Part shown: piece by piece, positions 1 to 64,000 of the stretch
How the letters are laid out: each line of letters begins with the position of its first letter
Position numbering within the stretch: the stretch's first letter is position 1
DNA from: Escherichia phage vB_EcoM_IME537
Strand: one strand, 5' to 3'
DNA length: 64,000 nucleotides
Sequence record: NC_054921.1
Position numbers and translations under genes: made by a program
The notes under the pieces: model-generated
Seen by the model: only the letters and a program-made list of their open reading frames with translations
What the model was told of the DNA's origin: nothing
Database searches by the model: none

Positions 1-209
1 AAGTCCATTAGATTATAATATGTAAAAGGCACCGGATTAACATCACTAGTCACAAGCACGTAATTAGCAACTGCTATAATTTCGTTGTTTTTAACGAATA
101 CAAACCGTGATTGATGCGAATGACCTGGACCTGCGTTTTCACGATTAATGATATAACACTGGGCACCTTTATATTTGTACGTGTCTTTGCACTTGTGCAT
201 TTGATAAAG
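1..209 (-). CDS. hypothetical protein, 5' partial at window edge (61.2-position ORF)
   Basis: Minus-strand ORF starting at ATG near 209 (MLYQMHKCKD...) and running off the window start. Confidence 0.3.
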
Positions 210-211
210 CA

Positions 212-505
212 TTATTCACCTACCACTTCAGCGATGATATTTTTATTATTGAAGTTTTTATCGCAATACAAAACATAATTATACTGCATTACACCACCAG
301 ACTTAAGCTGTTTTTGTACTTCAGCTTTCATTTCAGGACGATCACGCTCAACGATATTCATAATATCCGCTTCAATTTGAGTTTCAACCTCAGTCTGATC
401 TGCAGTCATAGACCACTCACACAAATCTTTATCATAACCTGCCATAGCAGGCTGAGCAGTACAAGAAGCCAAAGCAAAAATTGCAGCAAAAACAAATTTT
501 TTCAT
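212..505 (-). CDS. sp: Spackle-like periplasmic protein (inhibitor of gp5 lysozyme, superinfection exclusion)
   Basis: 97 aa with N-terminal signal peptide MKKFVFAAIFALASCTAQPAMA; size and position between 41 and 61 match T4 sp (61.3) as I recall it. Confidence 0.55.
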   Translation of the reverse strand: MKKFVFAAIFALASCTAQPAMAGYDKDLCEWSMTADQTEVETQIEADIMNIVERDRPEMKAEVQKQLKSGGVMQYNYVLYCDKNFNNKNIIAEVVGE

Positions 506-563
506 GATAATCTCCTCAGTAGTTTATGTTTATAATAGTATCTCAATTTCCAACAAAAGTAAA

Positions 564-818
564 CTATTTTATTTCCTCAAGTTCGTTAATCAATAAAAGT
601 TCTCTGACGCTAAAAACAAAGAAAAATGTGTTCCCATCAACCAGAGCATGACCGCTAATAGAACACCCTCTGCGGAATTTAGAAACTTCACAATCTAGAA
701 CTGTAAAGGGTTTTAATCCTATGACTTTAGCTGTGCGTCTATTCAGTTCACAACCACTTGCGAATTTTTCCAAATCTTCTTCTGATTTAAACTGATATTC
801 TCTATTAACTAGCATCAT
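564..818 (-). CDS. hypothetical protein (61.x region)
   Basis: 84 aa ORF preceded by an early promoter cassette. Confidence 0.45.
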   Translation of the reverse strand: MMLVNREYQFKSEEDLEKFASGCELNRRTAKVIGLKPFTVLDCEVSKFRRGCSISGHALVDGNTFFFVFSVRELLLINELEEIK

Positions 819-847
819 TTTCTTTTCTCCGCGATTAGCTGATAGAA

Positions 848-880
848 TTACTATAACACAACTCTATCAGCTTGTAAACT
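848..880 (-). promoter_or_regulatory. T4-type early promoter (GTTTAC -35, 18 bp spacer, TATAGT -10)
   Basis: Minus strand reads GTTTACaagctgatagagttgtgtTATAGT. Confidence 0.5.
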
Positions 881-902
881 ACTATTTTACTAGCATCAAT
901 AA

Positions 903-1166
903 CTATTTCTCTAACTTGACGATTTTACGAAAGTATCTTTTGCATTGACGAATCTGTCGCTTCGTAGGGCGCACAGCAAACTTAATAAATTCCACTCGAC
1001 CAAATGGAGGGCTTTCTTCTGCTGGAATATCTAACACCAATTCCCACGTATCCGCAATAAGTGCCTTGAATTGAGTATTTTTCCTGACATTATATGGAGT
1101 AGGTTTAAATAAAACGATATGCATATTATCCTCGGCAATCCACTTCGCATACTTTCTTATCATCAA
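903..1166 (-). CDS. hypothetical protein (61.4-position)
   Basis: 87 aa ORF, basic C-terminus. Confidence 0.45.
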   Translation of the reverse strand: MMIRKYAKWIAEDNMHIVLFKPTPYNVRKNTQFKALIADTWELVLDIPAEESPPFGRVEFIKFAVRPTKRQIRQCKRYFRKIVKLEK

Positions 1167-1308
1167 TGAAAGCTTTAACTAAAGCTTTATTAACTTCAGC
1201 ATATTGAGTAGTAGCCCATTGAACGTCATCTTTCATCATTGTAATTTCTTTAGTAAACATGCTTTCATTCTTAAACCACCCCATAAAAACTACCTTTACC
1301 AATTCCAT
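1126..1308 (-). CDS. dmd: Dmd-like antitoxin (inhibitor of host RnlA/LsoA RNases)
   Basis: 60 aa ORF MELVKVVFMGWFKNESMF... immediately downstream of gene 41; matches length and position of T4 61.5/dmd from memory. Confidence 0.5.
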   Translation of the reverse strand: MELVKVVFMGWFKNESMFTKEITMMKDDVQWATTQYAEVNKALVKAFIDDKKVCEVDCRG

Positions 1309-1335
1309 AACAATCTCCTCATTTAACCAACAAGA

Positions 1336-1368
1336 CTACTATACCATAGTCTTGTCAGCTTGTAAACT
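1336..1368 (-). promoter_or_regulatory. T4-type early promoter
   Basis: Minus strand GTTTACaagctgacaagactatggTATAGT upstream of the dmd ORF. Confidence 0.5.
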
Positions 1369-2794
1369 AAAATTTTAATTCATTTGCCAAAGCATCTAAC
1401 TGGGCTCGAGTAGATTCATTTCTTTGATAGCGATTCTGCTCAGCTTGTATCTGTTGTGAACCTGCTACTTCGTTCACTTCGGTTGGAGTAGAATCTTGCT
1501 CAATTTCTACCCATTTTTGATTTCCTTTTTGAACACCCATCAAAAACTTATTCCATTTATTCTTATCACCATATCGTGATTTGATTTGCTTAATGAGTTG
1601 CTGTTCAGCCGCTGCTAACTCCTCGGTTTCAATGACCGCAAGCATAAAATCGGCTGTTGCTGGAAGACCGGCAGATTCTGCAATATCGCTCATGTTAACA
1701 TCAGAAGAATCCCAAGCTTGCTTACCAACCTGTGCTGCAGTCCAAAGAACAGTTTCGGTTTCAACAGCTAGAGCACGCAATTCCTCTGCGATAGCTTTAA
1801 CAGTTGTGTAACTATTTTCTGAGTAAACTCTGATGCGACAAGATTTACAAATACCTAGATAGTCGACAATAATGATTGTTGGAACAAAATTCTTCTTGAG
1901 CTTTAATTCGTTTAAAAGCGATCGAAATGTATTAGCGTCTGCTCCACCAGTAGGATACTGTTTAACGATTAAACGTCCAAGAGTAGATTTCTCACGCCAT
2001 TTTTCCATTTTTCCTTTATATTCAGCGTAAGAAATATGCCCATCATCAATGTCATCAAGAGAAACGTCAAGCATATTAGCATCAATACGTTTAGCACAGA
2101 CTTCTTCTGCCATTTCCATGGAAATGTAAAGAACATTATGACCGAGCTGTAAATAATCTGCTGCCAATGAACACAGACCTAATGACTTACCAACGTTAAC
2201 ACCAGCCATTAAAACGTTCAGTGTTCCAGTTTCAGCTCCGCCTTTAGTAATTTTATTTAGAATTTTGAGTTTAAATGGAACCTTACGAGCTTTATTCATA
2301 TAAGATAGCCAACGTGCTTCATAGTCATCCATCCAATCATGACCAACGTAACTATCAAATGAAATTGATAATGCTTGGCGCATGATGTCAGGAATAGCAC
2401 CAACATCCGGCATTTTCTTATTTCGTTTTTCCGGAGGAAGCTCAGCATTGGTTTGAATTTCAATTATTTTAGACGTAGCATTAAACATCGCCCTTTGCTG
2501 AACATATTTTTCTGTTTCTTTTACTAACCAGCTGTGGTCTTCCGGAGAATCGGTTAGTTTTGAAATAAGTGTTTTTACACCAGAATATTCTGTTTCAGTA
2601 AATGAACTATTTTCTAATGCAACATTTAACGCATTAATAGATGGAACGCTATGATACTCATTAACATGTGATTTAATTAATTTGAATGTATTTTTAGCTG
2701 GACCACTTTCAAAATATTCTGAATCCATATATGGCCAAACTTTTGAAAAATAAGCTTGATCAAATATGAGATGAGAAAGAATAATTTCTACCAC
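1367..2794 (-). CDS. 41: replicative DNA helicase gp41
   Basis: 475 aa, DnaB-family P-loop (GVNVGKSLGLCSLAADY); same length as T4 gp41; followed by uvsX and 43 in T4 order. Confidence 0.9.
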   Translation of the reverse strand: MVEIILSHLIFDQAYFSKVWPYMDSEYFESGPAKNTFKLIKSHVNEYHSVPSINALNVALENSSFTETEYSGVKTLISKLTDSPEDHSWLVKETEKYVQQRAMFNATSKIIEIQTNAELPPEKRNKKMPDVGAIPDIMRQALSISFDSYVGHDWMDDYEARWLSYMNKARKVPFKLKILNKITKGGAETGTLNVLMAGVNVGKSLGLCSLAADYLQLGHNVLYISMEMAEEVCAKRIDANMLDVSLDDIDDGHISYAEYKGKMEKWREKSTLGRLIVKQYPTGGADANTFRSLLNELKLKKNFVPTIIIVDYLGICKSCRIRVYSENSYTTVKAIAEELRALAVETETVLWTAAQVGKQAWDSSDVNMSDIAESAGLPATADFMLAVIETEELAAAEQQLIKQIKSRYGDKNKWNKFLMGVQKGNQKWVEIEQDSTPTEVNEVAGSQQIQAEQNRYQRNESTRAQLDALANELKF

Positions 2795-2803
2795 ACTTAC
2801 TCC

Positions 2804-3160
2804 TTAAAGAAATTTAAATTTTTTCTTTGACCTTTTATTAAATGCATCTTGTAGTTGCATTGTAATACATTTTTCTACATGAGGAGCTAACTCAGCTTTT
2901 CTTTCTTGGTCAAGAACAGCAAAGTCCATTACGACTTTTCCATCAACCCAATCTAATTTTGTCACATACACAATGTGTGTAGAACCATCTTCTAGTTTAA
3001 TGACAATCTCCTGGATAACATTTTCCATGGCAGATTTAATTATCTTAAGGGATTCATTAAAAAGACGTTCTTTTCTTTCTTCTTCCCCCTCCGAAGAGGG
3101 GGATTCGTCGATAATTTCTAAATCTAAATCATCTTTATTCATTAAATTCTTCCATATCAC
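2804..3160 (-). CDS. 40: gp40-position protein (head assembly accessory)
   Basis: 118 aa acidic ORF between 41 and uvsX, as in T4. Confidence 0.45.
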   Translation of the reverse strand: MIWKNLMNKDDLDLEIIDESPSSEGEEERKERLFNESLKIIKSAMENVIQEIVIKLEDGSTHIVYVTKLDWVDGKVVMDFAVLDQERKAELAPHVEKCITMQLQDAFNKRSKKKFKFL

Positions 3161-4316
3161 TTAACTGATCTAGGTCAGTTTCTAAATCAGCTGCTGATTT
3201 ACTTTTACTTTCTGGAGATTTAAATTTTTCAACCTTTGAGTTAATTAATTCATCAACTTCAGCTTCAACAATTTCATTGCTATCAATAGCACCTAACTGA
3301 TAAGCACGTTTAATAGCATCTCGGAATGGCTGATGTTTAAATAAAGGACCCCAGAATGTAGTGCAATTGGTATCTTTTGCACGCCAAGATTTTTCTTCGC
3401 GAATCATCTCGCCGGTTTCTTCGTCAAGAAATTCACGAGCATACCAGCCATTTTTAGGTTTTACTACAAATCCTAATTCAAGAGCCATATCTAACAATCC
3501 AGAATAAGGATCGATACCACCGTCAAATTTAACATCAATAAAGAATTTACTTTTTTCTTTAACGGTACGAGATTTTTCTACATTTAGAACAAATTGATAC
3601 CCCTGAAGATCAGAACCATCTTTAATCTGGCGCTTACCGATAATGAATACAGTATCAGCCGAATACATTACGCCTGTACCACCTGTCATCACGGTTTTAC
3701 TAAACATTTCAATTGTTTCAATTGTATGGTTAACCGCAACACATGGAATGTTTTTAATACTAAAATAAGGAGTAACGATACGGAATAATGACTTCAGTGA
3801 TTTAGCACGAGTCATATCTGCCACAGATTTTTCATTCAAGGCATCTTCCGTTTCTTTCTTAGAAGCCATATTACCGATTGAGTCGATGAATACAATAACT
3901 TTTTCACCACGCTCGATAGCTTCAAGCTGATTCACCATATCAATTTTCAGCTGTTCAACTGACTGGATTGGTGTATGAATTACTCGTTCCGGGTCAACTC
4001 CCATGGATCGCAAATAAGCTGGAGTAATACCAAATTCGCTATCATAGAATAAACAAACCGCATCAGGATATTTGTTCAAATACGCCGCAACCATAGTCAA
4101 AGACATATTTGATTTAAAGTGTTTAGAAGGACCTGCAAAAATAGTTAAACCAGACTGCATACCGCCATCAATCGCACCGGAAATAGCAATATTAAGCATT
4201 GGGATTTTTGTACGGATTACATCCTTTTCATTAAAGAATTTAGATGTAGTCAGTTCAGCAGTCATTTTAGAAGTGGAAGCTTTAATCAAACGGGATTTTA
4301 AATCTGCAATAGACAT
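3135..4316 (-). CDS. uvsX: UvsX recombinase (RecA/Rad51 family)
   Basis: 393 aa; Walker A GPSKHFKSN, near-identical to T4 UvsX over most of its length from memory. Confidence 0.92.
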   Translation of the reverse strand: MSIADLKSRLIKASTSKMTAELTTSKFFNEKDVIRTKIPMLNIAISGAIDGGMQSGLTIFAGPSKHFKSNMSLTMVAAYLNKYPDAVCLFYDSEFGITPAYLRSMGVDPERVIHTPIQSVEQLKIDMVNQLEAIERGEKVIVFIDSIGNMASKKETEDALNEKSVADMTRAKSLKSLFRIVTPYFSIKNIPCVAVNHTIETIEMFSKTVMTGGTGVMYSADTVFIIGKRQIKDGSDLQGYQFVLNVEKSRTVKEKSKFFIDVKFDGGIDPYSGLLDMALELGFVVKPKNGWYAREFLDEETGEMIREEKSWRAKDTNCTTFWGPLFKHQPFRDAIKRAYQLGAIDSNEIVEAEVDELINSKVEKFKSPESKSKSAADLETDLDQLSDMEEFNE

Positions 4317-4393
4317 TCATTTTTTCCATAGGCATCATTATATTTTCCTCACTGGTTAAAGATAGGGTAATTATAACACAATAAATTTAGGCA

Positions 4394-5242
4394 TTAATCA
4401 ACTGCTATTGGATGAATAGCATTAAACTTATGAAACGCTTCTGATTTTTCTTTGCGCGAAACACACATACGAAGAACCTTTAATGGCTCGTCTTCTTCAC
4501 CTAATGATTTTCGTTTTTCAATATTAGAAGTTTTCCAACGAGCTTGCTCTGGAAACTCTCTATTGATTTGCTCGAGCGCTCTATTATGTTTTGAATTACT
4601 ACGAATTGAACTACATCCGCCAGGAGCTTGTGCTTTTCCAGATACAACTAGATATTTGAACAAGGCCAAATGCGGATAACCTTGATTAATTAAATTGAGA
4701 AATGCATACATATCTTCGCATAAATCAATTTTTCCATACCCAATTTGTTCTGTTGTAAGTTTTCCGAGGTCATACCAGGTATTCGTGAATCCATATGAAT
4801 TTTCACGATAATTACCCCAAGATGAAGTAATTTTAAAAATAGGTAGACGAGCATGGCCATGATAATACCCGCAATCCATGGCATCTTTAACGTATTGAAT
4901 CAATTCATAGAACTGTTCACGGGTTAATTGATTAATTTTATCTACGCAGCGACGATCATCTTTCTTTCGCATTGAACTCATACGAATAGTAGTATCATCA
5001 TCGATCATCCAAATTCGTTGACCTGCATACATATCAGTAATTGCTTTACGAGTTCCAGCAATTCCATTTACATCATCGGGAATAACTACAATTTTAGCTC
5101 TAGACCCGTAAGCGTCATAATAAGCTTTTTCTTCGTGTTCACGTACTACAATATGAGGTTCATAATCAGTCGGAAACATATCAAGGGCAGAAACTGCCCC
5201 TACGCGTTGATAGCTTGGAATTACGAATTGAATCATTTCCAC
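4394..5242 (-). CDS. putative glycosyltransferase occupying the T4 beta-gt locus (T2/T6-type HMC glucosylation enzyme candidate)
   Basis: 282 aa ORF between uvsX and 42; contains DDD/DxD-like motif (WMIDDDTT); does not resemble T4 beta-gt (351 aa, MKIAIINMGNN...). Confidence 0.45.
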   Translation of the reverse strand: MEMIQFVIPSYQRVGAVSALDMFPTDYEPHIVVREHEEKAYYDAYGSRAKIVVIPDDVNGIAGTRKAITDMYAGQRIWMIDDDTTIRMSSMRKKDDRRCVDKINQLTREQFYELIQYVKDAMDCGYYHGHARLPIFKITSSWGNYRENSYGFTNTWYDLGKLTTEQIGYGKIDLCEDMYAFLNLINQGYPHLALFKYLVVSGKAQAPGGCSSIRSNSKHNRALEQINREFPEQARWKTSNIEKRKSLGEEDEPLKVLRMCVSRKEKSEAFHKFNAIHPIAVD

Positions 5243-5973
5243 TCACCGTTATAATCTTTTTTCGCAATATGAGTTTCGCCAGTTTTCCACCAATGGTCAA
5301 CCAAATAAAAATGACGAGAATACACATGAAGGCTTCCAACATTCCATATAATGGAACCTGCTTTATACTGACGAGTTGAATCACCTGCATTCAAATCAGA
5401 TACTAATTTATCTAGTACGTATTTTTGCCATGCATAATCATTACGGAATCCAAAGACCACGTCATTTGAACGCATGCTTACTACTGCATTGACTTTCTTA
5501 TCACGAATCAGGTACTGTACTGTATTCGTACACATGAAATCTGACATACCATCTTTGTTGTAGTCAAACTGCATGGATGGACGAGTATAAATCATGATAC
5601 CGCGGCGAGAATCAGGATTTTGACCAAGTTCAGCTAAACACATATCATACTGGGCATAGTTATCTTCTGACCAGATAGCCCAACCATAATTCGAGTTAAT
5701 TTCACCTTTAGAAGATGCTACCTGTTGCCAAATCTTTGGCGTTTCGCCTGGAATATCTTTAACAAACAGACTTTGAGACTTATACCATTCAAGTTCACGT
5801 TGAATGTATTCATCATTAAGAGCACCAAAAATAAAAGGTTCATCTGCTACAAATGATGCGCCAATAATTTCAATAGTTTTAACACCAGTTTTATCAACTA
5901 CGAAATCTTTTTCCTTTAATGCAATTCCCAAATGAAGACGGGTTTCTTCAACTGTCATAGAGTCATTAATCAT
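5233..5973 (-). CDS. 42: dCMP hydroxymethylase gp42
   Basis: 246 aa, thymidylate-synthase-like; near-identical to T4 gp42 from memory. Confidence 0.9.
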   Translation of the reverse strand: MINDSMTVEETRLHLGIALKEKDFVVDKTGVKTIEIIGASFVADEPFIFGALNDEYIQRELEWYKSQSLFVKDIPGETPKIWQQVASSKGEINSNYGWAIWSEDNYAQYDMCLAELGQNPDSRRGIMIYTRPSMQFDYNKDGMSDFMCTNTVQYLIRDKKVNAVVSMRSNDVVFGFRNDYAWQKYVLDKLVSDLNAGDSTRQYKAGSIIWNVGSLHVYSRHFYLVDHWWKTGETHIAKKDYNGEWK

Positions 5974-6126
5974 TTAAACCTCAATTGATACATTCATATT
6001 TAACTTGTAACAGTAATAAGCTCCAGCCTAAAATAATAGTTGGAATCATACAAGGAACTGCTACGCTATAGTATATACTTATTATAATCATCAAGATTAA
6101 AAGCAATACTGCTAAAATTTTGCTTT

Positions 6127-6378
6127 TCATTCCTTCTCTCTGATGATAATTACTTGATTTTGCTGTACAGATTTTTTAGTTTCACCCGCAATTGACCAAA
6201 TAAATGTAATAAACCAACCAATGATTGACCAGTTAAACAGTAAAGATGTGAAAAAGATTCCTACTGTCGATTTTGACCCACGCATCAAGGCGATGAACCA
6301 CGGAAGCATGTATATAATAATAGCCAACACACCTGAAACTAAAACCATAAAAATTGAACCTGCTACTAAAGTTTCCAT
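6127..6378 (-). CDS. imm: immunity (superinfection exclusion) membrane protein
   Basis: 83 aa, two hydrophobic segments; size and position between 42 and 43 as in T4. Confidence 0.75.
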   Translation of the reverse strand: METLVAGSIFMVLVSGVLAIIIYMLPWFIALMRGSKSTVGIFFTSLLFNWSIIGWFITFIWSIAGETKKSVQQNQVIIIREKE

Positions 6379-6385
6379 GTTTTCC

Positions 6386-6766
6386 TCACTTAGTCAAATT
6401 TTTTACACATGAATTATAAGAATTTACTACATACTCCATCGGAGCATTTTTACCTGTACGCCATTGGTAATTATTAGCCCAATTTGCCCAAAGTTCAGCG
6501 CAGTAGCTTTCAATTTTTTCTTCACGCGTAATCACATCTGAATTACGATATGCTTGTGCAGATTCATCTGGACGAATAGCTTCGTCAAAATTCGCCTGCA
6601 TTTGTTCTACTGTCTGTTTTGGAGCCTCTTTATAACACTTAACATTAGGATTATAAAATTTGCTTGAACAGTTTACAATTTTTCCTACATCAGACTGATT
6701 TACTACCGGTCCTTGAGCTACACAACCAGTAAGACCCAATGCAATAACCAAAATAGCGATTTTCAT
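6386..6766 (-). CDS. predicted lipoprotein (signal peptide with lipobox LTGC)
   Basis: Start at MKIAILVIALGLTGC; the longer ORF-track start (6877) reads through the upstream promoter cassette and is unlikely to be real. Confidence 0.5.
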   Translation of the reverse strand: MKIAILVIALGLTGCVAQGPVVNQSDVGKIVNCSSKFYNPNVKCYKEAPKQTVEQMQANFDEAIRPDESAQAYRNSDVITREEKIESYCAELWANWANNYQWRTGKNAPMEYVVNSYNSCVKNLTK

Positions 6767-6797
6767 TTCATTCTCCAAATCCGTATCAGTTGATAGT

Positions 6798-6831
6798 TGT
6801 ATAGTACCACGGAAGAACAGAGATGTAAACA
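6798..6831 (-). promoter_or_regulatory. T4-type early promoter cassette (PeSL-like, family A)
   Basis: Minus strand GTTTACatctctgttcttccgtggTACTAT; about 70 bp near-identical to 50505-50585. Confidence 0.55.
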
Positions 6832-6917
6832 GTTTTGTGAAAAAAATTTTTAATGAATTCCAGAGGTCCAGAATCATCTATTTTTCCTAAATATAGATTT
6901 ATATTACTTGTGTGAAA

Positions 6918-6935
6918 AAGGGACCCGGAGGTCCC
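6918..6935 (-). terminator. stem-loop terminator downstream of gene 43
   Basis: agggacccggaggtccct hairpin followed on the minus strand by a T-run. Confidence 0.5.
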
Positions 6936-6948
6936 TAGATTTATTCTA

Positions 6949-9645
6949 TCAGCCAAACAGGAAGTCTAACGAAGCTTTTTCCTCATAGTCCATACCTGCC
7001 GATTCACACATACCCGCAAGCGGTTTAACAAACGATTTTTGGAACAAAGTTGAGTAGTCAATCCAAGACAGTACATCAGAACGAATTTCTTTTGGAAGTT
7101 CCGTACCCGACGGCCAAGCAATGCATTTATCGCCAAATGGATTTCCCTCACGTAATGGAAGAACCATTACCTTATTTCCATCCAAAATTGGAGCTACACC
7201 TAAACCATTAACAGCTCGACGATAAGTTAGCACCCCACGAATATGGAACGGGCATTTAAACCCTGGCCAACCTTTATCATCATATTTCGCTATATCATTC
7301 GCGGTTTTTACTTCAGCAATAACTTTATAATCAAGTTGACGATATTCTTTCTCAAAGTTCTTATAGTATTCTTGGACAGACTCTTCGCCTTCCTGAAGAA
7401 TACGACGAATACTTTCTTCAAGAGCTTCTTGCACTGCTTTTGGTGTTGAACTCTGTTGAGTTTCCATACCCATGATTTTTAGATGCGGTTCAGCAAATCG
7501 CTTATCTTCCATATCATAAACGTTCAGAGCATAACGTTTTTTCGCTTTCCAAAATCCACCAACACCCTTTGAACCAAGCGGAGGACAAGAAATAGCTTCA
7601 CGGTCCATATGCATCAGATGCTCGCGGTTATTCATATAATCACATAACTCACGATATGCAACATCAATCATAGGTTCCATCTTTTTCTTACCGAACTGAT
7701 TCATGAATTCAACTAAATCATTTTGTTCTTTAAAGCGATCAAGACCTACTTTTTCAATTACTTTATCTACACAAACATATACCGAATCAGTATCACCTGC
7801 TGCGATGAAATCTTCACCATCAGTTCCACATACTTTATTCAGATATTCATTAATTTTACGAGCAATCCACTGAATACCAACTTGACCGAAAATTGTGATA
7901 GCAGTAGCATTTCGCAAATCATAGTAACGGAAATGAATATTACCAAGAGCACCATAAAGACTGTTAATAAGAATTTTACGGTTCAGCTGATTTGTGTTAG
8001 CAAGTGTAGCTGCTTTTTCACATTCTTCGATCAGACTATTAAGAACAGATTCAGTGTAATTCGATAATTCGTTTAAGAAATCATCATTGAACTTAACATA
8101 TCGTTCAACTTCTGGTTTAGTTGAACAAGACCCTGCACCTTTCATAATAATCTTTTTAATAGCTTCGGCATTCATTTCTTCAGCGAACATTTTCTTTTTC
8201 CAATCTTTACGTTGGAAAAATACTTTAGCGATTTCCTTTGGAATGATACCTTCTTGATGCTTATCATACATCCATCCATTCGGAGAACAAGAATATTCAT
8301 CACTTGGCTTAGGAGCTGTTCCTGCGATATATTCATGAATTGGATGAACTTTAAACTGTCCACGAATAGTCTCAGGACTAATGTTAACCTGACGAATAAT
8401 GCTAGGATACAGAGACGTCAAGTCAAAACTCATAATGTATCGACGAGCAATCGGTTTAGGTTCAAACACAAATGCACCTGGAAAACTCTGTTTAACGTGC
8501 GAACCTTGTTGAGGAATAACCTTATGTTCACCTTTCAGTGAGTTAAAAATAATAGCATCCCAAGTTTTAATAGGACTCATTACACCAGAAAAAGGCATTT
8601 TAGCGTAATAAGACATACTTAAAACTAGATCGATAAACCCACGAATTTTATCAATTGCTTGAACTGATTCTACGTCAATGATGTTATAACTAATGTATCG
8701 TTGATGATTAGTCTCACGAAGTTTATTAATAGGACCATCGTACGGCAATTTACCTTTTTTGGTTTCGTGCTGAGCAACTGATTCCAAAGAGAACGATGGC
8801 AAATTAGTAAATGCGAACTTCTTGTACAAATCTAAATAATCAAGAATAGATACGCCATCAATAGAATAAATTTCTTTGCTACCGTACATATTTTGAATTA
8901 GTTTAGATTTTACTCGACCGATTGGAGAGAAACGTTTCATACTGCGTTCACCGAGAACCATTTTAACACGATTCATGATATACGGAACGTCAAATCCCTC
9001 AATATTCCAACCAGTAAAAATAGCAGGTCGTTTCTGTTCCCAGAGATTAATATATTCCATGAGCATATCACGCTCATTATCAAATGGCATATAAATTACT
9101 CGGTCAAGAATTTCTTGAGGAACTTCATCACCACCTTCACAGTCAAGCTTAGCAGCTAACTTTGCATCCCATTTTGATACTGAGCCGTACATTGAATTCA
9201 ACAAATCAAAGACGTAAAAACGGTCGTCAATTGAATCATAATGAGTGATAGCATCAATTTCATATTCTGCTTTCATTGGGTCAGGAAATTTATCGCCAGT
9301 AACCTCAATGTCACAGTTAGCTACACGAACAAATTTTCGGTCATAAACAATTTCTGAACCATATGTATCACTGATATAAGCGAGTTTAAAATCGTTCATA
9401 CCGAGAGCTTCGAGACCGATGTCTTCCATTCGTTTCATCCAATCTCGTGCATCTTTCATTGATGGAAATTTTTGAGGAGCACAGTTTTTACCGTAAATGT
9501 CTTTGTATTTTGATTCTTCCTTACAGTGTCTAAACATAGTCGGAAGATATTCTACTTCACGAGTACGTTCCTTTCCGTTTTCATCAATATAACGTTCAAT
9601 AATGTTATTTCCGACTGTTTCAATAGAGATATAAAATTCTTTCAT
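6949..9645 (-). CDS. 43: DNA polymerase gp43 (family B, with 3'-5' exonuclease)
   Basis: 898 aa, same length as T4 gp43; conserved motifs incl. YGDTDS-like (AAGDTDS) and SLYPS. Confidence 0.95.
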   Translation of the reverse strand: MKEFYISIETVGNNIIERYIDENGKERTREVEYLPTMFRHCKEESKYKDIYGKNCAPQKFPSMKDARDWMKRMEDIGLEALGMNDFKLAYISDTYGSEIVYDRKFVRVANCDIEVTGDKFPDPMKAEYEIDAITHYDSIDDRFYVFDLLNSMYGSVSKWDAKLAAKLDCEGGDEVPQEILDRVIYMPFDNERDMLMEYINLWEQKRPAIFTGWNIEGFDVPYIMNRVKMVLGERSMKRFSPIGRVKSKLIQNMYGSKEIYSIDGVSILDYLDLYKKFAFTNLPSFSLESVAQHETKKGKLPYDGPINKLRETNHQRYISYNIIDVESVQAIDKIRGFIDLVLSMSYYAKMPFSGVMSPIKTWDAIIFNSLKGEHKVIPQQGSHVKQSFPGAFVFEPKPIARRYIMSFDLTSLYPSIIRQVNISPETIRGQFKVHPIHEYIAGTAPKPSDEYSCSPNGWMYDKHQEGIIPKEIAKVFFQRKDWKKKMFAEEMNAEAIKKIIMKGAGSCSTKPEVERYVKFNDDFLNELSNYTESVLNSLIEECEKAATLANTNQLNRKILINSLYGALGNIHFRYYDLRNATAITIFGQVGIQWIARKINEYLNKVCGTDGEDFIAAGDTDSVYVCVDKVIEKVGLDRFKEQNDLVEFMNQFGKKKMEPMIDVAYRELCDYMNNREHLMHMDREAISCPPLGSKGVGGFWKAKKRYALNVYDMEDKRFAEPHLKIMGMETQQSSTPKAVQEALEESIRRILQEGEESVQEYYKNFEKEYRQLDYKVIAEVKTANDIAKYDDKGWPGFKCPFHIRGVLTYRRAVNGLGVAPILDGNKVMVLPLREGNPFGDKCIAWPSGTELPKEIRSDVLSWIDYSTLFQKSFVKPLAGMCESAGMDYEEKASLDFLFG

Positions 9646-9703
9646 AGATATTCCTTAGTTTATAGCCCGAGTTATTAGGCTCTTGATATATTATACTCCA
9701 AAT

Positions 9704-9720
9704 AAGGGCCGAAGCCCCTT
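9704..9720 (-). other. UUCG-tetraloop RNA hairpin (GGGC-UUCG-GCCC) in 43 leader
   Basis: Plus strand gggccgaagcccc; this tetraloop hairpin class is well known in T4 intercistronic regions. Confidence 0.45.
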
Positions 9721-9722
9721 GC

Positions 9723-10091
9723 TTAATTACCAATCGTATATTTGGGAACGAGTTTCCATTCATGTTTTTGCTTAAAAGAAATAACTCGGAAGTTATTAGT
9801 TAAATCTTTCATAAAAGTTCTTTGACCTGGAGCGATTTCAATCAGTCCCCAATCTTCTAACAGCCATGCAATCGAATCACGACGAACTTCATCTTCTTCT
9901 GTCATTTCAACCTGGCGACCATCCATACGAAGCATTTCTTTAAAATGAACGATATAGTATAGTCCTTTTTTCTGGAGAATATGACAGGATTGATACAGAA
10001 CTTTATCTTTATTATTAGCAATTCCCATACGAGTCAAAGTTTCTTTAACTTTCAGAAAATCTTCAGGTTTTTTAAGAGTAATTTCAATCAT
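9723..10091 (-). CDS. regA: RegA translational repressor
   Basis: 122 aa, essentially identical to T4 RegA from memory. Confidence 0.9.
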   Translation of the reverse strand: MIEITLKKPEDFLKVKETLTRMGIANNKDKVLYQSCHILQKKGLYYIVHFKEMLRMDGRQVEMTEEDEVRRDSIAWLLEDWGLIEIAPGQRTFMKDLTNNFRVISFKQKHEWKLVPKYTIGN

Positions 10092-10092
10092 T

Positions 10093-10656
10093 TTACCATT
10101 CCAATGCTAGTTTTTTGAGTTGTTTCTGTTCTTTTACATTCTTAGTCACTTCTTTCAAAAAATCATCCGTGACTAAACCTTTTAGTTCTTTTAATACTAA
10201 AGAAAGTTTTCCATTTTTAGTAAGAATTGATTTATAGTTAATTGCATCATTTGTATTAACTTGATACCGCTTAGCAAGTAACTTAATAATCAATACTTCG
10301 GTAGAATCTTCAACCAGTTTTGCCCATTTACCATATCTTTTACCACGAGGAACAGCAGCCATTAGATAATTAAAATGGGCTTCATCGCTTAAACCTGATC
10401 CAATTAAATTCATAGCATATACAGCTGGCATGCACTCAGGAAATTGTGATAATGCATTCTCAACCATGTATTTTGAATAATCTTTTTGAGCAATAGAGCA
10501 TTTAGTTTTATTATTAATAGCTCCAATTATTTCAAAAAACTCATTTTCAGCTTTTTCCTTAAAAGAATCAGCAGCAGATTGGACAGCTGTCCAATCTTTT
10601 GAATACCAAGCAACTTGATGCTCGTTTAATTGAATATCATCTTCAAATAAGCTCAT
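10093..10656 (-). CDS. 62: clamp loader small subunit gp62
   Basis: 187 aa, position between regA and 44. Confidence 0.85.
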
Positions 10657-10657
10657 A

Positions 10658-11632
10658 TCACTTCCACTGCATTTCGCATGCCAATTGAATGAAAAGATAT
10701 GCTAAATGTAATTCCGTATTAGCCGCAATTCCATGATACTGGTTATTTTCACCAACAATTTCATACATACGAATAATACTTTGCGGAGTTACGCGTGTAT
10801 AAATTTCTTCGGCAAGTTTACCTACGAACCACGAATAATCAGCTGCATATTTTGGTGCTAAAGCTCTGAGCTGTTTAACATCTTTATTTTTGAGAGATTC
10901 AAGAACATCATCAATAGCACCACGATCGTTAGTAACCAGTGATAAAATACCAGCATCCAAAACACCTTTAGATGAATAACTATCGAGCTCGCCAATAGTT
11001 TTACGAAAATCAGGAAAATTCTTTTTAACCAAAGCTGCTACAACTTTCATATCAGCTATAGCAATTCCTTCACGCTTACAGATTTCAGTCAATCGCCGAA
11101 TCATCTGCTTCATCATTTCAATTTTATCTTCATCGGTCGGTTGACCGAACGTAATAACTCGACAGCGTGACTGAAGTGGTTTAATAATACCATCAATATT
11201 GTTAGCAGTAATAATAATACTACAGTTTGAACTATAAGCTTCCATAAAGGAACGAAGATGTCGCTGAGACTCTGCTAATCCTGAACGGTCAAATTCATCA
11301 ATGACGATTACTTTTTGACGGCCATCAAATGAAGCTGCACTAGCAAAATTGGTCAAAGGACCGCGAACGAAATCAATTTTACAATCTGACCCATTCACAA
11401 ACATCATATCAGCATTTACGTCATGACACAATGCTTTTGCTACGGTTGTTTTACCTGTTCCTGGAGAAGGAGAATGAAGAATAATATGTGGAATCTTACC
11501 TTTACTTGTAATAGATTTAAAGGTTTCTTTATCAAAGGCGGGAAGAATACATTCATCGATAGTAGATGGACGATATTTCTGTTCAAGAATGTGTTCTTTT
11601 TCATTTACAGTAATCATAATTTCCTCATTCAA
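10658..11632 (-). CDS. 44: clamp loader ATPase gp44 (AAA+)
   Basis: 324 aa; Walker [11 protein letters not shown], Walker B VIVIDEFD. Confidence 0.92.
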
Positions 11633-11649
11633 GTTTTAGTGTAAATTAT

Positions 11650-11667
11650 AAAGGGCCGAAGCCCTTT
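11650..11667 (-). other. UUCG-tetraloop RNA hairpin between 45 and 44
   Basis: aaagggccgaagcccttt. Confidence 0.45.
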
Positions 11668-11668
11668 A

Positions 11669-12355
11669 TTAAAAGTCGTGGGTAGAATCAGCTTCAAGAG
11701 CTACTACATAATTCGCGTGTTCACCTTCAAATTTAGCAGCACCTTGTTTACCTTTTGCCCAGAGCAGAAGTTTATAATTTCCTGGTTGCATTTTCATATT
11801 TGCCATATTGATAATGAAATTAAATGTATTTTCACCATCATAATCACCAAGAGTCAAAGAATATTTAACACGAGTCAAAGCAGAATCTTCTACTTTATTA
11901 AAACCGTTAATTACGATTTTACCTTCTTTTACTGTGATAGCAATTGTATCAATCTGCAGACCACGAGATACACGCAATAGCTGTTGAAGGTCTTCAGCTT
12001 TAATTTCAGTAACAACAGATGCTACCGGGAATGGAATTGGTTTATTAGGAGCAACTACTGTACTCGGATCGGCTGCTGGCCAAAAAATTGTTGAACGGGC
12101 ATCAGCAATTTTAATATTACCATCTTCTGACTGGGAAATTTCTGCATCATCATTAACTAGAGACAGAATACCGAGAAAACCGTTCAAATCGTAAATTGCT
12201 ACATCAAAATCAATAGTGTCAGAAATATTTGCTTCCGCATAAGTTGTACCATTAACCGCGCGAGTCATAATAAATTGACCGGATTTAAGCATAATACCAG
12301 AGTTAATAGTAGCGAAATTTTTAAGCAGAGCAGTAGTATCTTTAGACAGTTTCAT
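11669..12355 (-). CDS. 45: sliding clamp gp45
   Basis: 228 aa, near-identical to T4 gp45 from memory. Confidence 0.95.
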   Translation of the reverse strand: MKLSKDTTALLKNFATINSGIMLKSGQFIMTRAVNGTTYAEANISDTIDFDVAIYDLNGFLGILSLVNDDAEISQSEDGNIKIADARSTIFWPAADPSTVVAPNKPIPFPVASVVTEIKAEDLQQLLRVSRGLQIDTIAITVKEGKIVINGFNKVEDSALTRVKYSLTLGDYDGENTFNFIINMANMKMQPGNYKLLLWAKGKQGAAKFEGEHANYVVALEADSTHDF

Positions 12356-12410
12356 GTAATTTCCTTCAATTCAAATGAGATTTAATTTTATAACTAATTT
12401 AATAAAGCAA

Positions 12411-12800
12411 TTAACGATTAAAATCAGCAGCAATTGTTTCCGCAACAATTTGAGCAGCAACAATTAGACGTTCATCTGCATTACCGCAATAATTATCTTC
12501 AAGGCGTTCACCGCATGAAGTCATAATAAATTTAGCACCAGCATTTAGAGATTCTGCCGTATGTTTGCGCATCAGTTCAATCCATTTATCACTCACTTCA
12601 CGATCGATAGCTTCATAATATGCATGACGAGCAGGTGCAGATTTAATTTTGTTCTGAATAACTTCCATTGCGTTATCAGAAAGAGACAAAACCCATGCTC
12701 GACGAATTTTATTTTGGTTTTGTGGATTTGATTCAGAACGCACGTGTTTTGGCTGAATATCTTTTACATCAACAGTATAATTCACAGTAATTTTAGTCAT
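12411..12800 (-). CDS. rpbA: RNA polymerase-binding protein RpbA
   Basis: 129 aa, position between 46 and 45 as in T4. Confidence 0.7.
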
Positions 12801-12809
12801 AATACACCT

Positions 12810-12998
12810 TTAGTCATAATAATCAGTAACAGTCCAAGCATCATTTCTGTTGGACATTATTTTCGTATATTCTGATTTAAATGCATTCTTAAGCATAGAT
12901 TCAGTAACTATATGCTCTTCATTAGAAAAATTATTTCTCAGAATATATCGTTTTATTTCAGGAATAGTTAATAGATGCTGTCCAGTTGAATATTCCAT
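12810..12998 (-). CDS. hypothetical small protein (45.2-position)
   Basis: 62 aa ORF. Confidence 0.4.
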   Translation of the reverse strand: MEYSTGQHLLTIPEIKRYILRNNFSNEEHIVTESMLKNAFKSEYTKIMSNRNDAWTVTDYYD

Positions 12999-13053
12999 GT
13001 TTTTCCTCCATAGAGATTATACTCTAATAAATTAAAGCATAATCTCTTATAAA

Positions 13054-14736
13054 TTAAACCATTACAGTAAACCGACCAACTTTCTTCATTTGAAGATGCT
13101 GACCATATGCTTGTGGGTCATGGTCTCTATGTGAAATAACAAAAACATTAGTATTTTTTAAACTATCTAAAATAGTTGAAATAGCTTTTACACCTTCAAC
13201 ATCGGTTGCTGAATCAAAAACTTCATCGAGAATTAGTGTGTTTATTTTAACACCTGAAACTTTTTCAGCAATATCACGCCAAGTAAATAAAAGAGCAATA
13301 TCAATTCGTGCTTTTTCACCTTGACTAAATGAAGCATAACTAAAATCTTCACGACCACGGGATTTAATTGTCTCATTAAATTCTTCATCTAATGTAAACA
13401 CATAATCCGCTTCCATTATTTTAAGATAATGGTTAATCTGCTTATTAAATAATGGAATGTACTTTTTAATAATAGCACCTTTAATACCAGAATCTTTGAG
13501 CATGTCAGTCAAAATTCCTCTGTGGTATTTTTCCATTACTAAATTAGTTTTTGTCTTAACAATTTTATCAAGTTCTTCTTGAAGCAGTGCTATTTCATCA
13601 GCATGGTCAATAAACTCAGATGATGCTTTTTCTATAGCCGCTTTAACTTTTTTAGCTTTATCTACCGTCGTGATTAAGGATTGCTTTTTATTGCGAATAT
13701 CATTTGCCAACGTCTGCTGGGTTTTAATATTATCTCGGTATTCATCAACAAGAACTTTTAAATTATCACGATGTGTTGAAAGCTGTTCAAACGAATGCGT
13801 GCATTCAGAAACTTTATCTTTAATTTTAGAAACAACTTTATCACCGGAACTTAATTGTGACAAACAGGTTGGACATAATCCACCTTCGTGATACATATTA
13901 ATGACTTTATTATATGAGTCAATTTTTGATTTAATTAAAAATGCTTCTTGACCGATTTTATTAAATGCATCAGTCGGGTCTTCATCTAAAACAATATTAA
14001 CTAATCTTTCATTAGCTTCTTCTATTTCCGATTTTAGCGTTCTAGCTTCTTTTGCCAAATCATCGTACATATTCTGCAGACGAGTAAGGTTGTCACCAGA
14101 CAATTTTTTCTGGCGTTCAACATTATCATTATATATTTTAATTTGCTGGATAATACTATCTTTTTTAACATCAAGCACTTGGTTTTGTGAATTTAATTCA
14201 CGTATTAGTGCTTTATTAAGCTTATCCATTTCAGCTAATGTTCCTACCTCGAGCAGGTCTTCGACGAGTTTTCTTCTTGCAGGAGTGGATAGGCCCATAA
14301 AAGGGGTATATCCAGCCGTGCCGAGTACGACGATCTGTTTGAAACTGGCGTATGACATTCCGATAAGCTGTTCAAATTCTGCTTGGAAATCTTTACTGCT
14401 GGCAGATTCATTAAGACGTGTACCGTTAACGGTGATTTCGAAAACATTTGGTTTTTGTCCTCTTTTGATATAGTACTTTTTCTCATCATATTCCATCCAC
14501 AGCTCAACTAAAAGCTCTTTCTTATTTGTGCTGTTTATTAATTGGCCTTTCTTTACATCACGAAATGGCTTGCCAAAAAGCCCAAATGTGATGGCTTCTA
14601 ACATAGTAGACTTACCACCGCCATTTCGTCCAGTAATAAGAGTTTTTTGAACCTTATCTAATTGAATGTCAATAGGATTTCCACCTACTGACATTATATT
14701 TTGATACCTAACTCGGTTTAGTTTAAAATTCTTCAC
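13054..14736 (-). CDS. 46: recombination nuclease subunit gp46 (Rad50/SbcC-like ATPase)
   Basis: 560 aa; Walker A GRNGGGKST near N-terminus, coiled-coil middle with CPTC zinc hook, C-terminal LILDEVFD. Confidence 0.9.
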   Translation of the reverse strand: MKNFKLNRVRYQNIMSVGGNPIDIQLDKVQKTLITGRNGGGKSTMLEAITFGLFGKPFRDVKKGQLINSTNKKELLVELWMEYDEKKYYIKRGQKPNVFEITVNGTRLNESASSKDFQAEFEQLIGMSYASFKQIVVLGTAGYTPFMGLSTPARRKLVEDLLEVGTLAEMDKLNKALIRELNSQNQVLDVKKDSIIQQIKIYNDNVERQKKLSGDNLTRLQNMYDDLAKEARTLKSEIEEANERLVNIVLDEDPTDAFNKIGQEAFLIKSKIDSYNKVINMYHEGGLCPTCLSQLSSGDKVVSKIKDKVSECTHSFEQLSTHRDNLKVLVDEYRDNIKTQQTLANDIRNKKQSLITTVDKAKKVKAAIEKASSEFIDHADEIALLQEELDKIVKTKTNLVMEKYHRGILTDMLKDSGIKGAIIKKYIPLFNKQINHYLKIMEADYVFTLDEEFNETIKSRGREDFSYASFSQGEKARIDIALLFTWRDIAEKVSGVKINTLILDEVFDSATDVEGVKAISTILDSLKNTNVFVISHRDHDPQAYGQHLQMKKVGRFTVMV

Positions 14737-14946
14737 AAAAGATTCCTTTTAATGTATCTTTTAGACCATTCTATCATATCATCATAATCTAAAAAGTATT
14801 CATCAAATTCAGCCATGCAAACAACACCTTGTGCTGCTTTTGATGTGATATAAATTATTCCAACATATCTAGAATCTTCTTCGGTGTAATCAATATTTGC
14901 TATGAATTCATCGTTAATGTCAAATGTCGAAAACTTCACAGTATGC
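14733..14946 (-). CDS. hypothetical small acidic protein
   Basis: ORF track 14733..14996; internal Met (MHTVKF...) chosen to reduce overlap with the neighbouring ORF. Confidence 0.3.
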
Positions 14947-15183
14947 ATCCTTAATACAAGATACAGCCATATCTTGTAATGATTTAGGTGTGTCATTATC
15001 TAAAATGTTGAAGTTAAAAGATACAGCCCAGTCAGTGCAGACCGTAACCTTTTTAATACAATTATCTTCAACTTCTAGCGGTTCAAACCAATATTCAATA
15101 ATTTCTTTATGCCCAATATCATCTTTTACTTCGCATTCAAAATGCTGACTCATCATAACATTTTTAAATTCATCAAAAGTCAT
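14920..15183 (-). CDS. hypothetical protein
   Basis: 87 aa ORF between 47 and 46. Confidence 0.4.
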   Translation of the reverse strand: MTFDEFKNVMMSQHFECEVKDDIGHKEIIEYWFEPLEVEDNCIKKVTVCTDWAVSFNFNILDNDTPKSLQDMAVSCIKDAYCEVFDI

Positions 15184-16199
15184 TGTGTTGCCTCTACATA
15201 TAACTGATTTGCATATTGAATAAGTGCTTCGCGATCAGAATCAGTGATGTCTGGAATTGCATTAATGTATTCTTCCATCAATGTCTGAAGAGATTGAACT
15301 TCAACTTCTTCATTATCATCTGACTCAACAGAGTTATCAATCTTTGACACAACTCGTAATGAATGCACAACTTTTTCTAGTTCAGATTCGAACTTCGTCA
15401 GATTTTTGTCTACCTCAGTTACTATAACACGTACTGACAGATTTGTAAAATCTTTGTAGTCAATTTTTCCCTTAAATGGGTATTGAATTCGACGATGCCA
15501 AGTAGTGTTGTTTGGAATAAATTCCATTCGTTCTGTTTCTGTATCAAACATCCAGAACCCGCGAGGGTCATTCTCGTCACCTGCAGTTAGTGTCCATGGT
15601 GTCCCAATATATCTGACGTTAGCAGCCTCAGAGATAGTATGGAAGTGACCAGACCACACTTCTTTATAAGTCTTAAGGAAATCAGGTTCAAGACCGTGAG
15701 ATTTCATTCCTTTATAAAAATAAAATCCATTCAGTTCCCAGTGACCAACACAAAAAGAAGCAGATGAAGTTTTGATGTGTTCAAGAATTTCACCAGTATT
15801 TTCTTCACACATCCAAGGAATTAAATCAATCAAACATCCGTCAAAATCTACTGTAGTAGGCTTATCATATACTTTAACATTAGGATATTTAGCCAAAAGC
15901 TCAGTAGAAGCATTTGGAGTTAAAGTATTTTTAAAGTGCATATCATGGTTTCCTACAACAGTATGTAGGGTAATACCAGCATCATCAAGCATTTGAACTA
16001 TTTCACGGGCAAACTCCATAGTTTTATGTGTGATTGCTTTTCGCACATCAAAAATATCACCATATTGAATCCATGTAGTAATTCCATTTTTCTTAGAATA
16101 TTCTATCGCCTGCTTAATTCCATCCAACTGGATTGATTGAACCCACTCATCATCGGCTTTAACGCCTAAATGCCAATCACCTAAATTTAAAATTTTCAT
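15180..16199 (-). CDS. 47: recombination nuclease subunit gp47 (Mre11/SbcD-like phosphoesterase)
   Basis: 339 aa; metallophosphatase motifs (GDWHLG, GDIFD, GNHD). Confidence 0.9.
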   Translation of the reverse strand: MKILNLGDWHLGVKADDEWVQSIQLDGIKQAIEYSKKNGITTWIQYGDIFDVRKAITHKTMEFAREIVQMLDDAGITLHTVVGNHDMHFKNTLTPNASTELLAKYPNVKVYDKPTTVDFDGCLIDLIPWMCEENTGEILEHIKTSSASFCVGHWELNGFYFYKGMKSHGLEPDFLKTYKEVWSGHFHTISEAANVRYIGTPWTLTAGDENDPRGFWMFDTETERMEFIPNNTTWHRRIQYPFKGKIDYKDFTNLSVRVIVTEVDKNLTKFESELEKVVHSLRVVSKIDNSVESDDNEEVEVQSLQTLMEEYINAIPDITDSDREALIQYANQLYVEATQ

Positions 16200-16359
16200 A
16201 TATCAAGAACCGTCATTGAAATGCAAAATAAAATTATTGAAATAAATCCATCTGGAGTGCTAAAGAACCCAATCCAACATGCTCTAGCAAATAGATAAAA
16301 TGCAAGAAAAAGTATCACATATCCAAGAAATATCATTATATCAAACTCCGTATAAAGCT

Positions 16360-16377
16360 AAAGGGCCGAAGCCCTTT
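16360..16377 (-). other. UUCG-tetraloop RNA hairpin immediately after alpha-gt stop
   Basis: aaagggccgaagcccttt. Confidence 0.45.
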
Positions 16378-17578
16378 ATTTTGTAATAATGTCAAACTGT
16401 TCTTTAAAGCAGAAGCTTGAATCTTGGTGCTGATACAAAAATTCATAAGCTTTTTCACGTTCACGGTCATAAAGAGCTCGGTCAGATGACAGTTCTTTAA
16501 TACGTTCAAATGTTGATTCCATGTCATTTTCATCAAACCAAACGATACCGCTATCGTGCGAAATTAATGGAGTATTATCAACACGGAATTTTAAATTTTC
16601 GCCAGTAGATTTCCAAAATACTGGAATTGTTCCACATGCACCAAGCTCGAGATGAGTATATTCTAAAGAACGCTGTAGATATTTTTTATCTAATTTACTC
16701 AGCTGATAACCAAATCCGGATTTACTCATGCGTTCAAGCATTTCGCTATTTACATAACGGTCGAGAATTTGCGTCGGCAAATTAGGAGCAATTTTAATTT
16801 GGTCTACTTGATGAAGACGATAATACTCGTATGGAATTCCTTTTTCTTTAATAGGAATGAACGCTGGAGAACGTTCCAGACCTTCCATAATAGTACTTAG
16901 TCCTGCAGGTTTAAGATGTTTTTCGTGAAAATCAAACATCTGATAAAAGCCTTTCCATGTAGTAGTACGACCAATCCAACGATTGATATTCATGTTAATT
17001 TCAGAAACATCTTTCCAGTAGGTTGATCGAACCTTCGCAATATCCATGGGAGGCTGAAAGTTATATACGGTCGGTGCTTCTTCAATATCATCAAATAGAG
17101 AAACAGTTTCCGGATACCATTCTTTCATCAGAACTTTATTAAAATCACCATTATCAGAATGGCTAAAAATAACATCAGCCCGACGAACAGTTTCTTCTAA
17201 TCCCAAATTTCGACGCAAAGAAAGAGAAGAATGGTCATGCTGATAAACTACAACACGAACCGAAGGTTTAATGTTATCAATAATTTTTTTATAGTTATTA
17301 ATGGTGTCTTCTTCAACTGAAGTAGCAGGAACTGAATTGATAACTAGAATATCACAATCATTTACCAGCTTAAGCGTTTTATCGTATTCTTTTGCCAATA
17401 AAACCGGAATTGAAAATGATTTATAATCATGCGCGCAATTACGAGTAAATGATTTATCTTTAGCATAAACCAAAGTTACTTCATGACCATTTTTAATAAA
17501 CCAATCACGCTGCTCAAGAGAAAATTTAGTTACACCGCAACCTTCAAGACCTCGAGCCATAAAAATGCATACTTTCAT
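16376..17578 (-). CDS. agt: alpha-glucosyltransferase (HMC-DNA glucosylation)
   Basis: 400 aa, near-identical to T4 alpha-gt from memory. Confidence 0.88.
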   Translation of the reverse strand: MKVCIFMARGLEGCGVTKFSLEQRDWFIKNGHEVTLVYAKDKSFTRNCAHDYKSFSIPVLLAKEYDKTLKLVNDCDILVINSVPATSVEEDTINNYKKIIDNIKPSVRVVVYQHDHSSLSLRRNLGLEETVRRADVIFSHSDNGDFNKVLMKEWYPETVSLFDDIEEAPTVYNFQPPMDIAKVRSTYWKDVSEINMNINRWIGRTTTWKGFYQMFDFHEKHLKPAGLSTIMEGLERSPAFIPIKEKGIPYEYYRLHQVDQIKIAPNLPTQILDRYVNSEMLERMSKSGFGYQLSKLDKKYLQRSLEYTHLELGACGTIPVFWKSTGENLKFRVDNTPLISHDSGIVWFDENDMESTFERIKELSSDRALYDREREKAYEFLYQHQDSSFCFKEQFDIITK

Positions 17579-17618
17579 TTAATATCCTCATTGTTTTGGT
17601 TTATTTTACCAAAAATTT

Positions 17619-17636
17619 ATAAAGCAATATAGGAGC
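17619..17636 (-). other. RNA hairpin upstream of alpha-gt
   Basis: taggagccgaggctccta inverted repeat. Confidence 0.35.
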
Positions 17637-17821
17637 CGAGGCTCCTATCCGCATAATACGCCATACAGAGGCTCATTAGAGCTTCTAAATTTTATGCGCT
17701 TATATGTTATAGTTCCTTCTGCTTTAGCTTTATCGTGAGCCTCTTTAAAGCGTCTCATCATTTCTACTTTAGAGGAACGAATTTTATTATAATCTATTTC
17801 AGAAGTCTGGGTGTTCATCTT

Positions 17822-18028
17822 TCACAGTTGCCACCATTTTTTGACTTGATAAGAATCAACCCACACTTTCATATTAGGGTCTGCTCTTACAATAGGAGGA
17901 TTAACTTCTTTAATTGAACTATCATGGTATTCTTTTTCAGAAATTTTCACACAAAGATGACCGTTCAAAGATTCAGTAAATCCTGCATTAATTTTAAGAC
18001 GCTTGAATTTTACGTGTGTAAGCATCAA
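17822..18028 (-). CDS. hypothetical small protein
   Basis: 68 aa ORF. Confidence 0.35.
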   Translation of the reverse strand: MMLTHVKFKRLKINAGFTESLNGHLCVKISEKEYHDSSIKEVNPPIVRADPNMKVWVDSYQVKKWWQL

Positions 18029-18311
18029 TCATATCCTCAATCTGCGATCTAGTAGTCTTCCAAAGAATACTAATGAGTTCATCATTATATGGCTGTTTTA
18101 GAATATCCCGACTTTTCTTGATAGCATATTCGTATTGAGCAAAATTATTATTTTCAGCTGCAATTTGAGCGTGTTTATAAAGACGGTTCAGTTCGCGTTT
18201 ATTTTTAGACAATAACTTATTTGCTTTTCTTTCTGCTTCAAGACGGTTCTTTTCTTCAATAGAAGAAATAAGCTTTTCCACTTCATCATTAATTTCGGGT
18301 TTATCAGTCAT
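17994..18311 (-). CDS. hypothetical protein, predicted helical/coiled-coil
   Basis: 105 aa ORF. Confidence 0.4.
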   Translation of the reverse strand: MTDKPEINDEVEKLISSIEEKNRLEAERKANKLLSKNKRELNRLYKHAQIAAENNNFAQYEYAIKKSRDILKQPYNDELISILWKTTRSQIEDMIDAYTRKIQAS

Positions 18312-18312
18312 A

Positions 18313-18531
18313 TTATTTCTCTAATATAAAATAAAAATCATCATCTGTTAAATGATACCGATAGTTTAATTCTACACCATTAGATTTAAAAGCGGTATCA
18401 TACGGATTTTCTGGATCAATATCAATGTCAAGAGCTAAAACTTCCCTGAGATACATTTTAAGTAAATAGGGAATAGCTTCAACTTCAGGTATTTCTTCCA
18501 AGAATCCGGAGAGGTTAATCGTTAGCCTCAT
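18313..18531 (-). CDS. hypothetical small acidic protein
   Basis: 72 aa ORF. Confidence 0.4.
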
Positions 18532-19072
18532 ATAAAAAATCCAAACTAGGAGAATCGTCTACAACACTTTTCTTTTCAGCCCCTGGTGTTCTATAGGTTG
18601 ATTCTTCGTAATGCGTCATTTTATCGTAGATGTCTTGAATAAAAGTTTCATCTACTAACGCAACCATATCGTCGTCACGACTGTCATAGACATTGTGAAC
18701 GAAGTAACTGTATTTCTTTGCAACTTCCTTACGTTCTTTTTTAATACGTTGGACGAATGCATTAAAACAAGCTTGAGTTATATATGCATGTGGGTTTTTA
18801 TATTTCGTTTCATCAAAATTATGAAGTCCTTTAATAGAAGCTTCTATACCATCTGCAATCATTTCTTGTTTCCAAGACTGGGTGTATCCTGAAAAGTTGA
18901 AACGTTTAGATAAGCCTTCTGCAATAAGCATAATGGCTAATCCGATAGTATCATTCTGACGAACTACTTTATTTGGGTCTTTATTATTTGCTAATTCTGT
19001 TTTCCAATCAATAATAGCTTGTAAAAGCTCTTTATTGTTTACGTAATTATATTTAGGCTTAGTTTCTGACAT
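18515..19072 (-). CDS. 55: late-transcription sigma factor gp55
   Basis: Start at [13 protein letters not shown] (second Met of the track ORF); near-identical to T4 gp55 from memory. Confidence 0.9.
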
Positions 19073-19150
19073 TTTCACCTCTTAGCTCAATTCATAGATC
19101 TATTATATCATAATATTTGAAGATCTATCTTAAAGCATAGAGGATATCAG

Positions 19151-19420
19151 TTATCTAAGTAAACAGTATGCTTGGAACACTTTCTCCATCATCTTTTTAA
19201 ATTCATGAATATCTATGTAATGACTAGTTAAATCAGCATGATATAAAAAGTCTAAAAACTTTTCATGTGTGCTAACATATTCGCTTTCATTTAATTCAGA
19301 AACATGGCTTTCCCAATATCCAACACCAGTCTTATTTGGGAAAAATGAAATTTTCATATATTGGTCAACATAGAAAATTCCATAATTTTCAATAGTAATA
19401 GAAATATTAATAAATTTCAT
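19151..19420 (-). CDS. hypothetical protein
   Basis: 89 aa ORF. Confidence 0.4.
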   Translation of the reverse strand: MKFINISITIENYGIFYVDQYMKISFFPNKTGVGYWESHVSELNESEYVSTHEKFLDFLYHADLTSHYIDIHEFKKMMEKVFQAYCLLR

Positions 19421-19632
19421 ACATTCATCAACTTAGCCGCTTCAAGAGCTGCATCTAGTGAATCAAATTGGTCAACATATTCAATCAGTTTACCGTAATT
19501 GGCATATAACCACCATTGGCTAAATTCATACTCAAGGATGAATCCGTTTCCTTCAATTTGAGTTAAACCAATGCCGTTTGTATTTACTTCATATCCGGCA
19601 AGACGTAAATCGTTAATAAGAGCTTCGTTCAT
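19417..19632 (-). CDS. hypothetical protein
   Basis: 71 aa ORF. Confidence 0.4.
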   Translation of the reverse strand: MNEALINDLRLAGYEVNTNGIGLTQIEGNGFILEYEFSQWWLYANYGKLIEYVDQFDSLDAALEAAKLMNV

Positions 19633-19634
19633 AA

Positions 19635-19961
19635 TTATGCCTTAGTAATTTTCAGGTCAGCAAATTTTTTCTTGCGTTGATTTTTCATACGACGAATAGT
19701 TTTATCAGAAATTTCATGCTTTTGATAAGCTTTAGATTCTACACCAAAAGCTTTAACATCAAATTCTGACAAGATATATTGAACCATCAATTCACGGACA
19801 GTATTTCGTCCAATCTTCTGATCATTCTGTTTCATCGTCTGATGAAGCTCTTTTTCCCATTTATCCAAAATTTGAGGAGTTACAATATCGCCTTTTTCTA
19901 GCAGAGAAACTACTTTATCATATGCATAAGAATTGATAGCGTTTTTAATTTGAATAGTCAT
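19635..19961 (-). CDS. hypothetical protein
   Basis: 108 aa ORF, basic C-terminus. Confidence 0.4.
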   Translation of the reverse strand: MTIQIKNAINSYAYDKVVSLLEKGDIVTPQILDKWEKELHQTMKQNDQKIGRNTVRELMVQYILSEFDVKAFGVESKAYQKHEISDKTIRRMKNQRKKKFADLKITKA

Positions 19962-19999
19962 ACATTATCCTCAATTGCATTAAAATTTTATTATCCAAA

Positions 20000-20015
20000 A
20001 AGGGCCGAAGCCCTT
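20000..20015 (-). other. UUCG-tetraloop RNA hairpin
   Basis: aagggccgaagccctt. Confidence 0.45.
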
Positions 20016-20214
20016 ATTTAAATTGTTTGGCACCCTTCCAGCCTTCGTACATCATTGCGGCTGATATTAATATTGCCCCTGAACAGCTTGAATATTTGTG
20101 ATTCCAAAACCAGTTCAGAAAAACTTCGTCATCAATACCTTGGGCTATCATATTTTCAAAGAACTGACGACGAGCTTCGGCAATTCGTTGTGATAATTTA
20201 GATTCAGGATTCAT
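20014..20214 (-). CDS. hypothetical small protein
   Basis: 66 aa ORF. Confidence 0.35.
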   Translation of the reverse strand: MNPESKLSQRIAEARRQFFENMIAQGIDDEVFLNWFWNHKYSSCSGAILISAAMMYEGWKGAKQFK

Positions 20215-20430
20215 TTAAATTTTCCAGTTACCATTTTCATCAATGAATTTAATCCAGTCATTTACTGACCACTTGGTCGTATCGCCTTTTGGAGCAACAT
20301 TTAAAGTGTATAATCCTTGTTTAAAAAGCATTCGTTTGATATTCATATTTTCCTCAGCTATAACGATAACACTCGTTTGATTTGCGCTTAGCAACTCGTT
20401 GAGAAGTATTGTAATCAAAATCGTCATCAA
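20215..20430 (-). CDS. hypothetical small protein
   Basis: 71 aa ORF. Confidence 0.35.
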   Translation of the reverse strand: MMTILITILLNELLSANQTSVIVIAEENMNIKRMLFKQGLYTLNVAPKGDTTKWSVNDWIKFIDENGNWKI

Positions 20431-20647
20431 TGTAAACTGATTTTTTCAACTTTCTTACTTCACTGCGTAATTGACGATTTAGCTCATCTTTAACTTCTGA
20501 ATCAATGCCTTTCATTCTACGCCATTTATCTGAGCGAAAAATGTTTTCAACCATATCTTTATGACTTACACCATCAGGAGCTTTACGCTTTCCGAAATAG
20601 TCATAATCACGTACTTTTAAATCTTTACGACGATACGTTTTACCCAT
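20354..20647 (-). CDS. hypothetical basic protein
   Basis: Track ORF 20354..20692; internal Met (MGKTYRRKD...) chosen as start to avoid overlap. Confidence 0.3.
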   Translation of the reverse strand: MGKTYRRKDLKVRDYDYFGKRKAPDGVSHKDMVENIFRSDKWRRMKGIDSEVKDELNRQLRSEVRKLKKSVYIDDDFDYNTSQRVAKRKSNECYRYS

Positions 20648-20822
20648 GGAGTTTAATTTCCTTAGCAACTGAACTAAATACAGCACGGTCACAAATCATC
20701 TGTTTATGTAACTTAAGTATAAGATAATAAACTTCAAAACCGTTTACGTAAGTAACACGAACAACATTACCATTAATAAAATAATATTGTCCCTTTTTAA
20801 TTTCTTTATCAACCACAACCAT
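20640..20822 (-). CDS. hypothetical small protein
   Basis: 60 aa ORF preceded by an early promoter. Confidence 0.4.
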   Translation of the reverse strand: MVVVDKEIKKGQYYFINGNVVRVTYVNGFEVYYLILKLHKQMICDRAVFSSVAKEIKLHG

Positions 20823-20849
20823 ATCAAATCCTCAAAGGCAATTCATATG

Positions 20850-20883
20850 TTAATAATACCATAGTTTGAACTTCTTGTAAACA
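20850..20883 (-). promoter_or_regulatory. T4-type early promoter
   Basis: Minus strand GTTTACaagaagttcaaactatggTATTAT. Confidence 0.45.
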
Positions 20884-20963
20884 ACTTTGTGAAAACTATT
20901 TTAGGGAATGATAAGAAGGGAACGATAGCTTAGAATGGTAATATACAGAATGTGAGAAAGAAA

Positions 20964-20977
20964 GGCCCAGAGGGCCC
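20964..20977 (-). terminator. stem-loop terminator
   Basis: ggcccagagggccc hairpin followed by a T-rich run on the minus strand. Confidence 0.4.
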
Positions 20978-20980
20978 GTC

Positions 20981-21302
20981 TTAGTCTTCTATGATATCTC
21001 TATCATATCCAAGTGAAATGAGAGTTTCTTTGAAGTGTTTAATGTTCTTTTGTCTAGAATCATTGATGAAAATGACTGGATAACGAATGTTAAGAGATGT
21101 GAATCCAGCGCGTTTAGCAAGAGATACAATCAGCGGACGATCATACTCAATCTTACCATTATTTGTAAGAACTTTATAGAAAGTAAAAGGAGCATTGAGC
21201 TCCTTTAGAAGTTTTGTAACTGATTGACATCCAGGACAACGACCTACTTCATCTGGAATTCCATAGACTTCAATCTTATTCTTTAAGTTCGAGTTTTGTT
21301 CC
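20981..21302 (-). CDS. nrdH: glutaredoxin/NrdH-like redoxin (CPGC active site)
   Basis: CPGC motif in ...KIEVYGIPDEVGRCPGCQSV...; true start uncertain (possible GTG near 21302, or ATG near 21355). Confidence 0.45.
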
Positions 21303-21587
21303 ACGAGAAATAATTCCTTGATAAGCCCAGTATGGCGGGTTAACAGAATCATCGCCAGAATTTTCTTCAGGAAAATAAACCTGGATAACAAATCCAGATG
21401 CATCAAAGGTAAAATAAACCGTAGGTAATTCACCTAACAATTCAGCACGGTTATTAATTTCTTCGAGTTCTCGTTCTCGTCCAGCCCAAAAACTAGGATT
21501 TAGATTACATTCATAGAAATAATAGTCATTACCGAACATATCAAAACCCTTCCAACTCTCTACCACATACCGCTCAAAACTAATCAT
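21276..21587 (-). CDS. hypothetical protein
   Basis: 103 aa ORF. Confidence 0.4.
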   Translation of the reverse strand: MISFERYVVESWKGFDMFGNDYYFYECNLNPSFWAGRERELEEINNRAELLGELPTVYFTFDASGFVIQVYFPEENSGDDSVNPPYWAYQGIISRGTKLELKE

Positions 21588-21589
21588 AA

Positions 21590-21829
21590 TTAAGCCTTTT
21601 TATCAAGAACAGCATTCAGTTTGTTAGTAATTTTATCCAGACGCTCATTGAACTCGCTAGAAGACAGTCCTTTTTCTGGAGAAATTAAGCTAATCACGAA
21701 AAATATAGCAATAAAAGGAATAAGAAAAATAGCACCAACTGCCATAAACAAAAAGAACGTCACAGTTGTAAGAAAATCAGCTAAACCTTTACGAAATTTA
21801 TACATATTTACCCTTAATTTATTAACCAA
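21590..21829 (-). CDS. small membrane protein
   Basis: 79 aa with a long hydrophobic segment (FLTTVTFFLFMAVGAIFLIPFIAIFFVISLI). Confidence 0.45.
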   Translation of the reverse strand: MVNKLRVNMYKFRKGLADFLTTVTFFLFMAVGAIFLIPFIAIFFVISLISPEKGLSSSEFNERLDKITNKLNAVLDKKA

Positions 21830-21919
21830 GCATTGATAAGTACTAAACTATACTGCGAATAAAATTCTGGACCAAAATGAAAAATCATATCATTTATAGT
21901 ATCAATAATATAATTCAGT

Positions 21920-22390
21920 TTAATCATGTTTCCACACCCCATCGGTATTTGACCAAAGCCGCTGATTATCTGAACCTCGCCACAGCTTTTTGGTCGGAAG
22001 ATTTTTCTCATACTTCCCATCAATAATAACATCAACATATTTAAGCATTTCTAGTTGTTTAATATCTTCAAACTTATATCCTGTCCACAACCAAATGCTT
22101 TTATTCGGATAAAGATTTTTTACCGTTTGAACAATGCAATGAACATCATCTCGGTTATCAGGATAAAGAGGGTCTCCTCCAGTTATAGTTAATCCTTCTA
22201 TATAATCATTATTCAAACATTCAATTAATTGTTCTAGTGTTTCACCAGTGAATGGAACGCCATTTCTAGCATTCCATGTTGATTTATTATAACACCCTTC
22301 ACATTTATGCAAACACCCCGTAACGAAAAGAACGACCCTGCATCCAGGGCCATTTACAAAATCGCAGGGATAAAATCTATCGTAATTCAT
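21920..22390 (-). CDS. nrdG: anaerobic ribonucleotide reductase activase NrdG (radical SAM)
   Basis: 156 aa with CxxxCxxC cluster motif (CLHKCEGC). Confidence 0.88.
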   Translation of the reverse strand: MNYDRFYPCDFVNGPGCRVVLFVTGCLHKCEGCYNKSTWNARNGVPFTGETLEQLIECLNNDYIEGLTITGGDPLYPDNRDDVHCIVQTVKNLYPNKSIWLWTGYKFEDIKQLEMLKYVDVIIDGKYEKNLPTKKLWRGSDNQRLWSNTDGVWKHD

Positions 22391-23680
22391 TGGTGTTTAA
22401 CCCTATGCATGATTTCTTTATTTTTGCCGAGATTAAATCCGCGTTCATTCGGATTTCCCAAATAACCACAAGTTCTTCTTATTGTGTTCATCTTTTTAGG
22501 ATCAGTTTCTCCACAAACAGAACAAACAAATCCGTTTTCAGTAGGAGTCATTTCATGGGTACTTCCGCATGTAAAACATTTATCTACTGGCATATTAACA
22601 CCAAAATAATCTAAATGTTGTGCAGCATAATCCCATACAGCCTCAAGACCTTTTAGGTTATTTTTCATATCAGGAAGTTCAACATAAGAAATGTGACCAC
22701 CTGTCGCAATGAAATGATATGGGGCTTCGCGAGAAATCTTTTCAAACGGAGTAATATTTTCTTCTACTGAAACGTGGAAACTGTTAGTGTACCAGCCTTT
22801 ATCAGTAACATCCTTTACACTTCCATATTTTTCGGTATCAAGTTTACAGAAGCGATAGCACAGGTTTTCAGCAGGTGTAGAATACAAACTAAAAGCAAAA
22901 CCGGTTCTTTCAGTCCACTGCTTAAGATGAGCATTCATTTTAGTTAAAATTTCTTGTCCAATATCACGACCGACAAGAATATTCAATTCGTGAATACCAA
23001 TGTATCCTAAGGACACTGAACTTCTACCGTTTTTAAATAACTCAATTATATCGTCATCAGGTTTAAGACGAACCCCGAATGCGCCTTCTTGGTAAAGAAT
23101 AGGAGCAACAGTAGCTTTAACTCCTTTTAAGGAACTAATTCTACACATCAATGCTTCAAAACATAAATCCATTCGCTCATTGAACAATTCGGCAAATTTC
23201 TGTTCATTGAACTGTGTTCCAATATAAGAATCTAACGCAATGCGAGGAAGATTCAGTGTTACAACACCAAGATTATTACGTCCATCAAGAATTTCATTAC
23301 CAGTCGAATCTTTCCATACACTCAAGAAACTACGACAACCCATTGGAGAAACAGGAATAGATGAACCGGTGATAGCTTTATTGTTCTTAGCCGAAATGAT
23401 GTCAGGATACATTCTTTTGCTTGCACACTCTAGAGCAAGCTGCTTAATATCATAGTTCGGATCGTCTTTATAAAGATTAACACCTTCTTCAACGAACATA
23501 ACAAGTTTAGGGAAAATAGGAGTTATCCCATCACGACCGAGACCTTTAATACGATTTTTCAGAATTGCTTTCTGAATCATTCGTTCAGTCCAGTCAGTTC
23601 CCGTGCCAAATGTAATTGTTACAAAAGGCGTTTGTCCATTAGAGCTGAAAAGTGTATTTACTTCATCATTATATTCAGCA
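22387..23680 (-). CDS. nrdD: anaerobic ribonucleotide reductase NrdD, exon 2 (C-terminal part; 5' boundary approximate)
   Basis: Class III RNR C-terminal region incl. Zn-ribbon cysteines (CFTCGS...CSVCG) and glycyl-radical-type C-terminus; reading frame interrupted upstream by about 1 kb containing a homing endonuclease ORF. Confidence 0.8.
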
Positions 23681-24724
23681 TGAGTCGCAAATTCATGCCC
23701 GTTTATATGAAACAACAAAATTTGGATAGTCCATAGATATGCAACGTTCTTTTATAGTGCTAGGATGAAAATTTAGCGCTTTAGCTGCTTCTATATAAGA
23801 CGTATACTTAATACCGTCAACAACCACATATTCAGGAACTTTATGAATAGTAGTCTTAATACTCAAAACAAGAGGATGAGTTTCGACTTCACTTTCAGTG
23901 CAATTTAAATATTCCGCTGCTTTTTTAAAACTTCTAAAAGTTTTATTTTTAAGCTTTATCGATACTTGTTTTTTACTTTTTCGACTATTGATATTATTTT
24001 GCACATGTTCCTTAGATCTTCCGTTTTTAGCATAATATTCAGCTACAGAAGATTTTATATTGTTTTTATGAGATTCGGATAACACTTTACCCTTATGAGC
24101 ATCTCTTAATTTTTGAATATGTTCTTCAGTATCCGGATGCTTATAAAACTTTTTACCGCCTATGGATTTATTTAAACATTTTTTGCTATAAAAATATTTA
24201 CGTATGACCTCTTCTTCATGTTTTAATGCATCTTTATAACTATCAAATGTTTTTAAAATTATCCATTTAGTAGGTGTATCAGTTTTTAAGCGTTCATTTA
24301 TATACTTAGATGACGTTGTGTAAGTTTTCCAGTTTGTGGGCTTGTTTTTAATTGTTCTAAATTTTTTATAACCGATATAAATGTCGCCATTAGAAAACTT
24401 AACTAAGTATGTAAATGCGTCTTTATCTTTTATTTTAGTACAACGTCTTTTTATCCATTTCATTGTTTCACCTCGTATTCATAAGATAATCTTATTTATA
24501 CAAGATGACTGCTGCATGTCGCCATGCAGATTAGACTATATCTTCATCTTTCGATGCCGGCCGTTTCGAATAGCATTAGCTTCTATTCTACACCGCTACA
24601 TTCATCACGGTTAGTCGTTAGGCATTTAGTTCAAAAGAACATTTAGCACGGGATTGTCTACTAGAGAGGTTCCCCGTTTAGACCGGTTTTACATGAGCCT
24701 GAATTAAATTAACTCATAAGCTTG
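23681..24724 (-). mobile_element. group I self-splicing intron in nrdD (boundaries approximate, +/-20 nt)
   Basis: nrdD split into 181-aa and 443-aa ORFs; intervening GC-richer non-coding core (about 24470-24720) plus GIY-YIG endonuclease ORF; matches the known T4 nrdD (sunY) intron arrangement. Confidence 0.75.
23693..24463 (-). CDS. intron-encoded GIY-YIG homing endonuclease (I-TevII-like)
   Basis: 256 aa; N-terminal GIY-YIG module (FTYLVKFSNGDIYIGYKKF); located inside the nrdD intron. Confidence 0.8.
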   Translation of the reverse strand: MKWIKRRCTKIKDKDAFTYLVKFSNGDIYIGYKKFRTIKNKPTNWKTYTTSSKYINERLKTDTPTKWIILKTFDSYKDALKHEEEVIRKYFYSKKCLNKSIGGKKFYKHPDTEEHIQKLRDAHKGKVLSESHKNNIKSSVAEYYAKNGRSKEHVQNNINSRKSKKQVSIKLKNKTFRSFKKAAEYLNCTESEVETHPLVLSIKTTIHKVPEYVVVDGIKYTSYIEAAKALNFHPSTIKERCISMDYPNFVVSYKRA

Positions 24725-25249
24725 GAATGCATCGTATACGTCTTTTTCTGTTTTAGATTGGGCATAATTCAATGCATCAGCGATTTGCCATTTTTCTGCA
24801 TCCTCAATATGTTTTGCATAGGTGCGTTTAACATAAGGAGAAAGTACTTTATCTACATTCGCAAAAGTCGTTCCGCCATATTGATGAGAAGCAACCTGCG
24901 CAGTAATTTGTGCCATAATTGCAGTAGCAACGCCAATTGATTTAGGAGTTTCAATCTGCGCATTACCAAGCTTAAATCCGTTCTCAAGCATTCCTTTTAA
25001 ATCTACTAAACAACAATTAGTAAATGGAAGAGCAGGGGAATAATCAATATCGTGGAAATGGATAATTCCGCTTTCATGCGCTTTCATAATAAAAGACGGG
25101 ACCATATTTTTGGCAATGTGTTTAGACACAATACCAGCCATAAGGTCCCGTTGAGTTGGAAAAACACGAGAATCTTTATTAGCATTCTCGTTTAAAAGGT
25201 CTTTATTAGTTTTATGAATCAATCCTTCAATTTCTTTTTCAATTGTCAT
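24725..25249 (-). CDS. nrdD: anaerobic ribonucleotide reductase NrdD, exon 1 (N-terminal part; 3' boundary approximate)
   Basis: N-terminal NrdD region (MTIEKEIEGLIHKTNKDLL...); the ORF-track stop at 24704 lies inside the intron. Confidence 0.8.
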
Positions 25250-25719
25250 TTTAAACTCTTTCTAAGCTGCTTCTTAAATGAAGCTATTAATTGTGTTTTG
25301 GTGTCAGATTCATTATATTCAAATCCTCTTTGAAGCATCTCAGCTATCATTTCCTCTTTTCCTAAACGAGAAAATTCCTTTGATTTATCTCCAACAAAGT
25401 TAGGGTGAATATTATTTTGGGTGTAATCGGATTTTAAATAAGTAAGTAAATTTTCTAACCATTCAAGATAATCAACGCCTTGTCCCTTTAAGCCAGAACG
25501 ATTAAATTTGTGCTTCATTTGACCTTCCGCAGCATTGCAGAGATTACAGAGCAATCCACGTACCTTTCCTGCTTTTGGTCCATTTAATTCATGGTCATGG
25601 TCAAGGTGATTAGCTTGAACATCAGGATTTAGTTCTCGTTGGCAAATTAAGCATTTACCGTTTTGTGCATTATAAAATTTTTGTTTTTCTTCTTTGTATA
25701 ATTTGCCAGTCAATAACAT
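25246..25719 (-). CDS. 49: endonuclease VII (Holliday junction resolvase) gp49
   Basis: 157 aa, Zn-binding CxxC...CNLCN; near-identical to T4 endo VII from memory. Confidence 0.9.
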   Translation of the reverse strand: MLLTGKLYKEEKQKFYNAQNGKCLICQRELNPDVQANHLDHDHELNGPKAGKVRGLLCNLCNAAEGQMKHKFNRSGLKGQGVDYLEWLENLLTYLKSDYTQNNIHPNFVGDKSKEFSRLGKEEMIAEMLQRGFEYNESDTKTQLIASFKKQLRKSLK

Positions 25720-25756
25720 AATAAAACCCTTACCTTGAATAGATAAGGGTATTTAT

Positions 25757-25936
25757 TATTTTCAAGTATTGTAAAACATTCGATGCAATCGCTTATATTG
25801 TCGAATCATCTTTTTAGTAGGACGAGAATAAGTTCCTACACAAGTGGTCATATTAGGGTCAGTAGGACTTCCTTTAATAAAAAGTTTCCAGACTTTACCA
25901 CCATTTAGCTTTTCAGTATAAATCAATTCAGTTTTC
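25757..25936 (-). CDS. hypothetical small protein (below ORF-track threshold)
   Basis: Hand-translated about 59 aa ORF (MKTELIYTEKLNGGKVWKLF...). Confidence 0.25.
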
Positions 25937-25937
25937 A

Positions 25938-26402
25938 TTAGAATGGCCTATCAGAAAAAGAAATTTGAGTTTCAAGCCATTCAATATATTCTGCCGCAGC
26001 TTGCATCAAATTTCCTTCATAACCATCGTTGTTTTCTTGCGCAGCTAATTTAGCTAATGCATATGAAATGCGTTCACCCTGAAAAGCGGCTTTAGGTTTA
26101 TGAATAGCTTGATCAACTCGTTCTACAACTTCTTCAATTTCGCCATTTTCTACTGATTCAGTATTCCACAAGCACCAATACGTAATTGGCTTATCATAGA
26201 TGTTAATAACCTTTCCGTCAGAAAGTTCAATTTCAATAATTCCAGTATCAGGTTCTATGTCATCTTCACATTCTTTTACAAGTTCACGAACTTTAAAGAC
26301 AGTACCTGCACTAAGTTCCGGCCAGTAATTACACAGCCCCTTATCAGCACGATTAATTCTAAACCACTTATCTACTGTAATCATGTCCCATCTCCATATC
26401 AA
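25938..26402 (-). CDS. hypothetical acidic protein at the pin position (possible Lon-inhibitor PinA homolog)
   Basis: 154 aa ORF between 49 and nrdC; track start is TTG; assignment by position only. Confidence 0.3.
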   Translation of the reverse strand: MIWRWDMITVDKWFRINRADKGLCNYWPELSAGTVFKVRELVKECEDDIEPDTGIIEIELSDGKVINIYDKPITYWCLWNTESVENGEIEEVVERVDQAIHKPKAAFQGERISYALAKLAAQENNDGYEGNLMQAAAEYIEWLETQISFSDRPF

Positions 26403-26506
26403 TTATGTCATTTATTGTAGGTTCATTATATACTGTTTCTTCATCAGTGTAAACCGGTTCTTCCGGCTCTGGCTCTACAGTTTCCCATCTAACCGCCCAC
26501 CAAGGT

Positions 26507-26716
26507 TTAACCCCGAAGCTTATTAAGTTCTTCATAATCAATCCAGGATTCTAGTCCTGATGGCAAATCATATTCAATTTCCCAAAGAAGTTCTTCAATT
26601 TTCTGAAGACGATCTAATTCTTCAGCTGGAATAGTAACCATTGACGGAGTTCTTGATACATTAATATCGTAAATCATATTTACCCCAGTTTGACCATACA
26701 ATCGCCGTATTTCCAT
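26507..26716 (-). CDS. hypothetical small protein
   Basis: 69 aa ORF. Confidence 0.35.
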   Translation of the reverse strand: MEIRRLYGQTGVNMIYDINVSRTPSMVTIPAEELDRLQKIEELLWEIEYDLPSGLESWIDYEELNKLRG

Positions 26717-26895
26717 TTAGAAATAGACTTTTCACCGTTAGAATAATAAACTTCGAGTTTAGCACGGTTATTTTTAATTTGAATAATCTTTGCTGTCATC
26801 AAAGTTCCATATCCATAATAAACTGCAACTTCATCACCTACATATACCGCGCTTCCGCGGTAGTCATGGATATAATCAGTTCCTTCGAGCATCAT
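26680..26895 (-). CDS. hypothetical small protein
   Basis: 71 aa ORF. Confidence 0.35.
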   Translation of the reverse strand: MMLEGTDYIHDYRGSAVYVGDEVAVYYGYGTLMTAKIIQIKNNRAKLEVYYSNGEKSISKWKYGDCMVKLG

Positions 26896-27155
26896 TTGAA
26901 GTATTCCCGCAATTGGTCAAATCCACCAATATGACTTCCATCAGGAGCAAATACCTGAGGCATCGTCAATCCGATTTGAGTATCACGACCTAGTTTAGTC
27001 AGAAGCTCAGCAATTTTCTCATCATCAAAAACACCTTTTTCCGGCATAATGTTGATAAATTCAAACGGCTGTTTCTTCACGGTCAAAAGACGTTTTGCAT
27101 TATCACAATACACGCATTTATGAATGTTGCTATCATAACCATATACTTTAAACAT
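26892..27155 (-). CDS. nrdC: phage thioredoxin/glutaredoxin NrdC
   Basis: 87 aa, CVYC active site; near-identical to T4 NrdC from memory. Confidence 0.9.
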   Translation of the reverse strand: MFKVYGYDSNIHKCVYCDNAKRLLTVKKQPFEFINIMPEKGVFDDEKIAELLTKLGRDTQIGLTMPQVFAPDGSHIGGFDQLREYFK

Positions 27156-27223
27156 ATTATTCCTTAATTCCTAATACTTGTTTAAAAGTCTCGTCGTAAT
27201 CAAGACTTTGGCCCGTTTGTTCT

Positions 27224-27445
27224 TTATGTTTGTATAATATCACTTACTTCTGATAGCATATTTTTATATGAACGAGTTAAAGCTGATTTAAGCACGCTGT
27301 ATCTATCAGGAAATTTACCATGTTCATTATAATAAGCTATTGCTAATTCACGGACTGCCTTTTCAGCAGTCTCCATATATTCTTTACGCTTTGTCATTTT
27401 CTTCTCGGTCAAATCGATGTTTACAATGACGACATTTATATTCAA
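27224..27445 (-). CDS. hypothetical protein
   Basis: 73 aa ORF. Confidence 0.35.
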
Positions 27446-27701
27446 GCTCTGGTTTACGCCAGTTAATCAATTGGACCTGTTCAGTACCACATTTTGGGCA
27501 GTTCGGAACATTCTTAGAAGCCCTTTCGCGGCGTTCAACCATAACCATAATGGCATCCCAAGCAGGAGGTTTAAAGTCTAGATCGTCACAGCCATGAATC
27601 TTTCCACGCATTTCTAAATCGTCTTCTTCACCAGCCATAATAATTTTAATTAGACTGGAATTACTTGAAGCTGCAATATCTTCTAATAAGCGCTTTTTCA
27701 T
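27384..27701 (-). CDS. hypothetical protein with C-terminal zinc-ribbon (CPKC...CRHC)
   Basis: 105 aa; four-cysteine motif. Confidence 0.4.
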
Positions 27702-28627
27702 TTCAATACCTCAATAGCATTACGTAAACCATTTGCTTTGGCAGTTAAAGCCTTAAGAACTTTAGTATGCTCTTCAATCTGTTTTTCAACTTCAATTAAG
27801 CGTGTATTAAGATATTCGCGTTCTTCACTCAGGTTATCAATCTTTTCTACTTTAGGTTCTTTTACAACTGGCTTATATGTATTAGGGTTCTTCAGTTTAA
27901 TTAGAATGCGTGAACTGTATAACATTGAACCATTATCTTCGGTTTCGTCATACATTTCCACTACGTCCATCATCTCCACCATCGTGCAGAGTTTATAAGA
28001 CAACGAACGAATAGTTTTGTTATGCTTATTAATTTCTCTAGCTGTCATGGTGCCGAGATTACGTGAGTAATAATAAGGAACCTGGATATTAATTAATACT
28101 GATGAACCACCTGGCTTGTGTGTTACTTCATCAGCAATAACCCAGTCCTTAACATGAACTGTATTTGTACGGTCATCGCCCGCGGTAAATAGTTTACGAG
28201 CATGCTTAAAAAGCATATTCACTTGGTCATTGAATTGACAAGCGAATTTATCAGCAAATTTAGTTTCAGGAATGGTAGATAACCAATCAGCCAAATGGGT
28301 CTTTTTAACATCGTTAACAATAGTAAATTCAACCAAATCGGTTATAGATGTCGCAGATTTAATGAAGCTCGGCTTCATAAAGTTTTTAATGTTATCACTA
28401 GCTACAGTAGAAGATAACAGACGAGAACGTTTAAACCATTGAAGCAAATTGCCTAACGAATGAGAATAAGCGTTTTGAGTATCTTTACAGATATGATTTT
28501 CCTGGCCAACATATTGAAAGAAATCACGAAGAATATTATTGATTACTGCTCTGTGCCCAATCTGATAATTACGGTGTTTAGTAATAAGACTATCAAAATA
28601 ATCAATATAATGTTTACGAGTTTTCAT
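27698..28627 (-). CDS. hypothetical protein, member 1 of a four-gene tandem paralog family with C-terminal coiled-coil
   Basis: 309 aa; MKTR... start; C-terminal heptad-like segment ([29 protein letters not shown]). Confidence 0.5.
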   Translation of the reverse strand: MKTRKHYIDYFDSLITKHRNYQIGHRAVINNILRDFFQYVGQENHICKDTQNAYSHSLGNLLQWFKRSRLLSSTVASDNIKNFMKPSFIKSATSITDLVEFTIVNDVKKTHLADWLSTIPETKFADKFACQFNDQVNMLFKHARKLFTAGDDRTNTVHVKDWVIADEVTHKPGGSSVLINIQVPYYYSRNLGTMTAREINKHNKTIRSLSYKLCTMVEMMDVVEMYDETEDNGSMLYSSRILIKLKNPNTYKPVVKEPKVEKIDNLSEEREYLNTRLIEVEKQIEEHTKVLKALTAKANGLRNAIEVLK

Positions 28628-28679
28628 GTTCTTCTCACTTGGTTAATGATTTATACTCCGAGCCATCCTTGGCTTTAAA

Positions 28680-29711
28680 TTACTTAATTAACTGTAAAGC
28701 TTGTTCAAGACGATCCAGGCGATTAACAGATTCTTCCCAAATCCTTTTAGCCTGCTCATATTCTTTCTGTGCTTTATTAGAAATTTCTAGAACTTCTTTA
28801 TAAGCTTTTTCTAGTGCAATAACTTCTGGACGAATTTCTACCGGTTCAAGTGAATCATCAAGACATTCCATTAGTTCCTCAAGGGTAGTTTCTTCTTTAG
28901 GAGTATTCACAATTTCATCACATTTTTGTTGGTAAATTTCTTTATCAGTCGGTGAGTACGCGCACTTTACTTCACGGAGACTAACTACAATTTTATATCC
29001 TTCCCAACCGCACATATTCTTAAAAGGATAAGTATGAATATTTTCTACCGTTTCCATACAAAATAATGCAGTCTCTAATTGACGAGTTATATCACTAGCA
29101 ATTGAGAAAAATTTATTAATGTTCTTTTGATTAGCTTCTGGTGTAAAAAATCCATAATTCACAAAAATAGCTGCTTTATTTTTATCAAGTTCATATTCTT
29201 TTATGATAATCATGTCAGAAGCCCAAGGATGAATTTGACGATAATCACCATAGCATAATTTAGAAGCTGATTTTAGAATTTGCTTTTTGAAAAGTCTGAA
29301 ATTACTAATCCAACGACGAGTAAAAATATTCTCAGGGTCTTCTTTATTATTAAGATGATAAGAATTAACATCACCGAACCAATTATATCCTACTACATCT
29401 TTGGTTCGTTTAATTTCTTTCCCAAAATTACCAAGAATATCCTGATTAACTAAATATGAAAGAAGACGAGAACCTTTAAAGGTTTCCTTAATATCACCTT
29501 TATCTTCGCGACTAGAAATTTTATGAACTTCATGAATAAATTTGCTGGAAGAAACAATGCTTACATCAATATTATTGAGCCATTGATTGATAATGGAAAT
29601 AACGTTATTCTGACTAGACATAGGTTTAACTTTATCATCAATAACGCTATTAAATGATTTGATATATTCGTTACGAGTCATATTAATCTCCTCAGTAGAA
29701 AGTAAGAACAT
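28680..29711 (-). CDS. hypothetical protein, tandem paralog family member 2
   Basis: About 333-343 aa (start probably MTRNEYIKSF); C-terminal coiled-coil. Confidence 0.5.
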   Translation of the reverse strand: MFLLSTEEINMTRNEYIKSFNSVIDDKVKPMSSQNNVISIINQWLNNIDVSIVSSSKFIHEVHKISSREDKGDIKETFKGSRLLSYLVNQDILGNFGKEIKRTKDVVGYNWFGDVNSYHLNNKEDPENIFTRRWISNFRLFKKQILKSASKLCYGDYRQIHPWASDMIIIKEYELDKNKAAIFVNYGFFTPEANQKNINKFFSIASDITRQLETALFCMETVENIHTYPFKNMCGWEGYKIVVSLREVKCAYSPTDKEIYQQKCDEIVNTPKEETTLEELMECLDDSLEPVEIRPEVIALEKAYKEVLEISNKAQKEYEQAKRIWEESVNRLDRLEQALQLIK

Positions 29712-29738
29712 TATACCACATCCTTGTGGTAAAGTAAA

Positions 29739-30761
29739 CTAGTTCAGTGCATTTAGTGCATTGTTCAGTTTAGAACGTTGCTTCGTGAGATTTTTGACTT
29801 TTTCTTGAGCTTTTTCTAGCATCTTTTCAGCTTCTAGCACTTCATTAGTTGCTTTAACGAGTTCATCATCTACTGCCTTGATAGACTTCTCAATCGCATC
29901 TGCATGCCATTTTTCAACAGGTTTAAGACTCGGATTTTCAATAGGAAGAAAATTCACTTTATTGAATTTCCATGCATCTTTATTACCTGAACTATACATC
30001 CAAAATTTAGGATCGTTTGATGAGTAATTGGATAAATTTAAGTTATCTTGCACTTCCTGCTTTTTCTCTTGTGTGACTTCGTCCTTTCTCAAAAAATCGT
30101 ATTTAAATGAAACGATCATATCAAGTTCATATGTTGTTGTATGTTCCCAATTTCGCTCAAAATGAGGTAAAATCTTAGACTGAACAGCGGCAACAACATC
30201 CATATACTTAAATGCTTCTGTTAACTGCGATTTAAGGCATTCACAAATTGAAAGAGAATTTTTTGTATTAGGTTTAAAGCTAATTCGTGCAGTTCTATTA
30301 TTTTCTTTTAATGGTCTTACTTCCATCTGAAGAGTATAACCATCAAATTTCAGATTCTTTAAGTTAATATCAGAACCTTTTAATCGACTCGCAGTTGATA
30401 AAATTTGTTTTAATTGTTTACGGAATAGAGCAATAAATCTCCATTCAATACGATAATGATTTGGATTGAAAAATCCAGATGATAAATCGACCTTACTTTG
30501 ACCGACGCCTTGAACAAATAGAGGATTTTTATAATCAATAGTTTTACAGAAATCGGTGAGCTGCTCACGAGCCGTCATTTGCGTAATATACCCTGCTTCG
30601 CTAAAATTACGCACCCATTCACCGCTATTCGTATACTTAAAGTGATGAATAACACGATTAACTTTATCAGGGTCTAAATTATTTTCACACAAAAATGTCA
30701 TAACATCACGGGTATAGCTGGCATTACGAACCATATCTTCAATTTGAGAACGAGTTTTCAT
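29739..30761 (-). CDS. hypothetical protein, tandem paralog family member 3
   Basis: 340 aa; MKTRSQIEDM start; C-terminal coiled-coil (EAEKMLEKAQEKVKNLTKQRSKLNNALNALN). Confidence 0.5.
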   Translation of the reverse strand: MKTRSQIEDMVRNASYTRDVMTFLCENNLDPDKVNRVIHHFKYTNSGEWVRNFSEAGYITQMTAREQLTDFCKTIDYKNPLFVQGVGQSKVDLSSGFFNPNHYRIEWRFIALFRKQLKQILSTASRLKGSDINLKNLKFDGYTLQMEVRPLKENNRTARISFKPNTKNSLSICECLKSQLTEAFKYMDVVAAVQSKILPHFERNWEHTTTYELDMIVSFKYDFLRKDEVTQEKKQEVQDNLNLSNYSSNDPKFWMYSSGNKDAWKFNKVNFLPIENPSLKPVEKWHADAIEKSIKAVDDELVKATNEVLEAEKMLEKAQEKVKNLTKQRSKLNNALNALN

Positions 30762-30769
30762 GGTGTTCC

Positions 30770-31693
30770 TTAAGATTTAAGTAAATCAACAATTTTAATT
30801 AACTTTTCACGCTCAGATTTAGCTTTACTACTCAATCCAGATAGTCTGAAAATTTCATCATCATATTGCTGAATAGAAATATTTAGCTCTTCAATTTGCT
30901 TATTAAAATAATCAATTTGTTCAGAATGTTTTTCGTTACTACGAACTGGTACAGGTTTTGTAGGCAATTTAGTTGAACTGGATTCATCCGGGCGATAAAT
31001 TAAAATACAACTTGAACCAATCGGACATTTAGCACCAGACACATATTCTAATGTTCCGGCTTCTTTTAAAACTTCAAAAGCTAAACAGAGATGATGACCC
31101 ATATTGGCATAATCTGTAGAGTGAGCTCTGATGTAATAATCATCTCCACGAGTACTAAATTTAAAGCATTTAAGGTCTTCTGTATTATTGGTCTTAAAAA
31201 TCATTTGTTTATCTAGACCTTTAGCTAATCGAGCGCCTAATGCTAATAATCGTCGTTGATTTTTCCACAAATCCGCAATCATTTGATCGAATGATAATTT
31301 TGGCATTAGTCGACCATAAAGGTCATATCCTTTATTATAATTACGAAGGATTTCACTCGCATTAATGCGAGACAACGCTCCAATTTTATTAAGGGCTTTC
31401 ATAATGCGTTTAGATAAAAGCATTCCAGACCCGTTTGGTCGCTGTAAATGTTTTTCTAATCCAAATCCAATATCAACTTTAAACTTATCTAAAATTTCGG
31501 CATGAACATCTTTATCAATAACATTCAAATCCAAAGTTGGGTTAAATCTATGAAAAAATTTATCTGGCTCTCCACGACGAAGTACAGTCCATTCATTTGA
31601 TTTTTTATTAACTAAAGATTTAATTACTGCATTGACATTATTAATTGCTACTGACATATTTTCCTCACTCAATTTCAATTTTACTAAATACAC
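30770..31693 (-). CDS. hypothetical protein, tandem paralog family member 4
   Basis: About 295-307 aa; C-terminal coiled-coil (QIEELNISIQQYDDEIFRL...). Confidence 0.5.
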   Translation of the reverse strand: MYLVKLKLSEENMSVAINNVNAVIKSLVNKKSNEWTVLRRGEPDKFFHRFNPTLDLNVIDKDVHAEILDKFKVDIGFGLEKHLQRPNGSGMLLSKRIMKALNKIGALSRINASEILRNYNKGYDLYGRLMPKLSFDQMIADLWKNQRRLLALGARLAKGLDKQMIFKTNNTEDLKCFKFSTRGDDYYIRAHSTDYANMGHHLCLAFEVLKEAGTLEYVSGAKCPIGSSCILIYRPDESSSTKLPTKPVPVRSNEKHSEQIDYFNKQIEELNISIQQYDDEIFRLSGLSSKAKSEREKLIKIVDLLKS

Positions 31694-32072
31694 AGAATAT
31701 GATTGAACAGACTACATAAGCACCGCACACAGATTGAACTAATACCATCCCAAAGAACCAAACAATATTATCAAACAGTGTCTGTTTTACGTCGAAAGGA
31801 CGTAAACTTACAGTAATATTATCACCTTTTTCTATTGAAGAATACATCTCTGGGGAAATATATTCACTAAATCTATAACCGTCTTTGAGTTCATATACAG
31901 CAATAAACGATAAACTAGACCCTTTTCCTTGTGTTCCTGTAATGGTATTAACTACAGTAACATCATAATCTTTATAATGCATATAATCATTAATTGCGTA
32001 ATAACCGTATGCAATTGCTATACATAAACAACATATCAATAAATTCAATCTTTTAATTATCAACTGTTTCAT
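31665..32072 (-). CDS. predicted membrane protein (N- and C-terminal TM segments)
   Basis: 135 aa with hydrophobic segments at both ends. Confidence 0.45.
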   Translation of the reverse strand: MKQLIIKRLNLLICCLCIAIAYGYYAINDYMHYKDYDVTVVNTITGTQGKGSSLSFIAVYELKDGYRFSEYISPEMYSSIEKGDNITVSLRPFDVKQTLFDNIVWFFGMVLVQSVCGAYVVCSIIFCVFSKIEIE

Positions 32073-32127
32073 AATAATCTCAATTAAAAGGGCTTAGAAC
32101 CATTATACCATCCTTGGTATAAAGCAG

Positions 32128-32655
32128 TTATGCGAGTACCGTCTTTAACCGTTCTTCAAACTTCCGAAGAGTATTTTGGCGTTCAGCTCTTTGCTTTTTG
32201 TAAGTTTCAATACGCTCTGAAATGAGAGTGTATCGTTCATTTACTGATTCTTTCATAAAATCAGGAATTTCACGAGAAGCTTTAATCTCGTCAAATTTAT
32301 CAATAACAGCTTGCTCTTCAGCAATTAAGTTATCATACATTAAAATATCTTTCTTGATGAACTCAATATCTTCTTGAGTTACACGAGATAATTTAGATGC
32401 TTTATCCTTTTTGTACTGTTCGTTAGTATCACGAGACCAGTGTAATGTACGATTTTTATTCGTATTTTTGTAAATTTCTACAATACCGATCTCATCAATA
32501 ATAACGATCCAATTCCAACGGGATTTGTAAATTTGTCCTCCATCAACAATGATTTCACCTCCGATTGAGATGTCGTTAAAGAACTTGCTTTGTGCTTCAG
32601 ATTTAAATTTACCATCGTTGTAATTTACCAGGTTGAAAATATCTTTAGCGTTCAT
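32128..32655 (-). CDS. hypothetical protein
   Basis: 175 aa ORF directly downstream of an early promoter cassette. Confidence 0.45.
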   Translation of the reverse strand: MNAKDIFNLVNYNDGKFKSEAQSKFFNDISIGGEIIVDGGQIYKSRWNWIVIIDEIGIVEIYKNTNKNRTLHWSRDTNEQYKKDKASKLSRVTQEDIEFIKKDILMYDNLIAEEQAVIDKFDEIKASREIPDFMKESVNERYTLISERIETYKKQRAERQNTLRKFEERLKTVLA

Positions 32656-32681
32656 TTTCTGTTCCTCCGTAGTTGATAGTT

Positions 32682-32714
32682 GTATAGTACCACAGAGGAA
32701 CAGTCTTGTAAACC
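32682..32714 (-). promoter_or_regulatory. T4-type early promoter cassette (family A)
   Basis: Minus strand GTTTACaagactgttcctctgtggTACTAT. Confidence 0.5.
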
Positions 32715-32715
32715 A

Positions 32716-33030
32716 CTAAAAGAAACTTCTTTCACAATTTTTTCCACTGAACCATGCGCTCACTGCTTTCTTAGTCTCAGGAGCAGTGTTATCCATAAAC
32801 CATTCAAAGGCAGCCTTTTTATGATTCTGGAGGGCTTCTCGGGCTTTAATCTGCTCACGGTCTATTAACACTAACATATGAGCCTTTCTTGTCACCATGG
32901 GCTTCTTATGATTTTTTGAATACTCCCAGTCATTTGTCCATCGCATTGTCGTTGCGAACTGAAATACTGCTTCTTTAATTTTAGTTTCGTAAATTTCACG
33001 AGCCTTTGAGTATAACATCACTACCTCCAT
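32716..33030 (-). CDS. hypothetical protein
   Basis: 104 aa ORF. Confidence 0.4.
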   Translation of the reverse strand: MEVVMLYSKAREIYETKIKEAVFQFATTMRWTNDWEYSKNHKKPMVTRKAHMLVLIDREQIKAREALQNHKKAAFEWFMDNTAPETKKAVSAWFSGKNCERSFF

Positions 33031-33100
33031 TCACCAGTTTAATTCTAGTCATCTTTTTAATGGCAGTCCATATAATCTATTTCTGAACTGCCTTTTTGTC

Positions 33101-33820
33101 TTAGGATTCTTCTAAATGTCTTTTCTGAAAAGTTGATACCATACTACGATACGGTTCATTTGGATATCCGTGTTTTATAGCTTCCTTTGTAAATTTTCTC
33201 CATCCATATTTAGTTTCTTTCCAAAGCTCGAATAATTCATCTTCATACTGCCATATAGTTAAATGAGAACGCTTTGCAGCTTTAATTCCATTAATATGCT
33301 TTTCTTTTACTGCAGGATTGCTTAGTTTCTTTTTAATAATATTACTAACTTTTCTAACAAAAACTGGGTCCTTATATCGTTGCGAAGTTTTTATTGAAGT
33401 GTTTAATTTAGCTTCCGGCGTGGATGTAACCTCTTTCATCTTTTTCTTCATATGCTGTATATGATTAGGATTTTTCCATAAATTTATAGAATGCTTTTTG
33501 CATTTTATCCTAGTTTCATCTGCAACCTTTCCTCCTTCACCCCCGTATGACAGGTTAACACAGTTTTTTCCATATTTCAATTTACCTGCCATGATATATA
33601 ATATTTCAGCTTGTACCATTTTATCATAATTATCAAAAACTTCTAAAACCGTTTTTGATAATATGTGGTCATTTGACACTTTTACACGTTCTATATAATT
33701 TCCACTACCAACATACGAATCATTGATGTTATTAGTTATATGTCGACCATAATAGTATTTCTTAATACCTGTCTTTAAATTTAATATTTCAGTTTTATAG
33801 ATAGTAAAATATTTTTTCAT
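33101..33820 (-). CDS. free-standing Seg-like GIY-YIG homing endonuclease
   Basis: 239 aa; N-terminal GIY-YIG-like module (YFTIYKTEI...KKYYYGRH...YVGSG) resembling segB in this window; basic C-terminal DNA-binding region. Confidence 0.6.
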   Translation of the reverse strand: MKKYFTIYKTEILNLKTGIKKYYYGRHITNNINDSYVGSGNYIERVKVSNDHILSKTVLEVFDNYDKMVQAEILYIMAGKLKYGKNCVNLSYGGEGGKVADETRIKCKKHSINLWKNPNHIQHMKKKMKEVTSTPEAKLNTSIKTSQRYKDPVFVRKVSNIIKKKLSNPAVKEKHINGIKAAKRSHLTIWQYEDELFELWKETKYGWRKFTKEAIKHGYPNEPYRSMVSTFQKRHLEES

Positions 33821-34797
33821 TTTAATAATACCGTTTCAGCAATTTCTTCCCAACCGTTTTTATCGGTCATAATAAAGTCAGCAAGATAAAGAGCAGTACG
33901 CAGTGAAACATTGCGTAAACGATTAACATTGACTTTCATCCATGATAATGCTTTATAAGTTTCTTCATCAGAAAGACCGCGCTTTTGCATCATGTCGGTT
34001 GAAAGAATAACATCTTCAACCCTGACCATAATTTCTTCATTAGTGTGAACACCCAAATCCAAATAAACTGAGCGGGATACTAATGCTTGTAAATGTGGAG
34101 CAAGTTTAGTACCACGGTCTAATTCGCGGTCAATGTCAACGTTTGTGATAAAAACAATCGTTCCTTTAAATTCAAACTCACGCTCAATGCCTTTTTCTTC
34201 TAAGTAAGAAGATGCAGTGCTCCAGCAGACTTTACGGGTCTCTCCAGTGTCCAGAGCGGCTTTTAGAAGATTAAGAATGTCCATATCAGAGAAAACATCC
34301 ACATCATCAATCAAAAGGACAGAATTCTCTTCACGATTATTCCAAAGTTGTTCATAAAGACCGATACCGGAGATTTTACCGTTAATGCTTTTATATTCAA
34401 TGTATCCATTATCATTTGCTTTATTCAAAGCTTTATCTAAAGAATACGTTTTACCAATACCTGCTGCACCAGAGATAATTAATGAACGAATGTTTCCGTT
34501 AATAATACCATTCGTCATCATTCCCATAACATTAAATCTTTTATTAATGCGGGTTTTCATATCTTCATATGATTCTTTAACTTCTTCAACTTTTACACCA
34601 TCATATGAAATGTCTGATTTGTAAACCCAAACACCGCGACGTTTACCGTCAATTTCAACAAAAACTTTACCATCTCCTTGTGCATCTACCGGAGCATTAT
34701 CTGGGAACCATTCACCTAAGAGCTCAAAAGTTCCAGAGATTTCTTTACCGAAGTAGATACCCTTATTGATAGTTACAGTTTTCATTTTATTCTCCAA
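33817..34797 (-). CDS. P-loop ATPase (AAA+-like)
   Basis: 326 aa; Walker A GAAGIGKT, Walker B VLLIDDVDVF. Confidence 0.55.
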   Translation of the reverse strand: MENKMKTVTINKGIYFGKEISGTFELLGEWFPDNAPVDAQGDGKVFVEIDGKRRGVWVYKSDISYDGVKVEEVKESYEDMKTRINKRFNVMGMMTNGIINGNIRSLIISGAAGIGKTYSLDKALNKANDNGYIEYKSINGKISGIGLYEQLWNNREENSVLLIDDVDVFSDMDILNLLKAALDTGETRKVCWSTASSYLEEKGIEREFEFKGTIVFITNVDIDRELDRGTKLAPHLQALVSRSVYLDLGVHTNEEIMVRVEDVILSTDMMQKRGLSDEETYKALSWMKVNVNRLRNVSLRTALYLADFIMTDKNGWEEIAETVLLK

Positions 34798-34818
34798 TTT
34801 TACATTTGTTTTGATAGG

Positions 34819-34852
34819 GTAATAGTATCACACTACTACCCTGCTGTAAACA
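34819..34852 (-). promoter_or_regulatory. T4-type early promoter cassette (family B)
   Basis: Minus strand GTTTACagcagggtagtagtgtgaTACTAT. Confidence 0.5.
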
Positions 34853-34854
34853 AT

Positions 34855-35118
34855 TTATTTTAATGTTCGCCAAATTTTTACTGCTTCGCGACGAGATACT
34901 TCTACAGCTCCAAGTTCTACAGCTTTTTGGCGTCGCCGAGCGTGTAAGTCATAATGTTTAATGCGTTTATCTTGAAACCAAGAACGTTTCATTCCTATTG
35001 CTTCTGCCATTTCGTGAAGCTCTTCAATATCTCCATCAGTGAACATATGACAATTTTTAGTTGGATGACCGCGAAGTTTCCATCCATGATTCATTAAAAC
35101 ATCTACGTAAACTGTCAT
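34855..35118 (-). CDS. DUF4031-like small protein
   Basis: 87 aa; MTVYVD...CHMF.D...EELH.MA..IG..R.WFQ...HYDL pattern as I recall for DUF4031. Confidence 0.45.
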   Translation of the reverse strand: MTVYVDVLMNHGWKLRGHPTKNCHMFTDGDIEELHEMAEAIGMKRSWFQDKRIKHYDLHARRRQKAVELGAVEVSRREAVKIWRTLK

Positions 35119-35264
35119 TGATTCTTCTCCAAATAAGTTTCGATAATTTTCTGAGCGAGATAAACTGCATTATCTTCAGTTGCATCTTCTAAGAAACTTT
35201 CAAAACACTCTGAAATTTCTTCTGTGTCAATCAACTTTTTTACTTCAATTGGTGTAATTTTCAT
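35115..35264 (-). CDS. hypothetical small protein
   Basis: Track ORF 35115..35333; start moved to MKITPIEVKK downstream of the promoter -10 element. Confidence 0.3.
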   Translation of the reverse strand: MKITPIEVKKLIDTEEISECFESFLEDATEDNAVYLAQKIIETYLEKNQ

Positions 35265-35298
35265 TTTGTTTTTCCGTTTAAGTGTTTGTTTTGATAGT

Positions 35299-35323
35299 TG
35301 TATAGTACCATAAGCCCGAAGGC
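35299..35323 (-). promoter_or_regulatory. promoter -10-like element fused to a UUCG hairpin (partial cassette)
   Basis: gttgtatagtacca family-A -10 segment followed by agcccgaaggct hairpin; no GTTTAC -35. Confidence 0.3.
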
Positions 35324-35329
35324 TCCCTA

Positions 35330-36343
35330 TCATTTATAATAACTTCGGTGGTTTTCAAGATAGACCTTCTCAAGGAAGTCATCCCAGAAACTCATGTCTA
35401 CTGTTTTAGGCATACCGTTCTTAGAAGCTTCAGTAGATGCTGCTTCTACTTGATCGACCACATCTTCCAAAAACTCTTGAACCGTTTTAAATGGATGTTT
35501 ACCCAACTTCACGTCAAGAATAAATGGAGCGTCTTGAAGTGGATAAACCAAGTCACCAGTTTTGTAAATTTCCAATAGTTGAAGTCCACCACGACAAGCA
35601 TGGCTCAGAGCTTTCCAGTCAATACCTTCGTTGGCTTCGGCCTTACGGGCACGTTCACCATATTCAGCATCTAATTTGTTCAGTGACTGCTTAAGCTCAA
35701 TAAGAGAAAGCGTTGTCTGATATTTACGACCCAACACAGTGTAGAACATTTGCGGGCCTGTTTTCTCATAATTATGGAACACCCATTCACAGAACTCGTT
35801 TTCTGGAAGACGATGCTTAATATCTTCAACTTTAGTGCGACGAAGTCTATCAGGGATTCCTTCTTGATAGTCGACCCACTGGTCAGGGATTTGATTAACT
35901 ACTTTCAATACATCACGTAATGCGGCCAAACGAGAACCCTTGACACCGTATTTAGAAGCTTGCTTACGGACATATCCTAAATAGGATTTCATGTTAGTCG
36001 TATAAAAACGAGAACGGTTGTCTTGAATAAACTTCCACACATCAGGCAAATCAGATTTAACCACTAGCTCAGGTGGAGTGTGAAGCATATCTAATGCTAC
36101 AGTTTCACCATCTGCTGCTAATTTAAAGAAATACTTAAGACTGTATAGTTCATGGTCAATATCATCTTTAGTGTTTTTAGATGATGTGTTGTTAGTGTTT
36201 TTACTCATGTGCTCTTTAACGTTTCCAATAAGAATATCACGAGCAGGAGGAACAAAGATTTCTTTAAAATCTACATCAGATTCTGGTGTAGAAGTTCCAT
36301 AAAGATGACTACCAAAATAACTTTTCATTACTGTTTTCATCAT
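35330..36343 (-). CDS. putative nucleotidyltransferase (Pol-beta superfamily-like)
   Basis: 337 aa; N-terminal GS...G.S..SDVDF motif (YFGSHLYGTSTPESDVDFKEIF) followed by a helical domain. Confidence 0.45.
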   Translation of the reverse strand: MMKTVMKSYFGSHLYGTSTPESDVDFKEIFVPPARDILIGNVKEHMSKNTNNTSSKNTKDDIDHELYSLKYFFKLAADGETVALDMLHTPPELVVKSDLPDVWKFIQDNRSRFYTTNMKSYLGYVRKQASKYGVKGSRLAALRDVLKVVNQIPDQWVDYQEGIPDRLRRTKVEDIKHRLPENEFCEWVFHNYEKTGPQMFYTVLGRKYQTTLSLIELKQSLNKLDAEYGERARKAEANEGIDWKALSHACRGGLQLLEIYKTGDLVYPLQDAPFILDVKLGKHPFKTVQEFLEDVVDQVEAASTEASKNGMPKTVDMSFWDDFLEKVYLENHRSYYK

Positions 36344-36801
36344 TCAGCCTTATATTCAATAACAGGACACACTTTAGCTTTACGAGCTTTTAAAAATTCA
36401 ACGATAATCGATTTCTTGGGTTGAATAGGAGGTAAACCTTTATACGCCCTATCAATGTTTTCTACGTGTAAAGCATAATCCTTTTTCCATTTATAATCTT
36501 TATATTTTTCACGCAAATGTGCAGGAATAACAAATGAACCGATAATAAGTAAAACAACAAAAAGCGCAAGTATAAATGCCGATGGAAGAAGAATCCATAA
36601 ACTACCGAAAATAAGCCAACGTTGTAGGCTTTCTGCACAAATAATTGTTAGCCCTACGAGTATAGCACATCCAAAAATAGAAACGAAAAATGTAGGAATG
36701 GCAATAGACCAAAAATATGCGCATAGTGTCTTAGGTCGTTGCCATTCATCGTTAAACAATTTGAATAATTTATAGTGCCAAGAGTTTTCATTAATAATCA
36801 T
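36340..36801 (-). CDS. predicted multi-pass membrane protein
   Basis: 153 aa with three or four hydrophobic segments. Confidence 0.45.
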   Translation of the reverse strand: MIINENSWHYKLFKLFNDEWQRPKTLCAYFWSIAIPTFFVSIFGCAILVGLTIICAESLQRWLIFGSLWILLPSAFILALFVVLLIIGSFVIPAHLREKYKDYKWKKDYALHVENIDRAYKGLPPIQPKKSIIVEFLKARKAKVCPVIEYKAE

Positions 36802-36803
36802 AA

Positions 36804-37325
36804 TTATCCTTTCATTGAAGGTGTAACAGTTGTTAAATACTTAATCATAGCCTCAGCTTCTGATTTTGATAATGAAATTTCTCCATTGTTTTGACGAATA
36901 GAAATAAAATCCGGATGACGGTCACCACCAGCTTTTAAAACACACATATAAGTATCAGTTTCATCTTCAATATTTGAAATGATTGAAGCAGTTCCACATG
37001 AATGCGGTTTTTGATAAATCAATACAGCTTTTCTTCCGCCATTTGACTGTTCATAAACTTTTAATACATCAAACAAATCACTTCTTTTATCAATAGCTAA
37101 AATGTTATTTTCATCTTCAATGTTAAATCCTTCGGATACTTCATAAAGTGTCACCCATAAATCGCCAATATCAATAACAGCGTTCACTTTTCCATGACTT
37201 TCAAGAGCATGACAAATTTTCTTGATTTCGTCATAACTCATTTTAATAATATCATCTCCTTGACTAAGAAAGATGTCATTTTTAAATTCAACACGAATTA
37301 AACCGCTTCCACTTGAAATAAACAT
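36804..37325 (-). CDS. hypothetical protein
   Basis: 173 aa ORF. Confidence 0.4.
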   Translation of the reverse strand: MFISSGSGLIRVEFKNDIFLSQGDDIIKMSYDEIKKICHALESHGKVNAVIDIGDLWVTLYEVSEGFNIEDENNILAIDKRSDLFDVLKVYEQSNGGRKAVLIYQKPHSCGTASIISNIEDETDTYMCVLKAGGDRHPDFISIRQNNGEISLSKSEAEAMIKYLTTVTPSMKG

Positions 37326-37480
37326 ATTTCCTCACTTTGAAATCATAGTTGGAATAACAGAATCAAGATAAGTCTTTAGCGCAATAGCTTCGTCTTTGGT
37401 AAATGTGACAATATGTGCTCGAGAATCATCAATTTGACGAATAGTTAAGACATCTCCTTCTTCATAGCATTTTGATACAT

Positions 37481-37873
37481 TTAAAACAGTTTCATCATTC
37501 TGATCGCACTGATCGCAAGCGTTAGTAATAATAGCATTGCAATTTTAAGCCATTTTAAACTATGTTTTCTTTCATTAGAATAATAAAAATATTTAATGTA
37601 AGTTATAAAATTATCCCAATTATTAATTGATAAGCATATTGACTCGCTTTCAATGTTAAATCCTGGGCATAAAGAATAGAAATGAATTTTATGCTCATCA
37701 TTAATGCTTACAATTTTATCAGTATAAGGATATTCAATTTGGGTTAAATGAATGATTTCACTAGGCGTAAAATATAGCATATCGTCTTCTTGCGTCAAAC
37801 GATACATGTTATTTACTTTTTCTATAGCCAATTCACCAAAAAGCGGACTAACTTCTAGTACTAATCGTTTCAT
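37481..37873 (-). CDS. hypothetical protein with C-terminal hydrophobic segment
   Basis: Track ORF 37481..37894; start moved to MKRLVLEV. Confidence 0.35.
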   Translation of the reverse strand: MKRLVLEVSPLFGELAIEKVNNMYRLTQEDDMLYFTPSEIIHLTQIEYPYTDKIVSINDEHKIHFYSLCPGFNIESESICLSINNWDNFITYIKYFYYSNERKHSLKWLKIAMLLLLTLAISAIRMMKLF

Positions 37874-37874
37874 A

Positions 37875-38153
37875 TTAATCCTTTTTATTGGCACGAATTT
37901 GTTCTAAAATTTTAGAATATTCCTTTGTATCAGATTTACGTACAATTGATACACTATAAGGCATACTATCGGTGTCTTTTATAAAGCGTTCCAAATGACA
38001 CTCTAACAAAATTTCTGGATTATAAATCGTGTACATCAAATTACCTGTTGCTCCACGATATTGGCAGATTTCTACTGATTGAACACCATTCCATAATTTT
38101 GTTAAAACTAAATCACCTACTTCTAATTTAGGAAAGCCCATGTTATTCACCAA
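37875..38153 (-). CDS. hypothetical protein
   Basis: 92 aa ORF. Confidence 0.4.
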   Translation of the reverse strand: MVNNMGFPKLEVGDLVLTKLWNGVQSVEICQYRGATGNLMYTIYNPEILLECHLERFIKDTDSMPYSVSIVRKSDTKEYSKILEQIRANKKD

Positions 38154-38328
38154 TTAAAGTTTCAATATAAGAATCAAGATTTACTTTAGCTTCTTCCATA
38201 AGAGTTTTGTATTTAATCTTGTTAGCATGTCCGGAGAAAGCTGATTCATCAATAATTGTTGATGTATGAACAGCTTTACTATACGTCTCAATTAATTCTC
38301 TTAATTTAAAAGCCTGCTCACTTGTCAT
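38143..38328 (-). CDS. small helical protein (paralog family with 38493-38666, 38656-38850, 38853-39071)
   Basis: 61 aa; MTSEQAFKLRELIETYSKAV... pattern shared with neighbours. Confidence 0.4.
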   Translation of the reverse strand: MTSEQAFKLRELIETYSKAVHTSTIIDESAFSGHANKIKYKTLMEEAKVNLDSYIETLIGE

Positions 38329-38438
38329 TACATACTCCTTTGAATAATATCAATAATGTTATTCACCAGATTATAAGTAAACATTGGGTAATTATATTGA
38401 ATCATCACATACACAACAAACAAAACTTTCATTCTCTT

Positions 38439-38471
38439 CTCCTTGGCAGTTGACAAGATTACTATACCATA
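38439..38471 (-). promoter_or_regulatory. T4-type early promoter
   Basis: Minus strand GTTTACaagttggcaaggttatggTATAGT. Confidence 0.45.
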
Positions 38472-38492
38472 ACCTTGCCAACTTGTAAACCA

Positions 38493-38666
38493 TTAAATGA
38501 CGTTTTCAATAAAATTCTGAAGCTTTGTATGAGCATCAACCATGATTTTCATTTCTTCTTTGGCGAAAGCTGTACCTCTTTCCCGAGCAGAACACTCATA
38601 GTCAGAAACTGCATTAGCATATTCTTCAATTAGTTTCATTAAAAACATCTGCTTTTCAGTTTTCAT
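38493..38666 (-). CDS. small helical protein (below ORF-track threshold)
   Basis: Hand-translated about 57 aa ORF MKTEKQMFLMKLIEEYANAV... Confidence 0.25.
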   Translation of the reverse strand: MKTEKQMFLMKLIEEYANAVSDYECSARERGTAFAKEEMKIMVDAHTKLQNFIENVI

Positions 38667-38850
38667 TATTCCACCTAATCATTTCAAGATATTGAACTAA
38701 CTTAGCTTTGGATTTATCCAAATCCTTTTTAGCTGCTTCTATACCGTCGTATGAATATCCTTCACAATGCTCAACTGCCAATTGATATGAATCTATTTCA
38801 ATATCACGTGCTAATTTAATGATTTTTTCAAACTGTTCGCGTGTTAGCAT
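38656..38850 (-). CDS. small helical protein
   Basis: 64 aa; MLTREQFEKIIKLARDIEIDSYQLAV... Confidence 0.4.
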   Translation of the reverse strand: MLTREQFEKIIKLARDIEIDSYQLAVEHCEGYSYDGIEAAKKDLDKSKAKLVQYLEMIRWNNEN

Positions 38851-38852
38851 AA

Positions 38853-39071
38853 TTAAACTCTCGTATTATGATCGATAATTTCATCAAGAAACATATCTAA
38901 CGCTTCTACAGCATTATCAACTTTAGCTTCAAGTTCTTCAATACCTGATAAGGCAAAGTTAATGCGTTCCTCATCTGCTTTACGAATTGAAGCCACTAAT
39001 TCCTTGATTTTATCCGCTTGTTCGATACTAATCATTATTCCACCACATATGAAAGAGAGAATATTGCACAC
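38853..39071 (-). CDS. small helical protein
   Basis: 72 aa; ...[22 protein letters not shown]... Confidence 0.4.
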
Positions 39072-39223
39072 GCCATGTGAGTTGCAACTTCATCACACAT
39101 ATTATAACGTTTCTTAAGAAGTTCTACAAGTTCTTCACTAGTAACTTCATCCATGTCGACGAAAAAATCACCATTAATGATGACGTAGATATTTCCTTCT
39201 TGATTGAGTGCTTCAATTTTCAT
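39035..39223 (-). CDS. hypothetical small acidic protein
   Basis: Track ORF 39035..39268; start moved to MKIEALNQ downstream of the promoter. Confidence 0.3.
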
Positions 39224-39248
39224 GATGTTCTCCTCTTTATCCGATGGT

Positions 39249-39282
39249 TGTATAGTATCACAGCTCAAATGGAAAGTAAACC
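39249..39282 (-). promoter_or_regulatory. T4-type early promoter
   Basis: Minus strand GTTTACtttccatttgagctgtgaTACTAT. Confidence 0.45.
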
Positions 39283-39318
39283 GGTAAAATGAAAAAAGTC
39301 TCCCGAAGGAGACTAATG

Positions 39319-39705
39319 TTATTCGAGGGAAAGAAGATACTTACTCTGGTAAAACATTCCAGTAATATCATCTATCGTGCTTTGAATGGCTGGAGGCATT
39401 TCTTTATAAATGCTGTTAGATTGGTCTAGTATACGATCAATCATTTTAATTGTGTCGGTAGGAAGTTTACTGGCATCCGGAATTGACGGCGTGTATTTTC
39501 TACCAGAATACCCCAAATATTGCTCACCAAATTTATCAATCAAATCTGGCAACTCGGAGAAAATAAAATCGTATGCTTTGTGTCTAGCATAATTTTTAGT
39601 TTCAAAATGCGCAGAATGAAAATAAGCTTGTGCAGCCATTAATAAACCTAAGTATTCATCTGCCTTTGAAGGTTTTCCACTTTGTGAAAAGTCGCTGAAT
39701 TTCAT
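39319..39705 (-). CDS. hypothetical protein (rI.-1 position)
   Basis: 128 aa ORF immediately downstream of rI. Confidence 0.4.
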
Positions 39706-39995
39706 TCAGTCTCCAATTTAATGTTCATAATTCTAGCGTATGATTGTGCCATCTCCGCGCCTCGCTCTATACATTCAAAATCGGAAGAGCACGGGTCATT
39801 TTTATAAGTCGTTCGCATAAAACTATAGAACTGTTCAGATGATTCTACGCTTTTGTTTTCAAAAAGCATATAAACGTGTCTAATACCAGATTCCATAAAT
39901 TTATCAAAATGAGGATCGGCATTCGCTTCAATCGGTGGAGATAAAGCAAACGCTAATCCTAGCATGGCAAATAGTGCCGTTGCTTTTAAGGCCAT
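39702..39995 (-). CDS. rI: lysis inhibition regulator RI
   Basis: 97 aa with N-terminal signal-anchor; near-identical to T4 RI from memory. Confidence 0.88.
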   Translation of the reverse strand: MALKATALFAMLGLAFALSPPIEANADPHFDKFMESGIRHVYMLFENKSVESSEQFYSFMRTTYKNDPCSSDFECIERGAEMAQSYARIMNIKLETE

Positions 39996-40007
39996 AAAGG
40001 CCTCCTA

Positions 40008-40220
40008 TCATTTTTGTCCTGTATTTACTTTATGCCGATGCACGGCCTTAACTTTATCAAGGTATTTTTCAAAATTTCGCAATCTAGTATAGTCTGCCGG
40101 AGATTGGTTGAGTGATACTTCTCGACGCAAAGCTGAAATGATATTTCCAACTTCCCTACGAATTTCATCTAATTGAAGAACAGTAAGATTGCGAAGTTGC
40201 TTTTCAGTTAATTGTAGCAT
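40008..40220 (-). CDS. hypothetical protein (rI.1 position)
   Basis: 70 aa basic ORF. Confidence 0.4.
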
Positions 40221-40262
40221 ATATACCCCTTTAGTTAGATAAACCTATTTATAACTTTTGCA

Positions 40263-40844
40263 CTAACCGAGCTTTTTAGTTAATTCATTCCAATGTTTTC
40301 TACACAAAGAAACATAAATTTCATCACCAATACAGATTTGATTACCTTCTTTAACGGGTGTTCCATCTTCCATTAATCGAGCTGTCATAATAGCTTTTTT
40401 ACCACAATGACAAACTGCCTTTAGTTCAATAAGTTTATCTGCAATCGCCAAAAGTTCTTTAGAACCTTCAAATAATTTTCCGGCGAAATCAGTCCTTAGA
40501 CCATAGGCCATAACAGGAACATTATATGTATCAACAATTCGGCTCAATTGATGCACCTGTTCAGTTTTTAAAAACTGGGCTTCATCTACAAATACGCAAT
40601 GAATATCTTTTTGTGCTTCAGCCCATTTATAGAACTCGAAAATATCCATATCATCTGTAATAATATTTGCTTCCTGCTTAATTCCAATGCGAGAAACGAC
40701 TTCACAGACAGAATCGCGAGTATCAATAGCAGGCTTAAGAACTAATACACTCATTCCGCGCTCTTTATAATTATGCGCAGCAGTCAAAAGAGAAGCAGAT
40801 TTTCCAGCATTCATTGCTGCATAAGTAAAAATTAAACTCGCCAT
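40263..40844 (-). CDS. tk: thymidine kinase
   Basis: 193 aa; P-loop AAMNAGKS and Zn-binding cysteines; same length as T4 Tk. Confidence 0.9.
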   Translation of the reverse strand: MASLIFTYAAMNAGKSASLLTAAHNYKERGMSVLVLKPAIDTRDSVCEVVSRIGIKQEANIITDDMDIFEFYKWAEAQKDIHCVFVDEAQFLKTEQVHQLSRIVDTYNVPVMAYGLRTDFAGKLFEGSKELLAIADKLIELKAVCHCGKKAIMTARLMEDGTPVKEGNQICIGDEIYVSLCRKHWNELTKKLG

Positions 40845-40853
40845 ATCACCTTC

Positions 40854-41039
40854 TTAAAGCGTATTCACATAAGCTATTAATTCGTTTTCTTTCTTATCAA
40901 ACCGATCAGCAAATTCTTCTTGCTGTTCGGGAGATAGCGGGCCGTATTCATCATAAAAGGTGTTTGCTTCTGTATGCTCATCTAGAAGTTCATGGATAAG
41001 CTCAAACAATTTATCTTTTTGTTCTTTACTCAGACTCAT
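40854..41039 (-). CDS. hypothetical small acidic protein (tk.1 position)
   Basis: 61 aa ORF. Confidence 0.4.
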   Translation of the reverse strand: MSLSKEQKDKLFELIHELLDEHTEANTFYDEYGPLSPEQQEEFADRFDKKENELIAYVNTL

Positions 41040-41205
41040 ATATTAATTTCCAGGAGTTTTAAAATAATTCGCTTTTGCTTAAATATTTCCATAGTTAAAT
41101 GACCAGTATCTTTTTGACCGATTCCAATGGCAAAACCTTTATTGACAGCGAGTTCAATTAAATTATCAAGCTCACGTAACACTTCATACTGTAACTCAGA
41201 ACTAT

Positions 41206-41418
41206 TCATTTCGGTTTACCTTCTTTAACGAAATCTGGATAAGGATAAAATCCCGAATAAAATCCTTCACCTTTATGATTGATGCATCCTTTATTAGAAC
41301 AATAGCACCAATAATCGAAATCACAAGCCATTTCATCGTTGCATAAAGCAAAAACAACTGGCCATTTACACTTTTCACAATGGGCATTTTTAAGAATACT
41401 AGTTTGGCTCATAACCAT
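41206..41418 (-). CDS. hypothetical cysteine-rich small protein
   Basis: 70 aa, multiple Cys/His (CEKCKW...CYCSNKGCINH). Confidence 0.4.
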   Translation of the reverse strand: MVMSQTSILKNAHCEKCKWPVVFALCNDEMACDFDYWCYCSNKGCINHKGEGFYSGFYPYPDFVKEGKPK

Positions 41419-41636
41419 GTAACCTTTAAGCAGTATTCTTCTACATGCTGTTTACGACCTTTCTTATCAATAAAGGTATATTCAACGAATGTTCCAATGT
41501 AGTCTTTATCTACGTCATGTGGACTATTAATTGGGCATTTAGTACGGCAAATGCGTTCCCATTGACGAATAATTACTGCCTTATTCTTTGGGTCATATGG
41601 ATGTGGATAATGTATATTCATAATAATGGTTCCCAA
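41409..41636 (-). CDS. hypothetical protein
   Basis: 75 aa ORF. Confidence 0.35.
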   Translation of the reverse strand: MGTIIMNIHYPHPYDPKNKAVIIRQWERICRTKCPINSPHDVDKDYIGTFVEYTFIDKKGRKQHVEEYCLKVTWL

Positions 41637-42085
41637 TCAACAATCACAATTTCTAATTTAGAGGAATATGTATCTAAAATCCCCTCAATAATATCCCAGT
41701 TCCCTTTACCTATGCCTGCACCAATCCTAGGCATATAGATTGTAGGTTTAATCAGTTTATTTTCACCAAACTCATTTAATTCTAACATACAATTCATTAA
41801 AGCGGAATACTCAAAATTTGGCCCTGGTTGAAATTGAGTATAAAGGTTGAAGCAATACGCTTTATGAGTCCTAAAGTATTTTTCATAGACTGAGTAAGAA
41901 CCAAGTTTAGTTACATCACCCCATTCAGTCTGTAATTTATCAGCTTCCAAAATTTTAGGGAAAGCTTTGGTTAATTGACCCGCTACGCCTGAACCCATAG
42001 TATGAAAACAATTGCATCCATGCGCAATATTTTTACCTTCAGCGAAAAGGGCGACAATATCGCCCTTGATATATTTTACAATCAT
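41618..42085 (-). CDS. macro-domain protein (predicted ADP-ribose binding/hydrolase)
   Basis: 155 aa; macro-domain-like motifs (GDIV...IAHGCNC...GSGVAG...PRIGAGIG). Confidence 0.55.
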   Translation of the reverse strand: MIVKYIKGDIVALFAEGKNIAHGCNCFHTMGSGVAGQLTKAFPKILEADKLQTEWGDVTKLGSYSVYEKYFRTHKAYCFNLYTQFQPGPNFEYSALMNCMLELNEFGENKLIKPTIYMPRIGAGIGKGNWDIIEGILDTYSSKLEIVIVDWEPLL

Positions 42086-42429
42086 CTAGTACTCAATCCT
42101 CGATTATAAGAATCTACCAAACGGTCAACCATTGAATGACAAGCGGCTTTATCTTTCTCCTCCGCAACTGAACATTCTAAGGTATTCCACTTTTTAGCAT
42201 ATCGTTTTAATAATGTATCGTTTTTGTATCTGCTTGATTTATCTCTTTCTCCGTCTTTATATGCATATATTAATTTCTGCGCAAATTCAGCTTGGCATGC
42301 TTTATTTTTCCCACAATAATCTGCCGCAGTGCGATTTACATACTCTCTAATTTCAGTATATGATGTATTTGCTAACGCAGAAGCAGAAAATGAAATTAAT
42401 CCTATACATAAAACCAAAATTTTAGTCAT
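42082..42429 (-). CDS. vs: Vs (valyl-tRNA synthetase modifier)-position secreted protein
   Basis: 115 aa with signal peptide; size and position between tk and regB match T4 vs. Confidence 0.55.
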   Translation of the reverse strand: MTKILVLCIGLISFSASALANTSYTEIREYVNRTAADYCGKNKACQAEFAQKLIYAYKDGERDKSSRYKNDTLLKRYAKKWNTLECSVAEEKDKAACHSMVDRLVDSYNRGLSTR

Positions 42430-42967
42430 TTACTATTTCCAAAAGTTTATTATTTTTAAGGTAATTAGCCTTTTCTAGGACTTCAGAAGCATATTTAGAA
42501 CCTGCTTTAACATTCCATCCCGAATTATAAGAGGATATTGCCTTTCTTATATCGCCCTTATGTATATTTAACCAATAAGAAAGTTCAATGTACGCCCAGG
42601 AAGCTGAATTGGACCGTTTATTCAACATTCTTTTTATTTCAGCATCGGTCATATTATAACCAAGTTCCTTAACTCTCGCTCGCATAGTAGGCAAATAATT
42701 TTGGAACATTCCATAAGCGTGATGCTTTGGTTTAGATTTTAAATTAACTCCGGCAGAGCTTTCTTGCCATAAAATAGCAGCCATTATATGACCTAATCCA
42801 CCCTTGTGGATATTTTTATGTGTTTTATATTTTCCATCCTTAGAAAATTGTTCCCCGAATTGATACGCGTAACGCATGTTATCGAGTTGGACATTACTGA
42901 AAGTATGCTCGGAGCTATGTGCCATCATTGAAATGGCCAATAGACCAGCGAGTAGTGCTTTTCTCAT
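42422..42967 (-). CDS. secreted lytic-transglycosylase-like protein (vs.1 position)
   Basis: 181 aa; signal peptide; SLT-like catalytic region (LWQESS...). Confidence 0.5.
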   Translation of the reverse strand: MRKALLAGLLAISMMAHSSEHTFSNVQLDNMRYAYQFGEQFSKDGKYKTHKNIHKGGLGHIMAAILWQESSAGVNLKSKPKHHAYGMFQNYLPTMRARVKELGYNMTDAEIKRMLNKRSNSASWAYIELSYWLNIHKGDIRKAISSYNSGWNVKAGSKYASEVLEKANYLKNNKLLEIVND

Positions 42968-42974
42968 GCTTACC

Positions 42975-43436
42975 TCATTGAGTTTTAATTACTGCTTTAG
43001 AAGCCTTTCCTGGTAAACGACGACTGTTGATAATTGCCATCCTACATTGAAGTGACGGGTCTTTGAACTTCGCGTTAGGTTTACAAACTGTAAATCCAAG
43101 CCAAAGATTTCCATCTGTGATTTCTAAACGTCCAGGACGATATTCAACCCCATCAATAAAATCCTCGTCAATGTCAGGACGCGGAGGCATACTCAGGAAT
43201 TCATTAACTTCTAAAACATGGTCTTTTATTTTGTGGAATAATTCAAAAACATATGTCTCATCAATCTCCCGTTGAATTGCACGGTCAAGAAGATGCTGAG
43301 AATATTTTAGATGAAACGATGAGACCCCTGCTGCTTTTGATGCCTCACGAATCTCATTGTTAATTTGACGAAACTCCGACTCAAAGTGACGACGAAGCTT
43401 ATTTCGACGGATAAAAACTTCTGTATTGATAGTCAT
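42975..43436 (-). CDS. regB: RegB endoribonuclease
   Basis: 153 aa, near-identical to T4 RegB from memory. Confidence 0.88.
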   Translation of the reverse strand: MTINTEVFIRRNKLRRHFESEFRQINNEIREASKAAGVSSFHLKYSQHLLDRAIQREIDETYVFELFHKIKDHVLEVNEFLSMPPRPDIDEDFIDGVEYRPGRLEITDGNLWLGFTVCKPNAKFKDPSLQCRMAIINSRRLPGKASKAVIKTQ

Positions 43437-43460
43437 ATTATTCTCCTCTTAACTGATAGA

Positions 43461-43494
43461 AAAATTATACCACAGTCAAGAGGAAAAGTAAACA
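43461..43494 (-). promoter_or_regulatory. T4-type early promoter upstream of regB
   Basis: Minus strand GTTTACttttcctcttgactgtggTATAAT. Confidence 0.55.
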
Positions 43495-43495
43495 G

Positions 43496-43816
43496 TTATT
43501 CTTTAAATCTAATCAATTTATTCATAGACTTTGAAACTTCTGCACGAACCTCATGTAGATTTTTGAGCTGTTCAAGACGCTGCTCATAGTAAGCAATTTC
43601 ATCTTCTTCGAGACAGTCCTGTGAATCTTCTTTAAGATAACGTGCATAGTCCTGGAAAGCGTTACGAACTACTTCCTGGAAGTCATCAAGACTTTGAATT
43701 TTCTTAGGAGCAACAGATACACGACGAGGGGCAGTATAATACTCATAACCAAACCCTGCGCTTAATTGGGCCATTAATATTTTTCCTCTGGTTGGAACAC
43801 AGCACGGCAAGCCCAC
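43496..43816 (-). CDS. hypothetical protein (vs.3 position)
   Basis: 106 aa ORF. Confidence 0.4.
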
Positions 43817-44076
43817 ATACTGGCTTCTTTGAGCTTCGTTTTAGCAATAGTTAACTGATCGATGCTTTCAGCATAATTCTTCGCGAATTCATAGTCTTCG
43901 CAATTATTTAGCACTTCCCAGAATTCGTCATATAAAGCATCAAAGATAAGTCCTAAACGAACTTCAGCGTCTTTAATAGCATTTACTTTACCGATTTTCT
44001 CTTCAGTGTGCGGCTTATAACCTTTAATATCTTCAATCATATTTGACTTCCTCACCAGTACATAAATCGTATTCAA
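43774..44076 (-). CDS. hypothetical protein
   Basis: 100 aa ORF. Confidence 0.4.
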
Positions 44077-44254
44077 CTAAACGAATAGGTTCATGAATTC
44101 CATATCCTTGAACAGAAATTTCTGTCGTAGGATAAATTCCATCAATATCGCCCATATTCCACGCTTCATTAAATTGCTGTTCGCCTGAATTACTAAACCA
44201 CTCGGCGAAAGCATTTAGCACATCTTCAGAACCTTCAATAATTATCTTTGCCAT
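44033..44254 (-). CDS. hypothetical small acidic protein
   Basis: 73 aa ORF. Confidence 0.4.
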   Translation of the reverse strand: MAKIIIEGSEDVLNAFAEWFSNSGEQQFNEAWNMGDIDGIYPTTEISVQGYGIHEPIRLVEYDLCTGEEVKYD

Positions 44255-44616
44255 TACAAACTCTCAGTAAAGGTACGAGCAATAACGTCGCGTTGCTGTT
44301 CCGGAGTCAGAGAGTTAAAGCGAACTGCGTATCCGGATACACGGATGGTCAGCTGCGGATATTTTTCCGGATGCTTAACTGCATCTTCCAGAGTTTCACG
44401 ACGCAGAACGTTTACGTTCAGGTGTTGACCACCCTCAATTTTAACTGTAGGCTGTGTTTCAATTTCAATTTCACGGGCATGCAAACCATAGAAAATTTCT
44501 GGGTCTACAAAAGAGTCCTCTTTAAAGGTTTTAGAGACAATAATTCGTGCTTGAATACCATCTTCAAAATAAATAGTACCTTTATGTGTGCCTTCAAGAA
44601 TTTGATATGCTTTCAT
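44254..44616 (-). CDS. autonomous glycyl-radical cofactor (GrcA/YfiD-like)
   Basis: 120 aa; C-terminal glycyl-radical signature RVSGYAVRF and a C-terminal about 60 aa that match my recollection of E. coli GrcA; local GC content visibly higher than flanking phage DNA. Confidence 0.7.
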
Positions 44617-44623
44617 ATAAACC

Positions 44624-45004
44624 TCAATTAGAAAATAAATTTATCCAAGATTGTTCTTTAATTAAAAATGGCTCAGAATCATATGCCATTAAACTCTGTG
44701 TGATTAGTCCTTTAAAAGGCCCATCAATAAATTCCATGGTAAAGTATGGAATTTTATTCATTAATCTCGCATTAGGAGCAGTACATAAAACTCTGCATCC
44801 TTTGAATACGCCTTTTTGCAATTTGTATTGCTTAGGATAAAATTCGCTTAAAATGTTATTTTTTGCCAAAATTTCAAAATGATTCACCAATTTATTTTTA
44901 ATAGTTTTTGGTGAAAAATAAAGATATTCGAAAAGCTGAGTGTCTGTCATCATTGCATTCCGATTACGAAAAACTGTGGACGAGTAATACCACCAATGCA
45001 GCAT
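44624..45004 (-). CDS. hypothetical protein
   Basis: 126 aa ORF. Confidence 0.4.
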
Positions 45005-45540
45005 TTACTATTGCAGCAGTGTTGCACAGTTTCAATATGAATATCGTAAATTTTATCCATATCAGGAGATTTAACAGGCTCATCGATTATATACAAAATT
45101 CGAGAAAGCGATAAACCTCTGAACTTGCTACCTCTATTACCAACAAAACTACGGACAGAATCAGTAAATAAACGGAATCGAATATCATCGCTAGAATAAC
45201 GAGAAAATTCTTTTTTAATGCGGCCCGCAGAAATTTTAGCGTAAGCTGAAGTATTAGAAAGAACAATAACTGTTCCACCATCATACAACCAATTAGCGGC
45301 AAAATTAGTTACTGCAGTTGATTTACCAGATTGTCTGCCACCATCTAAACGAAGTGTACAATATTCTTTAAATAAATGCGACGAATCAGGTACATAAAAT
45401 CCACTATTACAAATTTCTTCTACTCTAGCATCAGAATGGTGTGTAAAAGCATTCATCAGGGATAGATAAGGACCAGTTAAAAATGTTCTCATTTTATTCT
45501 CTCTAAATTTGGGCCATTCCATGGCGCATGAATTGTCCAT
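44950..45540 (-). CDS. P-loop NTPase-like hypothetical protein
   Basis: 196 aa; Walker A GGRQSGKST, Walker B-like LYIIDEP. Confidence 0.45.
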   Translation of the reverse strand: MDNSCAMEWPKFRENKMRTFLTGPYLSLMNAFTHHSDARVEEICNSGFYVPDSSHLFKEYCTLRLDGGRQSGKSTAVTNFAANWLYDGGTVIVLSNTSAYAKISAGRIKKEFSRYSSDDIRFRLFTDSVRSFVGNRGSKFRGLSLSRILYIIDEPVKSPDMDKIYDIHIETVQHCCNSKCCIGGITRPQFFVIGMQ

Positions 45541-45633
45541 TTCTGTATTTACCCATTACCGCACTTGGGCTCGACCTTATTACAGGTTGGCGGGAATCCC
45601 TCACAGAATCATGAGGTCCAGGTTGTTCCCATG

Positions 45634-46107
45634 TTATTTGAACGATTTAACGTACTGAATAGAACCTTTACTATTCACGAAAGCGATTTTACCATTTTTA
45701 TTATACATGGTAGCAGTACGCTGATAACCATAAGTTTGTTTACCAGATTGATAACCAACTAATGCGAAATTATCTTCACCCATTTTATTCTGTTTAGCGC
45801 GAATACGTTCATGTCCATGCGCCATAAGAACCTTAGCATCACCAGTTGCAATGGATCGACGAGTTTTTTCATCTTCAACTGTATTAACAAAATCATCAAA
45901 TGAATCAAATTTAGCATGAGATTTATTATACAGTTTTCCATCTACTGCATAATTATATCCCTGTACATCCATCTCAACTTCTGTACCATCATCTAATACA
46001 GCAGTAATTTTCTGTCCTTTTTTAAATTTCAAAAGATCAGTAAAAGATTCAGCAATAATTTGAGAATTAATAGCTGCTTCAGTAATAAATTCTTGATATG
46101 TTTTCAT
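45634..46107 (-). CDS. internal-protein-like head protein with capsid-targeting leader (ipIII/ipII locus)
   Basis: 157 aa; N-terminal MKTYQEFITEAA matches the T4 internal-protein capsid targeting sequence; located next to e. Confidence 0.55.
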   Translation of the reverse strand: MKTYQEFITEAAINSQIIAESFTDLLKFKKGQKITAVLDDGTEVEMDVQGYNYAVDGKLYNKSHAKFDSFDDFVNTVEDEKTRRSIATGDAKVLMAHGHERIRAKQNKMGEDNFALVGYQSGKQTYGYQRTATMYNKNGKIAFVNSKGSIQYVKSFK

Positions 46108-46147
46108 ATGTTTCCTTTAAATGTAAATATTTTAATTAGTAACTGTG

Positions 46148-46181
46148 AATATACTATCACAGTTCTAGGAGAAAGTAAACA
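46148..46181 (-). promoter_or_regulatory. T4-type early promoter
   Basis: Minus strand GTTTACtttctcctagaactgtgaTAGTAT. Confidence 0.45.
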
Positions 46182-46184
46182 ACT

Positions 46185-46715
<531 letters not shown>

Positions 46716-47171
46716 TTAAAAGAGGTTGTTCATTATTCGGTAAAGTGAAGGACCCATCACATATTGCCACTGAGTACGAGGAATAAGAGCAAAAGCGTCC
46801 ATCTCTGGAATCATAACGCCATCTTTATTTTCAAAATAAGACTCGCAATGGCAATTTCTAAACATCTCATGCTCTACTGGAATCGTATAATAAAATAACT
46901 GTAAGTCTTTATTACTAGAATATTTAAATACACCTAGGTCTTCTAGAAGGTCTGGATTATAATTGCTAAAACCAGTCTCTTCTAAACATTCTCTTCGTGC
47001 TGCATCTAGTACGCTTAAATCAGAATTTTCTACGCGGCCCTTTGGGATATCCCAGCGATGTGCCATCATTCCAGGCTTACGAGAACCAGTAACCCGTCCC
47101 ATGAATAAATCTTTATCTTCGGTCATAAAGATAATACCAGCTGATAGTGTTTTCATTTTAATTTCCTGCAT
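46716..47171 (-). CDS. nudE: Nudix hydrolase NudE (e.1)
   Basis: 151 aa; Nudix box GRVENSDLSVLDAARRECLEETG. Confidence 0.8.
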   Translation of the reverse strand: MQEIKMKTLSAGIIFMTEDKDLFMGRVTGSRKPGMMAHRWDIPKGRVENSDLSVLDAARRECLEETGFSNYNPDLLEDLGVFKYSSNKDLQLFYYTIPVEHEMFRNCHCESYFENKDGVMIPEMDAFALIPRTQWQYVMGPSLYRIMNNLF

Positions 47172-47641
47172 TCAGTGATAAAGTTATTTAAATTTTGAGT
47201 ATATTTCTTTTCATCAAAAATCTTTTGTTGTCTGCGTAGCCGCCATGGCATTTCAATGAACGTGTACCATATCCCAGATAATATTGCTGCTGTAAAAATA
47301 TTAACAAGTATGGTTAAAAGAATCCAATCTCCTATTCTGTCCATTGGATTTTTTATAAAAAAGTAAAATACGAATGATGTCACAGGAAGACTAATAATAT
47401 ACCACAGAATCATAATCTTATCTGTGAACCAATCAGCGTTCGTTAATTTAGCGCGACCATTATGAATACACACGAATTTATCATCTGTTGCAGTAGATGG
47501 CTTAACTGGTTGATATCCCATTCTAAACTCCCTAATCAGCAAATTTTTCATATCTTCGGAACAGCCATTCCAGTCAACTCTATCAACTGGAATGCCATCA
47601 TCCCCATCATCTAAATCATACCAGCGAGTTTTTAAAATCAT
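47153..47641 (-). CDS. membrane protein, tandem family with shared C-terminal motif
   Basis: 162 aa; two C-terminal-half TM segments; ends ...FITECRKLK. Confidence 0.45.
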   Translation of the reverse strand: MILKTRWYDLDDGDDGIPVDRVDWNGCSEDMKNLLIREFRMGYQPVKPSTATDDKFVCIHNGRAKLTNADWFTDKIMILWYIISLPVTSFVFYFFIKNPMDRIGDWILLTILVNIFTAAILSGIWYTFIEMPWRLRRQQKIFDEKKYTQNLNNFITECRKLK

Positions 47642-48000
47642 CTGATTTTCCTACAATCACTTACAAACTCTTTCATTGATTCATTTTCAATATAAGACAT
47701 GTAGTTATTATATTCTTTTAATTGTATTTTGTAATCCTTTTTTCTTTGCCAATTTATTTTAAAATTATCATAATGAAAATATAACATGGTACCAAAGAAT
47801 GAAAATAATGAAATCGCTATAGTAAAACGAAGTTCACTCCAAACCTCTGTTATAATTGCTGAACCATCGATGTTTAAAATAATACAGTCAATCATTAATC
47901 CAATAAGACTACCCGCAAGAGCTGTAAATACTGATACAGCAAGAATTAATAGTGCCTCAGGAAACGAATATTTGACTTTATTTAGTTTTGGCTTTTGCAT
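47638..48000 (-). CDS. membrane protein, tandem family member
   Basis: 120 aa; two TM segments; ends ...FVSDCRKIR. Confidence 0.45.
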   Translation of the reverse strand: MQKPKLNKVKYSFPEALLILAVSVFTALAGSLIGLMIDCIILNIDGSAIITEVWSELRFTIAISLFSFFGTMLYFHYDNFKINWQRKKDYKIQLKEYNNYMSYIENESMKEFVSDCRKIR

Positions 48001-48395
48001 CGTGATTCCTTAACAAATTTCATAATTTCATCAAATTCATACGCAGCAAGTTTAAGCTGATGTTCTTTTTTAATCTTTTTGCACTGGGCTTTCCACTCAC
48101 GTACGCGTTTACGATAATGTCTTCCTTGATACCAGTATCCTACCCAATTTACAGGTACTAATAAAAGCGGAATTATTAATGGAAGAATTAGTGTTGCTCC
48201 AAATATTGCACCAGATTCAATATCAGTCATAACGTCTATAACCATTCCAGCAATCAGCAGAATCACAAATGATACAGCTACCACAGGACCTATTAATACA
48301 TCAGTAGGAATTAGCTGACGCTTTAGTTCATACTTCACAGGTTTACTTGGAAGGTATAGTGATGGCTTTGACATATTCTCTACATTCCTTAACAA
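47982..48395 (-). CDS. membrane protein, tandem family member
   Basis: 137 aa; two TM segments; ends ...FVKESRCKSQN. Confidence 0.45.
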   Translation of the reverse strand: MLRNVENMSKPSLYLPSKPVKYELKRQLIPTDVLIGPVVAVSFVILLIAGMVIDVMTDIESGAIFGATLILPLIIPLLLVPVNWVGYWYQGRHYRKRVREWKAQCKKIKKEHQLKLAAYEFDEIMKFVKESRCKSQN

Positions 48396-48957
48396 ATTTT
48401 TCTAGTAATAAATCGCTTTCAAAATTAGGATTTTCCACGAATTTATCAAAAAGATCATCAACAATAGTCAAGATATTCTTTTTACTAAGAATACGCTTAT
48501 TTTCATATTTTGTTTCAGAATCAACTATAAGAGTAAAGAAATATTTCTTTCCCTGAAATTTTACCGTAGTATCAATATAGAACAAATTTGACTTTTGTAA
48601 ATTACGTTTAAACCATGCATCACTTAAACTATAAACGCCAAGATAATCATAATCGTCGTTTAAATAACAAACCGTCCATTCAGGAGAAATGAAATCAGTA
48701 AATTCAACATCAAAATCACACGTCAATGAATGAATTGATTCAATACTGTTAATGAGTATTCCAGGACGTATTAAAGACTTTTTACCTCTAGAAAATCTTC
48801 CAGAAAGACTTTCATCAGTTTCATATGAAGACCCCCAATAGTAATTACGTCCTTCTGCCATACGTTTAAGAGCATTTAGTAATTGGTCTGGAACATCAAC
48901 CTGTCTTTGGAACTCTTCAAACATTGAATTGAAATCACTTTGCATTTTCATTTTCAT
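48343..48957 (-). CDS. hypothetical soluble protein sharing the C-terminal motif
   Basis: 204 aa; C-terminal ...FVKECREYVKAITIPSK. Confidence 0.45.
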   Translation of the reverse strand: MKMKMQSDFNSMFEEFQRQVDVPDQLLNALKRMAEGRNYYWGSSYETDESLSGRFSRGKKSLIRPGILINSIESIHSLTCDFDVEFTDFISPEWTVCYLNDDYDYLGVYSLSDAWFKRNLQKSNLFYIDTTVKFQGKKYFFTLIVDSETKYENKRILSKKNILTIVDDLFDKFVENPNFESDLLLEKFVKECREYVKAITIPSK

Positions 48958-48976
48958 TCCTATTTACTCCAAGTAT

Positions 48977-48994
48977 AAGGGGCCGAAGCCCCTT
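48977..48994 (-). other. UUCG-tetraloop RNA hairpin
   Basis: aaggggccgaagcccctt. Confidence 0.45.
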
Positions 48995-48998
48995 ATCA

Positions 48999-49592
48999 TT
49001 ATTTCAGAGAATTAATGTATTCCTGAACATCGGCAGAGGTAGTTTCAACCCCGGAAATATTACCGTTAAAGGTTTCAACTCGAGCAAGAGTATCTTCAAT
49101 ATCAACCTTAGTCAGTGCTGCGATTTCAACTACATCATCAGCAGTACTAATTCCAAGGGCATTTGCCGCACGAGTTTCACGGATATATTCCAATTTAACT
49201 GCAAGTTCTTGGCGAGCATCATCTAACTCAACTACTTTCTTGGCGATTTCAATTCGCATTTCAGCATAACCATCAGCTTTAGTAGTCAACTGCTCAGCTG
49301 TTCGACGATATAGTAAACCGAGCTTAGCATGCATTGTTACATCTTGACCTTCGGAAAGAAGTTTGCGAATTTCACGCTCTTTTGATTCGGCTTGTCGATT
49401 CTTTTCGATAACAAGTTCACGAATACGTTTTTCTTCATTAATAGATTTAACAGAAGCAGTTTTTAGGTCTTTAATTTTATCAAGAAGTTTTGCTGCTGCA
49501 GCAGTATACTGTTCTTCGACAGATAGATTTTTAGCCATAGCAGAACCAAGTTTAGTGCGAATAAACTCAACAATTTTCTTCAGTGTGTTCAT
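48999..49592 (-). CDS. coiled-coil protein (possible PspA/IM30-like fold)
   Basis: 197 aa, largely helical heptad-like sequence; similarity to PspA is pattern-level only. Confidence 0.35.
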
Positions 49593-49635
49593 AGTATTTC
49601 CTTAGGTTAATTGAGATTTAAAATCTGCGGAAGAA

Positions 49636-50166
49636 TTATATCCCATTATTTGAGAGATGTAAACTATTTTTAATTTTACAAATTCGTTCAGCTTCATCGA
49701 TAGCAGCATTAATAATGCTTTTAGCTATAGGAGTACTAATACTAGTAGCTTTTACACTTAACACGATTTCTTTATCTTTACCAGGCCAACCCCACGATTT
49801 TTCACCGTGAGTGCCTTTAATTACAGCAGACACCTCAAGTGAGCATCCATTATCACATGTTTTTACATTAACAACCCAAGGGTCACTTTTCTCAATCGGT
49901 TTCTCAATCGGTTTATCCCAGTAAATATTAAGAATACGTGGAACATCAAATTTGGCAGGACAAATCTTAACCGTAAGACCTTCGCTTTCTAGCCAATTAA
50001 TAAGAGGGCGTTCATACAGGCGACGATGTGGGCTTGGGATTCGACAAGCCTTATGTCCGTTGCTTGCGGCTTCACTAAGCTGTTCTAATACCTGCTTTTG
50101 CATTATTGATAAAATACCATCAAAAGATCTTTCGGAAGTTTCATTCAGTTCGGTATAAAGAGACAT
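49636..50166 (-). CDS. hypothetical protein
   Basis: 176 aa ORF. Confidence 0.4.
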   Translation of the reverse strand: MSLYTELNETSERSFDGILSIMQKQVLEQLSEAASNGHKACRIPSPHRRLYERPLINWLESEGLTVKICPAKFDVPRILNIYWDKPIEKPIEKSDPWVVNVKTCDNGCSLEVSAVIKGTHGEKSWGWPGKDKEIVLSVKATSISTPIAKSIINAAIDEAERICKIKNSLHLSNNGI

Positions 50167-50221
50167 AACAGTTTCCTCAAATTATAGGCTCATAATATCT
50201 CAATCATGAGCCTATGTAAAC

Positions 50222-50485
50222 TTATTTCATATTATTGAAATATTCTTCTGCGATTTCGTCGTTATCATGGTAAACTTTAGAAGACAGTTTAACATAACCT
50301 TCAGCAGTGAACATGTTAATCACAACCTTTACAGTATACCACTGACCGTCTTCATTACCCATTACTGCATAAGTTTCAAACATCGGATGGTCAGGACCGA
50401 TAACTTTAATATCATTCACTGTACGACCGAAATCTTCTGAAACACATTTCATAAAGAAGTTGAACAGTTCGCCGTAATTATCCAT
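50222..50485 (-). CDS. hypothetical small acidic protein
   Basis: Start at MDNYGELF; the longer track ORF (to 50680) reads through the upstream promoter cassette. Confidence 0.4.
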   Translation of the reverse strand: MDNYGELFNFFMKCVSEDFGRTVNDIKVIGPDHPMFETYAVMGNEDGQWYTVKVVINMFTAEGYVKLSSKVYHDNDEIAEEYFNNMK

Positions 50486-50524
50486 TTCATTCTCCAAGTT
50501 GTTTTCTGTATCAGTAGTTGATAG

Positions 50525-50558
50525 TTGTATAGTACCATGGAAGAACAGAGATGTAAAC
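50525..50558 (-). promoter_or_regulatory. T4-type early promoter cassette (family A; near-duplicate of 6798-6831)
   Basis: Minus strand GTTTACatctctgttcttccatggTACTAT. Confidence 0.55.
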
Positions 50559-50699
50559 AGTTTTGTGAAAAAAAAAAATTTTAAAAAGTTTTGGGGAATT
50601 CTAGGGCAGGGAGGGGCAATTAAAAGATAGGATAATATATTATAAAGGGTATAAACTAAATGATGCCTAGAGAGGTCCAAAAAGGCCTAGATACCAAAA

Positions 50700-50726
50700 A
50701 GCCCCAACCTTTCGGCTGGGGCTAAG
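50700..50726 (-). terminator. rho-independent terminator
   Basis: gccccaacctttcggctggggc hairpin followed by TTTTT on the minus strand. Confidence 0.6.
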
Positions 50727-50730
50727 AATG

Positions 50731-51204
50731 TTATTTAATTTGTTTAGCAGACCAAATGCGGTCTTTGATAATTTTTTGGATGTCTTCAACATACTCAAGA
50801 GAGTGAGCATGCGGGTTATCTTTGAAACTATAAGCACGAGCTAACTTTTGGCCTTCAGTTTTGATTACTAAAAGCTCTTTAAGGATAGCTTCATATTTAG
50901 AAATAATTCCTTTAACAATATTTTTTTCTTGTGCAGCTTTAGGATCTGCTTTAGGAGCAGGTTTACCCGAAGCCTTTGCAAAAGCAGCGCCAGTAGCAAC
51001 TAAACTTTTCCAGGCCATACTAACTGCATTTCCCGTAAATCCTTCTGCTTTCATGTCGCGAGCAAACTGGAATCGTGATTCGTCAGAAGCATCTTTATAG
51101 GAATATTTACCCGCTGCAATGGCTGCTTTTGCGACAGCTTGAATTTCGGTGCTAGATGCTTCATTTAACACCGCTTCATTTAAAAATTGAGCATATGATT
51201 TCAT
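50731..51204 (-). CDS. hypothetical protein with variant capsid-targeting-like leader
   Basis: 157 aa; N-terminus MKSYAQFLNEA resembles the MKTYQEFIAEA internal-protein leader; Ala/Lys-rich. Confidence 0.4.
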   Translation of the reverse strand: MKSYAQFLNEAVLNEASSTEIQAVAKAAIAAGKYSYKDASDESRFQFARDMKAEGFTGNAVSMAWKSLVATGAAFAKASGKPAPKADPKAAQEKNIVKGIISKYEAILKELLVIKTEGQKLARAYSFKDNPHAHSLEYVEDIQKIIKDRIWSAKQIK

Positions 51205-51253
51205 CTTATTTCCTGTTCTAATTCGTGGATTTAATATATTATATTTATACTAA

Positions 51254-51280
51254 AAAGCCCCAACCTTTCGGTCGGGGCTA
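51254..51280 (-). terminator. rho-independent terminator (near-duplicate of 50700-50726)
   Basis: gccccaacctttcggtcggggc hairpin followed by TTTTT on the minus strand. Confidence 0.6.
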
Positions 51281-51284
51281 AGCC

Positions 51285-51586
51285 TTGCGGCAACCTTGTA
51301 GGGGTTCCACCTGCTAAGGCAAGTGTTTGTACGAAACGCCGGGATTCGAACCCGGTTATTAAGTAGTTGACGCTACTCAATATTTTTAAAAGGCCATATC
51401 TCGACCATATCCGAACGTTCCGTCAAAAACGCTACTCGGCTTACGGCAAAGATATTTCCTCGAATCGATAATTCGGTGCGCCGTTTCTGCTGTGATAGTA
51501 AAGAGCCAGAACACAGTAAAACTGTGGGAGGAAACTATACTCCAGGGAACATCAGTCCGACGACTTACCGGTAGCGACCCGGTTTC
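51285..51586 (-). ncRNA. stable small RNA region (T4 species 1/2, rnaC/rnaD-like) distal to tRNA-Arg
   Basis: About 300 nt without ORF, GC-richer, containing a tRNA-like T-arm (ccgggttcgaatcccgg on the minus strand); position matches the T4 rnaC/rnaD locus. Internal boundaries not resolved. Confidence 0.45.
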
Positions 51587-51937
51587 TTAATATTCTTTTA
51601 AAGAATCAATATATTCACGGCGTTTACGCCACAAATCAATTGCTTCATACGCGGATTCAGCATTTCGAATTAGCCGGCATTTATGTAAAGACTTATGATT
51701 TTGATATTGTGTAGATAACGGAATTGTATCTAAAAGGTCTTTACGATCAAAATATTCGTAACCATCTAAACCAAATGAACGATTTTTGAGAAATTGCCAA
51801 TGACCATATTCGTTTTCGACATAAACATAATCTGCATGCTGATAAAGCAAATTAATTACACGTTCAGAAATAACAGTATCATTATGATTAAAATAGAATG
51901 TTAAATCATGAACTACTAAATAAACATTACCTTTCAT
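51587..51937 (-). CDS. hypothetical protein
   Basis: 116 aa ORF between tRNA-Arg and the small-RNA region. Confidence 0.4.
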   Translation of the reverse strand: MKGNVYLVVHDLTFYFNHNDTVISERVINLLYQHADYVYVENEYGHWQFLKNRSFGLDGYEYFDRKDLLDTIPLSTQYQNHKSLHKCRLIRNAESAYEAIDLWRKRREYIDSLKEY

Positions 51938-51955
51938 ATTTTCCTCACTTATAAT

Positions 51956-52031
51956 TGGTCGAGGCAGTAGGGATCGAACCTACGACCTAGGACTTAGAAG
52001 GTCCTTGCTCTTCCTTCTGAGCTATGCCCCG
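51956..52031 (-). tRNA. tRNA-Arg (anticodon UCU)
   Basis: Cloverleaf by hand: acceptor CGGGGCA/TGCCTCG, anticodon loop CTTCTAA, T-arm GGTTCGATCC. Confidence 0.8.
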
Positions 52032-52034
52032 TAA

Positions 52035-52700
52035 TTAAAATTTCATTTTTCGACCTTTAAACCATCCTTCTGGAATTGGGTCAGTTTTCTTAATACGTTT
52101 AGAAACTTTTTCATCTAATGAATGAATCCACATCATACCAAATTGGGAATTCTTTTCTCCTTTCTGGTGATTATTTTTAGCGTGAATTTCTTTCATTTTA
52201 TTAATAGTTTCAGGAGTATGATGCTTATTTAAAAATCTGCTATTATTTAAAAATTTTTCCTTGTATTCAGGAGTTGACCACAAACGTTTAAATACATTTG
52301 AACCAATTTTACGATATTTTTCTTGAAGTAAAATATCATTTTCAAAACGTGATTTAAACGATTTAGCTCCTTTTAAGCTAGCATCTTTCTTCTGGTTTAG
52401 CATCCCAGGAATATTTATATGGTCCCATCCACCTTCACCGCCAAGTTTTAAATTATACACATCTGGTCTATTTAAAAACTCTTCTGTGACAATATTTTTC
52501 TCGGCTTCAAGCATAGATTCTTTATCATCAAAATACTCTAATATTTCTTTAGAGAAATTTTCTATACCATACTTGTCTTGGGCTCTTTTTAATAATTTAC
52601 CAGAACCCATATATCCATCATCTAAATTTTCGGTAGAATGCACACCAATATAAATTTTATTATTAATTTTATTTGTTATTTTATAAGTGTAATGGAACAT
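52035..52700 (-). CDS. segB: SegB GIY-YIG homing endonuclease within the tRNA cluster
   Basis: 221 aa; GIY-YIG module (YTYKITNKINNKIYIGVH...GYMGSG); located between tRNA-Arg and tRNA-Ile as in T4. Confidence 0.8.
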   Translation of the reverse strand: MFHYTYKITNKINNKIYIGVHSTENLDDGYMGSGKLLKRAQDKYGIENFSKEILEYFDDKESMLEAEKNIVTEEFLNRPDVYNLKLGGEGGWDHINIPGMLNQKKDASLKGAKSFKSRFENDILLQEKYRKIGSNVFKRLWSTPEYKEKFLNNSRFLNKHHTPETINKMKEIHAKNNHQKGEKNSQFGMMWIHSLDEKVSKRIKKTDPIPEGWFKGRKMKF

Positions 52701-52741
52701 AAATATCTCCTATTTCTAAGAGTATTTATGTTCCCAAAATA

Positions 52742-52813
52742 TGGCCCTGGGTGGAATTGAACCACCATCTGGCGATTATGAGTCGCTTGCTTGAACCTTC
52801 CAGCTACAGGGCC
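52742..52813 (-). tRNA. tRNA-Ile (anticodon CAU)
   Basis: Acceptor GGCCCTG/CAGGGCC; anticodon loop CTCATAA. Confidence 0.8.
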
Positions 52814-52819
52814 TTGATA

Positions 52820-52892
52820 TGCTGATTGACGGAATCGAACCGCCGACATCCTCATTACAAGTGAGGTGCTCTACCTACTGAGCTAAATCAGC
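52820..52892 (-). tRNA. tRNA-Thr (anticodon UGU)
   Basis: Acceptor GCTGATT/AATCAGC; anticodon loop CTTGTAA. Confidence 0.8.
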
Positions 52893-52899
52893 GAAATTA

Positions 52900-52986
52900 C
52901 GGAGGCGATAGGATTTGAACCTATGAGTCGCCGGAGCGACTGCCGGTTTTCAAGACCGGTGCATTAAACCACTCTGCCACGCCTCC
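52900..52986 (-). tRNA. tRNA-Ser (anticodon UGA), long variable arm
   Basis: Acceptor GGAGGCG/CGCCTCC; anticodon loop CTTGAAA; 87 nt. Confidence 0.8.
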
Positions 52987-52988
52987 AG

Positions 52989-53062
52989 TCTCCGCGGCAG
53001 GATTTGAACCTGCGACATTCTGCTCCCAAAGCAGACGCTCTACCAAACTGAGCTACACGGAG
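52989..53062 (-). tRNA. tRNA-Pro (anticodon UGG)
   Basis: Acceptor CTCCGTG/CGCGGAG; anticodon loop TTTGGGA. Confidence 0.8.
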
Positions 53063-53074
53063 TAAATTAAATTT

Positions 53075-53146
<72 letters not shown>

Positions 53147-53151
53147 AAATT

Positions 53152-53238
53152 TGGTGCGAGAAGTGGGACTCGAACCCACAAGGAAATCATTCCGCAGCAT
53201 TTTAAGTGCTGTGCCTTTACCAATTTGGCCATTCTCGC
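53152..53238 (-). tRNA. tRNA-Leu (anticodon UAA), long variable arm
   Basis: Acceptor GCGAGAA/TTCTCGC; anticodon loop CTTAAAA; 87 nt. Confidence 0.8.
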
Positions 53239-53239
53239 G

Positions 53240-53312
53240 CTGGGAATAAAGGACTCGAACCTTTGCATCCTGGAATCAAAATCCAGTGCCTTACCAACTT
53301 GGCTAATTCCCA
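53240..53312 (-). tRNA. tRNA-Gln (anticodon UUG)
   Basis: Acceptor TGGGAAT/ATTCCCA; anticodon loop TTTTGAT. Confidence 0.8.
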
Positions 53313-53409
53313 ATTATTAACAAAGGCTCTTAAGCAAGAACCCTTGATGATAGAGGGTATTAATCAGTGCGATATGAGTTAATAATAACAAATAATTCTT
53401 AAAGCATAT

Positions 53410-53697
53410 TTACCATTTATAATAATACATATTTACGATGCATTCAAGACCCAAAGGATTCTTGAAAATATCATATTCAAGAGGACCTTTTTCTGTTTCA
53501 ATAAAGAAATCAAAATTTACTGTATTAAATTTACGTTCTTCCTTCACTAATTTAACTTGAGAAGATGAACGGTCAATGTAAACCTTTTCAACTTCAAAAC
53601 ATGTTAAAATGCCATAATCATCAATCAAAGCTTTAGCCGCGTCTTGATCATATTTATATCCATTTTCAATGGATGATACTTTCGCATAAAGAATCAT
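53410..53697 (-). CDS. hypothetical protein
   Basis: 95 aa ORF. Confidence 0.4.
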   Translation of the reverse strand: MILYAKVSSIENGYKYDQDAAKALIDDYGILTCFEVEKVYIDRSSSQVKLVKEERKFNTVNFDFFIETEKGPLEYDIFKNPLGLECIVNMYYYKW

Positions 53698-53699
53698 TA

Positions 53700-54083
53700 T
53701 CAGCCTTCATCAACAATAGTGTGAGTATGGGCATTTACGATTTGCCACCAGTCAAAACTATCGCCAAATCGTTTTGATTTATTGTCTTCAATAATTTGGC
53801 GTAATTCATCTTCTGTTTCAGCATACGCAATCAAATCATCATATCCACCACGAGGATAATAATTATCACCTGCAAAAAGTAAAAAGTTTGGTTTAATGTT
53901 ATTGAACTCTTCAAGAGTAATAACTTTTCCTGACGGTTGAACAATCTCTACATATTTATATCCCAATTTTTGAGCAGCATCTACTGCTTCAAGCAGGGTA
54001 TCATGAGCCCATCCAATTTGGCAATCTGGCTTTTCAGATGGATTAGCCTGATAATCCGCGTACACTTTATACATTCTATTCAC
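53700..54083 (-). CDS. hypothetical protein
   Basis: 127 aa ORF. Confidence 0.4.
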   Translation of the reverse strand: MNRMYKVYADYQANPSEKPDCQIGWAHDTLLEAVDAAQKLGYKYVEIVQPSGKVITLEEFNNIKPNFLLFAGDNYYPRGGYDDLIAYAETEDELRQIIEDNKSKRFGDSFDWWQIVNAHTHTIVDEG

Positions 54084-54261
54084 CTTTAGAAATTTTATCC
54101 ATAACGATAGCGATTAAACCAATTAAAAATGCTACTACAAGTGAAAAAACATTTTCTGCTGTAGTCAATAATCCGCATATAAATCCAACAAACATTGAAA
54201 AACTAAAAGCGGAAACAGAAATTGCAATAGCAACATTTCGAATTAATTCACAACGTTTCAT
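54076..54261 (-). CDS. small membrane protein
   Basis: 61 aa, two hydrophobic segments; GAGGAG RBS and early promoter upstream. Confidence 0.45.
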   Translation of the reverse strand: MKRCELIRNVAIAISVSAFSFSMFVGFICGLLTTAENVFSLVVAFLIGLIAIVMDKISKGE

Positions 54262-54286
54262 TTTATTCTCCTCAGTAGTTGATAGG

Positions 54287-54320
54287 GTAATAGTATCACT
54301 ACCCTATCTAAAAGTAAACT
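54287..54320 (-). promoter_or_regulatory. T4-type early promoter cassette (family B)
   Basis: Minus strand GTTTACttttagatagggtagtgaTACTAT. Confidence 0.5.
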
Positions 54321-54553
54321 TATTTTTTACGAAAAATTGATTTATTTTCTGCTGCCCATTTTTCAATAACTGCAGCAGGACCAGTAACAACAATTTTATC
54401 ACCGTAATCTTCTGCGGCGAGTTGACCGAAATTATCTAATGCATCACGAAGAACTCCATGAGGCATTTCACCCATTTTATCTTTCTTACCAGTGTAAATA
54501 AACTCAACTTTTACATCAGCCGCTTCATTGATAAATTCTTTGAAAGTTTTCAT
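54320..54553 (-). CDS. internal protein (ipI-locus, capsid-targeting leader MKTFKEFINEA)
   Basis: About 77 aa from MKTFKEFINEAADVK; the track start (54619) reads through the promoter cassette. Confidence 0.5.
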   Translation of the reverse strand: MKTFKEFINEAADVKVEFIYTGKKDKMGEMPHGVLRDALDNFGQLAAEDYGDKIVVTGPAAVIEKWAAENKSIFRKK

Positions 54554-54584
54554 TTTGATTTCCATTTGGTTTTGTTTTGATAGG

Positions 54585-54618
54585 GTAATAGTATCACAAC
54601 TAAAACTCCATGTAAACA
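54585..54618 (-). promoter_or_regulatory. T4-type early promoter cassette (family B)
   Basis: Minus strand GTTTACatggagttttagttgtgaTACTAT. Confidence 0.5.
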
Positions 54619-54629
54619 ACTTTATGAAA

Positions 54630-54887
54630 TTATTTCAAATCTTCTAATCGTTTCTTCATCTTAGAACCATTTTTAGCAATTTCTCCTGCATCGGAGCATA
54701 ATGCTAAAAGTGCTTTAACTTTAGTTTGGTCTCCTTTAAAAGATGAAGGATCGACTGCAGCAGCAAGTTCTTTAATACGAGAGAAAAGACGCTCAGCTTC
54801 AGCTAAAGCCATTCCAAGCTTTACTTCCATACCGTGAGAAGATTCAGTGATAGTAGTTTTTGTAGCAAACTCTTTGAAAGTTTTCAT
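54630..54887 (-). CDS. internal protein (ipI-locus, capsid-targeting leader MKTFKEFATK)
   Basis: 85 aa; N-terminal MKTFKEFA leader. Confidence 0.5.
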   Translation of the reverse strand: MKTFKEFATKTTITESSHGMEVKLGMALAEAERLFSRIKELAAAVDPSSFKGDQTKVKALLALCSDAGEIAKNGSKMKKRLEDLK

Positions 54888-54913
54888 TTTATTTTCCTAA
54901 TTAATTTTGATGA

Positions 54914-54948
54914 GGTAATAATATCACTACCTCATCAGTATGTAAACA
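54914..54948 (-). promoter_or_regulatory. T4-type early promoter cassette (family B variant)
   Basis: Minus strand GTTTACatactgatgaggtagtgaTATTAT. Confidence 0.45.
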
Positions 54949-54959
54949 ACTTTGTGAAA

Positions 54960-55656
<697 letters not shown>

Positions 55657-55657
<1 letters not shown>

Positions 55658-56382
55658 TATAGTACCTTTAGTGTATTTTTAATTTTAGAAAAAAGTTCTT
55701 CAAGAGAACCATCGTTTGTAATTACTAAATCACCATCACGAATTGGCAATCCAGCTTCTGTAATATGTGTATCATTGGATTTTTGACCAGGACGAACTAC
55801 ATGAATTACTGTAGCACCCATCGCCCTAGCCGCATCCATTTCATGATCTTGACGAGTATCAGGAACGATATAATAATCATAACCTGAGTTAAATTTATCA
55901 AGATAATCTAAAGCAAATAATTTTACCCAATACATGCGGTCGAAGTTATTAACAATCAAATCCGTACCTAGGGCTTGCATCAGACGACGGACTGACCATT
56001 GATCTTCAATATTATTTATAACGTCAATAATCTTGTTACATGCTACGGAATCAACTGATTCTTGTCCTTCGTCCTCAAAAACACACACCCCCTTAATTGG
56101 GCTTTTACCGTTAAGATAGCAAAATGCTTGTTCCATAATCGTGATTACTTCTGATTTAGTCAGATTTAAATTAGTCTCACGATCATAGTCAATTCCTTCA
56201 AACTCTTTACGAGTTAAGCAAGGATAGTCAGTGTTTTCTGCAAATACACCCCATGCATAAGCCAATGCATCTTTAATAGGACCAGCAAGTTGATATTTAA
56301 CTGCAGAATAATTATTCATGATAAAATCTGCAGTAGTATCTTTTCCACTACGCTTTACACCACTTAAAAAGATTAGTTTCAT
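55657..56382 (-). CDS. 1: dNMP kinase gp1
   Basis: 241 aa; P-loop GVKRSGKDT; near-identical to T4 gp1 from memory. Confidence 0.9.
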
Positions 56383-56431
56383 ATGTTTCTCCTCAAATTT
56401 AGTTAAGATTATAACACATGAAACTGAAGCA

Positions 56432-56962
56432 TTAAACTTCTGCTATAATTTTGCCATCTTTTTCTACTTGAAAATACGTATAAGGAATCGTTGCTGTACA
56501 TACTAAAGCTGGGTCTGAATCTTCAGTGTAGCTAAATTCTACTTCAGACAGGTCAGAAACCCAAGGCTTATAAAAATTTATTGACATCACGATTTCAGTT
56601 TTACTATTATCTAAAATGTAAAGCGTAATGTATTCAGGACCTGTTTTTTGGGCAGTATTTTCACCTGTAAGATAGTTGCTAGTTCCTAGCATCCATTCAT
56701 ACATTCCTATCCACGACTTAAGCTCTTCATCAACTATAAATCTCACAATGAGTGGGTCGTACTCAAATGTAACACCTGGACGTTGTGCTCGGCCCAGTCC
56801 AAACGGCCCAGTCACGGTATCAGTAACAGGTATTCTAATTCCTGGAATAGGAACTGATTGAGCATTTAAAGTAAAAGCAGATGTAGTATTACTATGTGGT
56901 ATTGATACTACAAAGTTAGTTGTATTTGCTTGGTTAAAAATTTGTTGTAGTGCTTGCGACAT
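56432..56962 (-). CDS. 3: tail sheath stabiliser / tail completion gp3
   Basis: Start at MSQALQQIF with GAGGAA RBS (176 aa); the track start (57043) is an upstream extension. Confidence 0.75.
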   Translation of the reverse strand: MSQALQQIFNQANTTNFVVSIPHSNTTSAFTLNAQSVPIPGIRIPVTDTVTGPFGLGRAQRPGVTFEYDPLIVRFIVDEELKSWIGMYEWMLGTSNYLTGENTAQKTGPEYITLYILDNSKTEIVMSINFYKPWVSDLSEVEFSYTEDSDPALVCTATIPYTYFQVEKDGKIIAEV

Positions 56963-57068
56963 ATATTCCTCATAATGCTTTATAAATGTTGGTGGTATAA
57001 TGGGTCTAAGTCCCTTCCATTCAATTCCAATTAGAACAAACAATAGAAAAGAATGGAAGATAATAGAA

Positions 57069-57893
57069 TTAGATATTTGACCAGACTTTGTTTGCAGAGA
57101 AACGTTTTCCTTTTGAAACGAACTGCTGAAGTGGCATCAACACAACGTTCGCCCAGTCTTTCGGGGCGATTTCAACAAGGCTACCCATGATATTACCAGG
57201 TATATATGCCTTAATCATTTGGTCTGCACCCCTAAATCCTTTCACTTGACTCCAATCAATTTTTAATTTCGTTTTATTAGTAATAGTAGGTGTATTTGAA
57301 TATTGCTTTAAAAGCTCTTCTAGAAACTGTTGACGAGCTTTAGGTGGAATATAGTGCAAGTTCAATCCATACATTAAATTATGTTTACCTAAACCGAGGT
57401 AAATTATCAAAGGAAATTTATCCCAATAAGGAAGAGTTTCTTTGTGTTTAGCATCGTAAGCAAAAGCATATATTCGTCCCGGCTGCGGGCGAACAACTTT
57501 ATGTCCTTTTACCTGCTTAATAGTTTCAGCAAACCACTTTCTGGTTTTATTATTAATTGCTGCGCCTTCATTACGAATTTTATCACGCAATGTTTGTCTG
57601 AATGAATTTATCATAAGCAGTTGTCTTTCTTGCTTATTGAGTTTATTCATTGGTTTTGATTCAAGCTTTTGAATCTTTTCGGCTGTTTTAATTCCTGAAG
57701 CATATTTTGACATTGCCGAAGTAAACGTAGAGTATTTGATTCCTCTTTCTTCAGCAAATTGCTTTCCTGTCATTCCTTTTGCTTTGGCCTTTTTGTATTC
57801 AAGACCTATCTGAATCCATTTCTTTTCGTTTAATGATTGCTTAACCTTTGGAACTTGGGGAGTGCTTTCATTAATTATTTGAAAAATAGCCAT
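57069..57893 (-). CDS. 2: DNA end-protection protein gp2
   Basis: 274 aa, same length as T4 gp2; basic protein. Confidence 0.85.
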
Positions 57894-58345
57894 TATGCCC
57901 CCTTAAAGCCAAGAGCTCGTAATCCATCTTCTGTTAGAATTCTAAATTTTATTCCACGCTTTTCAGCTAACGATTGTGCTGCTTTCCATTTGTCAGTATT
58001 AACTGAATATGTATAAATTTCATTCATAAATCTTTTCTTCGCTGCGGTTGTTAGATGTGCTGGTTTAACTGGTGGTTGTGTTTCTTTTTTAGGCTTTATT
58101 TCAATAAAAAATTCTTGTCCAGAAGAATCTTTCATCCAAATATCCATGAAGTATCTACGTTTTTTCCCTTCTGCATTACAAAAATAAGGAATTACTGCTG
58201 TTTCACTGCCCCATGCAATAATTTCTGGATTTTTATCTAACCATTCAAAAAAGAATTTTTCCCAATTTGATCTATACGTAATTTTTTTAGGGTCACCTCT
58301 ATATTTTGATATATTTTTAGGAACCCATTTTCCAGAATATGCCAT
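57893..58345 (-). CDS. 4: head completion protein gp4
   Basis: 150 aa, same length and position as T4 gp4. Confidence 0.85.
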
Positions 58346-58352
58346 TGGATTC

Positions 58353-58379
58353 TCCTTATAAATAGATAATATATTTATA
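58353..58379. promoter_or_regulatory. divergent late promoters (TATAAATA) for gene 53 (plus) and gene 4 (minus)
   Basis: Plus strand TATAAATA at about 58353-58360; a second TATAAATA on the minus strand at about 58371-58378. Confidence 0.55.
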
Positions 58380-58392
58380 AACAGGAGGGCCC

Positions 58393-58983
58393 ATGCTCTT
58401 TACATTTTTTGATCCGATTGAATATGCGGCCAAAACGGTGAATAAAAACGCGCCGACTATTCCTATGACAGATATTTTTAGAAACTATAAAGACTATTTC
58501 AAACGCGCTCTTGCGGGATACCGCTTACGTACTTATTATATTAAAGGTTCACCACGCCCGGAAGAATTAGCAAATGCTATATATGGAAATCCACAGTTGT
58601 ATTGGGTTTTATTGATGTGTAATGATAATTATGATCCGTATTATGGATGGATTACTTCACAGGAAGCTGCTTATCAAGCATCTATACAAAAATACAAAAA
58701 TGTAGGTGGAGACCAAATAGTATATCATGTGAATGAGAATGGTGAAAAATTTTATAATTTAATATCATACGATGATAATCCATATGTTTGGTATGATAAA
58801 GGCGATAAAGCTAGAAAATATCCTCAATATGAAGGAGCACTTGCTGCGGTCGATACGTATGAAGCTGCTGTTCTTGAAAATGAAAAACTTCGTCAAATAA
58901 AAATAATAGCAAAATCAGACATCAATTCATTTATGAACGACCTTATACGTATAATGGAGAAATCTTATGGAAATGATAAGTAA
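58393..58983 (+). CDS. 53: baseplate wedge protein gp53
   Basis: 196 aa, same size and position as T4 gp53. Confidence 0.85.
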   Translation: MLFTFFDPIEYAAKTVNKNAPTIPMTDIFRNYKDYFKRALAGYRLRTYYIKGSPRPEELANAIYGNPQLYWVLLMCNDNYDPYYGWITSQEAAYQASIQKYKNVGGDQIVYHVNENGEKFYNLISYDDNPYVWYDKGDKARKYPQYEGALAAVDTYEAAVLENEKLRQIKIIAKSDINSFMNDLIRIMEKSYGNDK

Positions 58984-60694
58984 TAACCTCAACTGGTTTG
59001 TTGGTGTTGTTGAAGATAGAATGGACCCATTAAAATTAGGTCGTGTTCGTGTTCGTGTGGTTGGTCTGCATCCACCCCAAAGAGCGCAAGGCGATGTAAT
59101 GGGTATTCCAACCGATAAATTGCCATGGATGTCAGTTATTCAACCTATAACTTCTGCAGCAATGTCTGGAATTGGAGGTTCTGTTACAGGACCAGTAGAA
59201 GGAACTAGAGTTTATGGTCATTTTTTAGACAAATGGAAAACTAACGGAATTGTCCTTGGCACGTATGGTGGGATAGTTCGCGAAAAACCTAATAGACTTG
59301 AAGGATTTTCTGACCCAACTGGGCAGTATCCTAGACGTCTAGGAAATGATACTAACGTATTAAACCAAGGCGGAGAAGTAGGATATGATTCGTCTTCTAA
59401 TATTATCCAAGATAGCAATCTAGACACTGCGATAAATCCTGATGATAGACCATTATCAGAGATTCCAACTGATGATAATCCAAATATGTCAATGGCTGAA
59501 ATGCTTCGCCGTGATGAAGGATTAAGACTAAAAGTTTATTGGGATACCGAAGGATATCCGACAATTGGTATTGGTCATCTTATCATGAAGCAGCCAGTTC
59601 GTGATATGACCCAAATTAATAAAGTTTTATCAAAACAAGTTGGTCGTGAAATTACCGGAAATCCAGGTTCTATTACAATGGAAGAAGCGGTAACTTTATT
59701 TGAACGCGATTTGGCTGATATGCAACGTGACATTAAATCACATTCTAAAGTTGGCCCAGTTTGGAAAGCAGTTAATCGTTCTCGTCAAATGGCGTTAGAA
59801 AATATGGCATTCCAAATGGGCGTTGGTGGCGTAGCTAAATTTAACACAATGTTAACTGCTATGTTAGCCGGAGATTGGGAAAAAGCATATAAAGCCGGTC
59901 GTGATTCATTGTGGTATCAACAAACAAAAGGCCGTGCATCCCGTGTTACCATGATTATTCTTACAGGGAATTTGGAATCATACGGTATTGAAGTGAAAAC
60001 GCCAGCTAGGTCTTTGTCTGCAATGGCTGCTACTGTAGCAAAGTCTTCTGACCCGGCTGACCCTCCTATTCCGAATGATTCGAGAATTTTATTCAAAGAA
60101 CCTGTTTCTTCATATAAAGGTGAATATCCGTATGTTCACACAATGGAAACTGAAAGCGGTCATATTCAGGAATTTGATGATACCCCTGGGCAAGAACGAT
60201 ACAGATTAGTTCATCCGACTGGAACGTATGAGGAAGTATCACCATCAGGAAGAAGAACAAGAAAAACCGTTGATAATTTGTATGATATAACAAATGCTGA
60301 TGGTAATTTTTTAGTAGCCGGCGATAAAAAGACTAACGTTGGTGGATCAGAAATTTATTACAACATGGATAATCGTCTTCACCAAATAGATGGAAGCAAC
60401 ACAATATTTGTGCGTGGCGATGAAACTAAGACAGTTGAAGGTAATGGAACTATCCTAGTTAAAGGTAATGTTACTATTGTAGTTGAAGGTAATGCTGACA
60501 TTACAGTTAAAGGGGATGCTACTACTTTAGTTGAAGGAAATCAAACTAATACAGTAAATGGAAATCTTTCTTGGAAAGTTGCTGGGACAGTTGATTGGGA
60601 CGTTGGTGGTGATTGGACAGAAAAAATGGCATCTATGAGTTCTATTTCATCTGGTCAATACACAATTGATGGATCGAGGATTGACATTGGCTAA
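58967..60694 (+). CDS. 5: baseplate hub/cell-puncturing protein gp5 with lysozyme domain
   Basis: 575 aa; internal lysozyme domain paralogous to e (EMLRRDEGLRLKVYWDTEGYPTIGIGHL); C-terminal VxGxxxxx beta-helix repeats. Confidence 0.92.
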   Translation: MEMISNNLNWFVGVVEDRMDPLKLGRVRVRVVGLHPPQRAQGDVMGIPTDKLPWMSVIQPITSAAMSGIGGSVTGPVEGTRVYGHFLDKWKTNGIVLGTYGGIVREKPNRLEGFSDPTGQYPRRLGNDTNVLNQGGEVGYDSSSNIIQDSNLDTAINPDDRPLSEIPTDDNPNMSMAEMLRRDEGLRLKVYWDTEGYPTIGIGHLIMKQPVRDMTQINKVLSKQVGREITGNPGSITMEEAVTLFERDLADMQRDIKSHSKVGPVWKAVNRSRQMALENMAFQMGVGGVAKFNTMLTAMLAGDWEKAYKAGRDSLWYQQTKGRASRVTMIILTGNLESYGIEVKTPARSLSAMAATVAKSSDPADPPIPNDSRILFKEPVSSYKGEYPYVHTMETESGHIQEFDDTPGQERYRLVHPTGTYEEVSPSGRRTRKTVDNLYDITNADGNFLVAGDKKTNVGGSEIYYNMDNRLHQIDGSNTIFVRGDETKTVEGNGTILVKGNVTIVVEGNADITVKGDATTLVEGNQTNTVNGNLSWKVAGTVDWDVGGDWTEKMASMSSISSGQYTIDGSRIDIG

Positions 60695-61223
60695 TATACT
60701 TCCAATGAGCGCTGATTTAGGAGAATCCATGGAAGGTTCTTCTATCGACGTCACCTTTACCGCTCAATTAGAAACAGGTGAAACGTTAGTATCTATAAAT
60801 ATAACTAGTTACGAAGAAACTCCTGGGGTTTTAGTAGAAGAAAATCGTTTATATGGAACGTATGAATCTGTGTTTGGATTTGGAAATGACGCATTGAAAT
60901 ATCGTTTAGATGATGAATTTAAAACTGCTGCTTCATGGGAAGACCTTCCAACTGATTCTAATACTCAGTTATATCTATGGAAAGCTCCTCAAAACCTCCA
61001 GAAGACATTCACTTATGAAGTAACATTAATATATGACTACCAAGAACAAAGTGAATCTGGAGGTTCTGGCAGTAATTCTAGGTCATCTTCTGATACTACT
61101 GAACCAACGGATCCTCCTGCTCCAATAAGAAAAACTCTTGTTAAAAATTACACAAAAACTATAGTTGGAAATTGGAGCCGTTGGGCTAATAAATTGAGAA
61201 GCTACGTATATGAGAGGCAATAA
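60666..61223 (+). CDS. 5.1: gp5.1-position baseplate-associated protein
   Basis: 185 aa ORF (start may be the internal Met near 60705). Confidence 0.6.
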
Positions 61224-61516
61224 TGTCAGGATTAAGTTATGATAAGTGTGTTACTGCTGGCCATGAAGCATGGCCTCCAACAGTTGTGAATGCTACACAA
61301 AGTAAAGTATTCACTGGAGGAATTGCTGTTCTCGTAGCAGGTGATCCAATTACAGAACATACAGAAATTAAAAAGCCATATGAAACACATGGCGGAGTGA
61401 CACAACCTAGAACTTCTAAGGTATATGTCACTGGAAAGAAAGCTGTTCAAATGGCTGATCCAATATCATGCGGTGATACTGTGGCTCAGGCATCATCTAA
61501 AGTATTCATTAAATAG
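61223..61516 (+). CDS. 5.4: PAAR-repeat spike tip protein gp5.4
   Basis: 97 aa; same size and position as T4 gp5.4. Confidence 0.8.
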
Positions 61517-61524
61517 GATTTAAA

Positions 61525-63507
61525 ATGGCAAATACCCCTGTAAATTATCAATTAACAAGAACAACAAATGCTATTCCCGAGATATTCGTCGGGGGTACAT
61601 TTGCTGAAATAAAACAAAACCTCATTGAATGGCTTAATGGCCAAAATGAATTTTTGGATTATGATTTTGAAGGCTCAAGATTAAACGTTCTGTGTGACCT
61701 TTTAGCTTATAATACATTATACATTCAGCAGTTTGGTAATGCTGCCGTATATGAAAGCTTTATGCGTACTGCTAACTTACGTAGTTCAGTAGTTCAAGCG
61801 GCGCAAGATAATGGATATTTACCTACTTCAAAATCAGCTGCTCAAACTGAAATTATGCTAACTTGTACAGACGCATTGAATAGAAATTACATTACTATTC
61901 CTCGTGGTACTCGCTTTTTAGCATATGCAAAAGATACTTCTGTTAATCCTTATAACTTTGTCTCTACCGAAGATGTTATTGCTATTCGTGATAAAAATAA
62001 CCAGTATTTTCCACGTTTAAAATTAGCCCAGGGACGTATAGTAAGAACTGAAATCATTTATGATAAATTAACACCTATTATCATTTATGACAAAAATATA
62101 GATAGAAACCAAGTTAAACTATACGTTGATGGAGCAGAATGGATTAACTGGACAAGAAAGTCAATGGTTCATGCTGGTTCTACATCAACAATTTACTACA
62201 TGCGTGAAACTATTGATGGAAATACTGAATTTTATTTTGGTGAAGGTGAGATTTCTGTTAACGCGGCAGAAGGAGCATTGACCGCTAATTATATTGGAGG
62301 TCTTAAACCTACCCAGAACTCTACGATTGTTATTGAGTACATCAGTACTAACGGTGCAGATGCGAATGGTGCAGTCGGATTTTCATACGCAGATACATTA
62401 ACAAATATAACTGTCATCAATATTAACGAAAATCCAAATGATGACCCAGATTTTGTTGGGGCAGATGGCGGCGGCGATCCAGAAGATATTGAGCGTATTC
62501 GCGAATTGGGTACTATTAAACGCGAAACCCAGCAACGCTGCGTAACTGCAACCGACTATGATACATTCGTCTCAGAAAGATTCGGTTCTATTATTCAAGC
62601 GGTTCAGACTTTCACTGATTCTACTAAACCTGGTTATGCATTTATTGCTGCTAAACCTAAATCAGGACTATATTTAACTACTGTACAACGTGAAGATATT
62701 AAAAATTATCTAAAAGATTATAATTTAGCTCCTATTACACCATCAATTATTTCTCCTAATTATCTTTTTGTTAAGACTAATTTAAAAGTCACATATGCTT
62801 TAAATAAGCTGCAAGAATCAGAACAGTGGCTAGAAGGTCAAATAATTGATAAAATTGATCGTTATTATACCGAAGACGTAGAAATTTTTAATTCATCTTT
62901 CGCTAAATCTAAGATGTTGACATATGTAGATGATGCAGATCATTCTATCATTGGCTCATCCGCGACAATTCAAATGGTACGTGAAGTACAAAACTTCTAT
63001 AAAACGCCTGAAGCGGGTATTAAATACAATAATCAAATAAAAGATCGTTCTATGAAATCTAATACGTTTTCATTTAATTCTGGACGAAAAGTTGTAAATC
63101 CTGATACTGGTTTAGAAGAAAATGTATTATATGACGTTCGTATAGTATCAACAGACCGAGATTCTAAAGGAATTGGTAAAGTTATTATTGGTCCATTTGC
63201 TTCGGGTGATGTTACAGAAAATGAAAACATTCAGCCATATACAGGCAATGATTTTAATAAATTAGCAAGTTCCGATGGACGTGACAAATACTATGTTATC
63301 GGTGAAATAAATTATCCAGCTGACATGATTTATTGGAATATCGCTAAAATTAATTTAACATCCGATAAATTTGAGGTTCAGACTATTGAGCTATATTCTG
63401 ATCCAATAGACGATGTTATTTTCACGCGCGATGGTTCACTGATTGTATTTGAAAATGATTTACGTCCACAATACTTAACTATCGATTTGGAGCCTATATC
63501 ACAATGA
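61525..63507 (+). CDS. 6: baseplate wedge protein gp6
   Basis: 660 aa, same size and position as T4 gp6. Confidence 0.9.
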   Translation: MANTPVNYQLTRTTNAIPEIFVGGTFAEIKQNLIEWLNGQNEFLDYDFEGSRLNVLCDLLAYNTLYIQQFGNAAVYESFMRTANLRSSVVQAAQDNGYLPTSKSAAQTEIMLTCTDALNRNYITIPRGTRFLAYAKDTSVNPYNFVSTEDVIAIRDKNNQYFPRLKLAQGRIVRTEIIYDKLTPIIIYDKNIDRNQVKLYVDGAEWINWTRKSMVHAGSTSTIYYMRETIDGNTEFYFGEGEISVNAAEGALTANYIGGLKPTQNSTIVIEYISTNGADANGAVGFSYADTLTNITVININENPNDDPDFVGADGGGDPEDIERIRELGTIKRETQQRCVTATDYDTFVSERFGSIIQAVQTFTDSTKPGYAFIAAKPKSGLYLTTVQREDIKNYLKDYNLAPITPSIISPNYLFVKTNLKVTYALNKLQESEQWLEGQIIDKIDRYYTEDVEIFNSSFAKSKMLTYVDDADHSIIGSSATIQMVREVQNFYKTPEAGIKYNNQIKDRSMKSNTFSFNSGRKVVNPDTGLEENVLYDVRIVSTDRDSKGIGKVIIGPFASGDVTENENIQPYTGNDFNKLASSDGRDKYYVIGEINYPADMIYWNIAKINLTSDKFEVQTIELYSDPIDDVIFTRDGSLIVFENDLRPQYLTIDLEPISQ

Positions 63508-64000
63508 CAGTAAAAGCACCTTCAGTCACTAGTCTCAGAATTTCCAAGTTATCCGCAAATCAGGTGCAAGTACGCTGGGATGACGTTGGTGCTAATTTCT
63601 ACTATTTTGTAGAAATCGCTGAGACAAAAACAGACTCGGGGGAAAATCTCCCGAGTAATCAATACAGATGGATTAACTTAGGATATACTGCAAATAACAG
63701 CTTCTTTTTTGATGATGCCGACCCATTGACATCATACATTATTAGAGTAGCCACAGCTGCGCAAGATTTTGAGCAGTCTGATTGGATTTATACCGAAGAG
63801 TTTGAAACTTTTGCTACAAATGCTTATACATTTCAAAACATGATTGAAATGCAATTAGCCAATAAATTCATTCAGGAAAAATTTACTCTTAATAATTCTG
63901 ATTATGTTAATTTTAACAATGACACTATAATGGCTGCGTTGATGAATGAATCATTTCAGTTCAGCCCATCATATGTTGACGTTTCATCAATAAGCAATTT
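63504..64000 (+). CDS. 7: baseplate wedge protein gp7 (5' part; continues beyond window)
   Basis: ATG at 63504 overlapping the gp6 stop; open frame to the window end (MTVKAPSVTSLRISKL...). Confidence 0.75.
   Translation, partial: MTVKAPSVTSLRISKLSANQVQVRWDDVGANFYYFVEIAETKTDSGENLPSNQYRWINLGYTANNSFFFDDADPLTSYIIRVATAAQDFEQSDWIYTEEFETFATNAYTFQNMIEMQLANKFIQEKFTLNNSDYVNFNNDTIMAALMNESFQFSPSYVDVSSISN

Follow-up and report, generated by a model that had tools for sequence, protein, structure and literature searches.

The closest described relatives of the gene analysed here are the T4 protein Y06I (vs.6) and the E. coli protein YfiD, also called GrcA. Wagner et al. (2001), as cited in PMC8683613 and PMC13450708, reported that Y06I, like YfiD, restores O2-cleaved pyruvate formate-lyase (PFL) in vitro. 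PMC8683613 further describes YfiD as disordered by NMR over residues 1-60 and structured over residues 61-127, and reports that tight binding to cleaved PFL and efficient installation of the radical depend on the N-terminal half. Nolan et al. (2006; PMC1524935) already counted vs.6 among the conserved T4-like ORFs and noted its Gly_radical match.

Here we analyse the vs.6 gene carried by a 64-kb stretch of DNA from Escherichia phage vB_EcoM_IME537 (NC_054921.1), which we call the window and which always means the whole stretch. The gene as found is the already characterised T4 vs.6 (Y06I) and is thus already known, indeed textbook-level for T4 specialists; the added value lies in a domain-sharp, host-genus-matched mosaic within it. 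We put at roughly 85% the probability that vs.6 is a phage spare-part cofactor for PFL whose 3' half was overwritten by host grcA.

The vs.6 gene, its neighbours and its protein family

The gene, its immediate neighbours and its catalytic motif are placed as follows.

44254-44616, minus strand: vs.6 (T4 Y06I ortholog), a phage GrcA-like autonomous glycyl-radical cofactor of 120 aa (ORF call, Pfam, PDB match, annotation of relatives)
44622-44625, minus strand: Shine-Dalgarno sequence GAGG, 5 nt upstream of the vs.6 ATG and adjoining the vs.7 stop codon (sequence read directly)
44624-44953, minus strand: vs.7, the upstream neighbour, in the same direction (PD112 annotation mapped to the window; PHROG 2049, function unknown)
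44033-44254, minus strand: vs.5, the downstream neighbour (ORF and PD112 annotation; PHROG 1986, function unknown)
44317-44343, minus strand: glycyl-radical motif RVSGYAVRF, aa 92-100 (translation, aligned to YfiD and to PflB with its Gly734)
44332-44334, minus strand: codon of the radical glycine G95 (same alignment to YfiD and PflB Gly734)

The vs.6 ORF (44254-44616) opens with ATG and runs for 120 codons, and its TAA stop overlaps the ATG of vs.5 (TAATG), suggesting that the two genes may be translationally coupled. The gene order in the window is e (46185-46679), followed further on by vs.8, vs.7, vs.6, vs.5, vs.4, vs.3 and regB, and this placement of vs.6, between vs.7 and vs.5 on the same strand of the e-to-regB early region, agrees with the annotations of PD112, T4, SA20RB and CAM-21. 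Nucleotide identity over the 3 kb around the gene is 98.9% with Escherichia phage PD112 and 96-97% with many other Tequatrovirus genomes, and more than 500 close phage relatives carry the RefSeq/GenBank annotation vs.6/GrcA. A scan of positions 43300-46300 for promoters and terminators returned 15 promoter-like sites (expectation 11.6) and not one terminator, and it supports no promoter assignment.

The initial annotation had described the product as a GrcA/YfiD-like autonomous glycyl-radical cofactor, and this is borne out by domain and structure searches: Pfam assigns it to Gly_radical (PF01228, E=2.2e-18) over residues 60-101, reaching the end of the model, and among solved structures the top match is E. 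coli YfiD/GrcA (6owr, E=4.6e-42, aligned to YfiD 28-127), with the C-terminus of PflB (residues 697-759, E=4.8e-26) in second place. The statement that the C-terminal half follows E. coli GrcA nearly residue for residue proved correct, since vs.6 E61-L120 is identical to GrcA E68-L127 at 60 of 60 positions, RVSGYAVRF included. The nrdD and nrdG genes reported from the same window are indeed there (Pfam; nrdD is split in two ORFs), and the rescue of O2-damaged PFL ascribed to a T4 homolog corresponds to the work of Wagner et al. (2001) on Y06I, as cited in PMC8683613. That annotation did not name the gene as T4 vs.6.

By size (about 14 kDa, essentially a C-terminal glycyl-radical domain) vs.6 belongs with the small stand-alone cofactors, and it is of the PFL type, having the RVSGY loop with the radical glycine and C-terminal strands that match PflB 693-759. 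Against the NCBIfam equivalog TIGR04365 (spare_glycyl) it scores 154.6 bits and so stays below the cutoff of 170, which E. coli GrcA passes with 233.9, because its N-terminal half is divergent; in PHROGs its family is phrog_1209, listed as function unknown. The protein is best described as a separate phage (vs.6) subfamily of autonomous glycyl-radical cofactors. Homologs were found in 1,587 phage records, among them Tevenvirinae of Escherichia, Klebsiella, Enterobacter and Citrobacter, phages of Aeromonas and Vibrio, a jumbo Yersinia phage and T5-like phages.

A phage-type half and a host-type half

Composition and database matches divide the gene into two parts.

44440-44616, minus strand: phage-type 5' half, codons 1-59 (no E. 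coli nucleotide match; GC, codon usage and cross-genus conservation)
44254-44438, minus strand: host-type patch, from the second position of codon 60 to the stop, encoding the structured glycyl-radical domain (blastn against E. coli grcA)

The elevated GC that the initial annotation had seen in the coding DNA, and had taken as consistent with host-derived acquisition, is confined to one of these parts. The 3' half (nt 178-363) has a GC of 47.8% (z=+3.0, in the top 0.5% of 186-nt windows) and a GC3 of 0.42, above the maximum of 0.33 among the 54 long ORFs of the window. The 5' half (nt 1-177), by comparison, has a GC of 33.3% and a GC3 of 0.19, the window as a whole standing at 34.8%, and the complete gene averages 40.8% (z=1.8). 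Codon usage follows the same division: the 3' half falls in the lowest 3% (z=-2.05) among 61-codon windows drawn from the ORFs of the window itself, with CTG for five of its six leucines (8% in the phage) and CCG for all three prolines (16% in the phage), whereas the 5' half is typical of the window (z=+0.83). Set against the other ORFs, then, the 3' half is distinct and the 5' half is not, so that the compositional claim does not extend to the whole coding region.

Nucleotide comparison with 5,426 E. coli genomes draws the same line. The segment from nt 179 to 363 is 96.8% identical to E. coli DNA and present in 5,426 of 5,426 genomes; for the first 177 nt no nucleotide match was returned in that set, and the encoded protein half is 28-32% identical to E. 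coli GrcA with a 7-residue difference in length. At the codon level, the match to E. coli sets in sharply with the second base of codon 60 (nt 179), and every difference between vs.6 and E. coli grcA within E61-L120 is synonymous. The alignment to E. coli grcA that had been proposed as a check is thus strong rather than weak (96.8% of nucleotides and 60/60 amino acids in the 3' half). When the whole 64-kb window was compared with the same 5,426 genomes, no match was found except at 44250-44438. In YfiD terms, the junction falls 7 residues into the NMR-defined structured domain. What stands of the proposed host-derived acquisition is therefore nt 179-363, which is host DNA; the 5' 177 nt are phage-type and the gene was not recently acquired as a whole.

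These data bear directly on two other explanations. If the whole gene were a recent phage copy of host grcA, the 60/60 amino acid identity of the 3' half and its 96-100% nucleotide identity to E. coli grcA would follow at once, but not a 5' half that lacks E. coli nucleotide similarity over 177 nt, encodes a protein segment at 28-32% identity with a 7-residue length difference, has phage GC and codon usage, and is 72-98% identical in nucleotides to phages of other genera; such a copy is very unlikely. An assembly artefact caused by contaminating host reads would account for the abrupt change in composition and for nothing else. It is contradicted by the recurrence of the same junction in 633 independent phage records at 95-99% identity, T4, T2 and RB69 included, and by the fact that the gene has kept its reading frame intact, along with a 3' end specific to the phage (GAG AGT TTG), so that we give it next to no credence. 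We thus retain the reading of a phage gene with a host-derived 3' half.

The 5' half has a history of its own. It is shared with phages of other genera and hosts at 72-98% nucleotide identity (72-74% between Tequatrovirus and Klebsiella Jiaodavirus), and its protein sequence is conserved among phage genera with a 25-letter consensus. Between T4 and Mosigvirus it shows a dN of 0.05-0.06 and a dS of 0.40-0.46 (dN/dS about 0.14), values that place the 5' half under purifying selection. Profile-profile alignment with hhalign, using 8 phage and 8 host N-terminal halves, recovers homology to the N-terminal half of GrcA over its full length (probability 95%, E=3.5e-8, 28% identity). As judged from these comparisons, the 5' half is old phage sequence and a remote homolog of host GrcA, not an unrelated fusion partner. 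The same two-part protein occurs in Karamvirus, Slopekvirus, Pseudotevenvirus, Krischvirus, Aeromonas phage 31 and the T5-like phage SPC35. Over a 173-nt core used for allele comparison (window 44264-44436), the 3' halves of the Karamvirus, Slopekvirus, Pseudotevenvirus, Krischvirus, Aeromonas and T5-like copies differ from every sampled host allele at 26 positions or more, and these 3' halves are thus of the old phage type. The simplest history is that of an ancient phage-borne GrcA homolog, in which some lineages later had the 3' part replaced by host sequence.

Donor of the patch and possible recurrence of the exchange

The radical domain is near-invariant across Enterobacterales, 59-61 of 61 scored positions matching (the 60 residues of the identity run plus the stop codon), and the signal is therefore carried by synonymous sites. 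Of the final 186 nt of the gene, 179 are shared with E. coli, 176 with an Escherichia cryptic-clade genome, 163 with Citrobacter amalonaticus and about 154 each with Salmonella and Klebsiella; to the grcA of either of the last two the 3' half is then no more than about 83% identical, even though they encode nearly the same protein. In the 173-nt core the window differs at 3 positions from an O157-TR01-type E. coli allele, at 18 from Citrobacter, at 25 from K. pneumoniae and at 28 from Salmonella. The T4 core shows no difference (0/173) from an SK1144-type E. coli allele, with 178 consecutive nucleotides identical overall (178/178). Expressed as dS, the 3' half of the window lies 0.14 from its closest E. 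coli allele (0.14-0.26 across four Escherichia alleles), 0.74 from Citrobacter and 1.19 from Salmonella.

Within host grcA the two halves diverge in step, dS for the 5' and 3' halves being 0.50 and 0.42 between K-12 and Citrobacter and 0.91 and 1.06 between K-12 and Salmonella; the patch is therefore original to the host lineage and an import in the phage. The synonymous sites identify Escherichia as the donor, with transfer from host to phage. Could such identity have arisen without transfer, through extreme constraint or convergence at the level of protein, codons or RNA? The near-invariance of the domain across Enterobacterales (59-61 of 61 scored positions) would fit, but 13-17% of nucleotides differ in hosts with the same or a near-same peptide (identity 163/186 for Citrobacter, 154/186 for Salmonella and Klebsiella), other phages with nearly the same peptide are only 75-83% identical in nucleotides, and codon choice resembles that of E. 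coli while being unusual for the phage. We regard this explanation as extremely unlikely, and keep to transfer from the host.

Klebsiella phages provide a replicate. The grcA DNA of K. pneumoniae, K. variicola, K. michiganensis and K. oxytoca was obtained by protein search and contig look-up. The 3' half of K. pneumoniae grcA has counterparts at 95-99% identity in 79 phage records, nearly all from Klebsiella/Raoultella T4-like phages, and the E. coli K-12 3' half has its own at the same 95-99% in the 633 records mentioned above (Escherichia, Shigella and related phages). A search of phages with the Salmonella 3' half returned nothing above 84%, hence no Salmonella-type patch, and host-matching is consequently not universal. 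Between alignment positions 28 and 191, the patch of the Klebsiella phage Mineola departs from a K. pneumoniae allele at 2 sites, and its 173-nt core differs from E. coli at 22; the gene has a phage-type 5' half, a junction at the same codon and the host-specific residues L77 and E81. The copies of KP179 and PKO111 are only 84-88% identical to Klebsiella grcA and are diverged alleles, many other Klebsiella phages being 97-98% identical to the K. pneumoniae allele.

An E. coli-type patch in Tequatrovirus and Mosigvirus together with a K. pneumoniae-type patch in Jiaodavirus implies that the segment was replaced from the host at least twice. Replacement of a segment of about 165-180 nt by host-genus-specific DNA, in at least two independent captures, is in our view well supported by these sequence comparisons. 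The contrast between the halves is also visible among phages: dS between T4 and Mosigvirus falls from 0.40-0.46 in the 5' half to 0.07-0.12 in the 3' half, a factor of about 4 to 6, and each of these 3' halves has 0-1 core differences from some E. coli allele. Between KP179 and PKO111 the contrast is reversed, with a dS of 0.245 in the 5' half and 0.635 in the 3' half. Both contrasts hint at additional exchanges inside genera.

Finer events within Tequatrovirus are harder to read. The E. coli grcA core has four common variable sites, V68 (GTT/GTA), R73 (CGC/CGT), G95 (GGT/GGA) and I112 (ATC/ATT), which form a nested allele series, and all four variants also segregate among Tequatroviruses, the window carrying four of the derived states and T4 one. 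Under uniform or AT-biased models, the six core changes of the window would include the three O157-TR01-specific ones with a chance of 5e-5 to 2.4e-4. In further phage alleles (HY01, SG1, SP21535, EcNP1) the variable sites occur in all combinations, and there are four-gamete violations within Tequatrovirus, the count of recombination events being drawn from a few dozen sampled alleles, with the E. coli alleles sampled by similarity class to the window. The three variants shared with O157-TR01 had been considered as proof of a separate capture and were downgraded, the sites assorting independently among phages. Recurrent mutation and recombination between phages could also yield four-gamete violations without repeated host capture; repeated host capture within Tequatrovirus is thus suggested rather than demonstrated. 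On balance we lean slightly towards the view that virulent T-even phages repeatedly exchange the radical-domain half of vs.6 with the host chromosome by homologous recombination. A search of the literature returned no published description of a vs.6/grcA mosaic, older subscription papers lying outside its reach.

Proposed function and comparison with known systems

The following mechanism has been shown in vitro for the T4 protein, and in more depth for YfiD; we propose it for this phage, because its protein is identical to that of T4 at 119 of 120 residues and its radical domain is identical to that of the host: (i), O2 would cleave activated host PFL at Gly734; (ii), the vs.6 protein would bind the truncated enzyme; (iii), the host PFL-activating enzyme (PflA) would install the radical on vs.6 Gly95; and (iv), the C-terminal domain of vs.6 would replace the lost PFL residues (about 693-759), restoring the conversion of pyruvate to acetyl-CoA and formate. 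The phage may benefit from a continued flow of acetyl-CoA, fermentative ATP and formate in gut-like hosts under micro-oxic or fluctuating oxygen. In evolutionary terms, an old GrcA homolog present across Straboviridae and T5-like phages would have had its E61-L120 part overwritten by homologous recombination with host grcA, so that Tequatrovirus and Mosigvirus would have gained an E. coli-type patch and Jiaodavirus, in a separate event, one of K. pneumoniae type, with the phage N-terminal half kept in both. Literature searches turned up no in vivo phenotype for vs.6.

Anaerobic nucleotide reduction is encoded elsewhere in the window.

21920-22390, minus strand: nrdG, activase of the anaerobic ribonucleotide reductase (Pfam Fer4_12, 2e-48; Radical_SAM)
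22387-25249, minus strand: nrdD, class III ribonucleotide reductase, in two ORFs, 24704-25249 and 22387-23718 (Pfam NRDD, 1e-40 and 9e-123; Gly_radical, 1e-25)
23693-24463: GIY-YIG/NUMOD1 ORF in the insertion that splits nrdD (Pfam SegE_GIY-YIG, NUMOD1)

The nrdD insertion is called from ORFs only, and an Rfam scan of the region 21000-26000 for a group I intron returned no family at gathering score. According to PMC4493059, formate is the reductant of most characterised class III ribonucleotide reductases, and formate produced with the help of vs.6 might thus supply the phage-encoded enzyme (nrdD/nrdG), a link from vs.6 to NrdD that we offer by inference only. A more direct relation, in which vs.6 would be the spare part for the phage's own NrdD after O2 cleavage and not for host PFL, could be argued from the presence of nrdD and nrdG in the same window and from the role in nucleotide metabolism guessed in an early genome paper (PMC1524935). 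Against it, BLASTP of vs.6 with the NrdD exon-2 product of the window, which has a Gly_radical domain of its own, gave no significant similarity (E=4.2 to the NrdD C-terminal region), the vs.6 domain is 100% identical to that of host GrcA and close to PflB 697-759 (E=4.8e-26), and for Y06I the only rescue demonstrated, in Wagner et al. (2001) as relayed by PMC8683613, is that of PFL. Lacking similarity to the NrdD C-terminus and being identical to a PFL-type domain, vs.6 is unlikely to repair NrdD directly, and a spare part for NrdD in place of PFL has a very slim chance of being the right account.

The protein could instead act against the host, as a decoy that titrates PflA or occupies damaged PFL and so redirects or shuts down fermentation. 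That the part of vs.6 which differs from the host is the N-terminal half, which in YfiD governs binding and radical installation, would suit such a role. However, T4 Y06I reconstituted PFL activity in vitro (Wagner et al., 2001, via PMC8683613), and a catalytic domain exactly identical to that of the host together with an N-terminal dN/dS of about 0.14 is what is expected of a working spare part; we see a slim chance for the decoy and continue to favour a spare part for PFL.

The vs.6 patch is the sole host DNA in this 64-kb window of a virulent phage, and it stops at a protein-domain boundary. It offers a clean, countable marker for how often strictly lytic phages that degrade host DNA recombine with the host chromosome and, if the interpretation is true, would be a domain-resolution example of gene conversion from host to lytic phage. 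Should the exchange be ongoing, the phage would re-sample host alleles and thereby keep its spare part matched to the local host PFL. The gene also constitutes a natural domain swap, in which the host fixes the catalytic half while the recognition half can change freely in the phage, and which could inform how spare-part proteins recognise damaged glycyl-radical enzymes.

Among known systems, T4 Y06I (vs.6) is the nearest: it sits in the same locus (regB-vs.3-vs.4-vs.5-vs.6-vs.7-vs.8), shares 119 of 120 amino acids and has the same chimera junction. The two differ in the N-terminal half by T54 in this phage against P54 in T4, and in the 3' half by 7 synonymous differences; V68 GTA, G95 GGA and I112 ATT in this phage are those of O157-TR01-type grcA, whereas T4 matches the SK1144 type. 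The homologs of Klebsiella Jiaodavirus (e.g. Mineola, KP17) likewise have 120 aa, a phage-type N-terminal half at 72-74% nucleotide identity and the same junction, but carry a K. pneumoniae-type patch, with L77 and E81 where this phage has E77 and K81. E. coli GrcA/YfiD (6owr; TIGR04365) resembles vs.6 in being a stand-alone protein of about 14 kDa with an identical radical domain and an N-terminal half homologous over its full length; vs.6 is nevertheless 7 residues shorter, is only about 28-32% identical in that half, and lies in an early/middle phage operon, whereas E. coli grcA is found between ung and eamB. Finally, the C-terminal glycyl-radical domain of PflB (residues about 693-759) is the same fold segment with the same RVSGYAVRF loop, and is the very piece that the spare part replaces; PflB, however, is a 759-aa enzyme, and vs.6 is without its catalytic barrel and Cys418/419 site.

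Neighbouring and interrupted genes in the window

Two features on the minus strand stand apart from vs.6, the GrcA-like autonomous glycyl-radical cofactor gene:

22387-25249, minus strand: nrdD, in two ORFs, interrupted by ~985 nt
43774-44040, minus strand: vs.4, counterpart of T4 vs.4, two genes downstream of vs.6; Pfam PF24729

The ~985-nt insertion in nrdD contains a 256-aa GIY-YIG/NUMOD1 homing-endonuclease-like ORF (23693-24463) and looks like the T-even nrdD intron; a search of the nrdD region for a group I intron gave no Rfam match at gathering score. The vs.4 ORF matches the Acb2/Tad1 hairpin domain (E=1.6e-19), the family of phage cyclic-nucleotide sponge proteins directed against CBASS/Thoeris defence. 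It is a T4 gene already known and is separate from the vs.6 finding.

GC-rich stretches outside vs.6

Positions 51205-51586 reach up to 50% GC, with a longest ORF of at most 49 aa, and lie just downstream of a tRNA-Arg gene (51956-52031) and a cluster of seven tRNA genes (52742-53312). No Rfam family was found in 51205-51586, which may correspond to the T4 small stable RNAs (rnaC/rnaD). A second, short stretch (1592-1796), located within a long ORF (1367-2794), has a GC content of 0.49, as high as that of the host-type 3' half of vs.6 (the patch); when searched against E. coli genomes, it matched none of them at the nucleotide level.

Patch types, host labels and vs.6 variants

Salmonella phage PSE-D1, a Jiaodavirus (Klebsiella T4-like phages) named here with its host as recorded, carries a Klebsiella-type vs.6 patch, with 5-6 differences from K. 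pneumoniae/variicola over the 173-nt core used for counting, and this patch may be the record of an earlier host. A search with the 3' half of Salmonella grcA found no Salmonella-type vs.6 patch among phages. On the host side, a full-length host-type grcA lies on a 275-kb record of Klebsiella sp. WOUb02 that is labelled 'plasmid unnamed4'; this replicon could instead be a chromid, or a piece of the chromosome under the wrong label.

In Escherichia phage vB-Eco-KMB39 (record 1255-1672), vs.6 contains a 55-bp tandem duplication that begins at the phage/host junction, AGTTAAAATTGAAGGTGG...CGTGAAACT being present twice; the resulting frameshift breaks the gene into two annotated CDSs, either a natural pseudogene or an assembly error. 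In Klebsiella phage vB_Kpn_AM_K4 (record 224-586), vs.6 is of the Jiaodavirus type and its patch of the K. pneumoniae type, although this Straboviridae record, at 288.7 kb, greatly exceeds the ~165 kb of Jiaodavirus genomes. The surroundings of its vs.6 differ as well: the gene adjoins tRNA genes and is followed downstream by neither vs.5 nor vs.4.

Follow-up and report, generated by a model that had tools for sequence, protein, structure and literature searches.

The internal head proteins (IPs) of phage T4 and its relatives are the closest described systems for the locus analysed here. A ten-residue leader alone directs proteins into the T4 prohead core and is then removed by gp21, and each T4 IP remains in the head in hundreds of copies that are injected along with the DNA (PMC9026906; PMC3012670). 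IPI* inhibits GmrSD (PMC3012670), IPIII is needed for infection of ECOR17 and works leaderless from the host cytoplasm (PMC9391042), and the leader-bearing Bas37_0260, encoded at the other IP locus, inhibits McrBC (bioRxiv 10.1101/2025.11.20.689424). More than 30 IP variants have been described together with PeSL-like elements at two IP loci (PMC2839356, Arbiol et al. 2010).

In T4, the e-proximal IP locus has the order vs.8-denV-ipII-ipIII-e. Variability of this locus was reportedly described by Repoila and co-workers in 1994. DenV is endonuclease V, a pyrimidine-dimer DNA glycosylase, and T2 is more sensitive to UV than T4 because it is without the v (denV) function. The classical work on T2 and T4 UV sensitivity is said to be that of Streisinger in 1956 and Harm in 1963.

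We analysed the corresponding interval in a 64-kb stretch of phage DNA (the window, meaning the whole stretch at its full length). The interval is very probably a T2-type allele of the T-even e-proximal IP locus, a known hyperplastic cassette site, and holds ip4 only. The window is a Tequatrovirus (T4-like coliphage) segment. Its positions 44900-46700 share 99.9% identity with Escherichia phage vB_vPM_PD112, and matches to this region were obtained in 802 phage records. All genes around the ip4 locus are on the minus strand. The layout is as follows:

44254-44616, minus strand: vs.6/GrcA
44624-45004, minus strand: vs.7
44950-45540, minus strand: vs.8, encoding a P-loop protein, the left conserved flank (82% identity to T4 Vs.8; phrog_1488)
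45503-45604, minus strand: 33-codon GTG frame (MRDSRQPVIRSSPSAVMGKYRNGQFM...), a vestige of an N-terminal vs.8 extension that matches T4 Vs.8 residues 1-31
45605-45633, minus strand: short spacer 3' of the ip4 stop codon, left border of the variable cassette
45634-46107, minus strand: ip4 (ipIV), encoding a 157-aa internal head protein precursor (Pfam, PHROG, T2/K3 identity)
46048-46077, minus strand: ip4 codons 11-20, AAINSQIIAE, with a putative second I-x-E site (motif scan)
46078-46107, minus strand: ip4 codons 1-10, MKTYQEFITE, the capsid-targeting sequence (comparison with the T4 IPII/IPIII leader, motif scan)
46108-46184, minus strand: e-ip4 intergenic control element (sequence, fold, homologous copies)
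46185-46679, minus strand: e, T4-type lysozyme, the right conserved flank (Pfam Phage_lysozyme; annotation in homologous records)
46716-47171, minus strand: nudE

Elsewhere in the window, the identity to PD112 is lower: it is just 96% at 63400-64000, compared with 99.9% around ip4, and bases 1-600 had no match among the PD112 pieces compared. This comparison indicates that the source phage is a mosaic relative of PD112 and distinct from PD112 itself.

Between 45540 and 46185, a single credible ORF was found (45634-46107, minus strand, 157 aa, N-terminus MKTYQEFITEAA); the remaining frames are short overlapping ORFs without support. The original prediction had described about 650 bp upstream of e that contain only one ORF. 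The single frame stands, but the left end of this interval, some 65-100 nt, has to be assigned to the vs.8 homologue at 45503-45604. This G+C-rich segment is the homologue of codons 1-25 of T4 vs.8 but has a GTG start, and compared with T4 it has lost 8 nt, which puts a TAG in frame in the vs.8 N-terminal region. The idea that 45541-45633 could be a small RNA or the remnant of a mobile element was rejected, as this stretch represents vs.8 N-terminal coding sequence that has been disrupted; the G+C-rich sequence gave no match in Rfam at E <=1, and no terminator was found there either. Within the vs.8 start region (45492-45604, minus strand), two ATG codons, at 45540 and 45492, are possible restart sites of the main frame. 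The 8-nt deletion is common to T2, MLF4 and SA20RB, which differ by a further 1-nt indel, and most of vs.8 in T2 is annotated as just a 110-aa remnant.

A search of the complete 64-kb window by tblastn, using T4 DenV and MLF4 DenV (78% identical to the T4 protein) as queries, did not reveal a denV gene. The same queries recovered the T4 and MLF4 loci, which served as positive controls, with E values of 1e-73 to 1e-94. The sole window match to T4 DenV, which is sub-threshold (25261-25407, E 2e-4, 21/49 identities or 43%, DenV residues 56-101), is in frame with the gene of gp49, endonuclease VII (25246-25719, minus strand), and involves 49 residues at the C-terminus of this protein. We rejected it as a hidden denV because it lies inside a complete gp49 gene, so the predicted absence of denV from the window held. 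The gp49 match was weaker with MLF4 DenV (E 0.054), and T2 gp49 was not reported at E <=0.1. Local similarity between EndoVII and EndoV has been reported previously.

The same picture was obtained for T2 and PD112. In T2, no DenV match was found by tblastn at E <=0.1 in bases 1-50000 and 55000-163825, which make up about 97% of the genome. In PD112, the closest relative, none was found at E <=0.01 in 1-90000 and 150000-168084, which is the part that the window does not cover. In T4, MLF4 and Bas37, DenV is encoded at the variable e-proximal locus; it is absent here and in T2. Without DenV, the phage would be devoid of a pyrimidine-dimer glycosylase of its own and should be T2-like in its UV sensitivity, unlike T4. 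The greater UV sensitivity that this predicts is of practical interest for light-exposed phage preparations.

The 157-aa protein is Ip4/IpIV. It matches Pfam DUF7412 (PF24183) over its full length (E 5.7e-96, 319.4 bits at a cutoff of 27), with residues 1-157 aligning to profile positions 1-158, and phrog_3155, 'internal virion protein', likewise over the full length (E 6e-102). The T2 genome (LC348380) carries a 474-bp gene annotated as ipIV at the equivalent position, and its product (BBC14742) is identical to the window protein at 157/157 residues. The SA20RB orthologue is annotated as 'Ip4 internal head protein', and Ip4 of phage K3 (UniProt Q38388) shares 99% identity and is the sole structural neighbour in BFVD (TM 0.96). 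In length, leader and e-adjoining position, Ip4/IpIV of T2 and K3 are the same as the window protein. The gene order in T2 is vs.7-(vs.8 remnant)-ipIV-e without denV, and its e-ipIV spacer differs only slightly from that of the window, which has a gap of 16 nt and an insertion of 6 nt when compared with T2. Protein identity, gene order and the DenV-free T2 sequence bear out the T2-like genotype that had been proposed. In T2 LC348380, a 972-bp 'nudE' CDS (L004 8002-8973) covers both e and nudE and overlaps a separate e CDS; it looks like an annotation artefact.

Ip4 is encoded in 469 phage records (tblastn), at >=99% identity in 289 and at >=95% in 305 of them, while another 160 records show 60-80% identity. 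The records come from phages of Escherichia, Shigella, Klebsiella, Salmonella, Yersinia, Citrobacter and Serratia. The family is narrow: clustering at 90% identity gives 14-16 clusters among 5.8 billion proteins, none of them below 61% identity. Seven matches came from a profile search against 1.84 billion representatives, which added three relatives at 34-36% identity; these keep the length and the motifs of Ip4 and have a leader-like N-terminus, MNF(E/K)(Q/D)FLNES. One of the three is encoded on a T4-like contig from a metagenome, in the syntenic gene 1/57B ... vs/rI region. No credible homologue outside DUF7412 was detected in the 5.8-billion-protein search, the 1.84-billion profile search, the PDB profile search or NCBIfam, the latter two giving nothing above noise. 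The protein is therefore already named (Ip4/IpIV, DUF7412) and present in hundreds of sequenced phages, so that its detection here is a rediscovery. Earlier publications have also dealt with the variability of the locus, the recombination modules beside it and the role presumed for the protein. Likewise, the genotype itself adds nothing new, being the allele of T2 and of more than 100 other sequenced Tequatroviruses. Ip4 is, however, among the most widespread T-even IPs.

Of the T4 proteins of the same locus, IPIII aligns to Ip4 over the first 13 residues only, which belong to the leader, and the alignment of IPII (33% identity over 79 aa, E 2e-4) is leader-driven. As the similarity is confined to the leader, these alignments indicate that Ip4 is an orthologue of neither IPII nor IPIII. 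The proposed replacement of ipII and ipIII by a single leader-bearing protein is in agreement with this, and a close relationship of the 157-aa ORF to IPIII, which would have spoken against it, was not observed. T4 IPII and IPIII share with Ip4 the locus, the module of promoter, stem-loop and translation-initiation region, a near-identical leader and a similarly basic mature protein. The differences are that T4 has two genes where only one is present here, that no similarity to Ip4 extends past the leader, and that a host requirement, on ECOR17, is on record for IPIII only.

The Ip4 leader MKTYQEFITE has nine of ten residues in common with the IPII/IPIII leader MKTYQEFIAE, with T9 in place of A9. 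It is thus a leader of about ten residues of the (I/L)-x-E-ended MKTYQEFIxE kind that characterizes leader-bearing IPs, and its gene, located between vs.8 and e, is at one of the two IP positions, beside e or beside 57B. In a motif scan, the leader ends in I8-T9-E10, an I-x-E motif for the gp21 prohead protease. A second I-x-E motif, I18-A19-E20, is located in a disordered linker in front of the folded domain; pLDDT is below 50 at residues 10-18, and E20 is invariant among the close homologues. The mature protein has a pI of 9.1-9.3 and 17 Lys, comparable to IPII and IPIII. By analogy with the T4 IPs, Ip4 would join the prohead scaffold core via its leader and be cut by gp21 after Glu10, possibly again after Glu20. 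It would then be a basic head protein (pI ~9.2, 15-16 kDa) that is present in many copies and injected together with the DNA.

The region between e and ip4 contains a T4-type early promoter, with GTTTAC at 46180-46175, a spacing of N15 and TG-n-TAGTAT (TGaTAGTAT) at 46159-46151. It overlaps a stem-loop with the arms 46164-46157 and 46148-46141 (AACTGTGA/TCACAGTT; -12.2 kcal/mol as RNA), and 3' of the stem-loop follows the conserved ip translation-initiation region AAAATATTTACATTTAAAGGAAACAT. Homologous copies of promoter and stem-loop are found upstream of T4 ipIII, T4 ipII, T4 denV, T2 ipIV and MLF4 denV, and the SA20RB annotation places an early promoter and a terminator at the corresponding site. 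An early promoter and stem-loop in front of a cassette gene, repeated at the neighbouring genes, is the PeSL-like arrangement, and it is predicted here from the sequence. In the PeSL cassettes (Arbiol et al. 2010; Comeau et al. 2014), such an element before each cassette gene supplies the homology for shuffling, as it would here. In the published PeSLs, the promoters are sigma-70-like and the stems G/C-rich, in contrast to the T4-early-type promoters and AT-rich stems of the IP-locus elements, which the authors call analogues, not homologues, of PeSLs (PMC2839356).

The variable segment lies between the leader-coding sequence on the right and the vs.8 5' region on the left. On the right side, homology to T4 continues past e and the intergenic region for 11-12 codons into the gene, where it ends. 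On the left side, it starts again with the base that follows the stop codon of the last gene, which is ip4 here and denV in T4, at GGGAACAACCTGG. This border architecture is the one reported by Arbiol et al. (2010) and fits the published model of cassette shuffling, in which case alleles would be swapped by homologous recombination within the conserved flanks.

At least four arrangements between vs.8 and e are known: denV-ipII-ipIII in T4; ip4-denV in MLF4 and numerous further phages, in which denV is the gene closer to e; ip4 alone in T2, PD112, SA20RB and the window; and denV alone in Bas37. In the latter phage, the order is vs.8-denV-e at 135666-137322 without an IP gene, and both vs.8 and denV are non-essential by transposon sequencing (bioRxiv 10.1101/2025.11.20.689424, supplement). 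By junction-specific megablast, which gives approximate numbers, 159 records contain the ip4-denV junction, and in 274 records e comes after ip4, whether or not denV lies between them. Set against these 274 records, or against the 305 with Ip4 at >=95% identity, the 159 junction records leave approximately 115-146 with a denV-less ip4 allele, which is therefore common.

The MLF4 type also suggests another origin of the denV-less state, namely that denV was recently deleted in an ancestor with the order ip4-denV-e, instead of an exchange of the whole cassette. The flanks of the MLF4 type are 95-97% identical, the difference being a denV block of about 420 bp between ip4 and e, and the 159 junction records document that the presumed ancestral arrangement exists. 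In addition, the window and the denV 3' end of MLF4 have TTTAAATGTAAATATTTT in common. We nevertheless consider a deletion doubtful: TTTAAATGTAAATATTTT is a generic ip upstream element that also precedes T4 ipII, where no denV comes before it, and the e-ip4 spacer of the window resembles the e-ipIII spacer of T4 and the e-ipIV spacer of T2. The 18-nt identity with the MLF4 denV 3' end was accordingly rejected as a deletion scar, because the same string precedes T4 ipII. An exchange of cassettes between conserved flanks is the reading that we tentatively prefer. In ip4-denV phages, the last denV codons (..KNIYI*) overlap the conserved ip upstream element (MLF4, L002 4208-4230), which is why the C-terminus of DenV in these phages differs from that of T4 DenV (..KAIYA*). 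This divergent C-terminus looks like a product of recombination into the ip upstream element.

For the structure of Ip4, AlphaFold predictions with close homologues only reached a pLDDT of 50 and Foldseek was uninformative, but after addition of the three distant homologues the value increased to 83.8. The resulting model (mean pLDDT 83.8, pTM 0.78, low confidence for the first ~20 residues) shows a compact alpha/beta domain with small beta-sheets, a helical insert and a small beta-barrel of the SH3/Sm/Tudor/L19 kind. No informative structural relative was retrieved, with BFVD returning Ip4 itself only, and the protein has no obvious catalytic motif. Family-wide conservation is seen at G50, K58, N61-K62, N107-K108, Q120, G127-Y128 and T131; these residues suggest a binding surface more than an active site.

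Functional precedent comes from T4 IPI* and Bas37_0260, which are leader-bearing, injected and non-essential products of a swappable IP locus. Their locus is the one adjacent to 57B, and their sequences are unrelated to Ip4. With three other IPs being anti-defence factors, Ip4 is a sensible candidate for one as well, and an injected anti-defence role, as put forward in the original prediction, is plausible. Judging from the T4 IPs, its most likely job would be to neutralise a first-response host defence. Our more specific proposal, which we put forward tentatively and rate somewhat short of an even chance, is that Ip4 may be an injected inhibitor of a specific first-response defence, for example a modification-dependent nuclease, that the choice between ip4, ipII/ipIII and no IP may be a host-range determinant in Tequatrovirus, and that the beta-barrel may represent a new anti-defence fold. 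As Bas37 is viable without an IP at this locus, any role of Ip4 is dispensable or conditional. HIDEN-SEQ data are uninformative as a test of Ip4 essentiality, since Bas37 has no ip gene at the locus.

That the ORF is fortuitous or decaying and not a functional gene has next to no probability and is already refuted by the conservation data: 289 records encode it at >=99% and 160 more at 60-80% identity, the homologues at 34-36% identity keep length, leader and motifs, the AlphaFold model is confident, and ip4 has its own promoter and ribosome-binding region. The main rival to an anti-defence function is a mainly structural or packaging role, in which Ip4 would be a basic, lysine-rich protein for core assembly or for neutralising the charge of the DNA, with no specific host target. 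Such a role has been proposed for T4 IPIII, whose mutants assemble heads more slowly and give a burst of about 40% of normal (PMC9026906), and IP lysines touch DNA phosphates (PMC3012670). The pI of 9.1-9.3 and the 17 Lys of the mature protein, like those of IPII and IPIII, would suit this role, as would the modelled barrel of the SH3/Sm/Tudor/L19 kind, a fold frequent in nucleic-acid binders. On the other hand, the surface motifs GYNY..GKLYNKSHAKF and NKPGEDNFAL are conserved beyond what charge neutralisation needs, and IPIII acts leaderless in the cytoplasm (PMC9391042). Moreover, a locus that is swapped among unrelated proteins, or is empty as in Bas37, fits conditional, host-specific functions better. 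We regard a mainly structural role as rather improbable; a role against host defence would be the likelier one.

A second IP locus is present in the window at 54320-54887 (minus strand), beside 57B (54960-55415), and contains two leader-bearing genes. One encodes Ip5 (85 aa, 99% identity to T2 Ip5) and the other a 77-aa protein (MKTFKEFINEAA..., phrog_8111) that has only the leader in common with T2 Ip7. IPI, the GmrSD inhibitor, is absent from this locus. On a related contig, the 57B homologue carries the label Acb1 in a Pfam note.

Follow-up and report, generated by a model that had tools for sequence, protein, structure and literature searches.

A shared C-terminal tail as a probable dual-use junction module in the overlapping early genes e.5 to nudE of a T4-like phage

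Why four consecutive genes of a T4-like phage end in related peptides is the question raised by a locus beside nudE in Escherichia phage vB_EcoM_IME537 (NC_054921.1). The stretch analysed, here called the window, comprises 64,000 nt of a T4-like genome of about 168 kb; identity to Escherichia phage F2 over the region is 99.9%, synteny extends to e, nudE and e.2 to e.6 of T4, and about 650 Tevenvirinae genomes match the locus. The four open reading frames (ORFs) singled out in a preliminary description are indeed present next to nudE in the ORF list, all on the minus strand, and correspond to the neighbouring T4 early genes e.5, e.4, e.3 and e.2. The first cistron of the overlapping block e.5-e.4-e.3-e.2-nudE, e.5 (48343-48957), encodes a soluble protein of 204 aa, is syntenic with T4 e.5 and matches phrog_2607 over its full length (E = 3.4e-110); its homologues carry PF26876 according to precomputed annotation. 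It is followed by e.4 (47982-48374; 130 aa from the ATG, with a TTG start also present in the ORF list 7 codons upstream), whose product has two predicted transmembrane (TM) segments and a basic, presumably cytoplasmic C-terminal region and matches the phrog_2604 profile over residues 1-130 (E = 4.4e-70). The e.3 product (47638-48000; 120 aa, two TM segments) matches phrog_2330 over residues 1-118 (E = 9.2e-58) and is 78% identical to T4 e.3. The e.2 product (47153-47641; 162 aa) combines a 77-aa N-terminal soluble domain with two TM segments and the tail, and is placed in the T4 e.2 family by a full-length profile match to phrog_2203 (residues 1-160, E = 3e-79) and by the position of its gene upstream of nudE. 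Directly downstream of e.2 lie nudE (46716-47156, minus strand; 146 aa from MKTLSAG, named after the T4 annotation) and the lysozyme gene e. Neighbouring cistrons overlap by 32 nt (e.5/e.4), 19 nt (e.4/e.3), 4 nt (e.3/e.2) and 4 nt (e.2/nudE), with e.2 having ATGA overlaps at both of its ends.

The window ORFs are orthologues of T4 e.2, e.3, e.4 and e.5 (PHROGs 2203, 2330, 2604 and 2607; UniProt P32273, P32274, P39222 and P39223). Gene order beside nudE and e is the same in T4, where e.2 to e.4 are likewise predicted membrane proteins, whereas the T4 reference e.2 is a truncated version of 102 aa. In T4 annotation, the products are listed as conserved hypothetical or as predicted membrane proteins, and in public resources the four families stand apart from one another, without a function. 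Sequence searches of Pfam (in a copy without PF26876), NCBIfam and PDB assigned none of the four proteins significantly to a family. In the literature retrieved by gene name or accession, a search that lay outside the T4 review of Miller (2003), no study of e.2-e.5 function or of the tail motif was found, nor a source recording the common tail, its overlap with a ribosome-binding site or the paralogy of e.3 and e.4. For T4, early RNA and protein have been detected for e.2 to e.5 (supplement to PMC9697503). Genes of the e.2-e.5 block are repeatedly frameshifted in some isolates, so any function they have is dispensable. Genes with these properties, early, non-essential and membrane-associated, are typically ones for exclusion or anti-defence.

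The tails, each followed directly by the stop codon, read LNNFITECRKLK in e.2, MKEFVSDCRKIR in e.3, IMKFVKESRCKSQN in e.4 and LEKFVKECREYVKAITIPSK in e.5, exactly as first noted. A motif of just 6-9 residues in an AT-rich genome with many K, E, F and I codons might be a chance likeness of short, low-complexity C-termini, but this explanation can practically be set aside. When the best 9-mer BLOSUM62 scores of the six tail pairs were summed, the observed value of 161 stood against 85.4 +/- 9.5 for shuffled controls, none of 2000 shuffles reaching it. Across the entire phage genome, with 424 ORFs (63,317 aa), F[VI]x[ED]CR is matched three times, solely in the tails of e.2, e.3 and e.5, and the motif is kept by orthologues in five genera. 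When the C-terminal 25-mers of all genome ORFs of 90 aa or more were compared pairwise (20,503 pairs), e.2/e.3 came 2nd, e.2/e.5 9th and e.3/e.5 12th. The description of the tag as a conserved, Cys-containing one holds for e.2, e.3 and e.5 and fails for e.4, whose copy is degenerate: Ser, Ile or Val replaces the Cys of the motif. The nearby Cys of e.4 arises where the gene overlaps the e.3 start codon (cgATGc); the Gaprivervirus-type e.4, which ends in FIKEVRNGTA, lacks it. Hence not every tail-bearing protein can make use of a Cys.

With regard to topology, hydropathy agrees with the initial view of three two-TM proteins and one soluble protein. TM-like 19-mers are found at residues 78-96 and 106-124 of e.2, about 17-40 and 57-75 of e.3, and 31-49 and 57-75 of e.4, and none in e.5 (maximum 19-residue mean 0.87). 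According to the charge counts of e.2, e.3 and e.4, the flanks are rich in K/R and the inter-TM loops short and acidic; the three are therefore predicted to form N-in/C-in hairpins in the inner membrane with the K/R-rich flanks in the cytoplasm. An AlphaFold2 (AF2) model of e.3 (mean pLDDT 82) presents a helical hairpin whose TM2 runs on as one helix (residues 58-119) into the tail, and in the low-confidence model of e.5 (mean pLDDT 63.8) the tail lies within helix 183-198; a fold search with the latter was uninformative. The positive-inside rule and these models support a cytoplasmic tail at the end of a helix in the membrane proteins and in soluble e.5 alike, a placement compatible with a common interaction element.

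Searched for in other T4-like genomes, the core [LIM]xxF[IV]xxC[RK] is kept in orthologues of five genera whose proteins are only 22-36% identical elsewhere. This comparison includes Mosigvirus, Gaprivervirus, Dhakavirus and Kanagawavirus; the distant e.3 and e.5 clades were reached by tblastn and retrieval of the locus, a word-indexed protein search having yielded only close relatives. In e.3 orthologues, 10 columns do not vary, F and C being two of them; in e.5 orthologues ECREY is invariant across genera; and across eight diverse e.2 homologues, about 33% identical, nothing in the C-terminal half is invariant except F, C and R. The tail is not confined to the four genes of the window. It is present in six PHROG families (2203, 2330, 2604, 2607, 8788 and 32323), among them that of an unrelated 99-aa soluble ORF of phage Entb_45 (phrog_32323), and it was also found on the chimera P0072. 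When IMG/VR was scanned at the DNA level for degenerate encodings of F-I-x-E-C-R-K-TGA, only e.2 or e.3 orthologues and random short ORFs were returned, without further families.

Each tail is at the same time the place where the next cistron begins. The tail codons of e.5 (LEKFVKECR, 48379-48405, minus strand) contain in their K-E codons AAGGA, a Shine-Dalgarno (SD)-like element 11 nt before the e.4 ATG (48374), and those of e.4 (IMKFVKESR, without Cys at +4; 48000-48026, minus strand) contain AAGGA 6 nt before the e.3 ATG (48000-47998). Behind the tail codons of e.3 (MKEFVSDCR, 47650-47676, minus strand) follow R-K codons with the SD-like AGGAA, which stands 6 nt ahead of the e.2 ATG (47641). 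At the e.2 tail (LNNFITECR, 47165-47191, minus strand), the R-K codons again contain AGGAA, ahead of the nudE ATG (47156), the ribosome-binding site of nudE being situated inside the e.2 tail; in the e.2-less variant L013, this tail/nudE junction is used likewise. An SD-like element is found 6-11 nt before the next start, mostly within the motif codons, in 23 of 28 distinct junction versions. The motif codons thus have a second use, as SD element and spacer for the overlapping cistron that follows, and conservation at the K-E and R-K positions is consequently in part a matter of nucleotides. With stop/start overlaps and the SD within the upstream ORF, the block has the structure of a translationally coupled operon. 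A possible resemblance of AAAUUUGUUAAGGAAUGU to a RegA operator was also considered. A structured-RNA explanation of the junctions was rejected, as their folds are no more stable than those of shuffled sequences (z = +1.08, +0.39, -1.87 and +0.58).

Translationally coupled overlapping cistrons with the SD in the 3' end of the upstream gene are common in phage and bacterial operons, and the four junctions, with overlaps of 4-32 nt and AAGGA/AGGAA 6-11 nt before the next ATG, closely resemble them. To our knowledge, however, such overlaps ordinarily give no recurring peptide motif across families, and here, unlike in ordinary cases, the same peptide persists when the SD moves to other codons. 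The motif could nevertheless be nothing but the translation of an initiation region, with a U-rich enhancer, SD and spacer, and the peptide itself functionless. Apart from the SD-like elements, several observations fit this. The F and I/V codons of the motif are nearly always U-rich (TTT and ATT/GTT). Distant homologues have G, M or Q in place of Glu exactly where the SD is kept or moved, E becoming G as AAGGAA becomes AAAGGA, so the apparent peptide motif is partly driven by nucleotides. Moreover, the frameshifted e.2 of T4 has kept its tail DNA upstream of nudE, which implies that tail DNA can persist for the translation of nudE alone.

A constraint purely on the mRNA is nonetheless judged unlikely. 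The unchanged Arg is encoded by AGA, AGG, CGA, CGT and CGC, i.e. by five codons of both codon families, and the unchanged Cys by both TGT and TGC, a pattern that points to selection acting on the peptide. The hydrophobic residue at position -3 is Leu encoded by CTT, CTA, TTA or TTG, besides Met and Ile. The F-x3-C-R spacing is constant, whereas the distance from the F to the next ATG ranges from 17 to 40 nt; the SD lies at codon +2, +5 or +10 relative to the motif, the last in Dhakavirus e.5-like proteins, 10 codons downstream of it. The invariance of F, C and R in e.2 homologues that have otherwise diverged so far is equally hard to explain by initiation of translation. Taken from comparison of sequences, these data support the existence of the tail as a genuine peptide that selection maintains on otherwise dissimilar proteins.

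The dissimilarity of the proteins has to be qualified with regard to their descent. Profile-profile alignment (hhalign) of e.3 with e.4 gave a probability of 90% (E = 1.6e-6) over 41 columns of the region behind TM2, and on this basis the two are paralogues. For e.2, the alignment with e.3 (86%) is restricted to the tail and that with e.4 (55% over 63 columns) is weak outside it; e.2 probably shares the module of TM2 plus tail. The preliminary description had regarded the tag as a feature of divergent proteins, which stands insofar as a maintained peptide recurs in six PHROG families, and requires correction insofar as the similarity is partly due to common descent and not to a tag added to unrelated proteins. 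The tandem order of e.3, e.4 and probably e.2, each with a TM hairpin, basic stretch, helix and tail, is reminiscent of other tandem arrays of small paralogous phage membrane proteins; a difference is that the soluble, non-paralogous e.5 and other unrelated ORFs also bear the tail.

Could the tails then be mere leftovers of tandem duplication or gene conversion, with no present role as a peptide or in recombination? The homology of e.3 and e.4 and the adjacency of all genes would agree with this, as would an exact 16-nt direct repeat (AAATTTGTTAAGGAAT, coding strand) that was detected by repeat search in the tails of e.4 (48005-48020) and e.5 (48384-48399) and looks like the product of recent homogenisation. 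Shared ancestry alone is still an unlikely account, because F, C and R are invariant across five genera in proteins whose remainder is 22-36% identical or beyond recognition. In addition, e.5 and the Entb_45 ORF bear the tail and are not paralogues of the hairpin proteins, and e.2 of VR20 keeps it though it does not lie beside e.3 and has a different downstream gene.

The two 16-nt copies are 379 nt apart and flank exactly one cistron, e.4. The Yersinia-phage-type Tequatrovirus L013 is devoid of e.2, the crossover lying inside TGCAGGAAA, and, compared with fPSFA/VR20, e.4 is missing from Dhakavirus genomes (L009 and others), where the crossover falls within AARGRGGTTCRWAATG. Judged from these breakpoints, the repeated tails have acted as recombination points for the precise gain or loss of single genes, the two indels being readable in either direction. 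Like the paralogy of e.3 and e.4 and the double use of the motif codons as SD, this had escaped the preliminary description.

Short repeats at gene boundaries of non-essential T4-type regions are described as recombination points at which whole ORFs are added or removed, the PeSL being an intergenic cassette of an early promoter of sigma-70 type and a terminator stem-loop (Arbiol et al., 2010, PMC2839356; Comeau et al., 2014, PMC4122927). PeSL shuffling in T4-type hyperplastic regions and the present locus have in common boundary repeats with whole-gene indels (here of e.2 and e.4, with breakpoints in the tails). PeSLs differ in being intergenic, while the repeats described here lie inside coding sequence, comprise a C-terminal peptide motif and an SD, and would preserve reading frame and translational coupling upon recombination. 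The junctions themselves were not classed as PeSLs: they contain no intergenic DNA, no promoter- or terminator-like site and no stem-loop, their folds not exceeding those of shuffles in stability. The PeSL paper comparing T4 with PST does not mention e.2-e.5.

Taken together, we consider it probable, though far from certain, that the common tail serves as a dual-use junction module of the overlapping early operon e.5 > e.4 > e.3 > e.2 > nudE. At the peptide level, it would form a helix-end motif, [L/I/M]-x-x-F-[I/V]-x-x-C-[R/K], at the cytoplasmic C-terminus of e.2, e.3, e.5 and, in degenerate form, e.4, with F, C and R/K held by amino-acid selection. At the mRNA level, K-E as AAGGAA or R-K as AGGAAA would usually supply the SD and spacer for the next cistron, whose start codon overlaps or abuts the upstream stop. 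The copies would be related by descent: the paralogy of e.3 and e.4, together with at least the tail shared by e.2, suggests that units of gene plus junction were duplicated in tandem, and e.5 would owe the motif to its 3' end, at which the first hairpin gene is joined. Since the same 10-17 nt are repeated in frame at each junction, homologous or microhomology recombination between tails would remove or insert exactly one cistron, so that neither the reading frame upstream nor the ribosome-binding site downstream is damaged.

The peptide may be a helix tip used in common for docking or oligomerisation in the cytoplasm, which would, e.g., tether e.5 to the e.2/e.3/e.4 hairpins or bind one shared partner. 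For the interaction or localisation signal first proposed, indirect support comes from conservation of the tail as a peptide, its predicted place at a cytoplasmic helix end and its occurrence behind unrelated N-terminal domains. A role centred on the Cys appears very unlikely, in which the single cytoplasmic Cys of the tail would form an inter-subunit metal site or a redox-sensitive disulphide and thereby assemble or regulate an e.2/e.3/e.5 hetero-oligomer. The invariance of this Cys in the e.2, e.3 and e.5 families, the basic residue that always follows it and a second invariant Cys in the N-terminal domain of e.2 would be in line with such a site; against it stand one Cys per chain with no His/Cys partner nearby, its absence from e.4, the reducing cytoplasm and the failure to match any metal-binding family in structure or sequence. 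Going beyond the docking tip, the tail could be a portable, self-propagating junction cassette whose peptide assembles early proteins into one complex at the cytoplasmic face of the membrane or onto one host target, an extension of the dual-use module that we regard as doubtful. If true, it would join two-TM hairpins, soluble e.5 and other soluble ORFs from at least six PHROG families, its codons providing the ribosome-binding site for whichever gene came next. A gene that entered in frame by recombination at a tail would then gain translation as well as a place in the complex, and the cassette would be the coding-sequence analogue of PeSL-type modular shuffling.

The dual-use module itself is a modest variation on two known themes, translational coupling and the modular shuffling of T4-type hyperplastic regions. 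Its impact is moderate because the genes are dispensable and their function is unassigned. Four T4 ORFs that have been orphans since genome annotation are now linked by a short peptide with three invariant residues and by predicted topology, and a recombination linker in T4-type plastic regions can apparently sit inside coding sequence. One linker would serve three uses, as peptide motif, ribosome-binding site of the next gene and in-frame crossover site, and could account for the gain and loss of single genes in translationally coupled blocks without broken expression. For motif searches, it follows that conserved C-terminal peptides of overlapping phage genes may be shaped in part by the downstream SD.

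At the upstream edge of the overlapping block, a GC-rich hairpin with a UUCG loop (48975-48996, minus strand) lies between e.6 and e.5; in other genera the stems at this position differ in sequence and the pairing is kept.

Over bases 46100-49700 the window shares 99.9% identity with Escherichia phage F2, and more than 640 Tevenvirinae records match there; the window is that of a T4-like phage. Comparison with the T4 reference places four minus-strand ORFs, e.2 (47153-47641), e.3 (47638-48000), e.4 (47982-48374), and e.5 (48343-48957), between e.6 upstream and nudE and the lysozyme gene e downstream. The ORFs themselves are already-known T4 genes with no function assigned. Each has a PHROG family of its own, matched along the entire ORF (2203, 2330, 2604, and 2607, respectively), and Pfam, NCBIfam, and PDB sequence searches with the four proteins returned nothing significant. 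Expression is documented for the T4 orthologues: a time-resolved T4 omics study lists early RNA and detected protein for all four (PMC9697503). In public records, e.3/e.4 orthologues are named sulfurtransferase, DNA primase or head outer capsid protein, and e.6 orthologues host specificity protein; since no similarity to these annotated functions was found here, the names look like propagated mis-annotations.

The preliminary description had ascribed a common Cys-bearing C-terminal tag to all four proteins and two transmembrane (TM) segments to three of them. It had quoted the tails (FITECRKLK, FVSDCRKIR, FVKESRCKSQN, and FVKECREYV) exactly, and hydropathy agrees with the proposed topology, with two TM-like segments each in e.2, e.3, and e.4 and none in the soluble e.5. 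Short, acidic or neutral loops join the TM segments, and K/R-rich stretches flank them, so that by the positive-inside rule both termini of e.2, e.3, and e.4, and with them the tails, are predicted to be cytoplasmic. The resemblance of the tails is more than chance, which is excluded as an explanation: the summed best 9-mer BLOSUM62 score of the six tail pairs is 161, and none of 2000 composition-preserving shuffles reaches it (85.4 +/- 9.5, maximum 120). A search for F[VI]x[ED]CR gives three hits in the 177 window ORFs and again three in the 424 ORFs, together 63,317 aa, that the reconstructed phage genome contains, always in the e.2, e.3, and e.5 tails. When the C-terminal 25-mers of all ORFs of at least 90 aa are paired (20,503 pairs), e.2/e.3 ranks 2nd, preceded only by one obvious paralogue pair, e.2/e.5 9th, and e.3/e.5 12th. 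The preliminary description named two results that would refute it, tail similarity no better than in shuffled controls and ORFs that are not expressed; the shuffles contradict the first, and the T4 expression data contradict the second for the T4 orthologues.

Orthologous loci of Mosigvirus, Gaprivervirus/fPSFA-type, Dhakavirus, and Kanagawavirus phages and of IMG/VR contigs were compared, and the motif is present across several genera. Orthologues of e.3 that share just 22-36% identity with the window protein have FIKECRK or FIKECKS at the C-terminus, and the tail F and C are among 10 invariant columns of their alignment. All e.5 orthologues retain F-[IV]-x-E-C-R-E-Y, including a strongly diverged Dhakavirus/Gaprivervirus form (178-184 aa, phrog_8788) linked to e.5 by an hhalign probability of 85% and a weak PHROG cross-hit. 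Homologues of e.2 at 33-37% identity, from an exhaustive phmmer search, carry FIKECRK, FIEECRK, FIKMCRNS, FIKGCRK, or FIKGCRNGHN, and the C-terminal half of an 8-sequence e.2 alignment is invariant only at the tail F, C, and R. The proposed Cys tag thus holds for the e.2, e.3, and e.5 families and fails for e.4, whose orthologues retain F-[VI]-K-E-x-R without the Cys. From the residues kept in these tails, the conserved core reads [L/I/M]-x-x-F-[I/V]-x-x-C-[R/K]. A metal or redox site built on the tail Cys is an unlikely rival reading of this conservation, to be set against the e.4 family, which lacks the residue.

The tails lie where consecutive genes meet. The e.5/e.4, e.4/e.3, e.3/e.2, and e.2/nudE overlaps measure 32, 19, 4, and 4 nt (coding strands tttgttAAGGAAtgtagagaatATG, tttgttAAGGAAtcacgATG, tttgtaagtgattgtAGGAAAatcagATGA, and tttatcactgaatgcAGGAAAttaaaATGA), and over all loci, 23 of the 28 different junction versions carry a Shine-Dalgarno (SD)-like element 6-11 nt ahead of the next start. 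This element begins at motif codon +2 in some junctions (K-E = AAGGAA, E-E = GAGGAA, K-G = AAAGGA), at codon +5 in others (R-K = AGGAAA, R-R-N = AGAAGGAAT), and 10 codons further on in Dhakavirus e.5-like genes. Judged from sequence, the tail doubles as the putative ribosome-binding site of the next gene, and the x-E and R-K positions, at which the element begins, would be partly dictated by the mRNA. The four junctions showed no unusual RNA structure (z = +1.08, +0.39, -1.87, +0.58) and no promoter- or terminator-like element, the sole hairpin lying between e.6 and e.5. A motif maintained purely at the nucleotide level would account for these SD-like elements, but is insufficient on three counts. 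The tail Arg is encoded by AGA, AGG, CGA, CGT, and CGC, the Cys by both TGT and TGC, and the hydrophobic residue at position -3 by CTT, CTA, TTA, TTG, ATG, or ATC; the F-x3-C-R spacing is constant, whereas the SD can precede, fall within, or follow the Cys codon and between 17 and 40 nt separate the F codon from the next ATG; and in VR20, e.2 retains its tail although it lies 3 kb from e.3 and upstream of a different gene. These patterns argue that the tail is selected as a peptide too. An SD within the upstream gene is commonplace at overlaps; a peptide persisting across families while the SD moves is, to our knowledge, not.

The T4-style nudE (46716-47171) starts at an ATG at 47171 (MQEIKMKT...), within the e.2 Cys codon region and without an SD. 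The ATG at 47156 (MKTLSAG...) has AGGAA 6-7 nt upstream and aligns with the N-terminus (...SAGI.F.TEDK) that the Entb_45 and VR20 junctions encode; the public annotation probably starts nudE 5 codons too early.

Common descent alone is an unlikely explanation of the tails; descent itself is supported by alignments for part of the block. For e.3 and e.4, hhalign of the family alignments gives a probability of 90% across the complete 41-column region after TM2 (E = 1.6e-6), and a BLASTP alignment at 20% identity spans both proteins in full. When the e.2 profile was made more diverse, e.2 matched e.3 in the tail only (86%) and e.4 from TM2 through the tail (55%, 63 columns). On these alignments e.3 and e.4 are paralogues, and e.2 probably has a module in common with them. 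The e.5 protein aligns with the other three in the tail only. An unrelated soluble 99-aa ORF of Enterobacter phage Entb_45 (phrog_32323) ends with the same tail, LDKFIKQCRRNQNVS, and the 83-aa protein P0072, found by exhaustive search, joins 60 unrelated soluble N-terminal residues to the last 22 residues of e.2 (FDEKKYTQNLNNFITECRKLK), and looks like a recombination product with a crossover near the tail. In AF2 models, e.3 (mean pLDDT 82) forms a helical hairpin whose unbroken helix 58-119 carries TM2 on to the motif, and e.5 (mean pLDDT 63.8, pTM 0.66) an alpha/beta fold with the motif in terminal helix 183-198.

The window's e.5 and e.4 tails contain an exact 16-nt repeat (AAATTTGTTAAGGAAT) spaced by 379 nt. 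In the Yersinia-phage-type Tequatrovirus locus L013, which is without e.2, the e.3 tail keeps to the T4-type e.3 sequence as far as TGCAGGAAA; beyond this point it matches the e.2/nudE junction identically, which gives FVIDCRKLK and then nudE. Four Dhakavirus loci (L009, L015, L018, L020) are without e.4 relative to fPSFA/VR20, and their e.5-like tails (...EYAKEVQNGTA) match the e.5-like/e.4 junction to the left of the crossover, which lies in AARGRGGTTCRWAATG, and the e.4/e.3 junction to its right. Both variants are short of exactly one cistron, yet the reading frame upstream is undisturbed and the gene downstream still has an SD; the tails are thereby marked as recombination points. Several of the genes are also found broken. 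The T4 reference e.2 (NC_000866, L001 3153-3461) is annotated with 102 aa, as against 162 aa in the window (47153-47641), F2, and most relatives, owing to a frameshift from a 1-nt difference in an A-run; its tail DNA and the downstream nudE ribosome-binding site are still intact. In L013, e.5 is split by a frameshift (3043-3658), and several e.3 entries (97-aa variants P0037-P0039, P0043) end early after NWQRKK, at a poly-A run. Such frequent breakage fits dispensability; homopolymer sequencing errors are also possible.

The genetic architecture of the tail junctions is directly observed, and the tail is most likely a dual-use junction module. At the mRNA level it would couple translation of consecutive cistrons, at the protein level it would form a conserved helix tip at the cytoplasmic membrane face, and at the genome level repeated tails would allow single genes to be removed or added without a shift of frame. 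For the peptide, we favour a common docking or oligomerisation contact, by which e.5 might be recruited to the e.2/e.3/e.4 hairpins or one shared partner bound. The closest described mechanism of gene flux in such regions is the shuffling of PeSLs, which are intergenic promoter-terminator cassettes (PMC2839356, PMC4122927); an assignment of the tail junctions to PeSLs was rejected, as these defining intergenic features are absent here. A literature search of an incomplete library found no publication on this tail motif.

Other elements surround the block. A tandem array that the window lacks, made up of 3-6 small ORFs of 65-101 aa, comes after e.3 in Mosigvirus, Dhakavirus, Gaprivervirus, and Kanagawavirus (L003 3231-4025, L004 3691-4944, L007 3851-5094, L032 28-1046). 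All of these ORFs end in W-[VIFQ]-x-S-S-x-x-C (e.g. GAWVSSSALC, GGWVSSSSEC, GFWFNSSMSC, KIWYPSSC), in most cases GGAA and the next ATG come after the stop, and by these features they form a putative second tandem family with a C-terminal Cys beside a junction SD, of the RB69ORF135c-137c type. Between e.6 and e.5, the window has a GC-rich tetraloop hairpin without a T-run (48975-48996, GGGGC-UUCG-GCCCC), and equivalents directly follow the e.6 stop in L003, L004, and L007. Since differing stems still pair across genera (GGGAGAC-UUCG-GUCUCCC; GGAGGAC-UCCG-GUCCUC; GGGGGC-UUU(G)-GCCCCC), a conserved RNA element opening the overlapping block is suggested. Two strong minus-strand sigma-70-type promoter-like sites, just upstream of e.6 (49635-49663, TTTACA-17-TATAAT, 11/12) and of e.7 (50192-50220, TTTACA-17-TATTAT, 10/12), probably serve as early promoters for the block from e.6 to nudE. 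With 176 aa, the window's e.7 (49636-50166) is longer than that of T4 (111 aa). It begins with MSLYTELN..., similar to MSLYTDLISN... of a Dhakavirus/Gaprivervirus e.5-like protein (L004 2466-3020) and to the N-terminus of a 101-aa Mosigvirus ORF (L003 404-709); this stretch may represent a further shared gene-boundary segment, at 5' ends.

Follow-up and report, generated by a model that had tools for sequence, protein, structure and literature searches.

Early-promoter cassettes as very probable portable homology for the exchange of promoter–gene units at the internal-protein locus of a T4-like phage

Modular shuffling mediated by cassettes that combine an early promoter with a stem-loop (PeSLs) was described by Arbiol et al. 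(2010, PMC2839356); in that work, the elements of the T-even internal-protein (IP) locus, T4 early promoters with weaker A/T-rich stem-loops, were treated as analogues and not as homologues of PeSLs. A comparison of Yersinia phage PST with T4 gave the consensus TTTACW-N17-TAYWAT and repeated the link with the IP locus (Comeau et al., 2014, PMC4122927). According to papers that cite an earlier study (Repoila, Tetart, Bouet and Krisch, 1994, EMBO J 13:4181), variable sets of IP genes bearing a capsid-targeting (CTS) leader are found at two loci together with conserved early-promoter-like sequences, and a shuffling mechanism for the IP palette was hypothesized there. In the record of the T4 tRNA region (X03016), the homologous sites are annotated only as putative ("put.") early promoters, with PE2 in front of ipI and PE1 in front of ORF2 (now trna.4). 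A "pot. stem-loop structure" overlaps each of them; the second of these stem-loops bears the label "pot. IpI terminator." Both the cassette observation and its interpretation as shuffling were thus already known for T-even phages from work of 1985–2014 (X03016; Repoila et al., 1994, as cited in later papers; the PeSL papers of 2010 and 2014).

T4 early promoters belong to an "uber" UP/-35/TGn/-10 class with further consensus regions (Hinton, 2010); a literature search for start-site or terminator maps of T4 yielded nothing usable. In experiments with T4, recombination at short homologies often occurs and gives rise to deletions and amplifications. Ip1, Ip2, and Ip3 are inhibitors of GmrSD type IV restriction enzymes, each acting on a different one. 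Here, the corresponding locus was analyzed in a 64,000-nt stretch of DNA from Escherichia phage vB_EcoM_IME537 (hereafter, the window) and compared with these systems.

Genes and early-promoter cassettes of the internal-protein interval

The window was classified as a Tequatrovirus (T2/T4/T6-like) genome. Its 53.4–55.7 kb region had 94–97% identity to hundreds of Tequatrovirus genomes, including GiZh, T6, and Yersinia phage PST. The gene order on the minus strand was T4-like: gene 1, 57A, 57B, two small CTS-bearing genes, trna.4, trna.3, trna.2, the tRNA cluster, and segB. The order in PST was identical to that of the window, and its two small genes are annotated as ipV and ipVI, an annotation present in both PST and GiZh. 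The features of the interval and the additional cassette found elsewhere in the window were as follows:

54960..55415, minus strand: gene 57B, the conserved left flank of the variable interval
54909..54947, minus strand: cassette P1, predicted early promoter before ipV; -35 GTTTAC at 54947..54942, TGn, -10 TATTAT at 54923..54918, predicted +1 at about 54911
54867..54897, minus strand: 31-nt repeat comprising the Shine–Dalgarno sequence (SD), start codon, and CTS-coding stretch, copy 1 (ipV); 90% identity by the repeat finder
54630..54887, minus strand: ipV, internal head protein, 85 aa; CTS leader MKTFKEFATKTTITE; phrog_3499, E 1e-49
54579..54617, minus strand: cassette P2, predicted early promoter before ipVI; -10 TACTAT at 54593..54588, predicted +1 at about 54581
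54533-54563, minus strand: SD, start, and CTS-coding repeat, copy 2 (ipVI), partner of copy 1 in the repeat finder
54320..54553, minus strand: ipVI, internal virion protein, 77 aa; CTS leader MKTFKEFINE; phrog_8111, E 2e-51
54281..54319, minus strand: cassette P3, predicted early promoter before trna.4; -10 TACTAT at 54295..54290, predicted +1 at about 54283
54076..54261, minus strand: trna.4 homologue, predicted membrane protein, 61 aa, the conserved right flank of the variable interval
34813..34851, minus strand: cassette P4, predicted family-B early promoter before the nrdC.10 homologue, with a 12-bp hairpin at 34816-34842

The ipV and ipVI products were 100 and 96% identical to IpV and IpVI of PST, respectively, and the trna.4 homologue was 98% identical to that of T4 and PST and had matches in 525 GenBank records. 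Both IP products begin with MKT(F/Y)xEF and continue to an (L/I)xE prohead-protease site; packaging, and cleavage directly after MKTFKEFATKTTITE and MKTFKEFINE, are predicted. The capsid-targeting leaders that the initial annotation had seen in two of the downstream genes (MKTFKEF...ITE and MKTFKEFINE) were thereby borne out, and both products fell into PHROG families of internal head or virion proteins. The third CTS gene of the window lies at a second IP locus, behind an early promoter at 46180. The SD/CTS repeat carries homology further, to the right of the cassette. It was also observed that ipV and 57B have their last codons and stop context in common.

The motif anatomy was read directly from the DNA and points to cassettes of the T4 early-promoter type, whose activity is predicted from it. 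All four copies carry GTTTAC-N18-TA(C/T)TAT-TACC(C/T)(T/C)ATC on the minus strand, and an independent promoter scan returned 54946..54918 and 54616..54588 with a 17-nt spacer (TTTACA-17-TATTAT with TG in P1). Each copy thus combines a -35, spacer, and -10 with an extended -10 (gTGa before the -10 in all four) and an A/T-rich, UP-like stretch in the 30 nt upstream (for example, tttaaaataatttcacaaagtt). An SD and ATG follow on the correct strand about 30–45 nt downstream of the -10 for ipV, ipVI, trna.4, and the nrdC.10 homologue, and the -35 of P3 directly adjoins the ipVI stop codon. On this reading, host sigma-70 RNA polymerase would use the cassettes right after infection, and each would make the gene behind it (ipV, ipVI, trna.4, or nrdC.10) an autonomous early transcription unit.

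The similarity among the copies was likewise directly observable. The 19-mer GATAGGGTAATAGTATCAC matched exactly at 54281-54299, 54579-54597, and 34813-34831 and with three mismatches at 54909-54927 (GATGAGGTAATAATATCAC) and 4361-4379, i.e., five matches against 0.01 expected from shuffles. On the plus strand, each of the four copies opens with GAT, and GTAAAC closes it exactly 39 nt from the copy start. The repeat finder extended three of them to a 71-nt family, with 54575-54645 (P2) as the reference and identities of 80% for 54905-54975 and 62% for 54277-54347; the extended P1 repeat takes in the 57B stop codon. The units are spaced at 298 and 330 bp. The initial annotation had reported four cassette copies, and all four were recovered as 39-nt cores; however, its intervals were displaced by about +6 on the left and about +1 on the right, and its sequence was quoted on the plus strand while the genes lie on the minus strand. 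Its statement that each copy fronts a small gene held for P1–P3 (ipV, ipVI, and trna.4) but failed for P4, which precedes a 322-aa gene outside the IP locus. The copies could be aligned beyond the -35 and -10 hexamers, as the 71-nt (62–80%) and 31-nt (90%) repeats demonstrate, which is contrary to the outcome named in advance as fatal to the proposal.

The question was how much of this similarity reflects promoter function in general. In total, 17 GTTTAC-N18-TAnnAT sites were present on the minus strand of the window, with the shared consensus GTTTACaT...TGTGaTAcTAT...cCTAtcAa. Outside both hexamers, identity among the four copies was 57–70%, whereas the remaining pairs of early promoters in the window averaged 39%; family A (6830, 32713, and 50558), at 80–97%, was far tighter. 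Family B is a loose sub-cluster, mainly defined by TACC after the -10, and the similarity among its copies partly reflects the general early-promoter consensus and function and not shared descent alone. The earlier description of a distinct second family therefore has to be narrowed to a sub-cluster, since much of the 19-mer is general consensus. The 4361-4379 site was rejected as a fifth family-B early promoter because GTTTAC is not at the right distance. It looks like a MotA-box middle promoter and has only the TACCCTATC start region in common with the cassettes.

These observations bear on pure functional convergence, according to which the copies are alike through an extended early-promoter consensus and have no part in gene shuffling. 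Such a consensus is documented (Hinton, 2010), its window-wide form TGTGaTAcTAT...cCTAtcAa covers much of the 19-mer, family B reaches only 57–70% outside the hexamers, and values between family B and other promoters go up to 60%. However, P1 and P2 are 80% identical over 71 nt, including a stop-codon-proximal block and non-consensus positions. Convergence would also leave unexplained the inter-phage breakpoints at cassettes, the reassortment of half-cassettes in all combinations, and a slippage duplication inside one cassette (see below). Convergence alone was rejected on the 71-nt similarity, the chimeric cassettes, and the junction positions, and we regard it as very improbable.

Inverted repeats around the -10 element

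Three of the four copies contain a 12–13-bp inverted repeat, in whose loop or inner stem the -10 would lie. The following hairpins were predicted:

54908..54937, minus strand: P1 hairpin around the -10 as its centre, 13-bp stem, 4-nt loop; -17.4 kcal/mol, z -4.1
54281..54308, minus strand: P3 hairpin, 12-bp stem, arms GATAGGGTA/TACCCTATC; -17.4 kcal/mol, z -2.4
34816-34842, minus strand: P4 hairpin, 12-bp stem; -17.8 kcal/mol, z -4.1

The P1 palindrome, with perfect 10-bp arms TGATGAGGTA/TACCTCATCA, was found independently by the repeat finder at 54908-54937. The P2 hairpin is degraded in the window (-10.9 kcal/mol, z -1.6); its arms TAGGGT/ACCCTA are kept in the relatives L004 and L035. Between P1 (GATGAGGTA/TACCTCATC) and P3 (GATAGGGTA/TACCCTATC), both sides of the stem have changed and pairing has been kept; the arm sequences are entirely different between cassettes, with complementarity retained. 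No hairpin was predicted for the promoter at 6830, the sole family-A promoter folded.

The register of the arms relative to the -10 differs by cassette type; therefore, enrichment was assessed by permutation of matched and mismatched arm partners and by counts of mismatch types. In 4/17 window promoters, the -10 was flanked by a perfect inverted repeat of 8 bp or more, against 1.1% of mismatched-partner controls (p=2e-4), the remaining two of the four being those at 50221 and 46180. Among 61 non-redundant promoters from all fetched loci, the frequencies were 28% vs 9% at at least 6 bp and 6.6% vs 1.6% at at least 8 bp. The hairpin is, thus, a minority feature of about 15–30% of early promoters. 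The cassette set was then enlarged by one viral and one metagenome scan to 193 distinct cassettes, 45 of which, in 9 clusters, had inverted repeats of at least 9 bp. Single mismatches in the arms comprised 10 G·T, no A·C, and 2 others (p about 0.001). This excess of G·T over A·C favors pairing in the sense-strand RNA and is not expected from a symmetric palindrome in duplex DNA.

The mismatch counts also bear on the idea that the inverted repeat is a DNA element, either a cruciform or a palindrome bound by a protein or nuclease, which controls the promoter or starts site-specific recombination. The -10 does lie at the centre of the palindrome, segB, a homing endonuclease gene, is found close by, and a sequence-specific protein initiating targeted recombination was raised as a possibility by Arbiol et al. 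(PMC2839356). However, arms that differ wholly between cassettes are unfit for a single sequence-specific binder, 10 G·T against 0 A·C mismatches are unexpected for a duplex-DNA palindrome, and crossovers fall in the shared core and flanks with no single fixed point. A role at the DNA level, therefore, appears highly unlikely.

Pairing at the RNA level would concern only some of the transcripts. Among the nine promoters whose stem is 7 bp or longer, six have a 3' arm that stops 5–6 nt past the -10, immediately ahead of the predicted start. The promoter's own transcript would consequently be free of the hairpin, and read-through RNA from the upstream unit would contain it. Such RNA would bear the hairpin right after the upstream stop codon, where it would most likely act as a weak attenuator and/or 3'-end stabilizer insulating neighboring units.

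A stronger role, in which the hairpins are intrinsic terminators that fully stop upstream transcription, would agree with their location immediately after the upstream stop codon, with a stability of about -17.5 kcal/mol, and with the termination by RB49-type PeSL stem-loops in reporter assays (Arbiol et al., 2010, PMC2839356). However, behind the A/T-rich stems come AAAAUU, AACUAC, or AUCAAAAC, with no U-tract, and a terminator scan of 53300-56500 detected none except one within gene 1. The G+C-rich stem and U-tract of a Rho-independent terminator are missing here, in contrast to the terminator gggagccttcgggctcccttttttatttc at the T4 nrdC.11/nrdC.10 junction, which has the genuine GC-rich, U-tract form. 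The intrinsic-terminator reading was rejected on the lack of a U-tract and the negative scan. Full termination is quite unlikely, and a terminator function of the hairpins is doubtful.

From their position and composition, we favor for the hairpins the role of an RNA-level attenuator or 3'-end stabilizer at unit boundaries. P2 and the chimeric cassettes described below persist with broken hairpins, which indicates that the hairpin is dispensable. We only tentatively consider a broader proposal, rather doubtful at present, that the hairpin embedded around the -10 has been selected for as an RNA element, instead of arising as a by-product, and would serve T-even early regions in general as a "unit-boundary" device, marking, stabilizing, or attenuating the upstream mRNA at the very point of firing of the next promoter. 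Arms that co-vary between cassettes, with sense-strand mismatches of the G·U type only (10:0), would fit this proposal. If such a hairpin were combined with the shared core, promoter–gene units would be transcriptionally self-contained wherever recombination places them.

Unit combinations and junctions in related phages

The presence and absence of units in related phages could be read directly. Between 57B and trna.4, from zero to five CTS genes were found, and all of the unit combinations occurred at Tequatrovirus-level identity (the first five of the following entries):

ipV and ipVI: the window, PST, L047, and L133, with cassettes P1, P2, and P3
ipV only: L161, with a P2-left/P3-right junction promoter
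ipVI only: L035/L045 and L113, with P2 directly behind 57B
ipI: T4 and L145, with the P2-left/P3-right junction, as in L161
a different IP gene, 102 aa: L034/L044, bounded by P1 plus the CTS and by the -35 of P3
up to five IP genes: L019
no IP gene and a single cassette: L008, L009, L092, and L117

In a GenBank census, the flanks were present in about 500 records, ipV in 250, ipVI in 218, and T4 ipI in 164. Cassette–gene units, thus, varied in presence across relatives, as had been predicted.

The junctions inside cassettes were also directly visible. BLAST breakpoints fell in the 21-nt core GTGATACTATTACCCTATCAA, in the upstream block GATTTRAAATAATTTCAYAAAGTTGTTTACAT, in the CTS codons, or exactly at the -35. 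Both T4 PE1 and the junction promoter of L161 are P2-left/P3-right hybrids crossing inside the shared 21-nt GTGATACTATTACCCTATCAA, and the right half of P3 is identical to that of T4 PE1. The 39-nt cores of P1 and T4 PE2 are identical except for 1 nt, and homology with T4 ipI reaches 54853. In L035, 57B is joined to the P2 unit within the shared upstream block, and the replacement in L034 ends exactly at the -35 of P3. Chimeric cassettes of the P2-left/P1-right and P3-left/P1-right types were found in L048 and L051, and L051 has a tandem 19-nt slippage duplication inside a cassette. Half-cassettes are swapped likewise in L013 and L015, which belong to other genera.

The fourth copy extends the comparison beyond the IP locus. 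P4 fronts the nrdC.10 homologue (34785..33817, minus strand, 322 aa) and occupies the 3' end of a 515-bp segment (34798-35312), which holds two small ORFs and P4 and stands in for 85 bp of T4 containing a terminator and a family-A promoter. Homology with T4 resumes between the P4 start region and the nrdC.10 SD. The T4 nrdC.11/nrdC.10 junction carries a canonical GC-rich, U-tract terminator, unlike the cassette hairpins. In other phages, a P4-type core precedes three unrelated genes at other loci.

An alternative origin of the locus is local tandem duplication and divergence of one unit consisting of a promoter, CTS, and IP gene, with the repeats as relics. The units have the same orientation, similar lengths (298 and 330 bp), and a common leader and CTS, and the last codons and stop context shared by ipV and 57B would also fit. 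However, the mature parts of ipV, ipVI, and T4 IPI had no detectable similarity to one another, the CTS alone being common to them; the units are independent and differently combined in close relatives; and the occurrence of P4-type cores before three unrelated genes at other loci is not expected from a local event. In-place duplication of one IP gene was rejected on the ground that the cargo proteins are alike in the CTS only, and the duplication model as a whole is unlikely.

We consider it very probable that T4-type early promoters serve as portable homology for swapping promoter–gene units at the IP locus. Each cassette would offer 20–70 nt of near-identical sequence, supplemented at the IP genes by about 30 nt of SD and CTS-coding sequence, and such lengths would provide portable homology for the very active homologous recombination of the phage. 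By crossovers in the cassettes, within one genome or between co-infecting phages, units between 57B and trna.4 would be deleted, inserted, or replaced, and the outcome would be a diversified set of injected anti-restriction internal proteins. Recombination is here the process that we infer from the breakpoints inside cassettes, which support the cassette-mediated assembly of gene modules suggested by the initial annotation, with the qualification that comparisons of this kind do not reveal the direction of gain or loss.

Cassettes are not the only route to mosaicism. The trna.3 allele had 51–53% identity to T4 and PST between flanks of 94–100%, with no cassette on either side, and many IP genes arranged in tandem in other genera are not separated by a promoter. 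These cases indicate that cassettes facilitate mosaicism and are not required for it.

Internal proteins enter the cell with the injected DNA, and, where tested, each disarms a specific type IV restriction enzyme; the inhibition of GmrSD by Ip1, Ip2, and Ip3 would give IP shuffling a selective rationale. Self-contained units and portable homology would explain the quick reshuffling of the T-even anti-defence repertoire and, hence, shifts of host range, a background of use for annotating T-even phages and engineering therapeutic ones. The principle is decades old, and the finding confirms known biology without extending it; the additions are modest: T4 PE1 was reconstructed explicitly as a hybrid of P2 and P3, all unit combinations were catalogued, and G·T mismatches were seen to outnumber A·C ones, which points to a hairpin at the RNA level.

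Comparison with known systems

The closest counterpart is the T4 locus itself (X03016), where PE2 and PE1 are flanked by the same genes and the stem-loops also overlap the region from -35 to -10. T4 has two cassettes and ipI, whereas the window has three cassettes with ipV and ipVI and a degraded P2 hairpin. PST, analyzed by Comeau et al. (2014, PMC4122927), has an ipV–ipVI locus identical to that of the window.

A functional parallel exists with integron gene cassettes, which are small single-gene modules with short hairpin-forming recombination sites arrayed at one locus. Unlike in the integron, there would be no integrase and no single common promoter; each unit would have its own promoter and be exchanged by general homologous recombination.

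The likeness to PeSLs is greater. In both cases, an early promoter is combined with a stem-loop, the elements are intergenic and clustered in hyperplastic regions beside variable small ORFs, and crossovers are inferred inside them. In the window, too, the cassettes lie next to variable ORFs, with indel and replacement junctions inside the motif. The PeSL stem-loop of RB49 and phi1, however, has a GC-rich sequence, precedes a near-perfect sigma-70 promoter, and is an efficient terminator, while that of the window is A/T-rich, overlaps the -10, and lacks a U-tract. No terminating stem-loop was found upstream of the promoters, and P2 has no significant hairpin; the cassettes of the window, therefore, agree with PeSLs in their setting and in the position of their junctions and differ from them in the stem-loop.

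Recombination traces and the trna.3 allele

The 3' end of ipV (EDLK and stop, gat ttg aaa taa; 54630-54645) closely resembles in DNA that of 57B (DDLK and stop, gat tta aaa taa; 54960-54975), one of the conserved flanks of the variable ipV/ipVI interval. These last codons and stops are nearly identical; thus, the repeat formed by P1 and P2, the family-B early-promoter cassettes before ipV and ipVI, includes about 12 nt of coding sequence from the end of each upstream gene. The shared ends may have been left behind by the crossover that put ipV in place, or they may be coincidental.

In L051, a related phage locus used in the comparison, the 19-nt sequence GATACTATTACCTCATCAA was tandemly duplicated (approximately 2043-2081, minus strand) upstream of an internal protein gene, within a chimeric cassette combining a left part of P3 (the cassette before trna.4) and a right part of P1. 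This duplication looks like a scar of recombinational slippage.

A further variable gene was located beside the interval:

53700-54083, minus strand: trna.3 homologue, flanked by trna.4 and trna.2

The identity of the trna.3 protein was only 51-53% to those of T4, PST, L004, and L035 and 85% to that of L034, and the flanking trna.4 and trna.2 showed 94-100% identity. No promoter cassette was found on either side of trna.3. Judged by these sequence comparisons, trna.3 is an allele replacement that has no flanking cassette.

Promoter families and the nrdC region

A fifth match to the 19-mer shared by the family-B copies was detected at 4361-4379 (minus strand), with three mismatches. GTTTAC was absent from its -35 position; instead, TGCCTAA, which resembles a MotA box, precedes TATAAT by about 12 nt, and the family-B start region TACCCTATC comes after TATAAT. 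From its sequence, the site looks like a middle promoter having its start region in common with early promoters. The family-A promoters form a tighter group than family B, with 80-97% identity outside the hexamers, and no hairpin was found in 6830, the sole copy folded.

-35 at 6830, 32713, and 50558, minus strand: family-A promoters, GTTTACatctctgttcttccgtggTACTATacaactatcaact

The site of P4, the family-B cassette before the nrdC.10 homologue, is occupied by an A-type promoter in T4. Window 34798-35312, which comprises P4 and two small ORFs, substitutes for the 85-bp nrdC.11/nrdC.10 intergenic region of T4; in T4, this region carries an early promoter of the family-A type together with a canonical GC-rich terminator. 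Relative to T4, the nrdC.10 and nrdC.9 homologues are separated by an inserted homing-endonuclease-like ORF, with T4 homology ending at 33104 and 33838.

within 34798-35312: 72-aa ORF, phrog_6888
within 34798-35312: 87-aa ORF, phrog_4887
33101-33820, minus strand: 239-aa ORF, homing-endonuclease family match, phrog_314

Hairpins in early promoters

The strongest -10-spanning hairpin of the window, within 50169-50234 (minus strand), has a 13-bp stem with arms ATAGGCTCAT/ATGAGCCTAT (-18.8 kcal/mol, z -5.2). At the second internal protein locus, the -10 of the early promoter is bracketed by the inverted repeat AACTGTGA/TCACAGTT; the gene that follows is the only one in the window, besides ipV and ipVI, to bear a capsid-targeting sequence (CTS).

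50166..49636, minus strand: 176-aa gene whose early promoter contains the hairpin within 50169-50234, phrog_6869
46128-46193, minus strand: early promoter preceding the CTS gene
45634-46107, minus strand: CTS gene, 157 aa, MKTYQEFITEA..., phrog_3155 internal virion protein
43441-43506, minus strand: early promoter (at 43493) with inverted repeat, before the regB-like gene
43436..42975, minus strand: regB-like endoribonuclease gene, phrog_1323

The inverted repeat at the 43493 promoter spans 11 bp with one mismatch (arms CCTCTTGACTG/CAGTTAAGAGG). The Shine-Dalgarno (SD) sequence of the regB-like gene falls within the 3' arm, and the RNA of 43441-43506 folds at -20.9 kcal/mol (z -3.6). The SD would be sequestered in read-through RNA and free in the transcript from the 43493 promoter itself. 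By analogy, this putative SD-covering hairpin resembles the known translational control of T4 e, soc, and I-TevI.
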